In this document: in pieces, positions 1 through 64,000 of the stretch
Position numbering within the stretch: position 1 is the first letter of the stretch
How the letters are laid out: each line of letters opens with the position of its first letter
DNA from: Perkinsus olseni
Taxonomy: Eukaryota
Direction: 5' to 3'
Length of the DNA stretch: 64,000 nt
NCBI GenBank assembly: GCA_013115125.1
Contig: JABANN010000001.1
Span: 62,001-126,000, forward strand
The notes under the pieces: generated by a model
The model's input: the letters and a program-made list of their open reading frames with translations, nothing else
What the model was told of the DNA's origin: nothing
Database searches by the model: none
Made by a program: the position numbers and the translations under genes

Positions 1-1222
1 CATCAGGCATTCGTAGCATGACGTCGGCGATGAACCGACTCCCAATGGGAGTGCGGCACATCCCTGAAAGGCTACCTCCTGTTCCGAGAGGCGGCCAAAA
101 AAGCGGAGCGTAGCGGTGTAGTCCATCGCGTGCATGAGTATGAGAGCAGTCTTATCCTTATTGGCAACAGAAGCAACATGGTAGAGAGCGTAAGGCAGCA
201 CCTGACCTCGGAGTTCTCTCACTTCCTCGGACAGTCGCAACGACTACCCCGGCCGGGTTGTTAACCATCTTGATGATCTGCAGGATGTAGGGTTTACTAG
301 CTTCATCAGGGTTTATACTATCGCTGGCGATATCCCAGGCCTTGCAAACACTGTACTGTATCCGAACCTGCATGCCCGCAATACGCCTGTCTCGATGCTA
401 CTACCACTACTACTTCAAGGAGCCTGTTCTCATGTGTGAATTGGACCCAGCGGTCCACCATATGGCCACCTCTGCCGGCCTCCTTGTATGATATCTAATT
501 CAAACTGGAGAGACCGGAGGCCCTCCAGGCGGGTTGTCTCACCTTCAGAGGCTCTCCAACTATTTTAGCCTCTGGACGGCCAGGCGGAGTGCTCCCGCCC
601 TTGGCGACCTTTTCGTCATCCTTGCCACAGGACCATGGAAGGGGCGATGGAAACGGAACGCCCTGGGAATCCCGATACATCCCAGACCTGTTTTCTGACA
701 CCTCTAGCTGCTCACCGGTCCAGGCTGGACGACAAGGCATAGCTCCAGAGGCCGCTCGAAAGCCGCAGGAATGATGAGAGCGTCAGCGAACCTATTCAGG
801 GCGGGTTCGAAGGCCGTGGGTCCACACTACCACACTACCTGCTTTCGCTGATGTAGTACTGGGAGAAAACATTACTTCGAAGACAGAAAGCGTAGCGAGG
901 CCCAGCAGCGGGCGACCTCTCAGTAAGCAGGCCCCCAGAACCTCTGCCCGAGGCCGCTGCTGTGGCCGCATCTACTACCGCCGCCGAGGACTTCCCTTCC
1001 TTGGGAGACGCTGCTGGGCCCATCCGCGTGTCCACGACTGACCCAAGAGAGACTGTGCTTCAATGGCAGCGACACATCCCCGATATTACAGTTGAAGTAG
1101 AGTATGCCCGATACTGTGGCGGGGTCGGAGGTCGGACCACTGGCCACACTGCCATGTCCCCCTCCACCGTCACTTGGCGACTTGCCGCTGGTATCTCCCG
1201 GAGGAGCCTCAGCCATATTCAA
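1..1222 (-). CDS. Hypothetical multi-exon protein, 3' end runs off the window
   Basis: A chain of minus-strand ORF pieces (920..1222, 835..1035, 158..373, and LPYALYHVASVANKDKTALILMHAMDY near 100-200) is separated by GT-AG-bounded gaps. No family recognised. Confidence 0.4.
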
Positions 1223-1457
1223 CCCCGAAGATCGACGCCAACGACGACGCTACAAACGACTGTATTCCCAGAGACCGTCGTGGTTATGACTGAACTCAAG
1301 CATGTAAGATACCCAGTGAAAAGATACGACAGTACTTGAAAAGAAACTCGCTTTTAGTAGAGTACGCTAACTGCCTCCTTCCCCATGTCTAACTCGGTCA
1401 CGCTGGCCAGATCCGAGGTTAATGTTACTAGCAGCTTTGATGATACGTTTTGGCAGC

Positions 1458-3007
1458 TTAGGCGGCGGTCACAGCGGCGGTCGACTCCTCAGTGCCGGTG
1501 GTCATGTCCGACCAGAAGTTGATGGCGTCCAAGGCCACCTTGCAGCTCTCGACAACAACCGCTTCATCCTGAGGAGAAAGGTGGAGTAACGCAAAGGGGA
1601 AACGAGAGAGGCGAGAAAGGTACCTCATTATGGTTGACAGGCCTTTGGACGTATTCCCTGAGGAACTTGGTGGCCTCCTCGCCGCCGACGGAGCCGAGTG
1701 CTACAGCGGACTCATGACGGACCATGCATGCCTCATCAGTGTCCTTCACTGAGTCAATCAGGGCCTTGACGCTCGAGAGGGTCTGCCATAGCGGGAGCGA
1801 TGAAACGGGGGCCGAGTCCAGGTGAGGCTGTACTCACCATTTCCTTATCGGCATCGAATGCAACCTGTGCTACGACAAAGGCAAGCTCGTGCCTCATCAA
1901 GGCCGAGGAGTGGTCCTCTCTCAAAACTCTGGCGAGAGCCTTCAAAGCCTCGGGATCGGGAGACCTGCCGACGACCAGCGTGGAAAGGCAGCAAGAGATC
2001 GACGACAGGCCTACACTGAGCCAGGCAAGGTGGCAGCACGGAGCTGGTACATGGCTGCGTATCGGTCAGAGAGCCTCGCCTTGGGGTCCATGAGATGGCG
2101 CGCGGCCTGGGCGGTGGGGCAGTAGGAGACGAACAGAGACGCGGCAAGGGCCTACCTCCTCAGTCTTAGTGGCGTGCTGACGGGCCTTGGCTCCGATGGG
2201 GTCCACAGTGTTGAACTCACTGCGCTGGGCGTCCGTGTCCTTCGTCTTCTTCAGATCTGCATGGCGTAATGAAAGGGAGTGGCTCTATAGCATTAGTAGT
2301 GGGCCTACTCTCGAGGGACTCGACGGCCAAAGTAGCGGTGTCACGGATGGCCTCATTCTCATGAATCAGATACGGACGGATCTTCTCGAGAGAGTCGACG
2401 GAGCCACAAGCGGCAAGACCCTCAATAGCCTCATGACGCACCTAACATGGTCCAATAACATGCTTCGACCTGACCTATCTCGTATCTTCCACCGTCGCGC
2501 TGAAGATACGCCGCGAGGTCCTACCATAGGATGCTCGTCGACATCATCCATTACGTTCTCGAGCTTCCATGCGCCCTCAAGCCCGTGCTCCATCTGGCCG
2601 ATGCAATAGCATGCTTCATGTCGGAGGAGAACCTGAGAAGTTTCGTAAGGAGTGGTATGAACAGCACGCATGCACAAACCGATTTTGTTTCGGGCTCCAA
2701 AACCTTATAAAGAGCTTCAATCGCTTCAGAATCATCGCGGCTCCGTGCGTAGAACAGGGCACGGTACCTGCGTCAATACGAAATGCCTCGCCTGATGGTA
2801 GCAGGGAATTGCTGACTACCTCTGCTCCACTGGGGCCTCGGGGTCGGCTAGAAGGCACTTGACCTCCTCCCAGGTAGGCTCATTCTCTTCTCCGCGGAAT
2901 TGTCTGGACATAGGGGCGGGGGCTTAGAAATTGACTGAGGGAGGTCGGGGGTCTAAACTACACTGGTCTTGAGCATCACTCCAGGGTCGTAGGATATCGT
3001 CATCCAT
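1458..3007 (-). CDS. DOHH: Deoxyhypusine hydroxylase (HEAT-repeat di-iron enzyme), multi-exon
   Basis: Four His-Glu motifs lie across exons: LLRHEACYCIGQM, HPMV/RHEAIEGLAA, ALMRHELAFVVAQ, MVRHESAVALGSVG. N-terminal RYRALFY; C-terminal VVVESCKVALD...TAA* (stop at 1458-1460). Start uncertain. Confidence 0.92.
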
Positions 3008-3270
3008 AGCTAACACATGCGTTGCGCCACCTTCAACCTTGGAAGCCCGTGGTTGTACACCAGATCTGTACGACGGCGACACAATGACTGTCCCCTCTAT
3101 CATAGCTCTACCTCTCCATTCAGACATCCCTGTCGAATGAAGGCGGCACACAATAGGGGGACACTGAGTTCAAAGCCTCCTAGGGCATCCCAACTCGGAC
3201 CGTAGAAGCACTATAGAAACAGGAACGTGTACGTAAATACGTTGATGCCGATGCATCGCTGAGTAGACGA

Positions 3271-6200
3271 CTACAGCTTGACCCGCTTGCTGCCACCGGC
3301 CGCCGTCGCATCGCTCCGCCCCTCTTTTCGTTTGGCTTCCGAACGTCGTACGTCTCGACCAGCCGAGTCCGCAGCAGCAGCCATCAACGCAGTGGTGCGG
3401 ATCTTACGAGGAGCCCTGATGAATACAGCACCGTCAAGTCGGAAGCCTCACTTCACGGAGTCACGACGTCACTGTTGTACGAGTCCACTCCCATTGCAAG
3501 GGACGCCATACCTATCATTAGTGGGGCCTTCCTTTCTGGCTTTCCGCTCCGCCTTCTCCTTCTTGTTCTTCTCAATCAACTTCGCCTCCCGAGCCCTCCT
3601 GTCCCCAACAGTGACGTTACCTGAGACGGCTGTAGTAATCATCACGCATCAGTCACATCAGTAGTACCCTTCTCGATGGACTCCTTCGCCTTCTGTCGTC
3701 GCTTAGCCTTCCTGTTGCCACGCACTGCTGCCTTCTCCTCACCTGTCATCTCCTCTCTCACCTTCTGCTTCTCCGGGCCCTTAGTGACCTAAAGATCCCC
3801 ATTCTTAGCGGAGCGAAGCAACTACCCTTCCCGTATTCATCACCTCATTTCCTTCGGTACCACCAGCAGCCACAGTAATAGGTACCGCCTCTTCCATGCG
3901 AATAGCCGGTGCATCACCATCCCTAGCAGCCTTCGACAGGGCCGAATCCAACACCTGACACATGCCGGCCAACTCCCATCCGCACCAGCAGTCGCCCCGT
4001 CAGTACCGGTCGAGGCGTGAAGTTCTGGTTAGTGAGAGTATCCAGCTTGTGCATGAGTTTGCCGAAGAGCTTCCTCAGCTCCACTCTATCGGCATCCTGC
4101 TGGAGCTCCGCATCAGTCTGCTGGCCCAGCATCTGATCACCACCAGCCCCCCCATCAGTGACCCCTCCATCAGCCCTCGTCGCGGTACCTCAGTCTCATA
4201 CTGCTTAGCATAGACATCGGCCAGGCCTAGGCGGGACTTCTGGAAGTTTAGGGTCTCCACGGAGTCGTCCCCCTGCTGGCTGTCCTTTAACCGCATCACC
4301 TACGCCAACCTCGTGAGCTCAGAGTGGCAGAGAGGGAGCCTCACCTCCTCCTCGCTGCGCTTGATAACGTCGTCGTAGGTCTCGTCGGCAACCCTCTGCC
4401 TGATGATCGCATCTACGTCAATCTTGAATGCCCCGGGTGCGGCTTGGGTGAGCTCATCCTCATCCTCTTCTGAAAAAACCAAGCACACTGTCCCCCGATA
4501 CCAAACCTCCGCCAGATCAGAGCCGAGTGGCACCCATAGGCGTATCGGAGGCCCCTTCCAACATTCCCAGCGCACAGTCTGCGCGCCACCGGCAGCATTA
4601 CTACCTCCCTCCTCCCACTGCTTCTCAGCCCTCCTGGCTGCCAGCTTCGAGAAGGGTAGGTCAATATGCTGCTCCAAGAGAGAGTTCAAGGGACGACTGC
4701 TGCCTGTCGCCTCGCCTGTCATCGTCCAATGCTTCTCCTGAACCATCGCCATCCCCTCCTGGAAGTAACCGCTATCCCCCGCTTACATCCAACTGCTCCC
4801 GCTCCATCTCCTCTATTTCGTTCTCCATATCAGCAATCCTCTTCTTCAACGCTGACGTCTCGGAGCGTCTCGAGTCCTCGGCCACAGAAGGCCCCCCCTG
4901 CTCCTTCTCTTCGCCGGCGAAGGCCTGTTTAGCCTCTGAGCATGAAGGTGTGCAAGTGGATGGGCGGGCGCCCAAGGCAAAACATACGCGGCATGGGTTC
5001 TTCGAGTCAGTCCTCTCCCCATGTATTACCATCCTCACTCTCTTCTTCTTCCTCCTCTTCCCCAAGGTCTCCTTGCATTTCCTTCAACTGCTGCTCGAGG
5101 GCTGCTTCCTCCTCGTCCTCAAGGTTCTCTCCTTCAGGGAAGCCCAGGCCTCCTTCTGCCTCTTCCTCATCCTCTCCCTCATCATCATCACTAGACCCTT
5201 CTACCTCACCATCACGCGGCCTACCGAACACTACCCTGTTAAAACTCTACAAAACAGCCCTTTACTTGACGACGGCGGCCTCCTCTCCCTCCTCTGGAGC
5301 ATCAAAGAAGTCGCTGTACATGAGCTTATCGACATCTACATCTTCAGAATCTGATCGCCTCAGGCTCAGGAAGAAGCGCCGAGCGGTAGCTAGCCCACCG
5401 TCATCCCCTATGGGTTTCTCAAGATCCATGAACTCATCGTCTTCTCCCCAATCCTCGTCCTCATCATCCTCATCCTCATCCCCCGCCTTCTTCCCGGCCT
5501 GAGTAATCGCAGCCCATCGGAGCGATCGTCACGCGCTACGAAACTACCTTATGCCGAGCTGCTATCTCAGCATCCTTCTTATCTTCCATCTCGAGGAAGT
5601 CGTTCATGTCAGAAAGTTTGAAGAGGCCCTCGTCGACCGCCGAAGATTTCGGACCTGCCCGTACCGTTTGGTTCCCTCGGCGTCCTGCACAATGATCAAT
5701 GACCGGGAGGCGATAGGATTTTCACGGCGCCACTTGTGAAATTCGCGGATACCAAAGCACGCCTTGGGTGAGATGCACCTAGCCTTCAGTGCTTCCCGAA
5801 CTAGTACCCTTCTCGCCACCCTCAGCTGGCTCTTGTTCTCCCTCCCCCTCCTCATCCTCTTGATCAGATGCCAAAGCGGAACTGGCCTCGCTCGCCATGT
5901 CAACATCCTCTTCGTTCTCACTCGCCGTGCTGAGACAGGTATCCGTTAATTTGCGCGTGTGTGCCCATACCACTCCTTCCGCAACTCCCCGACCGCCTAC
6001 TACCTTGCATCGCTGACTTCACCAGCCTCAGCATCAGGCAGGAGCTGTATGCCGTCGGCACCGTTCAGCTTCTCCAAGAACCTAACGGTATCGCCTCCCC
6101 TCACCCGTGTACCCCAATCCCCTACTTCATCTTTTTCTTGAGTATTTTCTCTAAGGGCTTCTGTTGGTTGTCTATCTCCTGCCATATCTGGTCCAAGTCC

Positions 6201-6547
6201 AAGCCGTCCACCACCAGATTTTCCAATGCCCCCAAAGCCCCTATGACGGCCGCAATAAAGGAACGCATCATTTCCTCTGTGCACTACCATCCACTTCCTC
6301 AGTCTTCGCCAATAAGGCGTAGAACTCCTGTGCCGCCGCGGAAGCCTCGTCATACACCAGTCGGCATTTATCATCGTCATACCTTACACCACAAGTAATA
6401 CCACTCCTCCACCAACTCCCACTACTACAAATTCTCAGGAGCCCCTATTAAGGCTGAACACACTTGATCAACCTGACGGATCCACGCCGGTTGTTGGCCC
6501 AGATCGGCTACACCGACATCCGCCGTCTGCTCTGACGTAGTGGCCAT
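3271..6547 (-). CDS. MPP10: U3 snoRNP / SSU processome protein Mpp10, multi-exon
   Basis: Motifs: LVVDGLDLDQIWQEI, an acidic middle region, EKHWTMTGEATGSSRPLNSLLE, IIRQRVADETYDDV, LNFQKSRLGLADVYAKQY, LMHKLDTLTNQNFTP, MEEAVP. Basic C-terminus ends KRVKL*. Confidence 0.9.
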
Positions 6548-6817
6548 CAAGAACGTTAGTGAACTACGCAGGAAAACCCTAACCCCCTCCCACTACTATC
6601 AACGCAACCCTTCATGATGGTGTATCAAAAAACTACTACTACCAGCATCACAAAGCTTCTCTATCAGCATGCTATACGCAGAGGGTCGATGACGATGATG
6701 ACACCACCGACAAGGCGAGTGAGGGATACTTCCACTCAAACGCTGTACCATAATAACAAATGTAGCAAAGAAAGGAAGGTGAGCATCATCATCGAAGAGC
6801 AGCAACGTGTGGTGATA

Positions 6818-8023
6818 TTAGTTGACACGAGTATGCTCCTCCACCATACCAGGCAAGACGCCCTTGCCGAGGACATAATCTTGGGCCCAGTACCCAACCT
6901 GACGTCCATCCCATCAAGAGGGGAACACCGTCACTGTACTTACCTCCCATCTAACCATCTCGTCCTTATTCCACATCTTGTGCACCCTTTCTAGAGTATT
7001 CAAGTCGAACATGTCGCCATCCTGCACGAAACTCCATGATGGACGCTCTGTCGCCGCTATAGCAGCAAGTAGAAAACACTTACAGACATAAAGGTGTCTC
7101 GAACGAGAGTCTGCGTCCAGTAACGGTCCTCGTAGTAGAGACGAACTAGCATGAAGATTTGATCGCATTCTCCGCAACGGTACATGAAGCCCTCCCTGAA
7201 GCCGAGGACAATACTCGTTACCTTCTAGAAAGAGAAGCTACCGGCATCTGAACCACAAGGTAAAATGCTCCTCGTCGCCGACACCACCGGTGCAAGCGAC
7301 GACGCGCTCTTGCCCGACAGCAGGCACCAGGACAGGGTTCTCGATAGTGCCAAACGGGCCAACGAAAGATGCGCCTCTCAAATACTCGTACCTGCGCGAC
7401 GGGCATCACCCTAGTCTACAATGGCAAATGGGGACTACAGTTCGATGAGGCCCATCATATGGCTGGAGGGTTCATCAACGATCTGCAAGCCCATGTCCCT
7501 TGCTAGGTCGATGTAGCTTTTAGACGGCAAAGCCTCGGGGTCCAATAGCGTAGCCTCGCCGCGAATCCTATTGTACCTGAATGGTGTCGATAGATCCGCT
7601 GAAGCGGAAGGGGAGAGGACTACCAGTAGTCGTCCACGAAGCCCCGTTCGGTTTGAGGAGTAGCCATGAGGGTCTTAACATCCTCAGGCATCGAGTCTAG
7701 CGGCAAAGCCCAATCATCCTCAGACATACGGTGCCAATGACGGTACCTACCGATAATAGAGGTAGTGAACGTAACGGCAGCGTTGAAGGCTCCGTAGGGA
7801 TTCCAATCGAATGCCCCAGCAAACTATAGTATTAGCCCCGGAGACAACCTCGAACGCCTGTCACACAACGGCCCAGTAACGAGTCCCGAGAGATGAGGAG
7901 TTGATAAGACGACCATGACCCTACGTACCATCTTGTTTGCTGCTTCTGCGCGACTGGAGCAGTCCGGGCAGGGAGGAAAGATGTCCCCAGAAAGCGGTTG
8001 AAGGTCCTCGTCAGTAGGGTCAT
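6818..8023 (-). CDS. COX5B: Cytochrome c oxidase subunit 5b, myzozoan type, with mitochondrial presequence, multi-exon
   Basis: Spliced exons give [54 protein letters not shown], the COX5B zinc-binding motif. The N-terminus [16 protein letters not shown] is Arg/Thr-rich. Confidence 0.88.
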
Positions 8024-8168
8024 GGTGGGCCGTTGCCGAGGAACTGTACGGGCTTCTGCACTCTAATTGATTTTAGGGCGAGCGCGTTAGTACGGCAGCG
8101 GAGCGAAGCATGGCCCGCAATAGCTCGAAAGGCAGCAGTATTATCATCACTACGACTTCACCATAGTT

Positions 8169-9584
8169 ATGTCAAGTTCTTCCTCCAGCAAACCCTCAAG
8201 TGAATTTACTGACAGCAGCACTGATGAACTAGAGCTATCATCTTCGTCATGCTCCGAGTTCTCGGAAGTTGACGGTAAGAACGAAGGGAAGGCCGACGGA
8301 ACTCCCGACTTCACCGCCATCTTCAACGTTGTCATGACCGCTGTCGGTGTGGGTATGCTGGCGCTGTCCAAAGCCACGGCTAGTGTGGGGTATCTACCAG
8401 GCATCATCCTACTACTCGTCTGTGCCGTAGTAGGCTGGATAATGGTATACCTCCTGTACAGATGCCGTGTGATGGCTCTGCATTTGGGTATGGAGTATGT
8501 CCCGGCTTACGAGGAGCTCGGAGAGGCCGCTTTCGGTAAAGTTGGTAAGACGATCGTTGCGATCTGTCTACACATCTCTCTTATTGGAACCTCATGCGTC
8601 CTCATCCTCCTACTCGGCCAAAATTCCTACCATATCTATGACGGCATCTCGGTCACGTGGTGGGTTATCATTTGGACTGTCATTCTCCTGCCTGTAAACT
8701 GGCTCAAGACCATGCGCGAAATTGGTTATGTCTCCAGCACTATCGGTGTTGCATCCATTATCGTGTCCGTTATTGGTCTCTCTGTCGCCGGTTTCGTCCA
8801 GGCCGCTGATAACAATGGTGATGTCGACTACGAAATAGGTGTACCGCAACCACTCACCATCATCGGTGCTTACACCACGTTTTCTTTTTCCTTCTCAGTC
8901 ACATGTGGCACGACTACTGTAGTCCACGATATGCGTAATCCAACTCATGCTCCTAAGGTTTTCTTTTTTGCTTTCGCTACGCTTGTTGTTGTCTATGCTG
9001 TCGTGACCTGTGCTGCTTACCTTGGCTGGGGCCAAGGCCTTCTTTGCTATGATAACGTCTTAGATGCTATGCGAAAAGATGTATGGGGATACATATCTTT
9101 CGTTAGTATTGTCGTACTATGTGCTACGCACTATGCTGTTTTGCTGCACCCATCCTGCAGGGCCATCGAGGTCCTTGCTGGTTTGGAAGACGGCTCGCCA
9201 AGGGCTCAGAAGTGGGGGAAATGGCCCACTTTAGTTGCCACTTGCTGTCTACGCAGCCTTCTTGTTGTTATCACCGCGGTCATTGCGATCACGGTGCCCA
9301 ACTTTTCACTGCTGGTTGATTATCTATCGGCTGTTACCTACACGCTGGTCCATCTCATCTTCCCTCCTCTATTTTACATGAGATTGAGGTACTTGATGTC
9401 TCGTAGTTATGAGAACAAGGAGTTGGCCAAGGCTGAAGGGAACTTTGGCTCAAAGCGAGCAACAATGAGGAGTCTTTCATTGATCTTCCTCATGCTCGTG
9501 GCGCTGCTCGGATCGGCATTAACCCTCTACAAGACGGTTGATCCACCAGCAACGCCCGAAGAGTGCTCCCTGCTCTCGTTATAA
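8169..9584 (+). CDS. Amino acid/auxin permease (AAAP, Aa_trans) family transporter, intronless
   Basis: 471-aa ORF with about 11 hydrophobic segments. TM1 AIFNVVMTAVGVGMLAL, YEELGEAAFGKVG, HDMRNP, AYLGWG, IFPPLFY. Confidence 0.92.
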   Translation: MSSSSSSKPSSEFTDSSTDELELSSSSCSEFSEVDGKNEGKADGTPDFTAIFNVVMTAVGVGMLALSKATASVGYLPGIILLLVCAVVGWIMVYLLYRCRVMALHLGMEYVPAYEELGEAAFGKVGKTIVAICLHISLIGTSCVLILLLGQNSYHIYDGISVTWWVIIWTVILLPVNWLKTMREIGYVSSTIGVASIIVSVIGLSVAGFVQAADNNGDVDYEIGVPQPLTIIGAYTTFSFSFSVTCGTTTVVHDMRNPTHAPKVFFFAFATLVVVYAVVTCAAYLGWGQGLLCYDNVLDAMRKDVWGYISFVSIVVLCATHYAVLLHPSCRAIEVLAGLEDGSPRAQKWGKWPTLVATCCLRSLLVVITAVIAITVPNFSLLVDYLSAVTYTLVHLIFPPLFYMRLRYLMSRSYENKELAKAEGNFGSKRATMRSLSLIFLMLVALLGSALTLYKTVDPPATPEECSLLSL

Positions 9585-10570
9585 AGAGCAGGTAAGAGCA
9601 GCTCATGCTTTTTGAGTCCATTTATAGGTTATCATTCCTATCCCTTTCGTTACATTAGCCAACGCCCCGTGAATTCGGGACTGCAGTGCTTCTAGTAGCG
9701 CCAACTTCTTCTTATATCGGAACTTGCACGTGAGCATGACGACCGGTCGTGCACTTAGCTGATGTCCTTCCATCAGTCTCTTGGTCATGCTAGTTGACTA
9801 AGAGCTGTTGGTTGACGTGTTTCTTTTAGCACGCGCTTGTACAGATATCCCTCCTTGGCTACCATTGAGAGGAGTCCAATGCTAACAGTTCCTGTCGGTT
9901 GATGACAATTAACTAAGTCAGTGCTTTATATTAGTGTTTACGGCAGAAGTATCTGTGTCGTCAAGCGGTTGCTGGCATCCAGTGGAAGAGCACGATCTTG
10001 TGCAGCTGCATCTTCGACTGCGACGCAGGGCCGTTGAGCGCACCAGGGACTCCTGCGTCACTTTGCGTTTCGTCCCCATCCTTTATTGTGGTTCATCGTA
10101 TAGCAGTCCATCATCCCCCTAAAGGGTAGTTGCTGCTATGGTCCCCTGTTATCTTGGGGGAGTGCTCTCTAGGCTGGTGGTCCCATCGGGAGACATAGCT
10201 TGCTCAGGCCTCGTTGGTATCCAGGGCTCATGCCGCGTTCTCTGTCATATTCGCTCATTGTTCGCGGAGAGTCTATGGCCGGCCAGGCCGTTTACCAGAC
10301 GGTTTATATTGTTTCTGTTTCCCGATTGAGGTTGCCATCCTATCAGCAGGCTTTCCGTGGGTGGTTGTATATCGTATAGCATTCGTCTCCGTTCAACGAC
10401 GTTTCTTTTTGAGTTCAACAACGGGCACGGCTGTCGAGGGGTTTCTAGGCGAGTTGCATGCTGAGTTCATCCTCACTCGTGGTTTCGTGAACGAGGTGCC
10501 GGCATTGGAGATCGTGTCGTTGGCGATAGTTCTCTATGATCTTTAGCACTGTTTCTATCTCCTTCCCGTC

Positions 10571-11971
10571 ATGTCCTGGTCTCCAAGCAGATCCGTTGAC
10601 ACGTCATCCTCTAGCTCTACTACCGAGAAGCCCGTGTCGTCATCATCCTCGTCTTCCGGCGAGCTCTCCGAGAAGCTCTCTGGTGAAGAGGTGAGGGTAG
10701 ACGGCACTCCGGATTTTATGGCCGTCTTCAACGTTGTCATGACTGCTGGTGGGGAAGGTATGCTGGCCTTGACTAGAGCCACGGCCAGTGTAGGATATCT
10801 ACCAGCCCTCATCCTCCTCATCGTCTGTGGCGCTATAGGATGGCTTATGGTATACCTCCTGTACAGATGCCGTGTGATGGCCCAGCATATGGGTAGGGAG
10901 TTTGTCTTGGCCTATGAGGACCTGGGAGAGGCCGCTTTCGGTAAAGTTGGGAGGACAGTTGTTGCTGTCTGTCTGCACATCTCTCTCATCGGGACCTGTT
11001 GCATCGTCATCCTCCTGCTCGGCCAGAACTCCTACCATATTTACGATGGCATCTCAGTCACGTGGTGGGTTATCATTTGGGCGGTCATCCTCCTGCCTCT
11101 CAACTGGCTGAAGACCATGCGAGAAATTGGCTACGTCTCCAACACCTTCGGTGTTGCTTCTGTTCTCATGTCCGTTATCGGTCTTTCCGTCGGCGGTTTC
11201 GTCCAGGCCGCCAAGAATTACGGGAATGTAGACTACGAGCTGGGCGTCACGCAGCCACTTACCATCTTCGCTGCGTACACTACGTTTTCGTTCGCTTATG
11301 CTGTGACATGCGGGTCCACTACTGTAGTCCACGACATGCGTACCCCCACTCACGCTCCCAAGGTTTTCTTCTACGCTTTCGCTACGATCATTATCCAGTT
11401 GGGCGTGGTGACTGCCGCTGCTTACCTAGGTTGGGGCCAGAGCCTTCTTTGCTACGGAAATGTTCTGGATGCTATGCAGAAGAACGTATGGGGATACATC
11501 TCCTTTGTGAGTATCCTTGGGTTGTGTGCTACGCACTATGCTCTCCTGCTGCATCCATCCTGCAGGGCCATCGAGGTCCTTGCTGGTTTGGAAGACGGCT
11601 CGCCGAGAGCTGTAAGGTGGGGAAAATGGCCCACTTTAGTTGCCACTTGCTGTCTACGCAGCCTTCTCGTTGTTATCACCGCGGTCATTACGATAGCAGT
11701 GCCAAACTTTACACTGCAGGTTGATTATCTATCGGCTGTTACCTACACGCTGATTCATCTTGTGTTTCCCCCTCTATTCTATATGAGACTGAGGTACTTG
11801 ATGTCTCGTAGTTATGAGGCCAAGGCTGAAGGCAACTTCGGCTCAAAGCGAGCAACAATGAGGAGTCTGGCCCTGATCTTCCTCATGCTCGTGGCGTTGG
11901 TTGGAGCGGTATGGACTTTGTACCAGACCATCAACCCTGCACCAGCGCCCGAGGAGTGCTCGCTGCTCTAG
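10571..11971 (+). CDS. AAAP family amino acid transporter, tandem paralog, intronless
   Basis: 466-aa ORF collinear with and highly similar to 8169..9584. Confidence 0.92.
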   Translation: MSWSPSRSVDTSSSSSTTEKPVSSSSSSSGELSEKLSGEEVRVDGTPDFMAVFNVVMTAGGEGMLALTRATASVGYLPALILLIVCGAIGWLMVYLLYRCRVMAQHMGREFVLAYEDLGEAAFGKVGRTVVAVCLHISLIGTCCIVILLLGQNSYHIYDGISVTWWVIIWAVILLPLNWLKTMREIGYVSNTFGVASVLMSVIGLSVGGFVQAAKNYGNVDYELGVTQPLTIFAAYTTFSFAYAVTCGSTTVVHDMRTPTHAPKVFFYAFATIIIQLGVVTAAAYLGWGQSLLCYGNVLDAMQKNVWGYISFVSILGLCATHYALLLHPSCRAIEVLAGLEDGSPRAVRWGKWPTLVATCCLRSLLVVITAVITIAVPNFTLQVDYLSAVTYTLIHLVFPPLFYMRLRYLMSRSYEAKAEGNFGSKRATMRSLALIFLMLVALVGAVWTLYQTINPAPAPEECSLL

Positions 11972-12555
11972 TCGCTGGGAATGCTTCGAGTACTTCCCTT
12001 ACACATGGGTTTCTATACCTCTGCATCAGCAGGCTTCTATGTGCACTCAGTGAGTGCCACTTATGTTTCGTTTCTCTCTGTCTTTTCATGTGGTTTCTGA
12101 GTGGTTCTCTTCCATTTCCTTGAACTGTCCCGATACGTTCTGACAATTTCACGGGGCTCATGGCTCGTGTATGTTACTCGGGCCTTGCTACTATCTAAGG
12201 CTCGCTGAACCTTTTCTGTCCTATTGGTCTATTGTTTGCGAAGGTCTACGGCCGGTGAGGTCTCTATCAGGCAGTTTTCTCTCCCTGTCTGCCATTCTAT
12301 CAGAGCGGCGTGTAGCTTTTTCACAGTGTGTAGTTATATACCGAGTAACGCCTGTCTCTGTACTAATCTTTCCGTGTGGTGTCGCAACACAATGGTCGTC
12401 AGGGGTGGGTGTAAACGGGGCTTCTCCTCTAGGGCTGCTGGGGCTATTTCGATTTTGGGAGTGTGCGCTCGTCGATCTGGCTGGCAATGCGTCCTTATCG
12501 CAGTTTGGAGTACCGGTGCCCTCTTGGCAGCTTACTACTTGTAACTGCATCGCCA

Positions 12556-13668
12556 ATGTCGGCCGGCAAGACCATGAATGAGATGAAGGCTTGGCAGGAG
12601 ATATTCGATAAGGAGAGGGCCCAGCAACGGAAGTGGATTCAGGATGTAGTTTGAACGTGACACGACAGCTTCAACAGACATCGCACTTTGCAGGCTTTTG
12701 AGGAGTATGAGAAAAGCGGTCAGAAGTTGCAGCCCCGGTACAAGTTTGATGGTGGGTGGCTGTACTTGGATTGATGGGCCGTTCAGCGTCGTGTGGTAGG
12801 CCGTGGATCTACAATGTGGATAGGCCTCAACGCTGACCCTTGCAAGGCCAAGTACTTGGCCAAGTTGGACCCTGGCCTCGGAGACAGGCCCGACCCTACA
12901 GTGAGCTAGCGCTAGTCGTCTCTGCGGTACTGTTCTCATATCTCGCCTACAGGAACCTCAACCTCCCCCTAAGAGCTCGGCTACGAGGTTTTTGGAACAG
13001 GTCAAAAGCGAAAGCGAAACTTCGTCGTCTGCTGTGGGTCATGTCTCCCATGCTGGTCTCTTCAGAGGTTCGGTCTGTCGTCATCGCCATACTGTCAATT
13101 TTCGTCTAAGAAAGTCCCCCGGGCCGAACTGCTGGCGCAGGATACAGCGGGTAGCTCGACGGTATCTTAGGTTGATTATGGTCCTTGATAGATGCAGTGG
13201 GCGAAGAGCTCCTCGTTTATGGAGTGAGCGGCGAAGGAGAGGGCAGGAAGGGCTACCTGGATTTCAGGAAGCTTGCCACGACCCCCCAGCAGGTGGGCGA
13301 AGCCTTCGACCCATCGAGCTTCTTACTTGATCTCGTATGTCTCCCAGCGATGTACCGGAGGCCCTGTAACGTCAGCCATGGAGGTTGGCTGGACAGTATC
13401 CACTCAGAGGGAGGCGCGACCGAGAAAGAACCTCTCGGCAGGTAGTCTGTTGTGATTTCTGGGGAGCGCTCAAATTCCCTGTCATTTCTTTCGTCGCCAG
13501 TCTTTGGGAGCGAACAACCGTTTGAGCCGAGGTTTTGCATTTTTTGTATCAGGAGCGCCTGACGGAAACGCGAGGGGTATGATGGAGGCCACCTTCTACC
13601 GCCCTAAAGTGGCCGGCCATGGCGTCCATCGCCGAGAGGATTTGGGGGCCTTAGCTTCCTCTTCGTGA
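12556..13668 (+). CDS. SPMIP1/ATP6V1FNB-like axonemal microtubule inner protein, multi-exon
   Basis: N-terminal KAWQEIFDKERAQQRKW; central LLVYGVSGEGEGRKGYLDFRK...PQQ...PVTSAMEVGW; C-terminal MMEATFYRP. These match my recollection of the SPMIP1 family pattern. Confidence 0.6.
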
Positions 13669-13790
13669 TGACAATTTACCAGTGTCGACTCACAACGGCA
13701 TGATCGTGCCTTACCTGTGCGATTGTAATGCTCCGAGTTGGCCTCTCTGGCGTGTAAGGGGAGTCCCGTAGCAATCTCTGTTTCACCTTC

Positions 13791-14664
13791 ATGGTCTGCT
13801 CCTTTGCTACTACCACTACAACCACCAATGTTTTCGATAAATTTTGTGACGGTGAAGTGTCGAAGGAAGTCGGCTGCTGCACTGAGGGCTTGAAGCCATT
13901 GCCAGAAGAAGCCTCTGTCTCTCTCGGCGGGTCAGCTATGCTTGATATGATCCAGACAGAGGAAGGCAGAGCACAGCTCAATCAGCAGCAGAAGCCCCTT
14001 GTGGAGCTGCTCAATCGCAAGGTCCTGAGCGTTCCTTGTTGTGGCCGGCATGCGTCCCGAGGATGATTTTTTTCAGGCACAGAAGCTTGGTCTTGGCTTG
14101 ACGATAGTCAGCAAGGGTTTTGCAGAGCCGTCGTTCATTATTAAGGCAAAGACCTCGACGATGTGCCCGACCCCTGAGCCCCAAGCAAAACTGAGTGATG
14201 ACGCTGTTGCTGCTGTCAATGGGGACGAGAGCGGCAATGAAGATCTGCTTGATGCTACGAAGATCGGTGAAGTCAACCCTGGTCACAATCATCATCAGTA
14301 CAATGATCTTTCTGACACCTCTAGCGATGGTACTATTACCGAGGTGGAAGATGAATATGCGGTCCCAGAACCACCAATTAAAAAACAAAGAACTCAATCT
14401 GGAGAGCTGCACAAGGAAGCCCCTCAGGATACCAGTGCCATGGTACAAAGGAAAAGGGCGATCCGTAAAGAGAGCTTATCTCGAGGTAGAAGGAAGGGCG
14501 GTAATCAACAGCAAGACGGCGGGAACTCAGGTACAGCCGCTGCTTCACCGTTAATGATATTTTGTAACCTAAATGGCCGTGATGAAGCGGGCAAGGGTGC
14601 CATGTCCCTGGTTGTGGAGGGTTTGGACGGCGTGGACAAGACACTAGTCGTTTCAGCGTGTTGA
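13791..14664 (+). CDS. Hypothetical protein (two ORFs probably joined by a short intron near 14021-14062)
   Basis: ORFs 13791..14066 and 14041..14664; low complexity, no recognised domain. Confidence 0.4.
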
Positions 14665-15644
14665 ATAGGATTGCCGTCAGTCACAATGGATTGCTGCTGC
14701 TACCCTTCTTGTCTGCTGAAGGTATCATTCTTATTTGTACTGAGGCGGTAAGGCTACCGCCGCCGCCGCCGTCGGGTGGCCTACCTCCCCGAAAGGCTGA
14801 TGGGTAATTTATTATTGCTCTATTATTACTATTTTCTGTCATCGTCGGTAGCATAATGAAAACTAGATATACTCGGGTCTTGGCGGACAGGCGTTCGAGG
14901 AGCTCCTAAATCTTCGATCGTCCCTAGTCAGGCTCAGCGGGAAGGGTCGCTATTGTCGTTGCATATTTATTCACTGTACCATGGCTGCATTGCTTAATAC
15001 CATCTAGTAGAAAAACAGGAAAAACGGTGATAGTTTTTGCTGCTTCTCGGACGGCGCCGTGGTCGTGTCCTTATCGGCCACTACGCCCGCTACCGAGAGA
15101 GGCTCTTATAAACTTGTGACAGGACATCGGAAAGTAAGGAGACTTTGTGCTCACAGTGATACTGCGTAAAGCAGCGGTATCTGTACCTGTTTGCTGCACG
15201 CAGCTCTTTTTTCACGGAGTCATCGAGTCTCCTGGATGCTGTTGATCGGGGTAACAACATCTTCCTTCTCACTACCAGCTGTACGCTCTTGTGGTGGAAA
15301 GTTTCCCCTTTCGGACACTCCAGTGAGGAAGTGGCTCACGGTGCTTGTTTCTATCCGATATTTCTGCTCGGCCATCCATCTTCTTCTGCTATGGCGCGAT
15401 GGCTGAGACCATCGAGCGGCCTTGTTGTACGGAGGGCTTTGCTTGGTCGAGGAGAGGATGATGGCCTAACTTGCCAGCCAATTTTGTTGCTCATACCTTC
15501 GTGGTGGTCGTCTTGACGAGGGTAGCTATAACCATCTATTAACCATACTTCACAGCTCTTGTGTTACGGAGTAGCTCACGGGGATCACCCACTGTGGGAA
15601 GGAAGGGTCGGGTCGAAGTCAGCTTTTCAGCGTTGTTAGTCGGG

Positions 15645-16200
15645 ATGCTCTTCTTTGATTTCTTCCAGAATCTTGTCGACAGCGGCGCGCAGGTCACCGT
15701 GGAAATGAAAAATGACGTTCAAATAACGGGTAGTATCCGGGGGGCTTACCGAGAGGGGAGGGCAGCGGGCGTCGTGGCAGGCACATTGCAGGCGGTGGAT
15801 CAGTACTTCAACGTCAAACTGAAGAACATCTCCATCAACAACCCGGAACAAGTAAGAATTCTGTGCCGACTAGCGCTGAATGCCGTCGAGTTTAAAAATG
15901 GCTTAGTGAGTGTGGTTGTCGACTTGCCCTGCCGAGGAAGGTCTTCCCGTGAGTATTGTTCTGGCGTGTTCCTCGTCTACCAGGGCTTTAGTATTTTCTC
16001 TCAGTACCCTCACCTGCTGTCTCTACGAAACTGCTTCATACGAGGGAGTGTGGTACGATACATCCACCTTCCAGATCTGCACACTGAGGTGAGAGCAGAG
16101 AGCCGCTATTGCATTTTATGCTACATTCCAGGCGTTAACTGATCAATGTCGCAAGGAGCTGGCTCAGGGTGGGGTTAACAGGATTGAGACTGCCAAGTGA
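15645..16200 (+). CDS. LSM2: U6 snRNA-associated Sm-like protein LSm2, 4 exons
   Basis: Spliced product MLFFDFFQNLVDSGAQVTVEMKNDVQITG/TLQAVDQYFNVKLKNISINNPEQ/YPHLLSLRNCFIRGSVVRYIHLPDLHTE/ALTDQCRKE...*. Confidence 0.95.
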
Positions 16201-16310
16201 TCATCAGCCGTGGCCACAAGTTACTGGCTTCTCGCGCTGTTGAGTTTTCCATTCCGAGGGGGTGGGCTTGTCTTCAACTTATGGTATCTTCAAGTGACTT
16301 CTCTCATCTC

Positions 16311-19300
16311 ATGGCTCGGCTCGGCGTGGACGCCCTGTGGGATGCGGACATGTCCTCGTCGGACGATGGGGACGATCTAGACGACAGCCCCCTGCACGGC
16401 CCTGAGGCCAAGACTATGGCTACAGGGGAGTGGGACAGGCTTCTTAAGGGCGCGGTAATGAGAGGGGATGGTGGCAGGGTCGTGCAACGTGTGGGACGCA
16501 AGAGTTGCTCTGGCTGAGATTTCGGTTCAGGGCTTTTTGATTCTGCCCATCACGATTTCGGAGTTCGTCTGGGATCCATCGTATTCCACCAACACAATCG
16601 TGCGCCTCGGCGGGTTGTATCGACAGATTTTACACTTGAACTTTTGCCAACTTTCACGACCTCTCCGGCTGGTCCCACGAGCCCATGCCAGCAAGATTTC
16701 AAATTACCTCCTTTATGGTACATCACCCCTCTGTAGCGTCAGTGCACATGGTCCATACCTTCCCATCGACACAACATTCAACCTCAGTTGCATGCGTTTT
16801 TAACAACACTCCCGAACACGCTCCGTTCTAGGGGGTGACAACGACGACAGTATATTCGAGTCCGCGAGTCGTTGAATAGGTATTGGATCCCTCGACCTCG
16901 GTCGAGGCTAGTGGTAAACTCGACGATGATGCCGATGAGGACATGTTCGAGGGTGGAGAGACCTCTACTGAGGAAGAGGAGGGCGACACGACTAAGGCAT
17001 CCAGGTCATACTGGGCATCGGGTGTGACACATAAGCAGACCGTGGAATGCAGCAGCAAGCGCGAGGCATATCTCGACGAGCGAGGGATAATAAACGATGT
17101 CACCAGATACAGCGCGGAGGTTGGTGAGGTCTTCGGTGGTGGGCGCGCTGTCCAGCCCGGGGCATTCGCTGCCTACAAACCCACTTACTACGACATGGTC
17201 TCCAGTGAGGCTGCAGCTGGACTGTCTCTACTGGGTCAATGGCCTAAGCTCAGACATGTAGTACCGAGCTTCATCAGTCCCAAGCAGACTCTCCCTCCTT
17301 CAGCCGTATCTGCAGCAGCATCTGTCCTTTCGGGCGACCATAGGGCTGGATGGTCGGATGGCCATGCCCGTCGAGTCCACGCTCAACCGATACCGAGTGA
17401 AGGTGCGCTCTCATACGTCATCTCAGTGAGCCACTACTATCCTTATCAGGTACTTCTTCCAGTTGTGCCTCCTGCGGAGAGTCTCGATGCTTCCTTTATG
17501 GAACAGTGTTGCTCGGCCCTCACCTCAGTGGACCCTCAAGGTGGTGTTCCGTCTGATGACAGTGTTATGCGTACTGTGCCTGTTAGAGTCTACTGCGGCT
17601 CCGGAGCTATTCGACATCTACCGGTCGTACGAGGGGGCCCCGGATATCCGTCGTAAAAGGAGTACCTTTGCTCTGCTGTCTGGCATGCAGGAAGGTAGAT
17701 GCTTGTTCACCGTCCTCAGCTCTTTCTGTTCCTGTTGAGCAATCATATAACTGTGTCGTAAGATTCATGATACCGTGACTGATGCAAGCTTAAGTAATGT
17801 GTGCGATCCTGGTTTTGGCCACGATTTCGCACAGAAACGTATCTCTCAAGGCTCTGAGATCATGATAACTGTGTCCCATCCGCGCGGCATCGATACGCTG
17901 CGGAATGCCGCTTTCCGTGGCTGCCTGATGAGGGCCTAGAAGGTTCTGTTGCCCTGGCTTATCTTCTACTTGTCAGACGGCACCTCAGACGATCTTCGGC
18001 CGTGGTTATCAGACGTGAACTCCCCCATCCCTGCGGAGTCTGATGCCTTGCAGCGAGCGTTCCATCAGCTCATCGCCGCTGACGTGAGCTCGAAGGCCAC
18101 CGGAAAGTTGGTATGTACGCGTGCGCCACGACTCAGGTGACAGGCGCGACCAGGTCGCTGCAAGCAGCTGGGTATCCACGACTGGCTCGTATCGCCGCCA
18201 TCCTCGGCTTCGACTCTACGGATTGGGAGAGTGCTCGGAGTAATATCATTACCTTCTTCCGTTCGACCACTCCCTTCATAGGTGAGGGCACGGTATCGAT
18301 TCTAAGGCAGCAGCTGGCTCAGTGGAAACTGGACAGCCCGGGAGAGATCAAAGGCACAGTGGCAGCGGTGTACCAACTCCTGGCGGGTAGGTGGCTCGGC
18401 AAGGCCTGGCAGTTCCAGTTCCACCATCCCTCAGGTGAGGTGGACTCTGCGGAAGTGCTCAGCCGTTGCTCGTCGTGGACTGCCAATTTTGCAGCCTACT
18501 ACTGCTACGGCACGAAGCCTGATGGGCAGCGATAGTAAGTCACTCTTCCGTGTGTTGACGGCGGCAAGGTCGTCGCCCTCAGCTCACTCGTGGAGACCAT
18601 TGAAGCTGTTGGCCAGGGCTCTGGTGTGGACTGGGAGCTCTTGAGAGTCCGGGCAGGGGTCGCCAAACCCGATACGTAAAAGTCACCTTACCAGGGTAAG
18701 GTGGATCCCTCTGGAGCTTGTTCCCCTTCACAGGCTAGCCGAGGCCCTGCTCAGCTGCGCCGCACCCGAACCCTTCACAGCCTTCCTAGCGTTCCTCACC
18801 TACTCGACTCTCGATGGAGGTGGGCTCACTGTGGTTGCCACCATCCGCATGTTCGTGTATCTCAGAGGCCACCTTGGGGTCCCTCCCAGCTACACGTTTG
18901 GCGACGGTAACGGCTCAATGGCTGGAGACCATCGGCCTGTGGCCGTGGGCAGCACTGGTCAGTCTGCTACTAAGCTCGGTTCCCTTCATCGTCGTGCTCA
19001 GGTATACTGCGAGTACCTGTGGGTGCCCTCGACGGCCGTGCAGCAGCTCGTCACCGACCTCATCTATCGTAACATACCACAGCCCTCTGACGCCTTCCTC
19101 CGCACCGTCTTGAGTCTGCCCATAGACGACCGAGGCACGCCTGTGTAGTGCCGCTGCCTGCCCTGTGTCGTACCTCGTCAACCCTTATCGTCTCTAGGTT
19201 TCCTGGAAGGGAAGGACTGTTCCCACAGCTGGTCATCGCAGCGCTCACGGCCCTCTTGGGAGAGGATGACCTCAATGCCCTGCTATGGTCGGCAGTGGCT

Positions 19301-19878
19301 CCACGGATAGACCCGCGGACGAGGGACTCCCGTATTACGAAGATACTGTATTGCCGTTGTCCTGACTGTGTCCTTCTCAGGTTTGACCTCTGCTGTGTGC
19401 TACATGCACGCTGGTGATTGGCGAGGGGCTGCTCGAGTCATCGACCGCGAGGTAGGCCGACCCAGGTCGTGTTGCGGCTTGCACGCATGCCCTTGTGTTG
19501 TCAGTTACTGAGCGCTCTCGAAGATGTCATCCTCGGTGGTGATGCTGTGCACAGTTGGATGAGTTCGATGATAGAAAGACTGGCGTTCCTGGCCAGCGGC
19601 GGCACCAGCGGCATCGCCGACCCGACCAAGGACTGGATACACTTTGCCAACGCTGTAGCTTAGAAGCACTTGTAACGCGTCCCAGAGTAGCGTTGCCGTG
19701 CAGGTCATGCATGACGATGTTCTTACCTCGAGCTTCCTGGCCAAGTGCAAGGCTAGTAACAACCTCGGTGAGGAGAAGGAGGCACTCCTGCGGGAAGCGT
19801 GAGTGTGCTCCCGACTGGTGGTCTGATGACGATCGAAATGGTGTTGTCAGGGCTTCCAAGTACTCCAGTAGCTCTTAG
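16311..19878 (+). CDS. Nup96-like scaffold nucleoporin, multi-exon
   Basis: Pieces GYPRLARI, LRQQLAQWK...VYQLLAG, SWTANFAAYYCYG and TAQWLETIGLWPWAAL resemble the Nup96 helical domain pattern. Confidence 0.55.
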
Positions 19879-19973
19879 CAACAACGTGTACCCGTTTCAA
19901 CGTCAATCGCTGAGTCGTTGCTTGAGTTGTTTAATACATCTGTAGGGGGTCCACCAGCCAGTGTTTTTGACCC

Positions 19974-21308
19974 ATGCATGCCTCCTCCCGGCTAGCCCGG
20001 CATGCCTTGAGGACTCTCGTTCGACCCAGACAGCCGATCTGTCGCCTCTTCTGCTCGGTCTCAGCGTCGACCCCTGACAGCACCAAGTAGGCCGCTCTTG
20101 CCTTGGTCTTCACGCTGCTACTACGAGTCTCTCAGAGTGGCGGACGGTGGCGGAGGCGCCGGCCCGGCGGAGCTTCTACGGCGGTTCACACCGCGGCCCT
20201 TCAATCCTCGTTTCGCTTACACTAGCCGGCCATTCTTCCCTATCTGCGCGAAGAACATGAGGAATGGTCACGGTCGGCAAGTGCGTTGAGAGGGCTCAAC
20301 CCTTTGCTACGCATATTACAACGTTAACTACAGGTTCAGAAGAAAAAGAAGAAACGCGTGAGAGGCAGAGGGAAGAGTCAGCGTGGCATCAAGCTACAGC
20401 ACGACCGAGGTATGGATGTGGTAAGACCGTAGCAGAATCCCTCAACAATCTGTAGGACCGACTGCCGCCTACTTTAGGACCCTGAGACGTGGGATGGTGG
20501 CAATCGGGCTTACTACACCAAGTAGGGCGCCCTGTGTTGTGAGGCGTCCCGAATGCGCGGCAACTCAGGTTCCCTAAGTGGCCGGGAGCTAAGAGGGAGA
20601 TGTCAAGCAAGTATCAGCAGTTGGAGACACTAAGCCTTGCTAGACTCAGGTGAGAGTCCTGTAGCGTGTTACCTATCCCCGCAGCTTCGTTTTCGTTAGG
20701 AAGTTCATCGAGCATGGTCGGTTGGACACGAGGTACCCCATCACACAGCGGCACCTCTTCGAAAGCAGATGCGTCAAACGTGTCCGCAATGGCGTCCGTC
20801 TTTTCAACTACAACGACTATCCTTTCCCGTAGTTTTCTTGCCAGTCAGCTGACGACGCCCGTCGACAGCTTTTTGACAGTTACAAGGTGAACATCGAGGT
20901 CGCCAGTGTGGATCAGTCGTCCATTGATATGATCAAGAGAGTCGGCGGTAGCGTGACTGTGGTGTAGGTGCCGTCTGGAGTTTCCCCGGCTGCTTGCATG
21001 GCTTGTTCCAGGTACATGGAGAGAGTAGCTCTTCGCGCCCATATCAAGCCGTGGAAGTTCGAGGTCCTCCCCAAGACAGCTCGCCCCAACCTAGCGATGG
21101 TGCATTACATGGAGAAGATGAGGGCGCGAGGAGCGAAAGTTCGGTGAGGTTTACGAATGAATGACGAGGGGCGTGTGGAGTCTGGCGTCTCAGATACATC
21201 AAGCCGTTGTGGCTATTGGATGAAGAGCAGCGTGTTCGGGCACAGCTTCGTGAAGAGATGGCCGAAGAGGATATCGCAAGGGAGACGGTACCCGAGATTA
21301 ATGCATGA
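19974..21308 (+). CDS. MRPL15: Mitochondrial ribosomal protein uL15m, multi-exon
   Basis: Presequence MHASSRLARHALRTLVRPR; KKKKRVRGRGK; FPKW; LSLARLR/KFIEHGRLDTRYPITQRHL; NIEVASVDQSSIDMIKRVGGSVTVVY...ALRAHIKPWKF. Confidence 0.85.
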
Positions 21309-21557
21309 ATGCACTTTAGCATGCGATGATTGTTTCTGTTGTATTGAACTTTTGCGCGGGGAGTGCCTCTGGATGGGGGTTGGTGCCCAATGGGAACCAA
21401 TGCAACCGTGGGCGTGAGTGACGAGCAGAACTCACTATTCTACCGAGCACTTCTCGGCAAAGCTGTAATTTGAAGTCTCCGCCCAGTTCGTACAAACAGT
21501 AACACAACACGTACGGCGATAGAATCGTAAGCCGATTGGAGCTGTAGCAGCAGCGAG

Positions 21558-23154
21558 TCACATCTCTTCATCAGACGACCTGGCCCCACTCTCGGTGGGT
21601 GAGGGCTTCTTGCCCGGTAGCCTCTCATAGTCGCCACGAACACTATCATCATCACGTGTAGGAATCTCCTCGTCGACATCGAGTTCGTCCAGCTCATCCA
21701 GGCCCTCCATATCAATCACTTCCACCCCTGAGGCGACCCTCACTTTTGCGGTCGGTTCCGCAGCAGGAGTCTTCATCCTTTCGCAGATGGCTGCGGTAGG
21801 ACCAGGCTCAACAGTCTTATAGATGGTGACGCCCGAGGCCACCAAAGCGATGACCATGAGCAGCAACAGCGAGCCGGTCAGGAGCTTTCCTTTAATAGTA
21901 CCCAAGTTGCCTGGTCTAGCACGACCAGCTGACTTGTGCTTCAATCGCATGTAAAATAGGGGCGGAAATATGTATAATGGGGGTAAAATAGGGGGGTAAA
22001 TGTATAAGCGTATACGTAACGGCCGAAAGCAGATCTATTTGCAGTGAGAAATTGGGTACTGTTATGGCAATCACGGCGGTGACGACCACAAGCAGGCTCC
22101 GTAGGCCACTAGTGATAATGAGAGTCGGCCAGCGCCCGAGCTTACGTGCCTTGACGGTGCCGTCCTCGAGGCCAGTGAGATACTCTATAGCGCGGCAGGA
22201 CGGGTGCAATAGGACCGCATAGTGGGTTGCCGAGAGCATGATGATGCCAACAAAAGATACGTATCCAAAAGCGTCTTTGGACATCGCTTCAAGCACATTG
22301 TCATAGCACAGAAGCTTCTGCCCCCAACCCAGATATCCAGCCAGAGTTACCAAGCCATAGATGAAGATGAGGCACGCGAAGGAGATGGCAAATACCTTCG
22401 GGGCGTGGGTGGGCTTGCGCATATCATGAGTAACCGTCGTCGTGCTACAAGTGACGGAGTAGGCGAAAGAGAAGGTCGTGTACCCTCCTATGAGTGACAA
22501 GGGCCTGTTCACGAGCGCCTCGTAGGGCGCATGGGGGCTAGCAGTAAATGCCTTGGATAAGCCGGCAGCCGTGAGTCCTACCAGGGTAAGGAGGATCGAG
22601 AAGACCCCCACAGTGCTGGACATGTATCCGATCTCTCGCATCGTCTTGAGCCAGTTGATAGGCATGAGGATGACGGTCCATATGATAACCCAGATATCAA
22701 CACCAATGCCGTCATAAATGTGGTACGAGTTTTGCCCTAGCAGAAGCATAAGGACACAGGACGTACCAATGAGGGAAATGTGGAGGCAGATGGCGACAAT
22801 AGTGCGGCCTACTTTCCCGAACGCAGCACGACCGAGGTCTTCATAGGTGGGGACGTGCTCGAGGCCGAGAGTCAGGGCCATCACTCGGCACTTATACAGT
22901 AGGTAGACCATAAACCACCCAATAGTGCCACACCCGAGCATAAAAATGATGCCGGGCACGTAGCCGACACTCGCCGTGGCCTTGGAGAGGGCGAGCAGGC
23001 CAACTCCAACAGCGGTCATAACCACATTGAAGACGGCAGTGAAGTCAGGCGTGCCGCCTACTTTAACACTCTTTCGACTCTGCTGGGACTCGAGACTTTT
23101 TACAGATGATATCGAGCTCACAGAGCCCCGGGAACGACGACGATTGGGCGCCAT
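21558..23154 (-). pseudogene. Third AAAP transporter paralog, frameshifted near 21951-22008 (pseudogene or assembly error)
   Basis: ORF 21916..23154 is collinear with the other two paralogs up to AVTYTLIHL. The conserved FPPLFYMRL and the last TM helix continue in another frame (ORF 21558..21950). Confidence 0.7.
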
Positions 23155-23375
23155 GAAGACGCGAGCTCAGGCGTGAAGAGCTTCCCAACTCAACTTGGAA
23201 GAGAAGTACTGACTACAGTTACTGTAGTACAGTATTTCCACTCCTTGCTGCAGTCCAGATAAACTCCGTGGCCCAGCCCTCTTCGCCATGCGTGATCTCT
23301 ATCGAAACTCACTATCAACTCGACGCAACAGGGCGGGTAGTTATGAAACTCGACAGAATGAACTACGCATCTAGA

Positions 23376-24785
23376 TTATGGAGAGAACCCCATCACGCTG
23401 AGCCGGCGAGCACAGACATGCTCTGCTAGCTGTTGAAGTATATGACCGATTCCCGAACCTGAGTAACAGCGAAATGAAAGAGGCAGAGGAATTGGGAGCA
23501 GGCCGATTACCGCACAGAAATGTATTATGGCCGCCACCAGAACAAACAGATGCCACACGCAGTGGAGAATAGGGACGCACTGAGAAGAGGGTTCATGATG
23601 GGAGGTTACGCAGGCGGGGATGTACTTTAATATTGTCTAGGATGTAAAACGGCAGGCCCGCCATGTAGGTCAGACCGCCACCAGCGATCAAATACTGAAT
23701 GTGAACCTGAAGGAAGAGTAGTTACTAGCTCGAGAACGGTCTATGACAACGCAGTTCCGACTGCAGGACGTGGCCGATGAGGCAGTCGGGTGGCGTGTAG
23801 GAGGAAGCAAGGAGAGGAAGGCGGCTTACAGGCGTTGAGGTGACGAACGTGTCATATACCGCCAGAGCCATCCATCCCATGACAACGTAGAGGATCAACT
23901 GAAGATACGGTGATGGTGTGGTATGAGGAGGGACGCCTGACTTACCTCGCCGTAGACATACAAAGGAGAGTGACGTATCTTAGGGAAGTGGACGGCTATA
24001 ATATGGGCTGTGATGCCGACACCAGCGAGAGCCCACTCGGCCGTCATCACCCAGCTTCCCTGACACACAGTAGACGCTTCTTTAGATAGACTTAGCGGCC
24101 GGCTTACATTAGGATCGTTGCCAAAGAGCAAAACACAGAACGGGGTGTAGCTTCCCGCGATGAGAACAAAGATCGAGCTGTGGTCAAGCACTTGAAAAAT
24201 CCTTGAGGTGAGGTCAAGCATGAAGAATGCATGAAAGAGGGTGGAGACGGCGAAGAGGAGCTGAAGGGGGCCGCTGTTGGACGGGATTGATGATGGTTGA
24301 ATTTACTGTGCAGCTCAGCATGTAGGCGATGACAGCTAGCTTGCAGCGGAAGGGGTCATCGGATGCGAGGACCATAAGGTCGATCAAACCGGGCACGATT
24401 AGGACTCTGAGAAGGGCGGCATCGACTGGAGTAGGGTCCTTGAGCGATTGGGCTTACACTCCTAGGCCATGAGTTAGAGCATTCCAGATCTCCTCAACGA
24501 CGAAGTTGCCGTCGATGTTCACACGGCAGTGGCAGCAGCACGAGGAGTGAGGGGAGAAGGCTAACAGAGAATAGTAACACAACGAACATAACGACCCCCG
24601 CCGGAAAAGGGTGCCCTACGCATCAGTCGGCGTTTCTCCTCTTCATACTTCGACGTCTCGGTGGTGGCCGTGGCAATCTCGCCTGAAGTTTCCTTCTCCT
24701 CAACCTTACTGTTCTGCTGCGCCACATTCATCTCCATCCCATCGGTCTGACACAGCAGCAGATACCCCTCCGAAGCTTACCCCAT
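23376..24785 (-). CDS. PAQR / hemolysin-III family membrane protein, multi-exon
   Basis: EEIWNALTHGLG, STLFH, FQVLDHSSIFVLIAGSYTPF, LYVVMGWMAL, GGLTYMAGLPFY, WHLFVLVAAIIHF. Confidence 0.9.
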
Positions 24786-24965
24786 GGACTTACTATGGCC
24801 TTGTTACGCTCATCAACGGCTTTCATGATCTTCCTTACATTCAAGTACCCGATGCTGAGGCAACACGATGATGACCATCACCTTGTTGGGCGTGGTGCCG
24901 ATGATGCTACGCGTTAAAACTGATGTCGAGGTAACGAAGAGTCCTCGGGCCTTCCTCCACTATTC

Positions 24966-25830
24966 TTAGAACGGATTCATGGCCATCCTCGTATCTAAGG
25001 TCGACTCTAGTACATGACGGAATATGCTCATCGACCCCACCCTAAGTAGTTGTGCGAGAGGATAAGATCCTTCAGGGACTTTAGTTGCACGACACCCTCC
25101 GCCAGCTGCCTCGCTCCATGGCCGTCGATGCCTGAATGGGAGCACTAACGCACAGCGAAGAATATCTTCAGAAGTACCAAGCCTTTGAAGGTCGAGCTTC
25201 TTGAGAGAGGTTGCGAGATGAGGAAGAGGAATCTGCAGCGCTCGGGCTATCCAGTTGCCCTCACCCCTCCAGCCACGACTAAAATGAGAATCGCTAGCAG
25301 TAAGGCGGAGCGATGCTACCACTACTACCTAAGATGGGTACCAATGTGGAGCCCTTGAACGAAGGGCGCCTCCCCGACCGTTTGCAAAACCGGCATGACA
25401 CTGGAATCTAGCGGAGACCTCAAACTCATCACCACTTGCGACCATCGTGTCACCAAGGCCGTGACGAAGGCCGGGTCAACCTGACGAGACGATAAGGGAA
25501 TCTTTGTTGCCATGAAAGCCTACTACCTTCGACCCGTAGGCATCACACAAGCCTGTGTAAAAATCCAATAGACATTTTGAACAATGCTCATCAAGAGTGC
25601 ACTCAGGGCACCTTGTAAGGACCGGCATGACGCAGTTGCGCCGACGCCGTATTCCACCTGACCAACCACGCTTCCCACCGAGAGGAGAATCTCCGCCCTC
25701 TTACAGCTGCTTTCCGCGGAACTCCTGCCGCCCTCATCACGATTTCCGGAGGACATTGTAGACTAAGAGAGGCCAGAAAGTAACGACTATCGGTACGGTT
25801 GTACGGTCCAGCGTTGTGCAAATTGTCCCC
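24966..25830 (-). CDS. Hypothetical multi-exon protein
   Basis: Consecutive minus-strand ORF fragments with intron-like gaps; no family recognised. Confidence 0.35.
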
Positions 25831-25964
25831 TCGACCTGCTCTACTAGCAACACAACAGATACAGGGCTCGGCAAAGGCTATCAAAAGACAGCATCATCAC
25901 GGCATGGTTGTGACAACAAAAAAGAGGGCTGCATGCTGGTACGATTTCCTGACCCCGAGGGCCG

Positions 25965-26887
25965 TCATCCGGCGGCGAGGAAGCCTTCGCATTGGTCGTC
26001 CTTGTCAGCCCCGAGTTCGGAAGAGCTCCTGGAGGACTCAGGAGGAGTGTACTCGACCACCTTCTCCACGTACTTCTTGACGACCTATCAACGACATGCC
26101 CGCTGGCTTTCGGTACGCCGCGACTCACCTGAGGGACTCTAACCTCCTTCACGACGTCGACATACTTCTTCACGGGGACATCCACGTACTTGTCCACGTA
26201 CTCAACCTGAACGCGACGGTGGGTGGTTTCGAGCGCACCCAGTTTCCAGGGCCCACCTGCGGAACCTCCACGATTTTCTGGACGGTCTTAACCACTGGCT
26301 TCTTGACAGTCTTCTGCGGTACGGGGATTTCTATTATCTTATGGACAACCTTGGTCACCGGCACCTCGACCTCCCTGTCTATGTACTCGGTCTGACCACC
26401 ATACCACAGTCCAGGCCACTAGGCCATGCCGTACTACCTTAACGTTAGCAGAGGGCCCTTGCTGGCACTGCAATACGACTTCCGGGGGAGGATAAGGAGG
26501 AGGGGGACACTACAAAGCAGTAACCACAGTACCAGGCCCACAGGGAACGGCGATTCGAGTGCAACACTTACTGGCGGAGGAGGGATCGAGGACTGTCGAA
26601 CGCTCGTTCCGGGGGGCAGCTGATGATGAAGAAATTGTACAGCCGAGCTAAGCACTGAGACGAGACTTACAGAATAGGGGTAGCTGGTAGGGTCAATTGG
26701 CTTGCCATCCTTTGGTCGAGGGCGTACCGAGATTACACCGGACATGGGTGGAGGGGGACCATCAGGGTAACGTGGATGTCTTATCATCAATGCTGATAAC
26801 AACTAGCGGGAAGAGCCTTCCCACCATCACGTGAACACCAGACTGGTCGTTGTGTAACAGTGGCTGTTTAATGCTACTATGGAACAT
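25965..26887 (-). CDS. Alveolin / inner membrane complex (IMCp) protein, multi-exon
   Basis: Val/Pro/Lys/Glu-rich repeats: EYIDREVEVPVTKVVHKIIEIPVPQ...VQKIVEVPQVEYVDKYVDVPVKKYVDVVKEVRVPQ...KYVEKVVEY. Start approximate. Confidence 0.88.
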
Positions 26888-27047
26888 AGACTGTAGGTAG
26901 AAACTCACACAAGGGTTGGTATGAATGCTGAGCAAGGCAAGGTCAAGCAAGGTCAAGTCGATTTCACAGTCCACTGGAATCAAACACATGGACTCTTCGA
27001 AGTGGTGGTTAAACCATGGTAGCGAATCTAACAGGATTCTCTCAATG

Positions 27048-27980
27048 CTACAACGTACGCCGAGCCCTCCTACGTTTGCCGCTTGGCTTTAATGGTATCT
27101 CCGTTGTTGATCTTGATGTCAAATGGTCGCTGGTCGCTATATACACACTTGCCGGCGTAGGTGAAGGCGAATTTACCAACGAGTCCGTCTGAAACAGGAC
27201 GTGCCACACGCAGTCGAAAGATGCGTCGTTTTCGTGGCAACCGCAGAGAGGGTCATCATGTGGCAAGATGGCCTCGACAAATGAAATTCCCATCCGCCTG
27301 CCGGAGCCATTCGGCATTTCCCGAAATTTTTTCCATCGTCTGGATGATTCCTTGCTTTTAAATCCGCATCCTGTACTACCATCCCTATGCCTCCTTTCTT
27401 GTGTCTCATCATATGCGCTAGTAAAAAGCCGGAACGCTGGGCCCAACTCGCCGGCGTCCTTAACTCGATACTCCTCAGAGAAGCCCGAATCCTCATCCTT
27501 AATGGTCAACCGCAGCCGAAGATTCTCATCAGGCACTTCTCCTGAGCAGTAACAGTGACAGGCAGTCGGATGGTGCAGTCCGGATAGCTACAAGCGTCTC
27601 ATCTACAGAGCGTCCCGTCTCTAAAGGCTACGATACAACAACATTGGTGATGGCCATCAAGCATCTCAACTACCCCAAATTCCATGCTGAACACATCGAT
27701 ACATCAAGTGCAACTACTGTACACGAGGAGACGCCGGACCTCTCCGATAACAGTACAAAGCTCAGGAAGCTACGCATACTGATGACCGAAAGCAATGGCT
27801 GGGTGGAGAGCCCAAACAACTCAGCTGGCCTGCCCTGCCTTGATACTACCTCGATGCGTCCGTTCCTTCAACCCATACGCTGCTGATGCCATCTCTGGAT
27901 GCATGGCCATGAACCCTAGGCCTGACATGCTGACGCCGAACAAGAATAATAAAGTAAAAATAGCTGACAACGTCCCCAGA
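27048..27980 (-). CDS. Hypothetical protein, possibly secreted
   Basis: A 162-aa terminal ORF (27048..27536) plus an upstream hydrophobic stretch (AIFTLLFLFGVSM). Exon structure unresolved. Confidence 0.3.
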
Positions 27981-28081
27981 TGAACTGGTGCCGAATCACC
28001 AACACAACAAGCCGGATAAAACTACTGACGAAACGACGAGGGCGCCGCCGCCGCCCTGTCAGTGATTGCCAATGTTAACAC

Positions 28082-28980
28082 TTATCGACTAAGGAAGTTG
28101 CCAATCTGGTCACGCACACTAGAGAGAGCTGATTTGAATGAAGCTTCTTGACTTGACGACGCGAAACCTGCCAACAACAGAGGTCCATCAGCCGTCACCC
28201 GCGCACCCACTACTACCCTGCAGAGTCCTGGAAGTACCGGTACTCGAATGAGGGCGATCATCGCTGGCAGTGGTGGAGGTCTCTTCGTTCTGCATCTTAA
28301 TCCTGGACGTGATCACCGCTGAGTCCGTCTCCAATATGACCCTACGAACCAACTCCAGCAGCGCGGGTGGTGGGTGCCGGAAGCCTCACCCTTTTTCGAC
28401 TGCCTCGTCAATCATCAGAAAAACCAAGTCCAGCTTGTCGATGATCTTCTTACGGCAGACGTTGTTACTGACAGGATGACGACTATCCCCTGGCCAGCCA
28501 CCTGTCGCCTTACTGCGTGATGTTGCACAGCACTTGATAGAGACTGGTCGTGAAGTCCAGCATCATTATATCATTCTCGCTCTCCCGGGCAAGTACCTAT
28601 CAACCCGACCTAACGCCAACACGAGCCACTACCACTTTACCGCAAGCATGACATCATTCGACTGCCGCACCAGCACGATGTACTCGTCCACCAGCGCCAC
28701 TTCAACTGAACGACAATCGACGCACAGTGAGCGGCGTCTGGCTGTATTTGATTTCTCACCATCATTCCTGTTGTTAAGTCGAGCTGTCTTCGACATAAGG
28801 TCCTTCTCGAACTTCTTCTCACTGGCTAGGTCAGTGAATTTGCTTTCATCATAATACCTACATCCCGATCAACCCTCCGACCACCATCACTGCCCCCCCT
28901 CCGCGACCCTACTTAGCAGCAAGTCTTTTCCCCTCCTCATCCAAGAGAAGGATACCGGCAACACAACGGATGGATGCCAT
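28082..28980 (-). CDS. COPZ: Coatomer subunit zeta (longin-fold adaptor small chain), multi-exon
   Basis: MASIRCVAGILLLDEEGKRLAAK/YY...KKFEKDLMSKT...ESENDIMM...IIDKLDLVFLMIDEAVEK/GVILETDSAVITSRI...ALSSVRDQI. Confidence 0.92.
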
Positions 28981-29116
28981 GATAACCGAGGGCCGACTCG
29001 AGCAGAAAAAAATATTATCCTGTTCGACCAAAGATGCTCCGATACCCGACTTCACGCGCCACGAAATTACGCGCGCGCCCAGAAACTAACGCAAGACGGA
29101 TTCAAAGAGACAAACG

Positions 29117-30505
29117 TCATTGAAGGTGAGGCTGTTTAGTGATACTATTCGTACAAGCTTCCAGCGACTTCTGCAGCTCCTCGACCTTCGCACGTAGCGC
29201 CACCAGCCTGTACGAGAGGTGGCATGGCGGAATCGTCCGACTCTGATTTTTCGAGAGGTGAGGAAGTTCTAATTCGACCCCCCTAGATTCAGATTATTCG
29301 ACTACCGAGTACGCTGAGGGAGGTGATCCATGGACTGGCCGAGACCATCGACCAAGCAGCTTACTCTTTCTCATTCACTAACGTAGAGCATTTGGCTATT
29401 TCCAGGTCCTGGTCAGCGGCGGGGTCACGCTTCCTTTGCTGAGTAAGCTGCCCTCTAGTGAGGTCTATCAATCGACAGTTGGCTTGCCATAGCTCGTCTG
29501 AGAGGAGAAGGACGAACATCATACCAAACAGAAGTACCCCTTCTCGGGCGCCACGTCCCTGTAACGAGAATCGGCGCCAAGAGACGAAGCGATGGTGGTA
29601 CGGTACGGTATGAGAACGGTTGCCTCCGTTCTCATGGATGCCGACAGCACCAAGACCGTGGGTTTGACCCAGTGAACCCGTACTACTTCGCTGTAGGTCC
29701 TTGAGCTGATAGTCTTCCTTTCTCCGCCTCAAGAGATCCAATACCACAGCCATCTTGGACTCCAACGCTGCCTGCCGTGCCAAGACTCTGACAATCAGGA
29801 TTCCAAGGTAGAATCCAGGATTCCTCGACGAGGAACTGCGAGATGCTACGCGAACGCTGGGCGAATGAAAGCCCATTTGCCCGCGAGTTCGGCGGTCCAC
29901 CATGACGTCAACGGACGGCCCTCACCCCCCCTACGCCTGCTTCCGCTTCGTCAGCCGCATAGTGAGGAGTACTGTCTCCCCAACCTCCTCCTCAAGCACC
30001 GACAGACGGTTAATCAAAGCCTTCTGTCTGTCCTCGAAGGAGGTCTGTAGTTCCCGCAGTAGGCCGGCCACCCGCAAGGTCTGTCGTATCCTGGCATGAG
30101 CTTCCGCTACTCGCTCTGTCAGATCGGAAGGGTCGCCACCAACCAACGGCTTCGAACCTACAGGATCGGGAATCGTGTGCCGCCACCAGAATGCAGTCCA
30201 CTACGCAGTGACCTCACAAAGAATGGCGGACAAGAGACCATTCGGCTCAGCTCCGAGTAAGCGCGATTCGGGCTGACTATCCCAACCCACTCCTCAACGA
30301 TCTGCCCGTAAGCCCTGCGCCCCGCTTATTACCTCCCGATACGCCCTCTAGAAGCCGCGCCCATTCTGCTGCTGATTCGGGCGCCCCTCCTCCCTGAGAC
30401 CAGTCTGCTGCGGTCTTCAAAGCCCCGCCGACCGAGTCGGTCATGATAAAACAGAGAAGGAACTTCCCACTCAACCTCCTGTACGTCTCCAGTAGAACAC
30501 AACAT
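29117..30505 (-). CDS. Hypothetical coiled-coil protein, multi-exon
   Basis: Heptad-like exons (LLRELQTSFEDRQKALINRLSVLEEEV; LVALRAKVEELQKSLE). Boundaries approximate. Confidence 0.4.
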
Positions 30506-30602
30506 CAGCAAGGCAACGACGCACGTGACAGGTAGATGGGTGCAAAAGCACTGGCAAGGGACATGGTACTACAGTAAGAAGGGGCCTGCAAGGAGGAGGC
30601 CC

Positions 30603-33600
30603 TCAAACCTCTGCCACTCCTCCGGACGCCTCATCTTCTTCCCCAGCAATCGTCATCAACTCTGCCGACGTTGTGGATTTCGCTGAGTTGTCTACTCGTG
30701 CCTGCCGCTTCTCCGCGAAGGCATGGGCCCGCTTCACCTGTCAGCAACAACCCTCAACACTTTCAAGGGAATTCAATATATAGTTCGCCATCAGGAGGCT
30801 GCTCCCAATCGACTCACCGCGGGCTTGTAACGAGCCAGTTGCCACGTGACTCTCAAGGAAGACGCATGGCGCTTATACCAACCCCCGATGGCCACGGGGA
30901 TGAGTACGCCCAGAAGACCAGAGAACACTGCGACGAGGTAGAAAGAGGGCATGCCAAGGACGTAGGAGCTGAGGTAGGCCACCCGGGAACTAGGGTCGAA
31001 GGAATAGATCTTCAACCTGAAACGCCTGGCCTCGAGGGAGGGGTCGCAGGAGGGCGTCTGCAACTCACCAGACGATGTAGAGGGAGAGGGACAGCGCTAT
31101 GGACACTGCCAGAAGGAGATTGATCTCCTCAGCTATTACCAATAAAACGGCGAGGTCCAACAGGATGACGGCGGAGTAGCATAAAACTGAAGTTAGCCTG
31201 AGAATCGCGGAGGAAGATTCTGTCACAACCATTTCGCGGCGGGCGAGAACTCCTCTTACCAGAGGCCTCCAACAGCTGCCTCGTGTTCCCCCACTAGGAG
31301 TACCGCTCCGCCGTAGCATATAAACCCACAGGCGAAGGCAACGATGCAGCAAGGCACTATAGTCTGACTGCTGAACATCCTATCAAGCCTGCCTGTATAG
31401 TACCTACAACAACAGCCGCTGTCTGTGGCGAGAGGCGGGCTGATAGATCCCTACAGCTTGGGATAGCCCCGCCGAATGACGTCAGCAGGGACGTGTGGAA
31501 GGTCGTAGAGTTTGTCGAAGACCGGTGAGGCATCTCGGTCGAACACCTGGCCATGGGATGGACGGAGGGAGTGGTAGAAGAGGGGGCTATATTACCCCCA
31601 GAAGGAAGGGGGCTATGCTAGTGAAGATGAGGTTGAAGAAAGTCAGATAATACTCATCATAAAGCGTCGCTCCGCTGTAACCATTGGACATACCATACAG
31701 CCATTGCGGTACTGTTACCACCATATTCTTGAAGAAGAAATAAAGTACCTGACAACAAGCCCATCGCCATCAGTGCCGCGCACATCAGAGGAGCTTGCCA
31801 GCTTGGAAATCCTCAGGTAGCAAAGGCGGCCATGAACCAAGAGCATCCTAGTGAGGTGCCAGAATTGCGCAATGGCGAAGTCAGCGTTCTGGACTGCGGC
31901 CATGCCCTCCTTCCCGAAGATGGCTGAGAATACTCGCGCTCTCGTATGATCGGCAGCTGGAGCTGACTACCGATGCCAACGTGAGCTTTGTTAAGCATAG
32001 GGACGTCATTGGCACCATCCCCTATAGCAAGGCAAAGGGAGCCCTCACTACCAACCCTGTTCATCACCAGCGATACCTGAAGATGTACGAACATAGGCTA
32101 TGGCCTGAGAGAGGCCTACGGTAGGGCTTACCACTTGGCTCTTCTGTTCCTTAGTAGCTCGGCATACTACTACCCCGGAGGCTTTCATAAGAAGATCGGT
32201 AAGGTAGCCAGCCACGGCGTCGTCTGAAGGGAGTACTTACAACACGCTGTTAGTCGCACTCTCTAGGCCCCCTTGTAGTATCAGTACGACCCCATTCTCA
32301 TTGGCTACTTCAACTGAGGGCTATATCTGCCTCTAGCGTAGCCCCTATCATTCTCGATACATCACCTTTCCCAGCCCGCCCTTTTTAGTACCACCAACAA
32401 CATTAGTTCTATCATCTACATGGACATCATCTAAAGCATGCCCTAAACTCCTGCCGCTGATGACGATAGAGAAGTCCACAACCTCATCATCACCTCCCTC
32501 CACCCTGGCCTGACAGACTGGCCAGTCTCCCCTCTACCAACATGTAGCTACTACCAGCTCATCGGCCGCCGCCTTCAACCTCCCGCACGACTCCGCAGGA
32601 GTGTCAAAGTCAAAAACCACAAGGGCTTGCTTTCCATCCCTCTTCGAGCCCAACTCCACAGCACCATCGGCAGACCAATCGGCAGCGTCCTCTTTAACGA
32701 GACCGCAGGTCCTGGCGATCTCTATGGCCGTCCCGAGCTTATCCCCTGTTATCATGCACACTCTAATGCCCGCTGCTTTCAACCGGATGATGGCCTCCGG
32801 AACCTGCCCAACGATAACGCATCCCCCAGCAGGTATCCAAGGTCGATGCTCGTCACTTACATGATCCTGCAGTCTGTCCTCCATACCCGTACAACCCAGA
32901 GGTGTGAGGTCCGACTCGATCTCGTCATGGACAGCGGCCAGCAGGGCGTCCTTAGCCGCCCCCGGCTCCATCAACGCAGCTCCATTCAACTGAGATAACA
33001 CCAATGCTCCTCCTCAGATAGCGCACAGGCCTCTGCCGCAGAGCCAGGCCGCCGTGATGAAGTAAATTAACAATATTGAAAATAAACCATGAAATACAGT
33101 AATTTAGTAAGGGAAGGGGGACACCCCGTCAATGCACAGACGCCGTTGTCCCTCGACCCTAGCTGTCCCAACGCCCGCTACTGTCGAGCAACCGAGCACA
33201 GCGACGTTTGAGGGAAAATTATTCACACACACGACAGGCAGACACGCTTTGGAGCATATTACCCTTGCCTTGTACTCCTGCCATTGAACCCTGGATATAG
33301 CCTTCATAGCGAAGATAAGTGTACGGAACCCCTCGTGGCTGTACCTACACTACGACGAGATCCGCAACGCCCCCACAGGCAGCACTTCTACCTGTTAACG
33401 GCTTCTACCAAGGAATCAGTTATTTCCTGGCAGCCCGTCCGAGGGCTCAGGCGGCCAAGCATAACATCATCGGCTCCCTTGGTGTAGATGTAAAGTACCT
33501 GCCAACTCAGGGTGACGATCGACAACCGTTAAGTGGTAATACTCCGGCGAGGCCCAACGCAGTAGAACAACACTCCGGCGGCTGTTTTGCGCTTCTTTCA

Positions 33601-36600
33601 AGAATCCGGATCGCTTTGAGACGCAGTGGGCGCTCCACATGGCAGTCGCCTTATTACATCCTGATCATCCCCGGGTGGGTAGACCATAACAGTGCTCCTC
33701 TTCCTCTCGTTAGTGAATGGCACAACACCTTCTACACGCCAACGCTGCTGCTGCTGCTGTGCATCGCCGCCAGCCAGCTCCAACTCCAGCTGGAGATCTG
33801 ACTGCTCTCTCTCAACCAATTTGTATCTGGGAATACCATCCTCGGGGCTCCCTTCAGAATGGCGACTCACCCAAGGCAAACAGCAGCAGCTTGGACCAGA
33901 CAGCACTCATCAGGACTTTCTCCAGCGTACTTGGGCTTCCAGCCATCGGACAGTTGGGCTACGACGCGCTCTCGCTGTGACCCCCGCCTCATACTCATCC
34001 TGGCGCTTCTTGCAGCTTCTGCGGTACCGAAACTGATGAAGACACGAGCTTCGATGCCAACAAGCGAATAAAGACACAACCGCGTGTAAGTATTCTCGCG
34101 CAGAGGGCAGCCAGGCTGGTAGCCAGGATAAACGGTCAAGCGCAGTTGATGACGATGATATCGGAATGCTTACTCAGGTGTGACAGAATGGCAAGTGGCC
34201 ATGAGGTTAGCGAAGTGGTGTAGGATATCCCTTTGGGACTCTATCTTCACACCAGCCCCTGCCTCCAGGTCTAGATGACCGATGCTGGCGTCTGTGGCTC
34301 CTCGAAGATGCTTCATAAGCCGAGATCGGTCGAACACTGCCGGGCTAGGGTCGCCTGAGGGAAACCGGCTCAGCTGTCATCAGCCCAACTCGGCAACTCC
34401 AGGCGCATATACAATAACCTCGACCGATGCCCATACTCACCTTCGTACTCCTCCTCGCCATCACCAAGGCCGTCGAACTCTTCACTATGGCTGCGATGGC
34501 CTTCCCCCATCACTCCACCAGGCGACCCCACCGGCCCTCCATAGTGGACGTGGCCCACTGTAATCGCTCGCAACCGGAGCTCGTTGGCGGTCAGCGTGCC
34601 GGTCTTGTCCGAAAAGATATAGCCGACCTGGCCAAGGTCCTCATTGATAGTGGTAGTACGGCAGACTGCACTCTGGCCCAGGTACCGCATTCTCGTATCA
34701 TACCTAGGGCATCGGGAAGAGAATAGATCGTACAATTTCTTCTCGATAGATGACCCCCAGCCCGGATTCCCTCTTTCCAATTCCCTCACTACTCGATAAA
34801 GTAACTCTGTATGAGTCTGACCATCTCCAGAGTGACCATCAATGAGAGTGGTACCAAGGACTGCAGTATGGGGATGTACGACACTACCGTTATGATGAAG
34901 TCCACTGCCTGAAGGGAGCAGACCAACTTCATGAGGGAGAAGTGTGCCTCTGTTCGGTGTTGGCCTAACGGCCGCGTGGATGACTGCTAACAGGCGAACC
35001 CGACGTAGCGTTCCCGTAACACTACCGTTGATACTGAGGAATATCCCGCGATATACCAAGGGGCAGTCGGTGAGGATCGGCCCAGGGAGGAGGTTGCATT
35101 GCCGATCCCCATGCTCAGGCACATGAGGATTTGAATAGCGAGAATCATGAGTACCTGAATACCGTACCATCCCGAATGTATGCAGAAAAAGAGCTGCACT
35201 TACCATCTGAACGAGCTTCCTTTGGACCTTACTAACCTTGGCTACCGGGGTGTTCTGCCCCACCATAACTTTCGTGTCCGGCCCAGTGTATCTGATGGTA
35301 TTGGGTGTTCCCTGTAGAGGGAGAGAGCGGTAAGAGCGTACACTGCCATGCCGTAGAACCACTCAGCGTTCTTCAGTATTGCATCTCGGGGGACAAAGTT
35401 GTCAGCGGATAAAGGTATCTAAAATTCTGCATCTTACCACGTCGGCCTGTGGATACTCTCGAATAAACCAAGTCGACCACCACGAGAGAAGTTCGCAGCC
35501 ACCGTAACCATTGACACTCGGAAGCGAGAGACCCCCATCTACTACCGGGACGCCATCCTCCTGCATCTTCAGGACGCCGTGAAAGACATCTAGGCTGCCA
35601 ATAGGCATGCCGCAAGTAACAAAGGCGCCATTGTCAAGCTCCGTTAATGAAGGTGAGGGGGGCTCTGCTATCGTAGTAGTTGTACGACTGAGGCGGTAAT
35701 TCGCTGCTAGATTGCACACCAAGGTTGGCGTACCTCCGAACACTCCCGTGGGAGTCCGCAGATAGTGCTGGCGAGAACTTGGATTTCAGAGTAGTTTCGC
35801 CGTCCAAGGAAGCCGTTTGGATCTGTCGGCCGAGAGTTCATTCTTTCGTTCAATTTTGAGTCCAACCTACATGGATCTCTCCCCCTCTACTACTACCAAA
35901 CACGACCATGTCCGCAGGAATCGCTTCGTCGCAATAGACGAGGAGGACATCTCCGACCTGGGAGACTCTCAAATGCTGTGCCACGGTAATTATAATACTT
36001 GCACATCCATCCATTTGATCACTTGCCACGTATCTTCCCCGGGTCGACCTAAGATACGCGGACTGCACGAAAACGACAGAGCGCGCGTTAAATAAAGGAA
36101 TTCTGAAACTCAGAATCGAGTCTGGCATTGATTTTTACATGTGAAAATCATAAAAAAATCATAAAATTTTTACGCCTTTCATAATCGATTCTGAATTCCG
36201 GAATCGGTTTATTGAGCGACCCCAGGGAGGCCATTTAGGCCCGATCTACTACCCTCCGGATCCCTTCGCCTAGCGAAGCAGGATGCGCTGTTTATCCTGT
36301 CGTCCTCTTTATGCGCATGGAAGTCTTCCAACCCTTCTCGCAATATCGATACCGAAACCACCTGGGATGCCGGCCGTATCTTTAGATATCTTAGGTTGAA
36401 CATGGCCACTTACAAAGAACAGTGCCATAGCGTCGGATACGGGCCTCAGAGAGCTCAAGCTTGGGATGCTACGCAGCACAATGATAACCAAAAAGTAGAA
36501 GTTGATGGCTTGTCGAAATTGCAGGTACAAAGCCGTAGGAAGGAAATTCCACCACCGGTACCTGAGATCCGCATATCTTCCTGAGGCGGCACTTGACGAG

Positions 36601-36795
36601 GTTAAAAGATACTTAGTCTAAGTATCTATCAAGAAGTAACTTAAACCCGGCCTGGGTTTACTTGGAGTTTCTGACTTGATTGGGCGGAAATTCTAACCTT
36701 GTTTCCTCGGCGACTTTGGCGAAGATCTTCCGACTTCCGGTGGCTAAGTCAACAAAAGATACTTCCACCTTCGCGCTTTCTCCAACATCGTCCAT
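30603..36795 (-). CDS. P4-type ATPase (phospholipid flippase), multi-exon
   Basis: [132 protein letters not shown]. 3' end approximate. Confidence 0.95.
36086..36218. repeat. AT-rich intronic element with imperfect terminal inverted repeats (MITE-like)
   Basis: Left end AATAAAGGAATTCTGAAACTCAGAATCGA; reverse complement of right end AATAAACCGATTCCGGAATTCAGAATCGA. Internal near-palindrome TGATTTTTACATGTGAAAATCA. Confidence 0.55.
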
Positions 36796-36998
36796 TAGGG
36801 TAAGGGGCCAGAAATAGAAAAACAGAAGCGATACAGCCTTATTGTCAAACAATTGTGATGTTGCGAAGGAGCTTCGCCGTTTATGAGAAAAAAAGCGTTA
36901 CCGGAATCTTTCACGCAAGCTGACATAATCGTTATCGTTGGTGCCAGGTCTCCCGCACTTACCAGTGAAGATCTTCATCTCTCAGTGTGGTCAGCACT

Positions 36999-39900
36999 AT
37001 GCCTTCCGCGAAGAAGACCCGCCAAACGTCGTCTGAGGCGTCGGAGGCTTCCTCCGCCCCCTCAAAGCCCATCCGTGAAGAGGACGCGGCCTTGCAGGAA
37101 TTGGAGGACTCCAAGGAGGTCTCTGGCTTCGAGATCGGCGAAGATGAGGTTGAAAACGCCAGCACTCATGCTGCTAGTGGCGATGAAGGGTAATAATAAT
37201 GATGACAAGGGAATGGGGCGGCGGCGGTCATGATCTCTCCTTCGTCCGTTGTCGTATCCTCGCTGGCTTCAACCGAGTAAGAACCGATCGGAGTGTCTAT
37301 TCTTCAGGGAAGAGGAGTCCTCGGAGACTGACGAGGACTACGATTCGGACGATTCTGATGATGAGTAAGGGGTTGGAGGGCTCTCTCAGGATTCACGGTC
37401 CGTCTAGGTACACTCGGAACCGCATTGGTAAAGTGCCGCTGAAATGGTATCTAGACAACCACGATCATATCGGATATGACATATCCGGGAAGAAGATCGC
37501 ACGCACTGTGAAGACTTCCGAGATTGATACGCTTTTGAGGGCGGTAGTAGGGGATGGGGCAACTGCTGCTTTCGTCCAGCGCGACGTCGTGTAAAGGCGG
37601 CTTGGGTTTGGGGAGATCCTTGAAAATTCGGATGGGTTCGGTCAGGCCGAAGACCCCGACGCTTGGCGTACCATCACTGATGTCAAGAACGATAGAGAGA
37701 TCAAACTCACTGACAGTGACCTCAGGATAATACAGTAAAACTAGTGCCATCAGCAGGCGTACCAGTGAACTCTGCCTGCGTCTTAGGCGCATACGAAAGG
37801 GCCTGTTCCCCACTGGCCGTGGTGACGGTGACGAGGATGAGGAGTTCCAGGTGAGTACGGGCGGCTGTACTGATGTGTGACTTCGGTAGCTGCAGGTTGA
37901 GTACGAAGACCGTCTCGAAGATAAGATTCATCCGTTGAGGACGCGGTACCCTTCTAAGAAGTCCTTCATGCCGGACCAGGATGAGGCTCGTAAGGTGAAG
38001 AGGCTGATCAAGCTCATAAGGGCTGGCATTATCAAACCGAAGGAAGAGAAGCCTAAGAAGGAGGAGGTGGTCCATACCACTCCATGGGTAACTCGTATTT
38101 CGTGGCGCATCTTCAGGAGGAAGCATTTGACGTCTGGGGTGATGAGGATGAAGAAGGGGAAGGACGGAAGCTCAAGGGTAGGGATGCCTGCGCTTCTTCC
38201 TCTCCGTTATCGGAGACATCTGCAGGTCCGGCACCTATCCCGGCTCCCAAGCAAGCACTGCCAACTCACAGTGAGAGCTATAACCCTCCTGAGGAGTATC
38301 TCTTCGATGACGTGAGCCGCCTCAGTATTTGTAATGCCCCGACTGGTGGTTGTAATGGTAGGCGGAGAAGGCTGAGTGGGAGGCGGGGGATGACAGTATT
38401 AGGAAGCAGAACTACATGCCTCACAAGTTCGCCTGCCTACGACACGTTCCCTTCTACCGGGACTTCCTCAAGGAGCGCTTCGAGCGGTGTCTCGATCTTT
38501 ACCTCTGTCCGAGGGTTGTTAAGAAGAAGATGAACGTTGGTACTACTCAGACGGTGCTTGCTCTTGCTTGCTGGACTGATCCCATCAGACCCGTTGTCGT
38601 TGCTGCCGCAATTGCCCTCGCCTTCGGATCTTCGACCCTTCCCTACCACTGTGGGCGTCGACTTCAAGGGCCATCACGAGAAGGTCACTGACAGCAGCTT
38701 CAACGCTACGTAGGCCGTCCTCGGGATATTGAGTGACGACGATATTGAGTCGCCTTCTCCTGCTCAGTGGGGAGGTTCTAGCTACATGTGCTGCGGATGG
38801 ACTGAGGATTTGGGATACACTGAGTGGATGCTGCCTGGTATACAAGGCTCCGACGAAGGCTGTTGTGAAGGGGAAGAATGAAGAAGGAGAGTGTAGTACA
38901 GGAGGGCGTCGGGTATAGGTCTTAGGGCTGTGCTGGAGCTTGGTAGCGTATCTGGTGCGCGAGTGCGCGTGCGTTCGAGTGCGAGGACTGTTGTTGTTTT
39001 CAGCGGTTGAAGTGGAAGTGGATGTGTCACCACTGTGTGTGGCTTGGCACCCCAAGTATGCTGATATCCTGGCCGTGGGAACCGATAATGGAACGGTAGA
39101 ACTTCTACGGTGAGTGGAGACCAGGATAGTACTGTGGTCGACGACCAATCAATCAGGCCGCAGTGCGTGAAGGCAGCCCCGGCAGCTGAGGAGGAGGAGT
39201 CTAACGATGGGGACAGTGATGACGAGGAGGACCAGGCCGCCGGTGCCCGTCGGACCAGCTCCAGTGCCGATCTCTTGGAGCCAGCTGAGGAAGGGTGAGT
39301 CGGGTCGTCAGCTCTCCGCAGGCTTCTCGGTGAAACCACGCGTGTCGGTTTCTCTGCCTCTCTCTTTTCACTGCCTTCTGGTACGGACCACGGGTTATTG
39401 TATTTTAGGGAATGGACGGCTATCACCGATGCTCCAGGCTTCGAGGGCCTTCTTATCAAGGCTGATGAACGTGCTGATATTACTAGGTTAACGTGGCATC
39501 CCAGAGGTGGGTGAAGCTTCTGCTTTCTGTGGGCACGCCTCATCATTGTCCTTCTATGGTAGGTTGGTACCTCTCCCACGTGGCACCCAATGCTGTGCAA
39601 GTCCGGTCTCAATGCGTGATACACAACCTCAAGTCACAAAAGACTATTCGACCCTTCAGCAAGTCCAAGGGAGGCAAGATTCAGGCCTCGGCCTTCCACC
39701 CACGGAGACCGCAGTTCTATATCTGCACTCAGAAGAATGTGAGCCAGCACCTGCTGATGTGCGCCAACCCGAGAGCTTGTGCATGCGTGCCAGTGGTTAG
39801 CTGACGATGTGCATGCGTGCATTCCTAGGAGAGTCTGGAGTCGGTCGATCGCATCATGACGTTGTTGCTGGTCAGGTCCGGTTGTATGACCTGAAGGCTC

Positions 39901-40478
39901 AGTCGCTGGTCCGTACCTATGTCTCGGGTGCCCAGCACATCATGGCCATCTCTGTCTTCCCTGGAAGCGGCGGCCACTTGACCATCGTCAGTCAGGATCG
40001 AAGGCTCTGCTGGTTTGATAACGAGCTCGGAAATAAGCCCTGGAAGACCTGGAGGTGCGCCGCCTACACTCTAAGGCTCAGATTCATGTCCCTTGGGAGA
40101 AGACTTGCCTTGTAGGTATCACAAGCGAGTGGTCCGTGGCGTGGAGTTCCATCCGTTGGCTTCGGGAAGGCTGCCTCTCATGGCCACCTGCTCAGATGAC
40201 GGCAGCGCTCATATCTTCCATACCAAGGTGTAGGTCCACTGACGTCGGCAGTCCTCAATCCATCCGATCAGAGTTGTGTGGAATTGCGCTCATTGTCCCA
40301 CTTATTGTGTCACTGCTGCCCCTCAAGGTACAATGACGCTATGTCGAATCCCCTGGTAGTTCCGGTTAAGAAGTTGCGTCCTAAGGACGGTGGTCGTATC
40401 TTATCCTGCTCGTGGCACCCTCATCAACCTTGGGTGCTCCTTACGATGGGAGACGGCCGTGTTCAGATGTGGGTGTGA
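36999..40478 (+). CDS. BOP1: Ribosome biogenesis protein BOP1/Erb1 (PeBoW complex, WD40), multi-exon
   Basis: [12 protein letters not shown]...[17 protein letters not shown]...[40 protein letters not shown]...[21 protein letters not shown] repeats, [17 protein letters not shown]. Confidence 0.95.
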
Positions 40479-40758
40479 GATGATCCACTTCTACCACAAG
40501 GACGTCCATCAACTGTCCGAACGTTTCTCTACCAACATTACACGTCATCATCAACATCATCATCAGCACACCGGAAGGTTTGTGTTCATCTAAGAGGCAC
40601 ACATTTTGTGATGCGGCCTTCTGTGCATGCCCGTCGCTCTTGCGCGCTAGCACTGGCCTTAGCTAAGGTTCAGAGGGATCGGGGGGCTTGTGTGCTGGGG
40701 ACAGGATCATGCTCGTTGTTGGTGAAGTTATTGTTTCTCCTCTCTTTTTCTACTACTA

Positions 40759-41451
40759 ATGCAGTTCTTCAAAGTCCTTGCTGTTAGTGCAGCGTATCTG
40801 GTTGCCCTTTCTGGGGCTCAGGCCGACAACAACGGTACCGTTGTAACGGCCGCATCTGATCTCTCGTCGCCCACGACCTCTAGCGACAACGGCACTACGT
40901 CGTCCTCTAGTCCTGATGTGACTACTAGCCCGTCTCAGAGTTCTCCTACTGGTCCTACGTCCTTGCCTTCTAATAGCACTACTGGTAACAGTAACAATGG
41001 TACTCAAACTGGTACCACGCCCATTCCTGCTGGCGAAGTTCCTGCATGCCCGACTGGTTGGTGTCTCGATTACCAGTTCAATCCTGGTAACAATACGTGT
41101 ATCACGCCCGACCCTGTGAAGTTGATGGACTGTTGGGAGGACTACTGTTCTCAAGCTGAACCCGGTGGATATTGCCTCGTCTGGGAGCCCGATAGCGGTC
41201 GTGTGTGCCACGGTGGTCTGAAGAAGTGCTACTGCTCGGATTATCAGAGGCAGACGATGAAACATTACTACCCCGATCAGATGCCTGATGGCTGGTCCGC
41301 CGCCAAGCAGTGTGTGTATCAAGGAGCTACTGGCACTACTGCGCCTCCCGCTCCGCCCCCGGTTGCTCCTGCCTCAAATGGCGTTAGAGCCGCAATTTCG
41401 GTTGCCGGAGGTGCTGCGGTCGGTGCTCTCGTTATCGGTAACGTTTTCTGA
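40759..41451 (+). CDS. Secreted Ser/Thr-rich, 10-Cys-domain, putative GPI-anchored surface protein (paralog 1)
   Basis: Signal peptide, mucin-like S/T stalk with N-x-S/T sites, Cys-rich domain, Pro linker, hydrophobic C-terminus; intronless. Confidence 0.85.
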   Translation: MQFFKVLAVSAAYLVALSGAQADNNGTVVTAASDLSSPTTSSDNGTTSSSSPDVTTSPSQSSPTGPTSLPSNSTTGNSNNGTQTGTTPIPAGEVPACPTGWCLDYQFNPGNNTCITPDPVKLMDCWEDYCSQAEPGGYCLVWEPDSGRVCHGGLKKCYCSDYQRQTMKHYYPDQMPDGWSAAKQCVYQGATGTTAPPAPPPVAPASNGVRAAISVAGGAAVGALVIGNVF

Positions 41452-42365
41452 AGTATTGGTTCCTCTTCTTCGTCCTCTACTTCTACTATCAAGTGATGAC
41501 AGCAGTATGTGTCTCTGTGATTCTAGTTGCTAAATACACCAGTGACTCAACACTACTCCGTCCCCCCTCTGTGAATGTGTAAAGTTATGAGCACTATCAT
41601 CTTCCTCATCATCATCATCATCGCCTCTTCGACGAGCTCACAAGCATCTTGTTGAAGGAACGCTTAACAGGGTATCCAGTATCCTTTGAGTTGTTTAGTT
41701 CGCCCAAGTCCGGCTACGGTTGGTCAGTGTGGACGATGATGGTGATTGACTAGGTTTTGCTCTTGCAGTTCACCACGAGAAGGAGTTGCTGCTCATGTTT
41801 TTTGTGTGATACAAAAAGTATTGATATTTGTACATCCGTCAGGTTACTACTGAACTATTGCTAATTCTTAGCTGTGGAAACACACTCTTCCTGTGTCTGA
41901 GCTAGGTTCATGACAGCAGTCAGTTCGGTGTTAAGATAGTTTCGTAAATTCTAAAGTTGTTGCTGGGGGAATTTCGGTGACGAAGTCTTCGGTCAGTGTG
42001 ACGAAATGGTGAAAAGAGGTTCAAGCGAGTGGTATAAAGTGTGTGGCAGAAGTTCAAAGGGTTCTGAAAGCGTCGGGCATAAAAAAGTCAGTGATGGTTG
42101 TCGTCATGATCGCGAATGGTGACACTCGCATACCCAACTGATATCTGCACTGTTCGCAGTGTTTATCCTTGCCTGCGTAGCGCTGTTCGAAATATTAGTG
42201 CAGATGATAGCCGGACGGCTCCATATGTCACAAGCAGGAGTGCTGTGGGGCCATCATTGTGCAACGCTATGTCCCCTCCCGTGAGGGCGGGGCTGCCACC
42301 TACACCGATACGCAGGAGCTCAGAGCTTACCTATTCACCCACTCCTGTGTGCCTGTGCTTGTCTC

Positions 42366-43052
42366 ATGAAGAGCGTTGGAGTCTTACTGATCTATACTTG
42401 GTGCGCGGCTTTTGGTGCTGCGGGTAGCTCATCGTCGTCGAGCACCATCACTGGCTCGGCTCTGGTGACGAGTCAGTTTCCTGGTTCGGCATCTACCACG
42501 TTATCCCCTCCTTCAACGACGCCTTCCTCGTCGGGGAATGTCACAATCACGTCTACAGCTTCGGTCAATACCGTAACAACCGCTACCTCCACAACGGCCA
42601 CTGCGACGACACCGAGCACAACGCCATCTGTGTTCGTGTGTCCCAAGACCTATTGCCGTGACACGCAATTCAACCCTCCGAGTACCACGACCTGTATATA
42701 CCCTGACCCCATCGTGTTGATGGACTGTTGGGAGAAGTACTGCGACAAGATCCAAGTGGGGTCGTATTGTCTCGTGTGGGAACCACCATCCGGTCGCATG
42801 TGCCACGGAACTAACAAACCGTGCTACTGCTCCGATTATGAGGCTGTACAAGGCCGGTATGTGGCACCATCATCCGTTCCTGTTGGTTGGGAGGTGGCAA
42901 CTGAGTGTAACTACAATGGGTCTCCTGATGACTACCCTAATCAGCGGCCTGGCGACAACACGCAGCCTACTCCTCCCGCCATAAGTGGGGCGTCTGGTCT
43001 AGTTACAGGTGCCGCTGTGGCTGGAGCTATCCTTTTTGCCGAGGTCCTCTGA
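42366..43052 (+). CDS. Secreted Ser/Thr-rich, 10-Cys-domain, putative GPI-anchored surface protein (paralog 2)
   Basis: Same architecture; all 10 Cys and QFNP, PDPxxLMDCWExYC, YCLVWEPxSGRxCHG are conserved. Confidence 0.85.
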   Translation: MKSVGVLLIYTWCAAFGAAGSSSSSSTITGSALVTSQFPGSASTTLSPPSTTPSSSGNVTITSTASVNTVTTATSTTATATTPSTTPSVFVCPKTYCRDTQFNPPSTTTCIYPDPIVLMDCWEKYCDKIQVGSYCLVWEPPSGRMCHGTNKPCYCSDYEAVQGRYVAPSSVPVGWEVATECNYNGSPDDYPNQRPGDNTQPTPPAISGASGLVTGAAVAGAILFAEVL

Positions 43053-43838
43053 GCGTTTGTAAGCGAAGGACTCGTCTGGTGTGGCTCGCGTGATGGGTAC
43101 CTGAGGTCAATACTATGTACCTCTGGCCTGGTCGGCCGATACTGATGCACGTCATCTGTATGTACCAACTCAATTTAGGACAAGTGTCCTAGCCTTTATA
43201 TGATAGTTGGGAGTGGCCGTAATTTGCGACGGTAACCGACATTGTACTGTCGTAAAATTAAGCCTTCGAGCTGTGATTGACGGATTTGCGTCTGTTGCTT
43301 TACCTCCCACGGAAGTGCTTTCACGCTTCCGACCAGATTGTGGATGTTTCCTTGGTCTCAGCTTGACATATCGTTCTGTAGTGTTGTCAAGTGGTCGACA
43401 GGGGAGGAACCGGCGTATCGCGGCATAAGGGAGAAAAAAGAGTCGCGCGGCAAACCTCGTAGTTCTCGAAGTACATTATTGACTCGCCTTGCGAATATGG
43501 TGGTTAGTCGATCCTAGGTGTTCGCACGCCCAGAGAGTACCGCTGTTCAATCAGAAGGTGTTCAAAAGACCACTTCTCAGATTTGATTATGGAACCGAAC
43601 CGCCTTTTACGCGTATGAAATCTGGATTCTAGAATCTGGAATATATCCTGGATTTATCTATCGAAGGTGAGAGATAGGTCGCACAGGCAGTCGCTGCCGA
43701 GTCCCCTACCAATCACATTGTGTGGGTGGTTTTGGACCCTTAGCGGGTTTGTGTCGCGGGACAACGCGGTGCTAGCTCTGGTGAGCCGTCAACCTACCGA
43801 CATCGTTTTCTATATAATTAGGCATCTCGCCCCCCGCG

Positions 43839-44462
43839 ATGAACACCTTTCTTTTGCACTTCGCCCTTCTCATTCTGGGAGTCGTTGGTAATGATACCAC
43901 AGGTTTCGGTACCACCACGACGCTTGCTACGCAGTCCCCGAATGGGTCCCCCACTACTGGTTACATGACCACTGCTTCAGATGTCAGCGGTGGTCCTGGA
44001 AATGCCACTTCGGTGGTCCCCACGACTGCTGCTAATACGACTACCGTAATGGCCTGTCCTACTGGTTTCTGTCATGATACACAGTTCAACCCGGGAAGCA
44101 ATACAACCTGCATCTACCCCGACCCGGTCAAGCTGATGGACTGTTGGGAAGACTACTGTTCTTCTGTGGAAGCCGGTGGTTACTGTCTTGTATGGGAGCC
44201 TCCGTCCGGTCGTGTATGCCACGGTGGGATGAAGAAGTGCTACTGTTCAGACTACAAGCAAGCTCAGGCCGAGTTCTATCCAGCTGATGCTATCCCTAGT
44301 GGTTGGGAGCAGGCACAAGAATGTGACTACTCTGGAGCCACTGGTGGGACTACTCAGACTCCTCCGCCACCGCCAAAGATATCTGGCGCGAAGGAAGCTA
44401 TGACCCTCGGGGCCTGCAGTGCCGCTGCTGTCGGTATCATTGCACTTAATGCAGCTATGTAA
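43839..44462 (+). CDS. Secreted Ser/Thr-rich, 10-Cys-domain, putative GPI-anchored surface protein (paralog 3)
   Basis: Same architecture and conserved Cys domain as paralogs 1 and 2. Confidence 0.85.
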   Translation: MNTFLLHFALLILGVVGNDTTGFGTTTTLATQSPNGSPTTGYMTTASDVSGGPGNATSVVPTTAANTTTVMACPTGFCHDTQFNPGSNTTCIYPDPVKLMDCWEDYCSSVEAGGYCLVWEPPSGRVCHGGMKKCYCSDYKQAQAEFYPADAIPSGWEQAQECDYSGATGGTTQTPPPPPKISGAKEAMTLGACSAAAVGIIALNAAM

Positions 44463-45370
44463 ATTAGATAAGATTTTCGTCACTATTTCCGTCGATTGTG
44501 GTAAAGTCCACAGTCTACGTTACCGTCTGTTCTTTCAATGTTCATTTAACGATTCTCGCTCTGTGAAGGCGTAGTTCGTTTACTCTAGTGAATTTGACTT
44601 ACTCTAACTCGAACAGTAGAGGGTTGAGTTTTTGGGTTCATGGTAATGGTAACTGCGGTTTTTTTCCCGCGCCTGCCTGCGTATTGTGGAAGGATGGGGA
44701 CTTAATTTCTACGTCTCGTTGATGATACATGAACTGAAGGCATGCATGTGATAACGCGTCATTCGTTGAATTCACTGATATGTCGCGCATGGCCAGACAC
44801 GACTACTAAGCCGACGAGAGCAGTAGATCCCAGCAGAACGTCAGGAATGTGCAAGTCAGCAGTGCCTTCTGGTATTACTCGCACGCAGCCCTCGACAATC
44901 TAGCATTCAAAACAAGCTAGTTAAGACAACCAAGCCGAAGGTGTAAGCGGATCCTGCCAGAAGAAAAGGAAGCTTCTCTGGTTGAATGTACCCCTGAAGA
45001 AAGTCTCTTGAAAGTCTCCCCGCCTGAGCACATCGGCATGAGCCTAGCTGAGCCGGAACAGCCGTTGGACTATAAACTCACACACACGAAGTCTACGAGG
45101 TCAACTCGGCAAGAGACTTGAGCGCGCAAAACGACAGGCGATCAACTCCCAGAAGACCCCGGCTGCTGTCTCCCAGTCGCACCGACTGAACATCTCAACC
45201 GCAAGCAGCTCCACACCCTCTCATGCTGCCCGATACTGCCTCGCAGAAAGCTAACCGCTGCAGCGGCTGGGCCGGGATCTCGCGCCGACTCGCGCTTATT
45301 GAAATCGATCACGCGATCGATTGTCCTCTCGTGGGCGTGAGGTGGCAGACAAACCAGCCGTCCATCCAGC

Positions 45371-45719
45371 ATGGTAATAAGGGTCATCGCTTGTAGGCCT
45401 CTCGCTGCCCTCTGTCATCGTACACGGGTGTAGCATTGGTATCATGCTAGTCCGTGGACCGACTTCCCGTGTGCGTATTTCCTAGTCGATTTCACCGTCG
45501 TCAATGTTTCAGGGTTCCATCAAGTCCTTCAAGACTAAGAGAACTTTGGGCAAGAAGATCAAGCAGAATCGCCCTCTGCCCCAGTGGTTCCGTATGAGGA
45601 CCAACAACACCATCAGGTATTACTCAACCCCCAGCGTTCCTTAGCAGTAATGACTATCGTCTCGTTGTAGGTACAACGCTAAGCGTCGTCACTGGAGGCG
45701 CACTAAGATCGGTATCTAA
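45371..45719 (+). CDS. RPL39: 60S ribosomal protein L39 (eL39), 3 exons
   Basis: ATG(45371-45373) | intron 45374-45512 | [35 protein letters not shown] | intron 45617-45670 | [15 protein letters not shown]. Absent from the ORF track because it is short and spliced. Confidence 0.96.
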
Positions 45720-45999
45720 GTATGGGTCCTTGGTAGTAGCAATACTACCGACTGGCTATCACCTCAAGTACGACTCCCCACTGGTGGGGCCTTGCTGATT
45801 ACTGCTGGACGCCGACTTCACAGTGTGTTGAGTTGAGTAGCCAATTAAGGGTATTTTACGCGTACTTACGCAGGTGGTTGACTTGTCGGATAGTCATATC
45901 ATCTAAGTAGTCCGCAACAGCAGCCATAGAGTCTTTACTCACCGGCTGCCTCTACTCGTGAGGTGGCCGGCCTTTCACGCTCACACATCTACCAGTGCT

Positions 46000-46186
46000 G
46001 CTGCCTGTGATNNNNNNNNNNNNNNNNNNNNNNNNNNNNNNNNNNNNNNNNNNNNNNNNNNNNNNNNNNNNNNNNNNNNNNNNNNNNNNNNNNNNNNNNN
46101 NNNNNNNTGATGACTAACTGTGAAGGTCTCGTTCGTCTGACAAAGACATGGAGAATCAATCACAACCACCCATAGCCTGAGGCAGC
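46000..46186 (+). ncRNA. Box C/D snoRNA 1 (two 18S rRNA guides), spans the assembly gap
   Basis: C box TGATGA 46108-46113, D' CTGA 46137-46140, D CTGA 46177-46180. Guides AAGGTCTCGTTCGT (antisense to 18S ACGAACGAGACCTT) and ACCACCCATAG (antisense to 18S CTATGGGTGGT). Terminal stem GCTGCC (46000-46005, before the gap) / GGCAGC (46181-46186). Confidence 0.88.
46012..46107. other. Assembly gap (N run)
   Basis: 96 N bases. Confidence 1.
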
Positions 46187-46205
46187 TCTTTTCTGAATGG
46201 CGACT

Positions 46206-46290
46206 GAGCCGAGGATGACTAACTGTGAAGGTCTCGTTCGTCTGACAAAGACATGGAGAATCAATCACAACCACCCATAGCCTGAGGCTC
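46206..46290 (+). ncRNA. Box C/D snoRNA 2 (tandem copy of snoRNA 1)
   Basis: Body identical to copy 1; C box variant AGGATGA; D CTGA 46282-46285; a different terminal stem GAGCC/GGCTC. Confidence 0.85.
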
Positions 46291-46299
46291 TCAACGATA

Positions 46300-46379
46300 A
46301 GGTTGATGATGAGCAAATGTTTATGGAATCTCGTTAACCTGAGTTCAAGTGAAGACCTAAATCAACTTGGCTGAAACTT
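46300..46379 (+). ncRNA. Box C/D snoRNA 3 (LSU rRNA guide)
   Basis: C ATGATGA 46306-46312, D' CTGA 46339-46342, C' GTGAAGA 46349-46355, D CTGA 46371-46374. Guide GGAATCTCGTTAA is antisense to conserved 25/28S TTAACGAGATTCC. Stem AGGTT/AACTT. Confidence 0.9.
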
Positions 46380-46388
46380 GTATGCAAA

Positions 46389-46467
46389 AAGGGATGATGA
46401 CACCATACCTCACTGGAGGCTCCACGGGAGTCGCTGAACAGTCTTACCAAGATCTGCACTGATCCTT
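46389..46467 (+). ncRNA. Box C/D snoRNA 4 (LSU rRNA guide)
   Basis: C ATGATGA 46394-46400, D CTGA 46459-46462. Guide ACCAAGATCTGCA is antisense to 25/28S TGCAGATCTTGGT. Stem AAGGG/TCCTT. Confidence 0.88.
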
Positions 46468-46483
46468 ACAATTGATTGATGTT

Positions 46484-46573
46484 TAGCATGATGTCACCGG
46501 TACGAATCTGGAGACGGCTGCTGCTGCAGTAGTCGCCGCTGAACAGTTCCACTACCAAGATCTGCACTGATTA
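46484..46573 (+). ncRNA. Box C/D snoRNA 5 (diverged paralog of snoRNA 4)
   Basis: C variant ATGATGT 46488-46494, D CTGA 46567-46570. Guide ACTACCAAGATCTGCA. Shares GCTGAACAGT with snoRNA 4 but has a different internal hairpin. Confidence 0.75.
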
Positions 46574-46718
46574 TTAACCCGGGAGCAGGAACGGCATGGC
46601 GAAACAATGGTCCTTTCTTATTACTATTGTCTGTTGCGTCTTTAGATTTTCAATTGGTTCGCTTGGGGGTGCAGCTAGTTGAGCGGTTGTGATCAGGTTG
46701 ACTACTGTCTGCTGCATG

Positions 46719-47669
46719 TCCATGCCACCGCGATATGGCACTGACTCGAATCCCTCGAGGGAGTCCAGAGCGACACTAGCCGCGGAAGTACGGGCTTTAC
46801 GGGAAGAGTTACGGCAGGTCAAGCGAGGCGCCCCACCCCCTCCTCCGCTACGACCGTTACGCGAGTCGGCTGAGCATCCACTCTCGAGTACGCCATGGTG
46901 GAGGCGATCGCGGGAAAGGCATGATTGCTCTGGGGAGAGGGACGACTCCTACTCGCCAGAGAGGGTCTCAGAGGGCCCCACCAAGGCTCGGGCAGAGGAG
47001 CCAGCAACGCCTGTCTTGGTTGCCACGCCCAAGTCCCTCAAGGGCGCAGCACCGAGCGAGAAGGCAGTCCCAGCCGCCAGTCCGGTGACGAGGCCGGGTA
47101 GCTTGCCTTCGACAACACTGCCCAAGCTGATGCCGTCTGAGTGGGGCGAGATGAGAAGCACGCGGCCGGTGTGGATGGCCGCTCCTCCTCCTGCTGCTGA
47201 TGCTACCCGATACCAGTCCCCGGATCGATCGAGGGGGACGGCGGTATTAGAAGGAAGGCTGATGGAGCTGGACGAAGGTGCTGCGGCTGGCGGGCTCATA
47301 ATAACGGTTCTGATCTGCTTGTTCGCCCCTTTCAGAGGTCCGAGCGCTACGGCTGGAGAACGCATCACTCCGGGCGGAGTTGGAGATACTTCGTCGAACC
47401 TCTCCTGCTCGGGGTCGATCGGGAGGAGGCTGCCCTCCGGAGCATCATCCTCGGCCACTCTCTCGAGGCAGGAGCGCCTCTCGGACCCGAAGGCACCAGT
47501 GTGTCTCTCCACGGCTGAGGTAGGGGTGCCTGCCCGCCCGATCCCGACCTCCGATACTGGTAGGTCCCGCACACCCCCACCGCCTGAGGGACATACGCAA
47601 ACGTCTTGGCAGCGCTTCCAGTGTGCCCAACGAGCGAAGGCTAAACGGCGGAGCGCTACTCGTTTATAG
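46719..47669 (+). CDS. Hypothetical Pro/Ser/Arg-rich protein
   Basis: 326-aa ORF (46689..47669), low complexity, short N-terminal coiled coil (LAAEVRALREELRQV); may contain a small intron. Confidence 0.5.
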   Translation, partial: SMPPRYGTDSNPSRESRATLAAEVRALREELRQVKRGAPPPPPLRPLRESAEHPLSSTPWWRRSRERHDCSGERDDSYSPERVSEGPTKARAEEPATPVLVATPKSLKGAAPSEKAVPAASPVTRPGSLPSTTLPKLMPSEWGEMRSTRPVWMAAPPPAADATRYQSPDRSRGTAVLEGRLMELDEGAAAGGLIITVLICLFAPFRGPSATAGERITPGGVGDTSSNLSCSGSIGRRLPSGASSSATLSRQERLSDPKAPVCLSTAEVGVPARPIPTSDTGRSRTPPPPEGHTQTSWQRFQCAQRAKAKRRSATRL

Positions 47670-47852
47670 GGCCATCGTGGCCACTACCCACACCGGTACT
47701 ACGGCTGCTTTGGCTATTATCATTTTTCACTGCATGTTGCCGCGAGAGAATAACTTTCTTGTGCGGATAAGAGCCATCCTTGCGTTGAGGGGGAGTCCCA
47801 TCGTCAAACTCGGCGTGACCGAAATTGAAGTTGTTACTCAGGCCTAGAGAAG

Positions 47853-49262
47853 ATGCCGCGGAAGTTTTCGTCGGTGCCGCTGCCGCCAGAGAGAAGGGAC
47901 TCGGAGTACTGCCATGGCTCGGCCAACCCTCGGACGCATTGCCGTATTGCCAAGTGCAATGGAGGCCGTTCTTATTACGCCTACTTCGAACCTAAAGACA
48001 GCGGTCAGTTCGAGTGCGTCCTCGGCCCTCTGCGCCCTTCCTTCGATGATGCTTCGAGGGATGCCTCGCGGATGGTAGCGGCAGCAGCAGCGTCCGAGAG
48101 AGAGCTGGTCGGATTGGTTATGAAGTTGATGATGCAGGAGGGAGCCATCGTTCACCGGAAGGCCCCGCCCAAGAGCCGGCCCGGGATGATGCTCGAGTCG
48201 CCCTACATCCGAGTTGACGTCCCCGGCCGATCAGGCGGCGAAGAGACCGTTACTGTGGCCCTCAGGGGTATTCGCTTCAACACAGTCGAGTGCGATGTTC
48301 CGGTGGCCAGGGAAGTGGAGGTCAGGTTGAACCATACTAAGATGGGCCGAGTCATAGACTGTATTGTTGAGCTCTTCGCGAAGTGCGCGGATGAGAACAT
48401 TCAGCGCCCTGATGACCACACAGTGTACCGGTTCGTCCGTGACACGCTGGGCTGTCGTCTTCCGCTGCCTGAGGGGGACGTAATGCGCCTCATAGCAGCT
48501 ATGGCGGACTCGTTCCCCAACGCCGGGGTGGCTGCGGAGACTCCTGAGTGGCTTCACGCCTTCAAGGAGAAGTCCAAGAAAGTGGACGCTCACGTGGCCG
48601 AGGTAGTAAGGAGCTGTGAATCGGAGCGCCGGAAAAGGGAGAAGCGCAAGCTGGAGGGCACGGCGGAAGCTGCCGGCAAGCGGCCTCGGAAGCACACACC
48701 CGCTGATCGCACCGTCTTCGTTTCGAATATTGACCGTGGGACTGGCCTCGGTGAGCTCCGGGATGCCGTCAATGGGTGGATGGGGGAGAAGGGCGTCGAC
48801 CGGTGCGCTATCCCGGTCGAGCACCAAACCGGCGCTGTCAGAGGCCACGCCTTCCTCTACTTCAAATCATCAGAAGCCGCCGATAGATTCGTCGATAGAT
48901 CCTCGCGGGAGGAGTTCGTGGTCAAGGGTCGGGTACTACGCACAGCGAAGGTTTTGGAGGAGAATCTTGAAGGCGAGGAGCTCCAAGCATGGCTAGCCGA
49001 TCAGAAGAAACAGATGTTCCGATTGCCGTCGGAAGTGGAAGCGGCCATCAGATCCAAGGTAGCCGAGGATGACGGCTGCAACATCTCTCTTGTGAAGCAC
49101 AAAGTCGAGACTGAGTTGGGCCATCCGGTCGACTTAGCAAAGTATGGGTTCAAGTCTTGGTCCAAGGCTGTGAGGTCGGTGCCTGGAGTGTCGATCGAGG
49201 TCGTTCACAATGAGGAGAAGGAGGGCAAGTTGAGTGGCTATGTGGCACGGCTGGATACTTGA
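47853..49262 (+). CDS. RNA-binding protein with RRM and C-terminal LOTUS/OST-HTH-like domain, intronless
   Basis: RNP2 TVFVSNI and RNP1 RGHAFLYF; C-terminal CNISLVKHKVETELGHPVDLAKYGFKSWSKAVRSVPGV resembles LOTUS; basic NLS-like KRPRK. Confidence 0.75.
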   Translation: MPRKFSSVPLPPERRDSEYCHGSANPRTHCRIAKCNGGRSYYAYFEPKDSGQFECVLGPLRPSFDDASRDASRMVAAAAASERELVGLVMKLMMQEGAIVHRKAPPKSRPGMMLESPYIRVDVPGRSGGEETVTVALRGIRFNTVECDVPVAREVEVRLNHTKMGRVIDCIVELFAKCADENIQRPDDHTVYRFVRDTLGCRLPLPEGDVMRLIAAMADSFPNAGVAAETPEWLHAFKEKSKKVDAHVAEVVRSCESERRKREKRKLEGTAEAAGKRPRKHTPADRTVFVSNIDRGTGLGELRDAVNGWMGEKGVDRCAIPVEHQTGAVRGHAFLYFKSSEAADRFVDRSSREEFVVKGRVLRTAKVLEENLEGEELQAWLADQKKQMFRLPSEVEAAIRSKVAEDDGCNISLVKHKVETELGHPVDLAKYGFKSWSKAVRSVPGVSIEVVHNEEKEGKLSGYVARLDT

Positions 49263-49361
49263 GTCTTGCTCAGTAAATCTCTCTGTACTATGTAATTATA
49301 ATATGATTTCGCGCCGCTAGTTTTGCGTTTTGCATTAGTCGACCTTGGATATCCTTCCTAG

Positions 49362-49925
49362 TTGGCCTGCATGCTACCATCATCTGCAATCTATGACCAA
49401 GTGGCGGAGCTCGAGCGTGCTGTGGACTCGGTGCCCCTAGCAGAAAGGCCCAGGAAGCCTCCTCAGCCGGCGTCACGTAGCGGCGGCACTTCCGCCCTTG
49501 CCCAGGCTGTCAGTCGCCATTCAATCAAGCTGGGCTTGAAAAAGCCCCGGCCTACAATGGACGATGCCTCCATGTTCGGCAGCTACTCGGTTGGCCAGAA
49601 GACCAGCCTCGTCGGCTCCTCATCTCCCCCTAGGCCTCCCTTCGAGAAACGCTCGCTCTACATGAGCAGATCGGCCAAAACAGAGGCCACTCCATCGGCG
49701 TCGATCGATCCGTGGAGCATCGTCAAGAGTTCGAGGCCGCCCGAGGATTCAGAGGAGGCCAAGGCTGTCCTGCTGGCGGACCTTCTCTGTGACGTCCGAG
49801 CCCACAATCGCCGGCGGGACCGTCTTGGCCAGGAGGAGTTGATGATCCGGAGTAGACTGGCAAGGCTGACTCAGCTAGGATGTGCGGTAGAGGAGGTCGA
49901 GCGAGAGGTTGCCAAATGGGGATGA
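49362..49925 (+). CDS. Hypothetical protein
   Basis: 187-aa single ORF with a C-terminal helical segment; no family recognised. Confidence 0.45.
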   Translation: MACMLPSSAIYDQVAELERAVDSVPLAERPRKPPQPASRSGGTSALAQAVSRHSIKLGLKKPRPTMDDASMFGSYSVGQKTSLVGSSSPPRPPFEKRSLYMSRSAKTEATPSASIDPWSIVKSSRPPEDSEEAKAVLLADLLCDVRAHNRRRDRLGQEELMIRSRLARLTQLGCAVEEVEREVAKWG

Positions 49926-49932
49926 TGCTTCT

Positions 49933-52050
49933 AATTAACACAGCGAGATCACCTTCATGATGGACTGTAACATTCGACCCGGGCCGCAGGGGTGTTGTGT
50001 TCTTGGTGACTGTTACGTCCATTAGTTCTATCAATTTTGCTCTGTCTACCAGCGTCGTCAACAGGATGACGGTTTTGAGCGTCTCTGGGATCCACCAGCT
50101 GGTCCGGGCCTCAGTAGTAAGGGTAGCCGAGCACTGATGCGTGAAGGGCCTGCTGTGCCTTTTCAGCTACGTAAAGATCAGCATCAACAACCCCCTCGAT
50201 CTGAGCATCCTTCGCTGTGGCTGAGGGAGGGGTCGTCCGACAACCGGGAGGCCTCGAAGAACCCCACCACAGAGCTCCCAGGGCAGGACAAGCCGGTCTA
50301 TCTGCAAGCCGCGAGAAAGTACAGCGGCGATGTAGCGGAGCGAATGTAGTGCAAGGGAAGTGTTGGTAGAAGGCAGCAGCCGGGGACTCTCAGGGACACC
50401 GCAGTGGCAGCGCCGCAGGAAGTGCCGCCCTTGACGATGTTTGCAGCGCAATCGTGCCTTCGAAAGGAGGGCAGCCACTACGGTCAGCTTGCAGCTTAGG
50501 CTGGGATAATGTCACATTGAAAGAGCCATTGATGAGCTCAGCCCCCCTCCCTGATTCCCTTCAGCAGCCATCAGGGCCATTATCATCATCCATGTTAAGC
50601 CACCATTTTTGATACTTATCATTAGCAGGGTATGAGCTCAGGATACTCCTCTGGCGTCCGGACCGGTCTCGCGTTGGAGGCGGGGCAAATGTGGGGCCAG
50701 TTCTCTCTCTAATGCCTTCGGTATCGCCCGAGCGCAGCATCGACGTGGAGCCGCTACCTTCCCGAGGATCCAGTACCACTCCTTCCCCGCATGCCGCCTC
50801 AATAGCCCTCTATTCTCAGCACGGGGAGGGACCACCATATCGGAGGAGACTCAAGACGAGCTGGCCATGGACGAGGGCCGCTGGAGCCTGTTCGACGCGA
50901 TGCAGCACCTGACCACCGTGAAGCCCAGCCATCACAGCCGAGCTCTCATGGTCCTCAGCTACCCCGACGTCGGCTCCGAGCCCGAGCGCCTCGTGTACTA
51001 GTCCAGTGACTGCCGCTGTGCTTGCACGCCGCTCTCAGAGAGAAGTTCCGGGAAGGCTTCTTCGAATGGTCAGAGGCCCGACGGCAGGTCAAAGCCCGGC
51101 GTGTGGAGGAAGGACAGGAGCCCGAGTCTCTCAGTAGCAGCCTTGGCGTCTGCCTTCTTCCTGTCCACACCTAGGTCACCTTGACGAGTATGGTGCTTTG
51201 TCGGGCTTCGTGGTCCCGTGCGTGTATAAGACAACCACCGGAGGCGTCCGCTACTGGGTACAGTCGTAAGGATGTCAGCATCGGTCGACACCCCTGCCAC
51301 GCCGTAGATTGTCCTGCTCCTCGAAGGCCCCAACCCTGCCCTGGCGCGGGCCGCGGAATGGGCTGAGGGCTCCTCGCCCGAAGCACCCGATGGAAGCCGG
51401 GCGAAGGTTAGTGTACTGTAGGACCTCCAGCAGGGACCATCACCGCCGAGGAGAGGGCTGCCACGACTCAGGATGTTCTCTGAACTTCGGACTACCCAAC
51501 TCCTCAAGGGTCTTCACTTCTGCTGTATGCAGCCTCTTGAAGGCCCTCCTCTCACTGGGGAAGATAAAAGTGATAGCCCTCCTCTACGTTGGCAGAACGC
51601 CATAACGAAGTAGCCTGCAGATGCCTTGGCCGACGAGGCACATGAGCAGGACAAGGCCGCCAGCGCCCTGTGGGTCACCTACCGCGATTTGGTTGTAGTG
51701 CTGCTCTCCAGCCTCGGCTGCCGCCGCCTCCTCTCCTCAGACGCTCGTCCATGAAGCATCAGAAGCAGCCTCCCCAAGCCCCTCTCCCTCGGACCTGTAC
51801 AGCTACGTCACCAAGAACTCAGACCTGCTGCCCTCTCCCGAGTCCATGGAGGCCATCGACACCCTCGCCGATCAATACATTCTGAGGTACGTCTCGAAGC
51901 GCCATCGACAGTGACCCCCCTCTCCTGCAGCGCTCGAGAGTTCGTGGACTTGCTACTGGGTGCCCCAGCTGGTGTGAGGCTGGAGAGCGACCTCACCTGG
52001 CCAATGGCTCCGCGGCTAGCATACTGATGTGTCACCATTCGCCCATGCCT
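49933..52050 (-). CDS. Hypothetical multi-exon protein
   Basis: Series of minus-strand ORF fragments with intron-like gaps; product not recognised, boundaries approximate. Confidence 0.3.
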
Positions 52051-52122
52051 GTCGAGCTGCACTGCCGCCTTGTGTTGCCCTCGACCCCCGTTCTCTCTCT
52101 AGTTTGTTTTCTACACCAGCGC

Positions 52123-54332
52123 ATGCCTGGTAGGAGCGTAAGCATCAGCAGCAGGAGGGTGGTGGAGAGGCCGGTAGCTGCGGTGGTCACTAAAGTGGGC
52201 GGCCGGACTGCCCCATTGGAAGGCAGCGACACGGTCATGAATGTACCAAGTAGGTCGCTTTGCAGCGCTGGCTGCCTCGGCATGGCCGCCCCGATCAGAC
52301 GACCCTTCCCAGCCGACTGTTCTGTCTCCCGGCCACTCGTCAGTACCCGCTCCTTCGTCGAGCCAGAGCCAGCAACTGGCCCATCGAGAAGGCTCCGCTG
52401 TGGCTGAGATCTCGAGAGAGGACACGTGGCGACAACGAGTGCCATTTCGAAACCCGATGGAGATGCACGTCCTCGCTGTGCAAAAGTTGGCCAGCGGAGG
52501 GGGTGAGCTGGGCTGCGGCGGCTCCGCTGCTCCGGATTATGCTGTTGTCTCAGCTCCAGCTGCCGAGGCTAGGACTGGGCGAGTGAATCTTTTGGAGGAG
52601 GTTGACTGGGGCCGAGTCCCTCCTACGTGGGAAGGCCTGAAGCCGACCACTTTGAAGATGGCGGAGAATCTCACAGTCCGACAGATAGCCATACTCCTCA
52701 ACGCGTAGGTTGAAGCTGGCTCTCGGCAGAATTAAAGATACTCTCACCTCCAGATATGCCAAAGCAGGAGTTGCCGACCGGCAGGTGTTCTACACCCTCA
52801 CCCAACAGTTTTCCGCCCGCCTCGGCTCCTCTCCGAAATCCGTCTTCGGCGTCCGTCCCCAGGACGTCGGCCTGGTCGCGCATGCGTGCCAGAAGGTCCA
52901 GTTCAAAAACGAGTTCCTCTTTACAAGGCTCAGGAAAGTGGTGGTCCGCATGGTCAAGCAAAACCGGCAGATATCACCGCAGACGCTATCGCTCATCCTC
53001 ACGGGCTTCGTCAAACTCAAATTCATAGGCGATGGTGAACTGCTGCACAGCCTGGGGACCGCGGCTCTGCGAGAGCTCGACCGCTTCACGATTCGGGACT
53101 CGGCCGTCCTGATGATGACCTTCAGTCAAGCATGTCCGCTGGATGACAGAAGTCGGGACGTCTTCAGTCGAGTCTACCGAGCGCGAGACCGGACTGCCGA
53201 GCGGGAGAGCATGGCAGCTGCGGTGCCGATCATGGTCGCTCTGAGCAACCTTACGGTCTGGCATCCGGAGGTCGTCATGGACCTGCTGCAAGAGGACTAC
53301 GGCGTGGTCGATGCCTTCGCTGCTGCAGTGCCGACCTGCGCCATCGTCCATCTGGCAAACGGAATCCAAGCCCTCGCCACGCTCGTGGCTGGCGGCTTCC
53401 TTCCTGCCTCAATCGGCAGCAGAGCGGTCTTCCGAGCGGCCTCCGATCGGTTATGTGAAGACGGCGGAGCGAAGCTGCCTCAGAGTGCTGTTGTGCAGCT
53501 GACCGCTGGCTTTACCAAACTAGGAGGCCTCGGCTGGCAAGACATCTTCAACCGCCTCCTTGTTGATGCTACTGGGCTCGATCTGCCGTCTGCTGTGGCC
53601 GTGCTCCATGGTCTGGCCGGGCAAAACATCCGTGATGTGTCGTGGGTAGAGCGGGAAATTCTCAATCGACTTGACGAGGCTAAATTAAGAGACCCCCAGA
53701 CTGCGTGTATGCTCCTCTACGGCTTGGCCAGGCTGGGAATGCCAGCTGAAGCCGCTCGGACTTGTCGTCTTGTGAACGAGAGAGTTCTCCGGGGGCTGGG
53801 GGTCCAAGGGCTCAGTAACCTAGTGTATGCTGTTGCCTCGGTTTGGCATGCGTGTGGCCTGAGCATCGAGGAGCAGGAGGCCGCTGCTGCCGTCCTTCTG
53901 ATGGGGTTGGAAAGGCTGTCCATCGTTGGTAGCGAGGAGGACCAGCGACGGTTCTCGATGGAGATAGCCGGCCAGCTCCGAGTCGTTGCCCAGCTATCGA
54001 TGGCCTCACTGGCCGAGGGTATTAGCATGGACTTGCTGCTATGGACAGGTACGCACAGGGAGGTTTGCAGCGTATTTGCCGTCTATCATGAGACGTCCTA
54101 TTCAGGTCGCCTCATCCACTGGTCAGCCTGTCAGAAGCCGAGCGCCGTGAAGTCAAGTCTCCTTCACAAGGAAGTCGCCGACACCATCCGACTCGTCGTC
54201 CTCGACTACTGTCAAGTCGCCGAAGAGGTCCCCGTCACGCCCTACTGGATCGATATTCTCCTCACCTCGTATCATGCTGACATGCTGCCCGATCACGCTC
54301 GACCTTCCTCTGTGTTTCCGAATGTTTTGTGA
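52123..54332 (+). CDS. Helical-repeat organellar RNA-binding protein (RAP/FASTK/HPR-like)
   Basis: Repeats such as PQDVGLVAHA, SPQTLSLILTGFVKL, DPQTACMLLYGLARL and VQGLSNLVYAVA; C-terminal SSLLHKEVADTI...EEVPVTPYWIDILL resembles the start of a RAP domain. Confidence 0.6.
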
Positions 54333-54408
54333 CGTTTCTGAACCCGCGGTGATTTGCTTTGGTACAACGTAGGCTGCTTCTGAGGCATCGCAGGTTGGGG
54401 AGACTGTA

Positions 54409-56536
54409 ATGGCAACCACCGCAGAGTCGACGGCCTCGTCTGGGGGCCCTCCGATCGACACCTTCGCCGGCCCCGCCTTCGGCTTCCTTGCCAACGACCA
54501 CGAGTCGCCGGTCCGAGCCTTCTGTCCGGGCCGGGACAAGACGTGCGTTCATGCCCCGACATGCGTGTCGTGGACCCCAGTAGCTTTTAGGACCTCCTTC
54601 GCTGAGTTCCCAACGGCTGCATCCGCCATCACCGCCATGCGAGAAGGCCTCGACCCTGCTGTGTGGAAGAAGTATCGACTGAAAATCGTCACTACTGTAC
54701 TTCGAGATAAATTCATAAGGCAAGTCTGCTAGTTCTCCCGCATCGCACCAGGTGTCCTCAGGCATCCCGAGCTAGCTGATGAGTTGGTGGCCACGGGTAA
54801 AAGGAGCCTGTTGTTCGACTGTAGCCCGGAGGATTCCGAGGCTCTCGAGGCCCAGGGCTTTCCTTCCGACGAGGGCGTCTTCTGGGGCTGCAGCAGGGAT
54901 ACTGGCTCCCTCAAAGGGTAACCCCGGCCGGTGCGTGACGGCTGTCGAATGCCTTTTGTCCAGTCAGAATCAGTTCGGGCGTATCCTCTCAACCATTCGG
55001 ACCGACATTCAAGACTCAGAGGACGTAGCCCGGCAGCTGTGGCTCCACGCTGTCATGAACGTGGTGAAGCAAGGTGAGTTCAGTAGAGGCCGTATTATCT
55101 GCGGTATCCGCTCTGTAGATACGGCATCGCCCATCCGAGTCACTGAAGTGAAGGAGGGCCGTTCTGTTGCCACCCACAGGGTCGCCAACGCCGTGTGCGT
55201 TATGGGGAAGGTGGAATCGTGCGATGTGAGAGGACTCGCCTATCGCTCATCACCCACTGCCCTTGTGCCAGGTCGTTGCCTTGCACCCATCTACATCGAG
55301 GCATCACGCCATGCTAGTCTATGCCGCAGGGGTTAGGAACCCGACTGACTCGAAGTGGAGGGAGAACACTCTCGACCAAGTACGACGGAGCGCCCTGTCG
55401 GCTACTACCTCATCAGCGCCCGCAGGTCTACGCGCTTGACCTGCACTCGAAGTTCGGCACCTTTGTCGGCGAGAAGGGGGATGTGAAGATGGAGCCCTTC
55501 CTCCCCCAAGTGCTGGGCAAACGAGATCAACTCCGCCTCGGAGCCAGCACCCGACACTATGAAATCAAAGTGGACCACGGGTAAGCATTCACGGGCAGCA
55601 CATGCTTTAACCTCGGAATCGCGAAACACTACAAGATTCGGTGCGAACAGTGGTTCCTCGCAGGGCGGCCTTGGCTGAGCTGAAAAAGATGGAATACAAG
55701 TTGGACAAAGAAATTAGGGATATGGGAGGAAAGATCGACAACCCGTTAAAAGAAGCGGAGGAAGAGCGATCCAAGTCGAGTAAGGCCGTCGTTGGGCTCG
55801 CTGCCGGTCACCTTTTATCAATATCATCTTCTAGTACTTATTTTTCATGTATTATCCATCGTTTTTTCGTATCCCAGTACTGTATAGTACACTATGCTCT
55901 ATTCATTAATGGATAGTAGACAACCACCCACAGGCACGGTGTACATGGGCAACCTCTCCTACACAACTACCAAGGAGAGCATCGAGAAGTTCTTCAAAGA
56001 AGAGGATCTTAAAGTCTGTGGAGTGCGGTTGCCGGGAGGTATCGTCTCTGTCGACTCGCTGCTGCTGTTAGAGTGCTCATCAGGTGAGGACAAAGTGGCT
56101 TCCCGAGGATTCGCCTTCGTCGAGTTTTCTAGAGAGGCGGACATGAGGAACGCTATTGCCTTGCTCGATGGCGCCACTCTCGATACCCGGAAGGTAAACC
56201 CTGTCGACGATTGTTCCCTTTGATGCCGCCTCGCTGTAGATCAGACTGAAAGTAGCAGAAGAACGGCAGCAGAGGCCACGTGATGAGAATAGACGAGATG
56301 ACCGCTCGCCTCGGCGGCGGGGGCCTAGCTTCGATGAGAGGAGCCGCCGTCGGCGGTATAGTCGGAGTCGCAGCCGTGACAGGCGCCGGAGGAGATCCGC
56401 CAGCAGAAGCACGGACCGTAGAGGGCGAAGGAGGAGCTCTAGTGGCAGCGGGAGGCGCAGAGATAGCAGAAGTCGTGACGAAGAGAGTCGGCGGAGTCCG
56501 AGACGCTCATCCCACCGTGATAGCCGCCGTGAGTAG
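54409..56536 (+). CDS. NADAR(YbiA-like)-FHA-coiled coil-RRM-RS domain protein, multi-exon
   Basis: NADAR: FAGPAFGFLANDHESPV ... WKKYRLKIVTTVLRDKFIR/HPELADELVATG ... FWGCSRDTGSLKG/QNQFGRILSTIR. FHA: VMGKVESCD/VVALHPSTSRHHA ... DLHSKFGTFV ... LRLGASTRHY. RRM: VYMGNL, RGFAFVEF. Arg/Ser-rich tail ends ...HRDSRRE*. Confidence 0.8.
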
Positions 56537-56797
56537 TTTCACCGTTTGCGTCATTTCTGAGTTATGTTAATGAGGCGGGGGCAACGCGAACGCTTCGTAA
56601 CGCCGGTCTCGAGAGATTTCTCTAGCAAACGTGTTAAGCTTACTACGGCCTGTCCCGTCCCGAAAGTGTTCTAGACCTTAGCGTGATTACACCCGGCGTG
56701 ATCATCTCCCGTGTGCACGGATCCGGTGAATCAGACAGCTATACAACCAGCAGGTCCCCCAAGCATGGCCGGGAACTGTTGAACTCGATCTTGACAC

Positions 56798-56876
56798 ACC
56801 AAATAATGATTTGAGCAGTGATGTTGCTCGCACACACCATCTGCGAGCAACATCACTGCTCAAATCATTATTTGGT
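56798..56876. repeat. Perfect 35-bp inverted repeat with a 9-nt loop
   Basis: ACCAAATAATGATTTGAGCAGTGATGTTGCTCGCA (56798-56832) - CACACCATC - TGCGAGCAACATCACTGCTCAAATCATTATTTGGT (56842-56876). Confidence 0.97.
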
Positions 56877-57059
56877 TTATGAGGAAAATTGTGACCCACG
56901 ATCCGAAGAGCACCCGCCCCAGGCAAATCGTCTACCACTCCGTTCTCTTCAGCGCGAAGATGCACCCGTAGCCGAGTCCGCGCCGGCCGAGACGTGACAG
57001 TCACGGCCGAGACTAACAAGCCAACCAAAGATCCCGAGTGAGGAAACGTTTGTCATAAG

Positions 57060-58728
57060 TTAGGTATCTTGATCTTCAGTGTTTTTCTTAGTGATTGGGG
57101 CTTCAACGAACCGCATATGCTCCTAAGAAGGGCCCCACTGATGATACCGTCACCTCCTCCTCATCCTACCCGTGTTGCCCAGTTCTTTTTCTCTCCCTTC
57201 CCCAGAGAATCTCCAATAACTTTCTGCATCTCCAAGTTACCAGCCGTTGCGCATTCCACAGCGAAAACAGCTCCCTCTCGGAGTAGTGGTACCTAACGGT
57301 AGGTCCGAAGTCATCGTTCAACTCGAAGCCGAGCATCCAGAGCACGAGAGGGCCACTGATGGCTCACCCGGGGATCCACAATGCAGTGGGAGAGGAGGGT
57401 CGGAATGAGGCGTTCATCACAGTTGATGAGGTAGTCCTGAGCTGCTGGTGAGTTGGCCAGGCAGTTGGCTATGAGGCGGAGGATGGTGGCAGCCGGTATA
57501 TGATCGCAGATGAACTTGAATGCTTCGCTTCTTGAGGACTTGTAGACGTCATCGGGCCGGACTGTGTCTGGCAGCGTCATGTCGTCCTCTCCCAGTAGTT
57601 GCGGGAACCTCACGAAGTGCACACCGCGAAGGATACCGAGGGAAAAGAAGATCCCCGCCGTCTCCAGTGGAGATATCCTATCCCGGTCACGATGCTCGCT
57701 GAGGGCGAGGTGATTGGCCAGGGCGAGCAAGTCGGTCATAACCTGGGCATAGACCTCGGCCGGCCCTTGGGGATCATCGAAGACCTCATAGTAAGCATCA
57801 GCCAGAGGCCCAAGCTCTTCCCTATGGTCCTGCACCATGGCGTTGAGACCTTGTTGGGGGAGATGGCAGACCGCTTCGAAGTAGGCGTAGGCCATCACCA
57901 ACAACGTCGCCACGCAGTCAGCGACCTTCTCGTAGTTTTCCCGATTCACTACTTGCTCCAGTATGTGCAGCAGGAAAGATATCACCGTGGCTTGGCTAGG
58001 CATCGACCTCACATTCACCGGTCCCTCCGCTGAGCCTTGGAAGGTGTCAGTATCAGCATAAGCTCGCATTATGAAGTCCTGTAGGTCCTCAGGCGTCAGC
58101 CTGATCCAAGACTTCACAATATCAGACAGCCTGTCCTGCAGGGTCTCGGTGAGCAGCATGACCGCGAAGTGACTGACATCAACCTCCTCGCCCGGAGCGG
58201 CACCCGAGTTGCCGATGTCATTAGCCAGCGTCAGGTAGAGCAACACGGGAAGACCATCGGGGTAGCACTTCCACAGGTGTCCGAAGTTCAGCAGGAACAG
58301 CCACGCCCGGTCACCTCTCGTGCCGGTACTTGACAGCAGCCAGTACCTGCGGTCCGCCAACTACTACGACAGACCAACACCCATGCGAAGGAAACTCACA
58401 ACTTTTCCGGGCTCCCTCCCAGTTCCTCATAGAGCATCTCCCCGCACTTCTCATTGCCAGTGATGAGCGCCCTCAGAAGCGACACTCTAGCCTTAGTCGG
58501 GGCCTTCACGCACTCCCCTATAACGTCCTCTTCTATGCACAGCCGCCTGACGTTCTCAGCCTCTGGTCTGCTGCACAGATTACAAACAAGCTTGCACGCA
58601 GCCTCCTCACCAGCGACACACGCCGTGACGACCTCAGTGAGAGTATCGCGGTCCTTCAGGAGAGAATCCAACAAAGCTGGATCTGCCTTGCTTCTTTCAA
58701 ACAGTGGTTGTATCTTGTTCTCAGTCAT
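57060..58728 (-). CDS. Ataxin-10-like ARM-repeat protein, multi-exon
   Basis: C-terminal ILRLIANCLANSPAAQDYL...IPTLLSHCIVDP.../PLREGAVFAVECATAGNLEMQKVI matches the Atx10 domain pattern. Confidence 0.7.
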
Positions 58729-58799
58729 TCACACATACTCTACCGTCAGAAGAATCGGTCACCCTTTAGCCACTACAACTCAGGACTTGCTATGATCAG

Positions 58800-61700
58800 A
58801 AACGTCAACTTCCAATAGTAAACAGCTGCCGGAGGTCCTCGCTGGTGTTGCGCAGGGGAATGCGCGGTCTCCTGTGTCGCCGTACTTCCCTGAGGAGAAG
58901 AAGTAGAGAGAGCGGCAGACAACAGCGAGAGGGCTCACCGAATGACCTCCTCCCGCACGTCCAAGGGCAGCTTGGGGCTGCTCATGACCAAGTCGAAGTC
59001 TTGCATTCCCAACTTGATAAGTGCGAGCCGCAAGAGGCCGTTTCGCTCTCCATCGACATCGAGGCTATCTAGGATGTAGCCCAGCACCTCGCTGACCGTC
59101 GAGTCCGAGTCCGGAGACAGCTCCGGCGTGTCTGCAATGGCAGCGCAGAGGTCTACCAGACTGTTGCACACTGCCAGCTGAAGACGGGCGTGGACGGAGT
59201 GTTCGGGGTGGTGGGCGTACTGATCGACCTGACATCGGGGCATGACTGAAAGAATGCGACTGCGGATGCCGACGATCATCGGCAAATATAGTCTACGCGC
59301 TGATGCTAATGCCCATCATCGCCAATTCGTCAATAGCCGACCGAGTCGTCCCAACCGTCTCTGTGTTCCCCGACGATCGTACGGACACTCAGGGGAAGTG
59401 GGCGTCAACTTACTCTTCTGATGGCCGGCCAGAGGTCTGCCCAAATCCTGTTGCTCATGAATACAGCTAACTCCGTTGAGGTGAGCAACACATTTGACAG
59501 GAGAGCTAGGCACGCCAGCAGACAGTGGGGCCTGAACACCATCAAAAATGCCAGACGCCCTGGGAAGAGGGACGGCGACGGCCTACTTCGACCTGGGCTG
59601 CATCGCTGCGGCTTTCAAACTGGACCAACAGTCCGCAAGTGCTGCCGGTCGGGCAGGCTCGGGGATCAAGGGGAGGGCTCGCGAAACGCACCACAAGGCA
59701 GGCGTGAGTAAACTAGAGTCTGCCGCGGTGAGCACCGGCGTGACCTGTGAGTGGTGCTTGCGACGGCTAAGGCCGGGTTGTGGATCCCTTACTCTCTCGA
59801 GGGACACCTTAGCCATCCATTCGCTCGGAGTCAGCGGCCGGCGTAGCTCCTCATCACTCAAGGCCGTGGCACCAATAGCGTCACCGCGTGTCCTGGGCTG
59901 CCAAACCGCAGCAGTAGGGTCATTAGACAGTGACGCGAACAGAGCCTAATATAGGAATGAAGGGAGCGGGTCAGACTTCTTTCAGAGCTGACCTCCAGTG
60001 GTGGTAGGGCCTCGGACGGTGACGGCTCGACAGTACGGTGGTTGTGAAGGGTGGGGTACTGAGCCTTGAATATGACCCAGAGGACTGCAGAGAGGCACTG
60101 AAGGACCTGCACAAACGAGGTTGACCGAATATCACCGCCTTCTATCGGGTGGCAAAAGCTCTCCCGATCCTTCTACAATTTCACGGTGAACTTGCCCTCA
60201 CCCATACCATAAATCCCAATCTTCTCAAAAACACTGCCTCTACTTACTTCTCACTCATCCCTAATTACCGCACCATTCCCCCCTACAGTCAGTAGACACT
60301 ATCCACCGCATTGATCGCTGTATCGAGCCGAAGAGCGCATGCCTCGCGTGACCGACCCTTACCCATGTCTCATCCTTAGTATTCACTTTAATGAGCTCCT
60401 TGACTATATCGGACAACCAGAAACTCATTTCCTCCGGGGAATCTGAGGGCACTGAGTGGCCACAGCGACAGGCCGTTGGATGCCATGACCGACCTGCAGA
60501 GTATCTTGACAAGGCTAGCACCAGCGGGGCGGCCGCGGAAGGGTTGGCGGAATGACGGAGAACGAACCTAGGAAGGACCGAGTCATTGCCCTGGGCAGCA
60601 GTGGGGCCCCTACACGACTTGGTCCACGATTCTGTCAGCATTTTCGTATATCAGTTCACCGACTGACGATACACCTGACAAGAAAGAGGATTTCCCAACT
60701 ATCGTACGACACGCAACTTTAAGCGATGAAGACCCGACATGGCGCGAGGTGCCCGTCGCCCTCACGCAACGGCAAGAGAGCTTTTGGGGGATCATAGCGT
60801 AATTGGCAGTATTCGACACATACCTGTCTTAGAGGCAAGAGATGACATCGCCAAGCTAGCTGCCGACCTCAAGTACGGGAACTCGCAACCGAGGCACGCC
60901 AGAAGAGGTTTGCATAATAGCCGTGTGAGGATGGGCGCTGAGAAGAGCAGATGGGAGACATTGCCGGTGCTGGACAGACCCACTCAGAGCCTCAGCTGCC
61001 ATAGAAGCCTTGGAGACGGCCCTTAACATCATGTAGATCTCGACTCTGTCATCTGAGCATCCCAAGAGGTTTCTACCAACCGCCACGTACCACAACTCAC
61101 CCAAATCGTCTACGTCCCACCCCTCAGTGTCCTCCTCAACTCGACTGATCAGCAACTCGACGAGGCTGGCTGAATGCCAGTAGTCCTCGGGCAACAGAGA
61201 AAGCCACAGGTAAAAGCCGCAGGCAGAAACCCGCTTCGAGTCAGCGATGGCACTTGACGGAGTCAGATCTGACACGAAGAGGTCCCCACGAGACGCTGTG
61301 TGAAGGTCACTACCCCCAGCGTCCACGATACGAGCGCACGTGCGCTCAAGCACTGGTAAGACCGAACCCAGCCAAATGCTTCCTAGGCTCTGGTCCGTTA
61401 TACGATCAACCTAAAGGACGGGCAACCATGGATGGTGATAAAGCGATCAACCCAGCTATGACCTCAGCCCACAGAGACGGTATCGACTGCTGCGTCGGCA
61501 TCGGGGATCCCGACTCTCCTGGATGCAACGGCTGGCGTTCCGAGAGCACCTGACGGCTCTCGACATGCGGGCGCGCGAAAGATACGAAACTTTACGTCTT
61601 TCAGATTGCCAGCCTGGGGCTTCACCACGGTTAGGAGATGCTGCCATACCTCCCGTTCGTCCAGAGATGACCGGGCTACCATCACCTGACACTCTCCAGT

Positions 61701-64000
61701 CTTCCCGCTGCGCCGAGAAATGAAGACGGTCGCGTCCAACCCGTAACATCGAGGAACGGCTCAACGTGATCACGGCCACGATCCAAGTCTTTCATTCGCC
61801 GGGAGATTTCAAAGTAGATTCCGCATTGTGTAAATCTAGATTTGGCTTCGAGTGGGTTCAATGATCCCGCTATTGACAAACGGCAGCCTCCGCTACTACA
61901 TATCCCTCCAGAACGTTCCATTGGCCCCGGTCGATGCTACGGCACGCCCTGCTGGTCGCCAGACGATCAACCTCCTCCCTGTAACGATTGGACTCCGCCA
62001 TCTGACAGCCGGAGAGAGATCAGATGCGAAAACTATGCAGAAAATGGTGCTCTGTTTACCGGCAGGAACGCAGTGAACCCCCATTCTCTCGATGAGAGTC
62101 AGCAACAGAGGCTTCACAAGGGCGAGTCGGGCAGGCAATGAATTCGCAGTCGGAGCGGCGGAGCGGCAGTCTCGAGTGAACACCATCGATAGTGAATCAG
62201 ATATCCTAACTGCTAGTGGGGCGAGCTCAGTGCATCAATTCCAGAGCTCGCGTGGAGATGTTTTCCTGCCGTCCAATTCACCAGAATATTCCCCTTTTCC
62301 GCTATGACTACCTCCCGAGCCAAGCTCTCCTCCTCCACTGCCGATGTTACTATGATGTCCAAGGCCTCGGGGATCTGCCCCCAACTCCTCGGCATGCTTG
62401 CTAATGCCTTCAGCAACAACCGAGATGCCGGTATGGCAGGCAGCGGCGTCGAGGTCCCTGCCAGCCGGATTGAAAATGGGGGGATTACTCAGCCGCTGTA
62501 GTACCAAATCTTCCGATCATCTTATCAAAGGCTACAGCTGTACCCGTGACGCTGGGTGGAGGAGGCGCCCCTTCGGGTACATCAGGATTCACACAGAAAG
62601 GCAGCCACCTTCCCCAGCAAACCAAGGCTGCTGATAGCACCGCGCGGGAAGCATGGGGGTCCATCACCACCTAAATGAGGATTACCACTGCCACATCTCA
62701 CTAAGTAATCAAGAAGATACATGCTAGATGCGCCAAGCCGGGACTATTACGTTGGTCGAGATTGTGCTGACAACTCCAGGATACCACTGCCCGAGGTCCT
62801 CCCCCTCCCTAGCCAGCTCGTCCCCCATGCTGCCTATGGCCTCGAAGCACATCACCTGAGAGAACATCATCCCTATGGGAATGAGGTGACCTTCCCTCCC
62901 ACTACTACCTGACCTTCCCTGTCACCTTCCAGTCGTAGCGGGTTGAGAAGCAAGTGGAGCGTGTATCCGACATGATACACGTTACGAGAAGACGTCGGCG
63001 AGTATCTCCGGTATCTGAGCACCGAGTACTGTGGACTCCCACGGTGGCGCTGCTACTACTTGACGAGAGCGTGGGCCAGCTTAGTGAGGGCTCTGGCCAA
63101 TTCCTCCGGCATGGACTTATCAGTGCTATGATAATCTGCTACTGGGAAGAGGATGGCTGTGGTAACCGTCGGGAACAGCGACTGCAGCCTTCGTTCGGGT
63201 AACGCGGGCTCCTCTAAACAGAACATGAGATGCCACGAAGAGAGTCTTCGGCAACCATTCGACATCGCGAACCAATACAGCGGCTGCATTGCGCGTGAAT
63301 TATCTGGCTGCTTTTACGTCGAGAATATGATCGGCCTAGTAGGGGCATAAACCATTACAAATATTCGCCCACTAGTGTCCTCCAAACACGAAGGAAACTC
63401 ATGAGTTTCATGGCCCGCCCGAGAGAGAACCTTCCGGAGGCCTCATCACGTGAGCGGCGACGGGAAGCAGAGCCATCGATTCTCACCTGCCGGGTCGAGT
63501 CTGCTTAGAAGATACGCCAGGGCTTCAACCAAAGATACGGTGGAATCCTCAGGTAGAGTCTTGTACGATTGTCTTAGTATAGCAACAAGAGGCACGTAGG
63601 CGAGCTCAAAGGAGTAGTGGACGGCCCTCTGGTCGAAGGAGCGAAGTATCTGCCACTGAGGGCCTTCATAACCACCCTCCCTTTCCTGTGTATTACCCGG
63701 GTGATCTCATCAGCGTTGGGGGCCTGTCGAGGTCCGGTGCTGATAAGTCGGACCACTGCAGGCTGCAGGGCTGCCACTGCCTTCTGGGCTGCTGATGACA
63801 GAGGTCCGGTTGTGGCTGCTGTTCGGGCGGATTCAACGAGTGGCATGCGTTAAAAGGAGTCTTAGACCGAAAGAAGTCAGCGACGTCAAGCTTGGCCGAG
63901 ACCTCGTGTTTGCGTGTCCGCACGGACGCCACTACGGCGATGGTTACCAGTGGAGTCGTTCCAACCAGTAACTCTCGGCGGCGGGAGCATAAGTGATGTC
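58800..64000 (-). CDS. Large Leu-rich helical (ARM/HEAT-like) multi-exon protein or proteins; 5' end outside the window
   Basis: Many Leu/Ala-rich minus-strand exons (e.g. 58935..59285, 60856..61353, 62213..62419, 63056..63289). Family not determined. Confidence 0.4.

Follow-up and report, generated by a model that had tools for sequence, protein, structure and literature searches.

A tight row of box C/D snoRNA genes behind RPL39 in Perkinsus olseni, predicted to guide methylation at four conserved rRNA positions

Polycistronic snoRNA clusters, in which same-sense genes and their duplicated variants lie too close together for individual promoters, occur in yeast, trypanosomatids and Euglena, and those of trypanosomatids sit in polycistronic units. 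Plant clusters are built in the same way (excerpt of PMC8053127). The closest precedent for the locus described below, and one that was missing from the initial annotation of this DNA, comes from Plasmodium, where C/D snoRNAs lie a few hundred nucleotides (367-629) past the stop codons of ribosomal-protein genes; some of them are clustered and co-transcribed (PFS11-PFS12), one is found in a 3' UTR, and most are single-copy, with PFS11 and PFS12 standing ~290 bp apart (excerpts of PMC2656528). Literature searches returned nothing on snoRNA genes of perkinsids or dinoflagellates, in keeping with the initial remark that little has been described on snoRNA organisation in this lineage.

The locus analysed here lies in a 64-kb stretch of Perkinsus olseni DNA (64,000 nucleotides, ‘the window’) and, judged from its sequence, is with a probability of about 0.9 a real, tight row of box C/D snoRNA genes, predicted to guide methylation at four conserved rRNA positions. 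It resembles the plant clusters in its same-sense genes, its duplicated variants and its lack of room for individual promoters, and the Plasmodium loci in its position behind a ribosomal-protein gene, at a distance of 281 nt. It is unlike the latter in that it holds five or six units, duplicates among them, separated by only 9-20 nt, and it differs from the other polycistronic clusters in having spacers at the very short end. The coordinates of the cluster and of its neighbours are collected in Table 1.

Table 1. Features of the RPL39-snoRNA region, in positions of the window.
Feature	Position	Strand	Details
RPL39	45371-45719	+	three exons: ATG 45371-73; 45513-45617; 45671-45719; stop TAA 45717-19
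RPL39 stop-to-unit A stretch	45720-46000	+	281 nt, without C/D unit or other ORF
Box C/D snoRNA cluster	46001-46570 (unit E to ~46575)	+	read as five same-sense units, 281 nt past RPL39 stop
Unit A, Z43/SnoR32-like	46001-46185	+	stem CTGCC 46001-05 / GGCAG 46181-85; C box TGATGA 46108-13
Unit A D' guide (18S)	46123-36	+	precedes D' 46137-40
Unit A D guide (18S)	46165-75	+	precedes D 46177-80
Unit B, Z43/SnoR32-like	46206-46290	+	5-bp stem GAGCC/GGCTC; C box AGGATGA 46212-18
Unit B D' side		+	guide 46228-41; D' CTGA 46242-45; C'-like ATGGAGA 46253-59
Unit B D side		+	guide 46270-80; D CTGA 46282-85
Unit C, U30-like	46300-46379	+	stem AGGTT/AACTT; C box 46305-12
Unit C D' side		+	LSU guide 46325-37; D' 46339-42; C' GTGAAGA 46349-55
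Unit C D side		+	second guide 46356-70 (15 nt); D 46371-74
Unit D	46389-46467	+	stem AAGGG/TCCTT; C box ATGATGA 46394-400
Unit D 5' part		+	12-nt guide, then CTGG 46413-16; internal hairpin 46418-32
Unit D 3' part		+	conserved GCTGAACAGT 46433-42; LSU guide 46446-58; D 46459-62
Unit E, diverged paralog of D	~46484-46575	+	C box ATGATGT 46488-94; terminal stem ~3 bp
Unit E 5' part		+	13-nt guide, then CTGG 46508-11
Unit E 3' part		+	GCTGAACAGT 46538-47; LSU guide as in D 46554-66; D 46567-70
Pyrimidine-rich tract ending in AG	~46608-46645	+	resembles RPL39 intron acceptors
Next ORF	46716-47669	+	first ATG 46716, ~145 nt past cluster

The initial annotation had placed five closely spaced C/D units directly downstream of RPL39, most of them with a terminal stem of their own and with spacers of about 10-20 nt. 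Boxes, stems and coordinates could be read for five such units on the + strand, behind a genuine RPL39 on the same strand (the second exon matches Pfam Ribosomal_L39 at E 2.7e-11, the third translates into 15 residues, and the introns have GT...AG borders), with spacers of 20, 9, 9 and ~19 nt and with terminal stems of 5 bp in A (across an N run), B, C and D and of ~3 bp in E. The units are 79-92 nt in size, with box C close to the 5' terminus, box D close to the 3' terminus and 60-100 nt between the two, and they are separated by spacers too short for separate promoters, which is the spacing of a polycistronic cluster. Box D reads CTGA in every one of the five, and box C is canonical (RUGAUGA) in A (visible part), C and D; the variants AGGATGA in B and ATGATGT in E each depart at one position, outside the GA core. 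Four units (B-E) are complete, while A is broken by 96 N at 46012-46107, which makes its 5' half unreadable. The number of units is uncertain: the distance from the unit start in the left flank of the N run to the matching point in unit A is exactly 100 nt, against an A-to-B period of 105 nt, so that the run could hold one more Z43-like copy. The stretch assigned to unit A may thus be one unit or two, and a sixth unit may lie within the run.

The clustering exceeds what chance provides. A stringent scan of the whole window on both strands (a C box followed after 60-100 nt by CTGA, plus a terminal stem of 4 bp or more) recovered four units on the + strand and four on the - strand, and three of the former (B, C and D) belong to the cluster; unit E passes only at a stem of at least 3 bp, and unit A was not scorable because of the N run. 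Three units within 600 nt were seen in none of 100 dinucleotide shuffles, the maximum being two (in 11 shuffles). A looser initial C/D scan gave 16 matches across the window, and a C/D-like candidate at 19823-19913 (+), in which the boxes are present and no rRNA-complementary guide is found, was set aside. By minimum free energy, B, D and E fold no more stably than shuffled sequences do (z -0.73, +0.22 and -0.53), which is usual for C/D RNAs and lends the reading no support. Rfam yielded no match at gathering thresholds anywhere in the window, and a permissive search of the same sequence gave only two at E <= 1, one to snoZ43 and one to mir-15 (56800-56874), the second of which was taken as a chance hairpin. 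ARAGORN found no tRNA.

The guides are complementary to conserved rRNA segments. Under the rule that the rRNA base facing guide position five, counted upstream from D or D', is the one methylated (‘+5’), three sites had been predicted initially (18S CUA-U-GGG, LSU UUA-A-CG and LSU GCA-G-AUC), and each does follow from the rule; all four rRNA complementarities that had been quoted sit directly upstream of D or D', in duplexes of 14, 11, 13 and 13 bp. The D' guide of units A and B adds a fourth site, Am in 18S ACGA-A-CGAG, that had been absent. Each antisense element is at least 10 nt long and ends 1-2 nt before its box, and a nucleotide known to be methylated in the rRNA of other organisms stands opposite position 5; all four predicted sites are methylated in Arabidopsis (excerpt of PMC8053127). 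The assignment of the locus to box C/D snoRNAs with guides to conserved 18S and LSU segments, as originally proposed, is one on which boxes, stems, guide positions, sub-threshold Rfam matches with shared guides, the 18S test and the LSU primers (both described below) agree.

Over 75 nt, A and B show 100% identity, and around these invariant cores two compensatory pairs set the terminal stems apart (CTGCC/GGCAG in A against GAGCC/GGCTC in B). Unit B scores 34.1 bits against Rfam snoZ43 (RF00330; E 5.4e-5 when 1.2 kb is searched, 0.0029 when the whole window is), aligning end to end with the model and fitting the family consensus in both guide blocks; unit A, with N inside its stem, reaches 21.3 bits, so that both remain below the gathering score of 43. 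As in plant Z43 (Arabidopsis SnoR32), two 18S antisense elements are carried by one RNA in the same order, the D' guide being predicted to direct Am in 18S ACGA-A-CGAG (Arabidopsis A1330, old A1327) and the D guide Um in 18S CUA-U-GGG (U1266). The central part of the A/B type is, however, ~19 nt shorter than that of the model (16 vs 35 nt omitted in the alignment), box C of unit B reads AGGAUGA, and the host is an alveolate whereas that of Z43 is a plant. In Arabidopsis both U1266 and A1330 are assigned to SnoR32/Z43 and both are methylated, U1266 with a MethScore of ~0.97 (excerpt of PMC8053127), and human 18S carries the modification of the Am site too, as Am1383 (excerpt of PMC3511168).

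A pattern composed of both A/B guide complements with a gap of 40-65 nt was then used to scan 596 Gb of contigs, in which ~0.03 matches would be expected by chance (own arithmetic). It matched 11 contigs, and all 11 matches fall on the sense strand inside Rfam SSU_rRNA_eukarya matches, with a gap of 52 nt in 10 and of 55 nt in one; since the guide complements themselves served to pick out the loci, this identifies the segments as 18S and does not speak to whether they pair better than other guides would. The predicted sites are 64 nt apart in two (L010 and L011) of the three loci with positions and 67 nt apart in the third (L009), and the Arabidopsis U1266-A1330 distance is also 64 nt.

Unit C is likely to be the functional equivalent of U30 (AtU30 RF01283, human SNORD30 RF00088, clan CL00052), as suggested by a D' guide and box that align to the U30 consensus (AAUCUCGUUAA-CUGA is common to both) and that are predicted to direct Am in LSU UUA-A-CG, the same adenosine (Arabidopsis A2322, old A2311; human Am3804). 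Unlike U30, it carries an additional 15-nt D guide, and it scores only 18.8 bits against RF01283, for which the cut-off is 45; beyond the guide, its best Rfam alignment is to SNORD53_SNORD92 (23.7 bits). Arabidopsis 25S A2322 is assigned to U30 with a MethScore of at least 0.98 (excerpt of PMC8053127), and the unit C target is included in a Lolium 25S forward primer (PMC3656029).

Units D and E share a 13-nt D guide. When they are aligned, conservation is complete in the 3' block, which extends from GCTGAACAGT across the D guide to the end of box D, and partial in box C, the remainder having diverged, and their D'-side guides differ from each other. The sequence of the D guide recurs within KL3, an apicomplexan 28S reverse primer (PMC11682628), and its complement was found in a human 28S forward primer; the rDNA contigs that were retrieved cover LSU model positions 1-1438 and 3024-3401, and the LSU pairing rests on such primer sequences from other organisms. 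By the +5 rule the guide is predicted to direct Gm in LSU GCA-G-AUC (Arabidopsis G1460, yeast G1450), a nucleotide that is methylated along with the preceding A and that in Arabidopsis 25S is assigned to U24, with a MethScore of at least 0.98 (excerpt of PMC8053127). U24 (RF00069; yeast, plants and human) pairs with this same LSU segment through its D' guide, which puts +5 on the A (yeast A1449) and reaches the G only via a non-canonical +6, whereas in D and E the guide precedes box D and is shifted by one, putting +5 on the G. Neither unit has an Rfam match at E <= 10, U24 included, and a guide for the target of the U24 D guide (yeast C1437) was not seen in either. D and E would act on the same rRNA helix as U24, but they are not classed as U24.

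For three guides, the second one of unit C and those on the D' side of D and of E, no convincing target was found among SSU, 5.8S and partial LSU sequences or by a literature string search, which returned unrelated primers only. Their best duplexes, of 8-11 bp and mostly with at least one G-U pair or confined to a single locus, were rejected because the background of random 20-mers is itself broad, extending up to a score of 15. As a control, every CTGA site of the window (649 in total) was compared with 19 rRNA segments, L002 not being included; the four A/B sites matched 10 loci each, a result that is circular for A/B because the loci had been selected with these very guides. Four other sites (695+, 23398+, 49273- and 31884-) matched one locus each and were taken as chance.

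If the units work as others of their class do, each would be trimmed to an RNA of ~75-90 nt, in which the 3-5 bp terminal stem would join boxes C and D into a kink-turn on which the fibrillarin methyltransferase complex assembles; the antisense element, 11-14 nt long and placed immediately before D or D', would then pair with rRNA, and the rRNA nucleotide facing guide position five would be 2'-O-methylated. With spacers of only 9-20 nt, separate promoters are unlikely and the units are most likely excised from one precursor, presumably by endonuclease cleavage followed by exonuclease trimming. Expression, methylation and common-precursor processing are what we infer on this basis, and it may be asked which transcript would supply the precursor.

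RPL39 and unit A are separated by 281 nt, which represent either the RPL39 3' UTR or a promoter region. This stretch contains two strong hairpins (~45730-45750 and ~45941-45969) and folds at -102 kcal/mol (z -2.04), and there is no Rfam match at E <= 10 within 45700-46000. An H/ACA RNA or an extra C/D unit was considered here and rejected, there being no C box and the strong 11-bp hairpin having no internal pocket.

The cluster may be co-transcribed with RPL39, the snoRNAs being released from its 3' UTR or from a read-through RNA, as PFS9 is behind RPL7a in Plasmodium, although this is less likely than not. The shared strand and the short distance from the stop, with neither ORF nor unit in between, point this way, as does the situation in Plasmodium, a fellow myzozoan, where PFS8, PFS9 and PFS13 lie downstream of RPL7a and PFS11 and PFS12 downstream of RPL5, and where RT-PCR and ESTs put PFS9/PVS9 in the RPL7a 3' UTR (excerpts of PMC2656528). 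In the same study, however, RT-PCR did not link PFS11 to its upstream gene (excerpt of PMC2656528), so that proximity does not predict linkage, and the poly(A) site of RPL39 could equally lie within the 281-nt stretch, together with a promoter. Co-transcription, if true, would couple the output of a ribosomal protein to that of snoRNAs.

That promoter would make the cluster an independent polycistronic snoRNA gene whose adjacency to RPL39 reflects genome compaction only, a reading of the same probability, modelled on the snoRNA clusters of yeast and plants; those of plants are transcribed as a precursor and processed into single snoRNAs (excerpt of PMC8053127). The spacers are consistent with it, since they leave no room for internal promoters, so that any reading calls for one start upstream; the intergenic space, on the other hand, is tight, with the 281 nt upstream and only ~145 nt to the next ATG.

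An unlikely third source is RNA lost during the processing of the downstream gene: either an outron, the stretch before a spliced-leader acceptor, or the inter-cistronic RNA of a longer Pol II unit comprising RPL39, the snoRNAs and the next gene, as in trypanosomatids. A variant, prompted by the GT immediately behind the RPL39 stop codon (GTATGG comes next after TAA), would place the cluster in an intron of the RPL39 3' UTR. Perkinsus uses spliced-leader trans-splicing (excerpt of PMC3101222), RPL39, the snoRNAs and the next ORF all lie on the + strand, and between the last unit and ATG 46716 there is a pyrimidine tract that ends in AG like the RPL39 acceptors (~40-75 nt past the unit and ~70 nt before the ATG), possibly a cis- or spliced-leader acceptor of the downstream gene. 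Against this stand the nature of the argument, which is one of sequence resemblance throughout, and the absence of the word ‘polycistronic’ from PMC3101222. A specific form of the proposal, in which the array is excised from the RNA between the RPL39 poly(A) site and the acceptor-like AG at ~46645, so that one Pol II transcript would give RPL39 mRNA, five or six guides and a second mRNA, is unlikely too.

It is very improbable that some or all of the units are decaying duplicates (pseudogenes) or chance look-alikes without functional RNA, for although the variant C boxes of B and E, the weak stem of E, Rfam scores below threshold and second guides without an assigned target could be read in that way, such a reading must contend with exact antisense matches of 11-14 nt, correctly placed at D or D' and directed at four conserved modification sites, with the compensatory stem changes between A and B, with the preferential retention of boxes and guide in the D/E pair, and with a clustering never matched in shuffles.

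Understood as a real row of box C/D snoRNA genes, the locus is an ordinary kind of gene cluster, and the understanding of box C/D snoRNAs is unchanged by it. It provides Perkinsozoa, which branch at the base of the dinoflagellates, with a first concrete snoRNA locus and four predicted methylation sites; no description of non-coding RNA genes from this lineage was found in the searchable literature. Units A and B would extend the dual-guide Z43/SnoR32 snoRNA beyond plants; a comparative table of 2012 gives this snoRNA for Arabidopsis and a human counterpart at the level of the site only (excerpt of PMC3511168). An LSU Gm that yeast and Arabidopsis modify only by way of the non-canonical +6 of U24 would have, in units D and E, a canonical guide dedicated to it. 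The locus is also a second myzozoan case of snoRNAs just behind a ribosomal-protein gene. If excision from an RNA spanning RPL39 to the next gene proved true, the perkinsid/dinoflagellate lineage would have its first evidence for joint processing of mRNAs and snoRNAs from a polycistronic transcript in the manner of trypanosomes, which would also suggest that the ribosomal-protein-linked snoRNAs of Plasmodium represent an ancestral myzozoan trait.

The row of box C/D units that lies downstream of RPL39 (units A to E; coordinates in the table below) is best read as a set of genuine methylation-guide snoRNA genes, a reading to which we assign a probability of about 0.9. A scan for C boxes with an intact GA core, followed by CTGA 60-100 nt downstream and enclosed by a stem of 4 bp or more, returned four units per strand in the 64-kb window, three of those on the + strand being units B, C and D; unit E is returned only at a stem threshold of at least 3 bp, and unit A is not scorable. 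Among 100 dinucleotide shuffles the maximum was two units per 600 nt (reached in 11 of them) and three were never reached, so that the close grouping noted in the initial annotation exceeds chance. An isolated C/D-like candidate at 19823-19913 (+), with CTGATGA ... CTGA and a flanking stem, carries no guide complementary to the rRNA sequences on hand, overlaps ORFs of about 110 residues, and is probably due to chance.

Coordinates of RPL39, the box C/D units and the Aa_trans ORFs
Feature	Position	Strand	Box C	Terminal stem	Remarks
RPL39	45371-45719	+			three exons; Pfam Ribosomal_L39 E 2.7e-11 on exon 2
Unit A	46001-46185	+	TGATGA (visible part)	CTGCC / GGCAG	interrupted by 96 N
Unit B	46206-46290	+	AGGATGA	GAGCC / GGCTC	75 nt identical to unit A
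Unit C	46300-46379	+	GATGATGA	AGGTT / AACTT	
Unit D	46389-46467	+	ATGATGA	AAGGG / TCCTT	
Unit E	about 46484-46575	+	ATGATGT	about 3 bp	paralog of unit D
Aa_trans ORF	8169-9584	+			intron-less, Pfam
Aa_trans ORF	10547-11971	+			intron-less, Pfam
Aa_trans ORF	21916-23166	-			intron-less, Pfam

The spacers between successive units measure 20, 9, 9 and about 19 nt. The paralogs supply internal evidence against chance as well: units A and B share an identical core, while two compensatory pairs set their terminal stems apart. The N run (46012-46107) falls within unit A at the boundary of the 75-nt A/B repeat; its left flank consists of the stem CTGCC, one nucleotide and six letters that begin a C box, in the geometry of unit B, and the GAT of that flank lies exactly 100 nt 5' of the GAT with which the 75-nt block begins (100% identity between A and B), as against an A-B period of 105 nt. 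This flank geometry and this offset suggest that the run either splits one unit or conceals one further Z43-like copy, and a repeat-induced assembly gap and a single hidden copy both fit the flanks. The cluster thus comprises five readable units, as originally described, and possibly six. Most of the sequence of units D and E has diverged; what the two still have in common is the block GCTGAACAGT, box D with its 13-nt guide, and part of box C, which is internal evidence of the same kind. Their 5' halves display an unusual layout, in which box C gives way to 12-13 nt that are not alike in the two units, a common CTGGAG, an internal hairpin or loop, and then the common GCTGAACAGT with CTGA inside it; their D' box would be either CTGG or CTGA within GCTGAACAGT.

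The two guides of units A and B were examined by searching a contig collection for both of their complements, separated by a gap of 40-65 nt. Eleven contigs matched, all filed as bacterial or archaeal genomes, against a chance expectation of about 0.03 matches in the collection (our own arithmetic). Rfam SSU_rRNA_eukarya covers the match on the sense strand in 11/11, with a gap of 52 nt in ten contigs and 55 nt in the other, which upholds the earlier proposal that these guides are complementary to conserved 18S segments. The contigs themselves represent eukaryotic rDNA (SSU, 5.8S and LSU by Rfam) contaminating bacterial and archaeal MAGs and genomes, four of them from a single Hyphomicrobiales MAG. 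Under the +5 rule (methylation of the base opposite the fifth guide position), one U and one A are the predicted sites; at the three loci with positions, their spacing is 64 nt in two (L010 and L011) and 67 nt in the third (L009). In Arabidopsis 18S, U1266 and A1330 are separated by 64 nt, are both methylated and are both assigned to SnoR32 (PMC8053127), which Table S4 of that paper equates with Z43; in human 18S, the counterpart of the A site is Am1383 (PMC3511168).

At gathering thresholds, Rfam gave no match anywhere in the window. In a permissive search, unit B aligned end to end with snoZ43 (RF00330) at 34.1 bits (cut-off 43; E 5.4e-5 in 1.2 kb and 0.0029 across the whole window), with both guide blocks conserved, and the D' guide and box of unit C aligned to the guide of snoU30 (RF01283). 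Three guides, the 15-nt D guide of C and the elements of 12-13 nt in D and in E, had no convincing target in the SSU, 5.8S and partial LSU sequences on hand or in the papers searched. A mir-15 precursor match at 56800-56874 (-), which at 29.9 bits falls short of its cut-off of 57.3 (E 0.0024), is most likely a chance hairpin.

Because the relevant part of the LSU is absent from all of the fetched contigs, the LSU targets of units C, D and E were judged from published primers of other organisms. The Sarcocystis 28S reverse primer KL3 contains the D/E guide (PMC11682628), a human 28S forward primer contains its complement (PMC13043311) and a Lolium 25S forward primer contains the unit C target (PMC3656029), in agreement with the complementarity to LSU claimed at the outset. 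In Arabidopsis 25S, U30 is the guide assigned to A2322 and U24 the one assigned to G1460, and methylation is high at the two positions (PMC8053127). The U24 guide of yeast and Arabidopsis is located at D', with +5 on A and the adjacent G reached through a non-canonical +6 (PMC8053127), whereas in units D and E the guide precedes box D with a shift of one nucleotide, placing +5 on G; moreover, no Rfam U24 model matched either unit at E <= 10. For these reasons, D and E are described, from their sequence, as units that would act on the U24 target helix but are not U24.

The five units would all derive from one precursor, since spacers of 9-20 nt are too short for separate promoters. The snoRNA nuclease pathway is established knowledge, as is the part that the box nucleotides play in the kink-turn. 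The cluster begins 281 nt past the RPL39 stop codon with its units in the same sense, and both it and RPL39 are on the + strand, as is the ORF that follows (ATG 46716); RPL39 exon 3 translates to 15 residues and then a stop, and the intron borders of the gene are taken from sequence. The precursor might tentatively be placed in the RPL39 3' UTR or in read-through from that gene, and a promoter of its own within the 281-nt gap is entertained with the same reserve. Between the last unit and ATG 46716 there is a pyrimidine tract with a terminal AG (46608-46645) that resembles the acceptors of the RPL39 introns, and the RPL39 stop is followed immediately by GTATGG (45717-45725 for stop and motif together), which looks like a 5' splice site; the cluster may therefore be flanked by an intron in the 3' UTR or by a spliced-leader acceptor. 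Perkinsus adds a spliced leader by trans-splicing (PMC3101222), and an origin of the precursor as RNA that precedes the acceptor of the next gene, inside a longer polycistronic unit, is considered unlikely.

Two strong, perfect hairpins, one with a 9-bp stem just 3' of the RPL39 stop codon (45730-45750) and one with an 11-bp stem and a 7-nt loop about 30 nt 5' of unit A (45941-45969), may serve as signals for processing or termination. Immediately beyond the cluster, the ORFs at 46716-47669 and 47853-49262 (+), the latter with weak Pfam matches to RRM_1, OST-HTH/LOTUS and RDR6-RBD-like that all fall below cut-off, are possibly parts of one RNA-binding protein gene. Elsewhere in the window, the three Aa_trans (amino-acid transporter) ORFs are long, match the Pfam family at E 2.3e-48 to 9.6e-42 and constitute a group of neighbouring paralogs, with Perkinsus relatives at 56 to 94% identity; those of ORF 8169-9584, in Perkinsus marinus and P. 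olseni, stand at 91-94%, and place the window in Perkinsus, probably P. olseni.

Polycistronic C/D clusters occur in yeast, trypanosomatids and Euglena. They are also well known in plants (PMC8053127), and among related lineages the closest parallel comes from Plasmodium: its snoRNAs occur at distances of 367-629 nt behind genes for ribosomal proteins and others, PFS11 and PFS12 are transcribed together, and the RPL7a 3' UTR contains PFS9 (PMC2656528). The initial annotation had remarked that snoRNA organisation is little described in this lineage, and the literature searched (titles and the starts of abstracts, with few subscription journals, so that absence is unproven) yielded no description of Perkinsus or dinoflagellate snoRNA genes. 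The cluster is useful for annotation and of modest surprise value; its transcript architecture is the most interesting reading that it offers.

Follow-up and report, generated by a model that had tools for sequence, protein, structure and literature searches.

A gene on the forward strand of the analysed window, a 64,000-nucleotide stretch of Perkinsus olseni DNA, combines a NADAR domain, an FHA domain, a coiled coil, an RRM and an Arg/Ser-rich (RS) tail, and all five parts are made from one spliced mRNA. The coding sequence lies at 54409..56536. Its product is best explained as the Perkinsus (P. olseni-like) ortholog of a conserved uncharacterised family, an SR-like RNA-processing adaptor in which the NADAR domain would be non-catalytic in Perkinsus, and we give this reading a probability of about 0.55. 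The role in splicing is suggested by the domain types alone.

Gene structure and transcript evidence

The coding sequence is composed of 11 exons (54409-54542, 54591-54719, 54762-54917, 54964-55073, 55119-55225, 55272-55379, 55426-55580, 55664-55779, 55934-56038, 56084-56193 and 56240-56536) that give 1527 nt in frame, for 508 aa and a TAG stop at 56534-56536. Exon joins were read from spliced contigs of 1551 nt (runs X3 and X4) or 1579 nt (run X1), from which exactly 10 introns are absent. The X1 contig corresponds to 54383-56543 and the X3 and X4 contigs to 54392-56543, the assembled mRNA (54383..56543, + strand of the window) starting 17-26 nt 5′ of the ATG and ending 7 nt 3′ of the stop; in the X1 contig, sequencing adapter follows directly after 56543. 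The span from ATG to stop is found on one contig in each run, where X3 and X4 are RNA on record and X1 is RNA by guess, and these are assembled contigs from which strand, ends and rare isoforms are not readable. A fourth RNA run of raw reads, X24, gave no matching read and does not bear on the transcript. The original prediction, that contiguous in-frame exons join the NADAR part to the FHA, coiled coil, RRM and RS parts, was borne out in all three runs, and the two halves of the gene, which separate transcripts would have divided, are spanned by the same spliced contigs. The exon reading given with it missed a further in-frame 48-nt intron (54543-54590) inside its 'first exon', and 16 residues of that frame are therefore absent from the protein. 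The intron at 54720-54761 can be placed in only one way, as GC..AG, and within the FHA region the long exon form (55272-55379) is used.

The longest intron (55780..55933, +; 154 nt, 40% GC) parts the coiled-coil exon from the RRM exon, and it is therefore the joint 55779>55934 that decides between one gene and two. An annotation or assembly artefact, in which neighbouring NADAR-FHA and RRM-RS genes were read as one, could draw on the in-frame ATG held by this AT-rich gap 5′ of the RRM exon, and on the public Perkinsus models, which are unreliable at the locus as three of them (P0003, P0004 and P0005) wrongly fuse an upstream ORF to the gene. However, 55779>55934 is a GT..AG splice seen in the X1, X3 and X4 contigs, a continuous open frame at 54964-55225 covers NADAR and FHA even when unspliced, and the same domain order is found in at least 64 Pfam-checked relatives with all three domains, including three named ciliates. 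The artefact reading is already contradicted and its remaining probability is negligible. Folding of the 154-nt intron is no better than that of shuffles (z = -0.08), so it gives no sign of a hosted small RNA, and the region 54300-56700 has no match in Rfam at E up to 1.

The upstream ORF (52689-54332) is on a contig separate from that of the NADAR-FHA-RRM-RS gene. A guess that it encodes a RAP-domain protein was dropped, with 0 Pfam families found, and the minus-strand ORF at 57311-58360 likewise has no Pfam family. Part of NADAR is missing from two public Perkinsus models, and the public models at this gene need correcting both for the merged upstream gene and for the partly dropped NADAR.

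Domains of the predicted protein

The N-terminal domain (aa 15-158; 54451..55018, +; three introns within) was assigned as a degenerate NADAR domain using Pfam (PF08719) and structure comparison. All motifs quoted in the original prediction are present in the + strand frame, namely F-A-G-P-A-F-G-F-L-A-N (FGFLAN at 54478-54495), K-F-I-R-H-P-E-L...A-T-G (54709-54774, with an intron between), L-L-F-D (54808-54819), V-F-W-G (54877-54888) and G-Q-N-Q-F-G-R-I-L (54916-54988). The stand-in query for Pfam and for the predicted model was P0002, a database allele identical to the window's product at 329 of 341 positions (96%). PF08719 matches P0002 with 42.5 bits (E 1.1e-10) and P0004 with 43.9 bits, against a cut-off of 35.1, and covers only profile positions 62/67-162 of 163. 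This match is visible only on the full-length database alleles; exon by exon, none of the four NADAR-bearing pieces matched NADAR in Pfam, even at E 10. The family profile matches YbiA with E 6e-23. In the predicted model of P0002 (mean pLDDT 80.1, pTM 0.73), the NADAR part has pLDDT >90, and VIA comparison gives Z 13.0 (rmsd 2.7, 123 aa) with 8bau_A, the NADAR of P. nicotianae, and Z 12.8 (rmsd 2.6, 127 aa) with YbiA (2b3w). ESM Atlas gave no usable match for P0007 or P0033. A predicted helix, E-D-V-A-R-Q-L-W-L-H-A-V-M-N (55019..55060, +; helix 233-244 of the P0002 model, pLDDT >90), joins NADAR to the FHA domain, and its Trp (W240 of P0002) is nearly invariant in the family alignment A2. In the predicted model, this N-terminal domain is a genuine homologue with the NADAR fold and packs against the FHA, and the YbiA/NADAR-like module of the original prediction is upheld by profile and structure comparison alike. 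YbiA (2B3W) and the P. nicotianae enzyme (8BAU) share with the Perkinsus domain the fold, detectable sequence homology, the K-F...T-G, F-W-G and G-Q-N-x-G-R-I-L motifs and the pyrophosphate-binding Trp/Arg pair, but the Perkinsus NADAR is fused to FHA, RRM and RS and is not a stand-alone enzyme. The protein falls outside the four NADAR enzyme families described to date.

The FHA domain (aa 178-298; 55121..55575, +) is of the kanadaptin/NIPP1/DDL/Pml1 type by Pfam (PF00498), Foldseek, VIA and phmmer, which agrees with the NIPP1/kanadaptin type first proposed. PF00498 matches P0002 with 34 bits against a cut-off of 20.7 (E 4.1e-8), Foldseek matches the domain to 4h87 (E 1.4e-10), and the best matches by sequence fall in the same class (kanadaptin, phmmer E 1.5e-6). 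VIA matches are 4h87 (Z 16.5), 3vpy (Z 16.0), 3els (Z 14.9) and 2jpe (Z 13.5), the best structural matches being kanadaptin, chains of the human Bact and pre-Bact spliceosomes, DDL, NIPP1 and Pml1. The family profile matches NIPP1 (3e-24), kanadaptin (2.4e-21) and DDL (9e-21). Kanadaptin (SLC4A1AP), NIPP1, DDL/SNIP1 and Pml1 have in common with the Perkinsus FHA an H-P-S-x-S-R-x-H-A signature and an N-terminal helical extension, and kanadaptin carries an insertion at the same FHA loop, but these proteins are without NADAR or RRM among the matches seen.

FHA domains that bind phosphothreonine have a conserved Gly-Arg, a Ser-x-x-His and a loop Asn. The corresponding Perkinsus residues are G-K (aa 206-207; M-G-K at 55202), S-R-H-H (aa 221-224) and S-K-F-G-T (aa 256-260); the Gly, Ser and His are kept, Lys takes the place of the phosphate-binding Arg and Phe that of the loop Asn, so phosphothreonine reading by this FHA is not assured. 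Kanadaptin and NIPP1 have G-R, and S-T-H-G-T at the loop with His in the position of the Asn. The replacement of G-R by G-K, noted in the original prediction, was seen in frame but is not a Perkinsus change, since G-K is the norm in the family (34 of 39 members of clade C and 19 of 23 of clade A in the family tree below, and more varied in ciliates). NIPP1 carries a PP1-binding RVxF-type motif after its FHA, and no match to [RK][RK]?[VI]x[FW] is found in the 508-aa product, hence the Perkinsus protein is not NIPP1.

A coiled-coil linker (aa 299-338; 55576..55778, +), with long helices at 373-399 and 401-412 of the P0002 model, precedes the RRM (aa 339-416; 55779..56257, +), which comes after the 154-nt intron and is split by introns of 45 nt and 46 nt. 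RNP2 (V-Y-M-G-N-L at 55939) and RNP1 (R-G-F-A-F-V-E-F at 56104) are in frame, and Pfam RRM_1 matches P0003 with E 3.8e-12 and the separate exon pieces with 6.9e-4 and 4e-7. The Arg/Ser-rich tail (56264..56533, +) was defined by residue counts, the last 98 aa including 41 R and 20 S (62% Arg+Ser) and 19 RS/SR dipeptides, and the RRM and RS tail originally described are thus both in place. The family profile matches U1-70K, SR34 and RBMX2 across the RRM and tail. The possibility that FHA and RRM represent a fused RES complex (Pml1/SNIP1 with Snu17/RBMX2) was rejected, as RBMX2/RES RRMs match no better than many others.

Classical SR proteins have one or more N-terminal RRMs followed by an RS domain of at least 50 aa. 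They share with the Perkinsus protein a canonical RRM (RNP1 and RNP2) followed by an RS-rich tail, but their RRM is N-terminal whereas the Perkinsus RRM comes after 338 residues of NADAR, FHA and coiled coil, and their RS repeats are pure whereas the Perkinsus tail is Arg-rich with many RD/RE pairs. By its sequence, the Perkinsus protein is SR-like and not a classical SR protein.

Family members and the NADAR active site

When the NADAR part of P0002 was searched by word index, only 2 Perkinsus proteins came up among 620 candidates, and the view that the fusion is restricted to Perkinsus was overturned by an exhaustive phmmer search, in which NADAR through FHA was covered by one match in 99 of 150 listed representatives. 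Pfam found NADAR and FHA together in 37/40 and 49/65 proteins, with an RRM also in 28 and 36 of those. Members with names, besides Perkinsus, are from Tetrahymena thermophila (P0177, 'FHA domain protein (macronuclear)'), Pseudocohnilembus (P0021, 'SMAD/FHA domain') and Euplotes crassus (P0174, 'FHA domain-containing protein'), and have the order NADAR-FHA-coil-RRM-R/S-rich tail, as in Perkinsus. The window's product matches a 265-position NADAR+FHA model made from the relatives with 221.9 bits in one envelope (positions 2-265), and BLASTP aligns P0002 collinearly with Tetrahymena P0177 (31% identity over 269 aa, E 2e-29). On sequence evidence, NADAR, linker helix, FHA, coiled coil, RRM and Arg/Ser-rich tail in fixed order define a family conserved in ciliates and many further microbial eukaryotes, and the survey of the architecture suggested with the original prediction has thus taken it beyond Perkinsus.

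The claim that the system is undescribed holds insofar as a full-text search found no paper on the NADAR-FHA-RRM architecture, but members are already in public databases under generic names ('FHA domain protein', 'ribA/ribD-fused uncharacterized protein'), and earlier surveys of NADAR domain contexts may mention the fusion. De Souza and Aravind reportedly named NADAR and surveyed its domain contexts in 2012. Searchable literature gave no described function for the Tetrahymena, Pseudocohnilembus and Euplotes members, and among the papers listed for Tetrahymena, Perkinsus, ciliates or dinoflagellates none mentioned the NADAR domain. Two reviews name NADAR, FHA and RRM together, and of the papers listed on NADAR and splicing factors only one, on nematode SNA-3, was relevant.

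In the family tree, which is midpoint-rooted, the window's product groups in clade A (support 0.966), and the ciliate-type clade alone is weakly supported (0.105). Of the 39 members of clade C, 37 retain the catalytic Glu of NADAR, whereas none of the 72 in clades A and B does; these two clades hold all named alveolates. The Glu has been lost from the three ciliate proteins as it has from Perkinsus, but the ciliate NADARs have the full helix set, with Lys>Arg and Asp>Asn, whereas Perkinsus has a deletion and an insertion instead.

In the predicted models, approximately 23 residues, with the short helices that carry the ADP-ribose-binding Glu and Lys, are absent from the Perkinsus NADAR compared with its relatives. 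Between the hairpin and the long helix, the Perkinsus model forms a single helix (128-138), where the control P0025 has three (76-82, 88-95 and 100-106); the control model aligns with 8bau_A and 2b3w over 142-143 residues (Z 16.2-16.7), and the Perkinsus model over 123-127 residues. Members of the NADAR superfamily have five core helices (PMC11125620), and the Perkinsus model, in this comparison of predicted models only, is short of the full core. No Glu-x6-Lys was found in the Perkinsus NADAR by Pfam, phmmer to 8bau, hmmalign or BLASTP to Tetrahymena. The column of the distal-ribose Glu (E43 in P. nicotianae, E88 in E. coli C7) has no Glu in any alignment of the Perkinsus domain, being deleted or Asp with hmmalign and MAFFT and Ala in a manual alignment, and that of the adenine/phosphate Lys (K50/K95) is Glu or deleted in automatic alignments and Arg only in the manual alternative. 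The manual version sets F-P-T-A-A-S-A-I-T-A-M-R against Y-P-S-x-E-H-A-x-Q-A-x-K/R and gives Glu>Ala and Lys>Arg rather than a deletion. The last-strand acid, which is Glu in YbiA, Asp in DarT1-linked and His in phage NADARs, is Phe (L-L-F) in Perkinsus by spacing from the invariant T-G; the next residue (+1) is an Asp, which phmmer placed opposite the last-strand Glu (E125) of 8bau, at the cost of a gap of one residue. A 15-residue insertion lies 5′ of F-W-G, and the change from L-V-E...D-x-x-W-G to L-L-F...G-V-F-W-G with an insertion, as first described, was confirmed in frame. In the phmmer alignment, Leu and Ala stand opposite the adenine-stacking Tyr and the pyrophosphate Arg of 8bau. The Perkinsus W-K-K-Y-R aligns to W89...R93 of 8bau, keeping the Trp and Arg pyrophosphate contacts, and the Asp of S-P-E-D and the Trp of F-W-G are also kept.

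Judged from sequence and predicted structure, the Perkinsus NADAR looks like a pseudo-enzyme. The original suggestion to this effect is supported, but the degeneracy is deeper than was seen, as the helices bearing Glu and Lys are missing too. NADAR identity between P. olseni and P. chesapeaki is 85% (122/144), compared with 84% for FHA and 72% for RRM. The domain is therefore about as conserved between the two species as the FHA, hence under constraint despite its degeneracy.

It is unlikely, but consistent with part of the evidence, that NADAR has stayed enzymatic. The protein would then be an N-glycosidase or ADP-ribosyl-base hydrolase tethered to RNA, taking G- or C-linked ADP-ribose, or another adduct of a related ribosyl kind, off the pre-mRNA or snRNA to which FHA, RRM and RS would deliver it. 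The residues kept in Perkinsus would fit such an activity, and clade C relatives keep the Glu in 37/39, Lys in 36/39, Asp in 34/39 and Trp in 37/39. Reversal of ADP-ribose linked to G and C, on RNA as on DNA, is reported for all four described NADAR families (PMC11833690, PMC12945103). The Glu, Lys and last-strand acid matter for ADP-ribose binding and hydrolysis according to PMC11543638, where the E88A and K95R mutants of the E. coli C7 NADAR retained activity in vitro; loss of the Glu alone does not prove that a NADAR is inactive. However, in the same study efficient hydrolysis was abolished by D171A and D171N at the last-strand structural position (PMC11543638), which by spacing is Phe in Perkinsus and, in all 39 clade C proteins, an aromatic residue, His or Ala. 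The approximately 23 missing residues of the ADP-ribose site and the Leu and Ala at the Tyr and Arg positions of 8bau also argue against an active Perkinsus enzyme.

Proposed function

Under the favoured explanation, the protein would be a nuclear pre-mRNA-processing adaptor of SR-like type. Its kanadaptin/NIPP1/SNIP1-type FHA may dock it on a partner in the spliceosome, whether or not that partner is phosphorylated, and contacts with RNA and with other RS proteins would be made by the RRM and RS tail. In the alveolate branch, NADAR would now serve for binding or as a scaffold, without catalysis; its ancestor was probably an enzyme, which the other branch of the family still has in intact form.

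FHA domains, RRMs and RS/RG-rich regions are among the modules that bind ADP-ribose or poly(ADP-ribose), and a protein acting outside splicing, as a reader of ADP-ribose, poly(ADP-ribose) or phospho-marks in DNA-damage signalling, transcription or ribosome biogenesis, can be constructed from the same parts, with the RRM and RS tail as general nucleic-acid- or condensate-binding elements. DNA-damage proteins such as MDC1, Chk2, Rad53 and aprataxin account for many of the structural matches of the FHA with similar Z, and the RRM has hundreds of roughly equivalent matches among unrelated RRM proteins. We consider such a protein improbable, however, as the closest FHAs by sequence and fold are from spliceosome-linked kanadaptin, NIPP1, DDL/SNIP1 and Pml1, and the arrangement of an RS tail after an RRM is characteristic of splicing regulators.

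If the adaptor acts in splicing, it is not a factor specific to trans-splicing, since the family is also found in ciliates, which to our knowledge are not known to trans-splice. Perkinsus itself uses spliced-leader trans-splicing, as nematodes do (PMC2868825). A precedent for a NADAR protein in nuclear RNA splicing is C. elegans SNA-3, which has three NADARs and is needed for SL1 trans-splicing, and one of these NADARs is also without the conserved catalytic residues (PMC9303266). SNA-3 is described there without FHA, RRM or RS and reported as nematode-only (PMC9303266), whereas the alveolate Perkinsus protein has one NADAR. With SNA-3, the family would provide a second, independent tie of NADAR domains to nuclear RNA splicing, given the role suggested by its domain types.

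There is a slim chance that the family is a spliceosome-tethered reader/eraser pair for an undiscovered endogenous ribosyl or ADP-ribosyl mark on RNA, with clade C proteins erasing the mark and alveolate proteins reading it without hydrolysis. Candidates for the mark would be ADP-ribose linked to the base of G or C, or a 5′ end derived from NAD. Clade C, with Glu, Lys, Asp and Trp kept, would still remove the mark, and the alveolate pocket may couple it to the choice of splice sites or, in Perkinsus, to addition of the spliced leader, which if true would parallel the unexplained need for NADAR in nematode SNA-3. Reports that NADARs act on DNA and RNA as erasers of ADP-ribose linked to guanine and cytidine also state that eukaryotic NADAR roles are unknown and that endogenous eukaryotic base ADP-ribosylation is not excludable (including PMC11833690 and PMC12945103). 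A NADAR wired to a spliceosome-type FHA, an RRM and RS gives a concrete handle on these roles, and the Tetrahymena ortholog is tractable. The family also represents a natural experiment, one clade keeping the catalytic set and the alveolate clade having lost it, with the domain still constrained.

Gene structure and transcript

The region 54409-56536 holds one forward-strand gene, whose pieces had been joined by eye in the original prediction. Its eleven exons join into 1527 in-frame bases encoding 508 residues. The predicted single transcript from NADAR through RS is borne out by spliced contigs from three public sequencing runs, each running across all ten introns: a single contig of 1551 nt in each of X3 and X4 (RNA-Seq on record) and one of 1579 nt in X1 (RNA guessed only). 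They span 54383/54392 to 56543 and skip the identical ten stretches, and, as assembled contigs, are uninformative on strand, true ends and rare isoforms. The introns, seen in all three runs, are 54543-54590 (48 nt), 54720-54761 (42 nt; within the allowed shifts it can be placed only as GC..AG), 54918-54963 (46 nt), 55074-55118 (45 nt), 55226-55271 (46 nt), 55380-55425 (46 nt), 55581-55663 (83 nt), 55780-55933 (154 nt), 56039-56083 (45 nt) and 56194-56239 (46 nt). Eight of the ten are thus 42-48 nt, the remaining two being 83 and 154 nt. The decisive joint, from coiled coil to RRM over the AT-rich 154-nt intron, is found in all three contigs, and the NADAR end and FHA start lie in a common open frame (54964-55225), spliced or unspliced. 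The three contigs stop 7 nt past the stop codon (56537-56543), with sequencing adapter directly after in X1; either the 3′ UTR is very short or this end was set by the assembly or the library.

In 20 of 24 public runs, 2 of them RNA on record, 0.52-0.56 of the sampled words of the stretch are present, approximately the expectation from exons alone. In a search among 102 candidates the first exon matched 5 proteins, the four named being P0002 (the database allele), P0003 and P0005 from P. olseni and P0004 from P. chesapeaki. P0003 is identical to the window product at 396 of 406 aligned residues, which places the window in P. olseni or a very near relative.

An upstream + strand ORF of 547 aa (52689-54408 region) stops at 54332, 76 nt before the ATG of the gene. 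It lies on a separate X1 contig with a depth of 41.5 versus 384 for the NADAR-FHA-RRM gene, and no contig bridges 54301-54382; hence the public models P0003, P0004 and P0005, in which the two are merged, look wrong. One X1 contig reveals a 57-nt GT..AG intron (54046-54102) within the upstream gene. Downstream, the minus strand includes an open frame of 349 aa (57311-58360). No Pfam family was detected for the upstream ORF or the 349-aa frame at E up to 0.01. A further minus strand frame of 152 aa (56080-56538) mirrors the RS-coding repeats and is most likely a by-product of low-complexity coding sequence rather than a gene.

The NADAR and FHA domains in Perkinsus

Pfam NADAR matches P0002 with 42.5 bits (E 1.1e-10, cut-off 35.1) and P0004 with 43.9 bits, and only 17-18 bits are obtained for P0003 and P0005 because 16 NADAR residues are lost to a mispredicted intron. 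Single exons of the gene gave no Pfam NADAR match. An AlphaFold2 model of P0002 from a 61-row alignment (mean pLDDT 80.1, pTM 0.73) has confidence >90 over NADAR and FHA. Among ~48,000 solved chains, its N-terminal part matches P. nicotianae NADAR with ADP-ribose (8bau_A; Z 13.0, rmsd 2.7, 123 residues) and E. coli YbiA (2b3w; Z 12.8, rmsd 2.6, 127 residues), and the N-terminus therefore has the NADAR fold originally proposed. A control model of P0025, a relative with the full NADAR motif set, aligns over 142-143 residues to the same structures (Z 16.2-16.7). In the control, 38 residues with three short helices separate the N-terminal hairpin from the long helix, versus 15 residues and one helix in Perkinsus, where the domain, as modelled, is reduced.

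In P. nicotianae NADAR, the distal ribose is held by E43 and E125, the pyrophosphate or adenine by K50, R79, W89, R93, D130 and W133, and Y84 stacks on the adenine; the functional set of the E. coli C7 NADAR is E88, K95 and D171 (PMC11543638). In four automatic alignments (Pfam, phmmer to 8bau, hmmalign to a family model and BLASTP to Tetrahymena), the second short helix before W89 is matched by the Perkinsus stretch P-T-A-A-S-A-I-T-A-M-R-E-G-L-D-P-A-V-W, leaving the Glu-x6-Lys helix without a counterpart. A manual alternative sets the same stretch on Y-P-S-x-E-H-A-x-Q-A-x-K/R, so that Ala would replace Glu and Arg would replace Lys. The catalytic Glu is absent under either. W89 and R93 are retained (W-K-K-Y-R), and Leu and Ala occupy the positions of Y84 and R79 in the alignment to 8bau. 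Judged by its distance from the invariant T-G, the position of the last-strand acid holds Phe (L-L-F) and the next one Asp; phmmer set that Asp on E125 of 8bau with a one-residue gap. The D-x-x-W-G Asp is either the D of S-P-E-D, with a 15-residue insertion before F-W-G, or is replaced by Gly. The altered L-V-E and D-x-x-W-G motifs were correctly noted, and the known catalytic and ADP-ribose-binding NADAR elements appear lost in Perkinsus. P. olseni and P. chesapeaki share 85% identity over NADAR (122/144), 84% over FHA and 72% over RRM, indicating that the NADAR domain, though reduced, is kept under constraint.

Pfam FHA matches the database allele at E 4.1e-8. The top fold match is kanadaptin 4h87 (Foldseek E 1.4e-10, VIA Z 16.5), followed by Arabidopsis DDL (Z 16.0), yeast Pml1 (Z 14.9) and NIPP1 (Z 13.5). 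Also among the top matches are FHA-containing chains from human spliceosomes in the pre-Bact and Bact states (8i0p_X, 7dvq_X and 6ff7_0), which we take to be SNIP1. Sequence searches agree, with P0002 matching kanadaptin (E 1.5e-6), NIPP1 (0.0012) and DDL (0.0057), and the family profile matching NIPP1 (3e-24), kanadaptin (2.4e-21) and DDL (9e-21). The assignment to the NIPP1/kanadaptin type holds in both fold and sequence, and the FHA is of spliceosome type. Kanadaptin also has an insertion at the loop of the RNA-supported long FHA exon, as in Perkinsus. At the FHA loop Asn position, Perkinsus has Phe whereas kanadaptin and NIPP1 have His. The G-K reported in place of G-R is present in Perkinsus but is no deviation, since it is the family norm, with Ser and His retained. 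The RRM is canonical (RRM_1 on P0003, E 3.8e-12), and the RS-rich tail of 98 residues contains 41 Arg, 20 Ser and 19 RS/SR dipeptides. No RVxF-type motif was found in the 508-aa product.

The fused family and its clades

Used as a word-indexed query, the NADAR part of P0002 matched only Perkinsus. An exhaustive phmmer search of 1.84 billion representatives with P0002 as query yielded 156 matches at E ≤ 1e-3; in dozens of these, a single alignment runs from NADAR through FHA into the coil. A 265-position NADAR+FHA model made from the alignment of relatives (A2) gave a single envelope reaching from NADAR (its C-terminal half or more) through FHA in 99 of the 150 proteins listed, with nearly full cover in 82. 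Pfam NADAR and FHA co-occur in 37 of 40 proteins (exceptions P0019, P0029 and P0045), 28 with RRM too, and in 49 of 65 further proteins, 36 with RRM; NADAR scores fall just below the cut-off in 5 of these 49. Four of the 65 have FHA and RRM only and start within NADAR's last helix. A profile search returning names found both domains in 37 of 88 matches, under names such as 'FHA domain protein (macronuclear)' (Tetrahymena thermophila), 'SMAD/FHA domain' (Pseudocohnilembus persalinus), 'FHA domain-containing protein' (Euplotes crassus) and, from JGI, 'ribA/ribD-fused uncharacterized protein'. The Tetrahymena protein is collinear with P0002 (BLASTP, 31% identity over 269 residues, E 2e-29). All family sequences inspected have Arg/Ser/Asp-rich C-terminal tails. 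The NADAR-FHA-RRM architecture is fixed and widely conserved, and represents a family, not a one-off.

A FastTree phylogeny (LG model, midpoint root) included 111 near-full members, omitting P0002, P0003 and P0005 (near-duplicates of the window product) and sequences not covering model positions 12-250. Clade C has 39 members (support 0.969) and clade A+B 72 (0.961), made up of clade A with 23 (0.966), including two Perkinsus sequences sister to the rest, and the ciliate-type clade B with 49 (0.105), including all three named ciliates. Glu occupies the E43 column in 37/39 clade C members, 0/23 of clade A and 0/49 of clade B. In clades C, A and B, respectively, the K50 column has Lys in 36/39 and Arg in 2/39, Gln in 15/23, and Arg in 45/49; the D130 column Asp in 34/39 and Glu in 5/39, Asp in 19/23, and Asn in 40/49; and the W133 column Trp in 37/39, 13/23 and 45/49. 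None of the 111 members has an acidic residue in the E125 column: clade C has Tyr, Phe, His or Ala there, Trp predominates in clade A and Asn in clade B. These column patterns mark the fused family as a distinct NADAR subtype, and the Glu has been lost in the branch containing all named alveolates. His at the last-strand position, seen in five clade C members (P0046, P0105, P0140, P0091 and P0097), has been reported for phage NADARs (PMC11125620). P0041 (591 aa, clade C) has an additional CCCH zinc finger (Pfam zf-CCCH) directly after the RRM, a predicted further RNA-binding module on the NADAR-FHA-RRM scaffold.

Predicted role and precedent

The Perkinsus protein would act in the nucleus as an SR-like adaptor for pre-mRNA processing, with the FHA docking it to a spliceosomal partner and the RRM and RS tail contacting RNA and RS proteins. 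In alveolates, NADAR would provide a non-catalytic binding or scaffold surface, presumably packed rigidly on the FHA via a helix whose Trp is almost invariant. Against the adaptor reading, many DNA-damage FHAs match at Z only slightly lower, and the FHA, with its Arg>Lys change, may or may not read phospho marks. Against a non-catalytic NADAR, bacterial Glu>Ala and Lys>Arg mutants are still active in vitro (PMC11543638), so inactivity of the Perkinsus domain as an enzyme is likely rather than certain. The clade C domain may still be an enzyme.

NADARs, FHA proteins and SR-like proteins are known already, and the combination is in public databases under uninformative names. Full-text search turned up no paper describing the combination; the fusion may be mentioned by de Souza and Aravind (2012), who reportedly gave NADAR its name and reviewed the domain contexts in which it occurs. 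The family is a conserved NADAR subtype that is without the class-defining last-strand charge and is part of a predicted RNA-processing protein. The roles of eukaryotic NADARs are stated to be unknown, and endogenous base ADP-ribosylation in eukaryotes to be possible, in PMC11125620 and PMC12945103. Because both questions are open in the field, the family matters as a tractable way into them.

C. elegans SNA-3 is the sole experimental precedent found in the literature for a splicing role of NADAR domains. One of its three NADARs lacks the conserved residues, and SL1 trans-splicing depends on the protein (PMC9303266). Leader trans-splicing also occurs in Perkinsus (PMC2868825). That ciliates have the family too speaks against a role specific to trans-splicing. 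Five phmmer matches (P0019, P0064, P0086, P0095 and P0110) are multi-NADAR proteins without FHA and recall the three-NADAR SNA-3 of nematodes: one of 4240 aa has seven NADAR domains, another has three, and the remaining three have two each.
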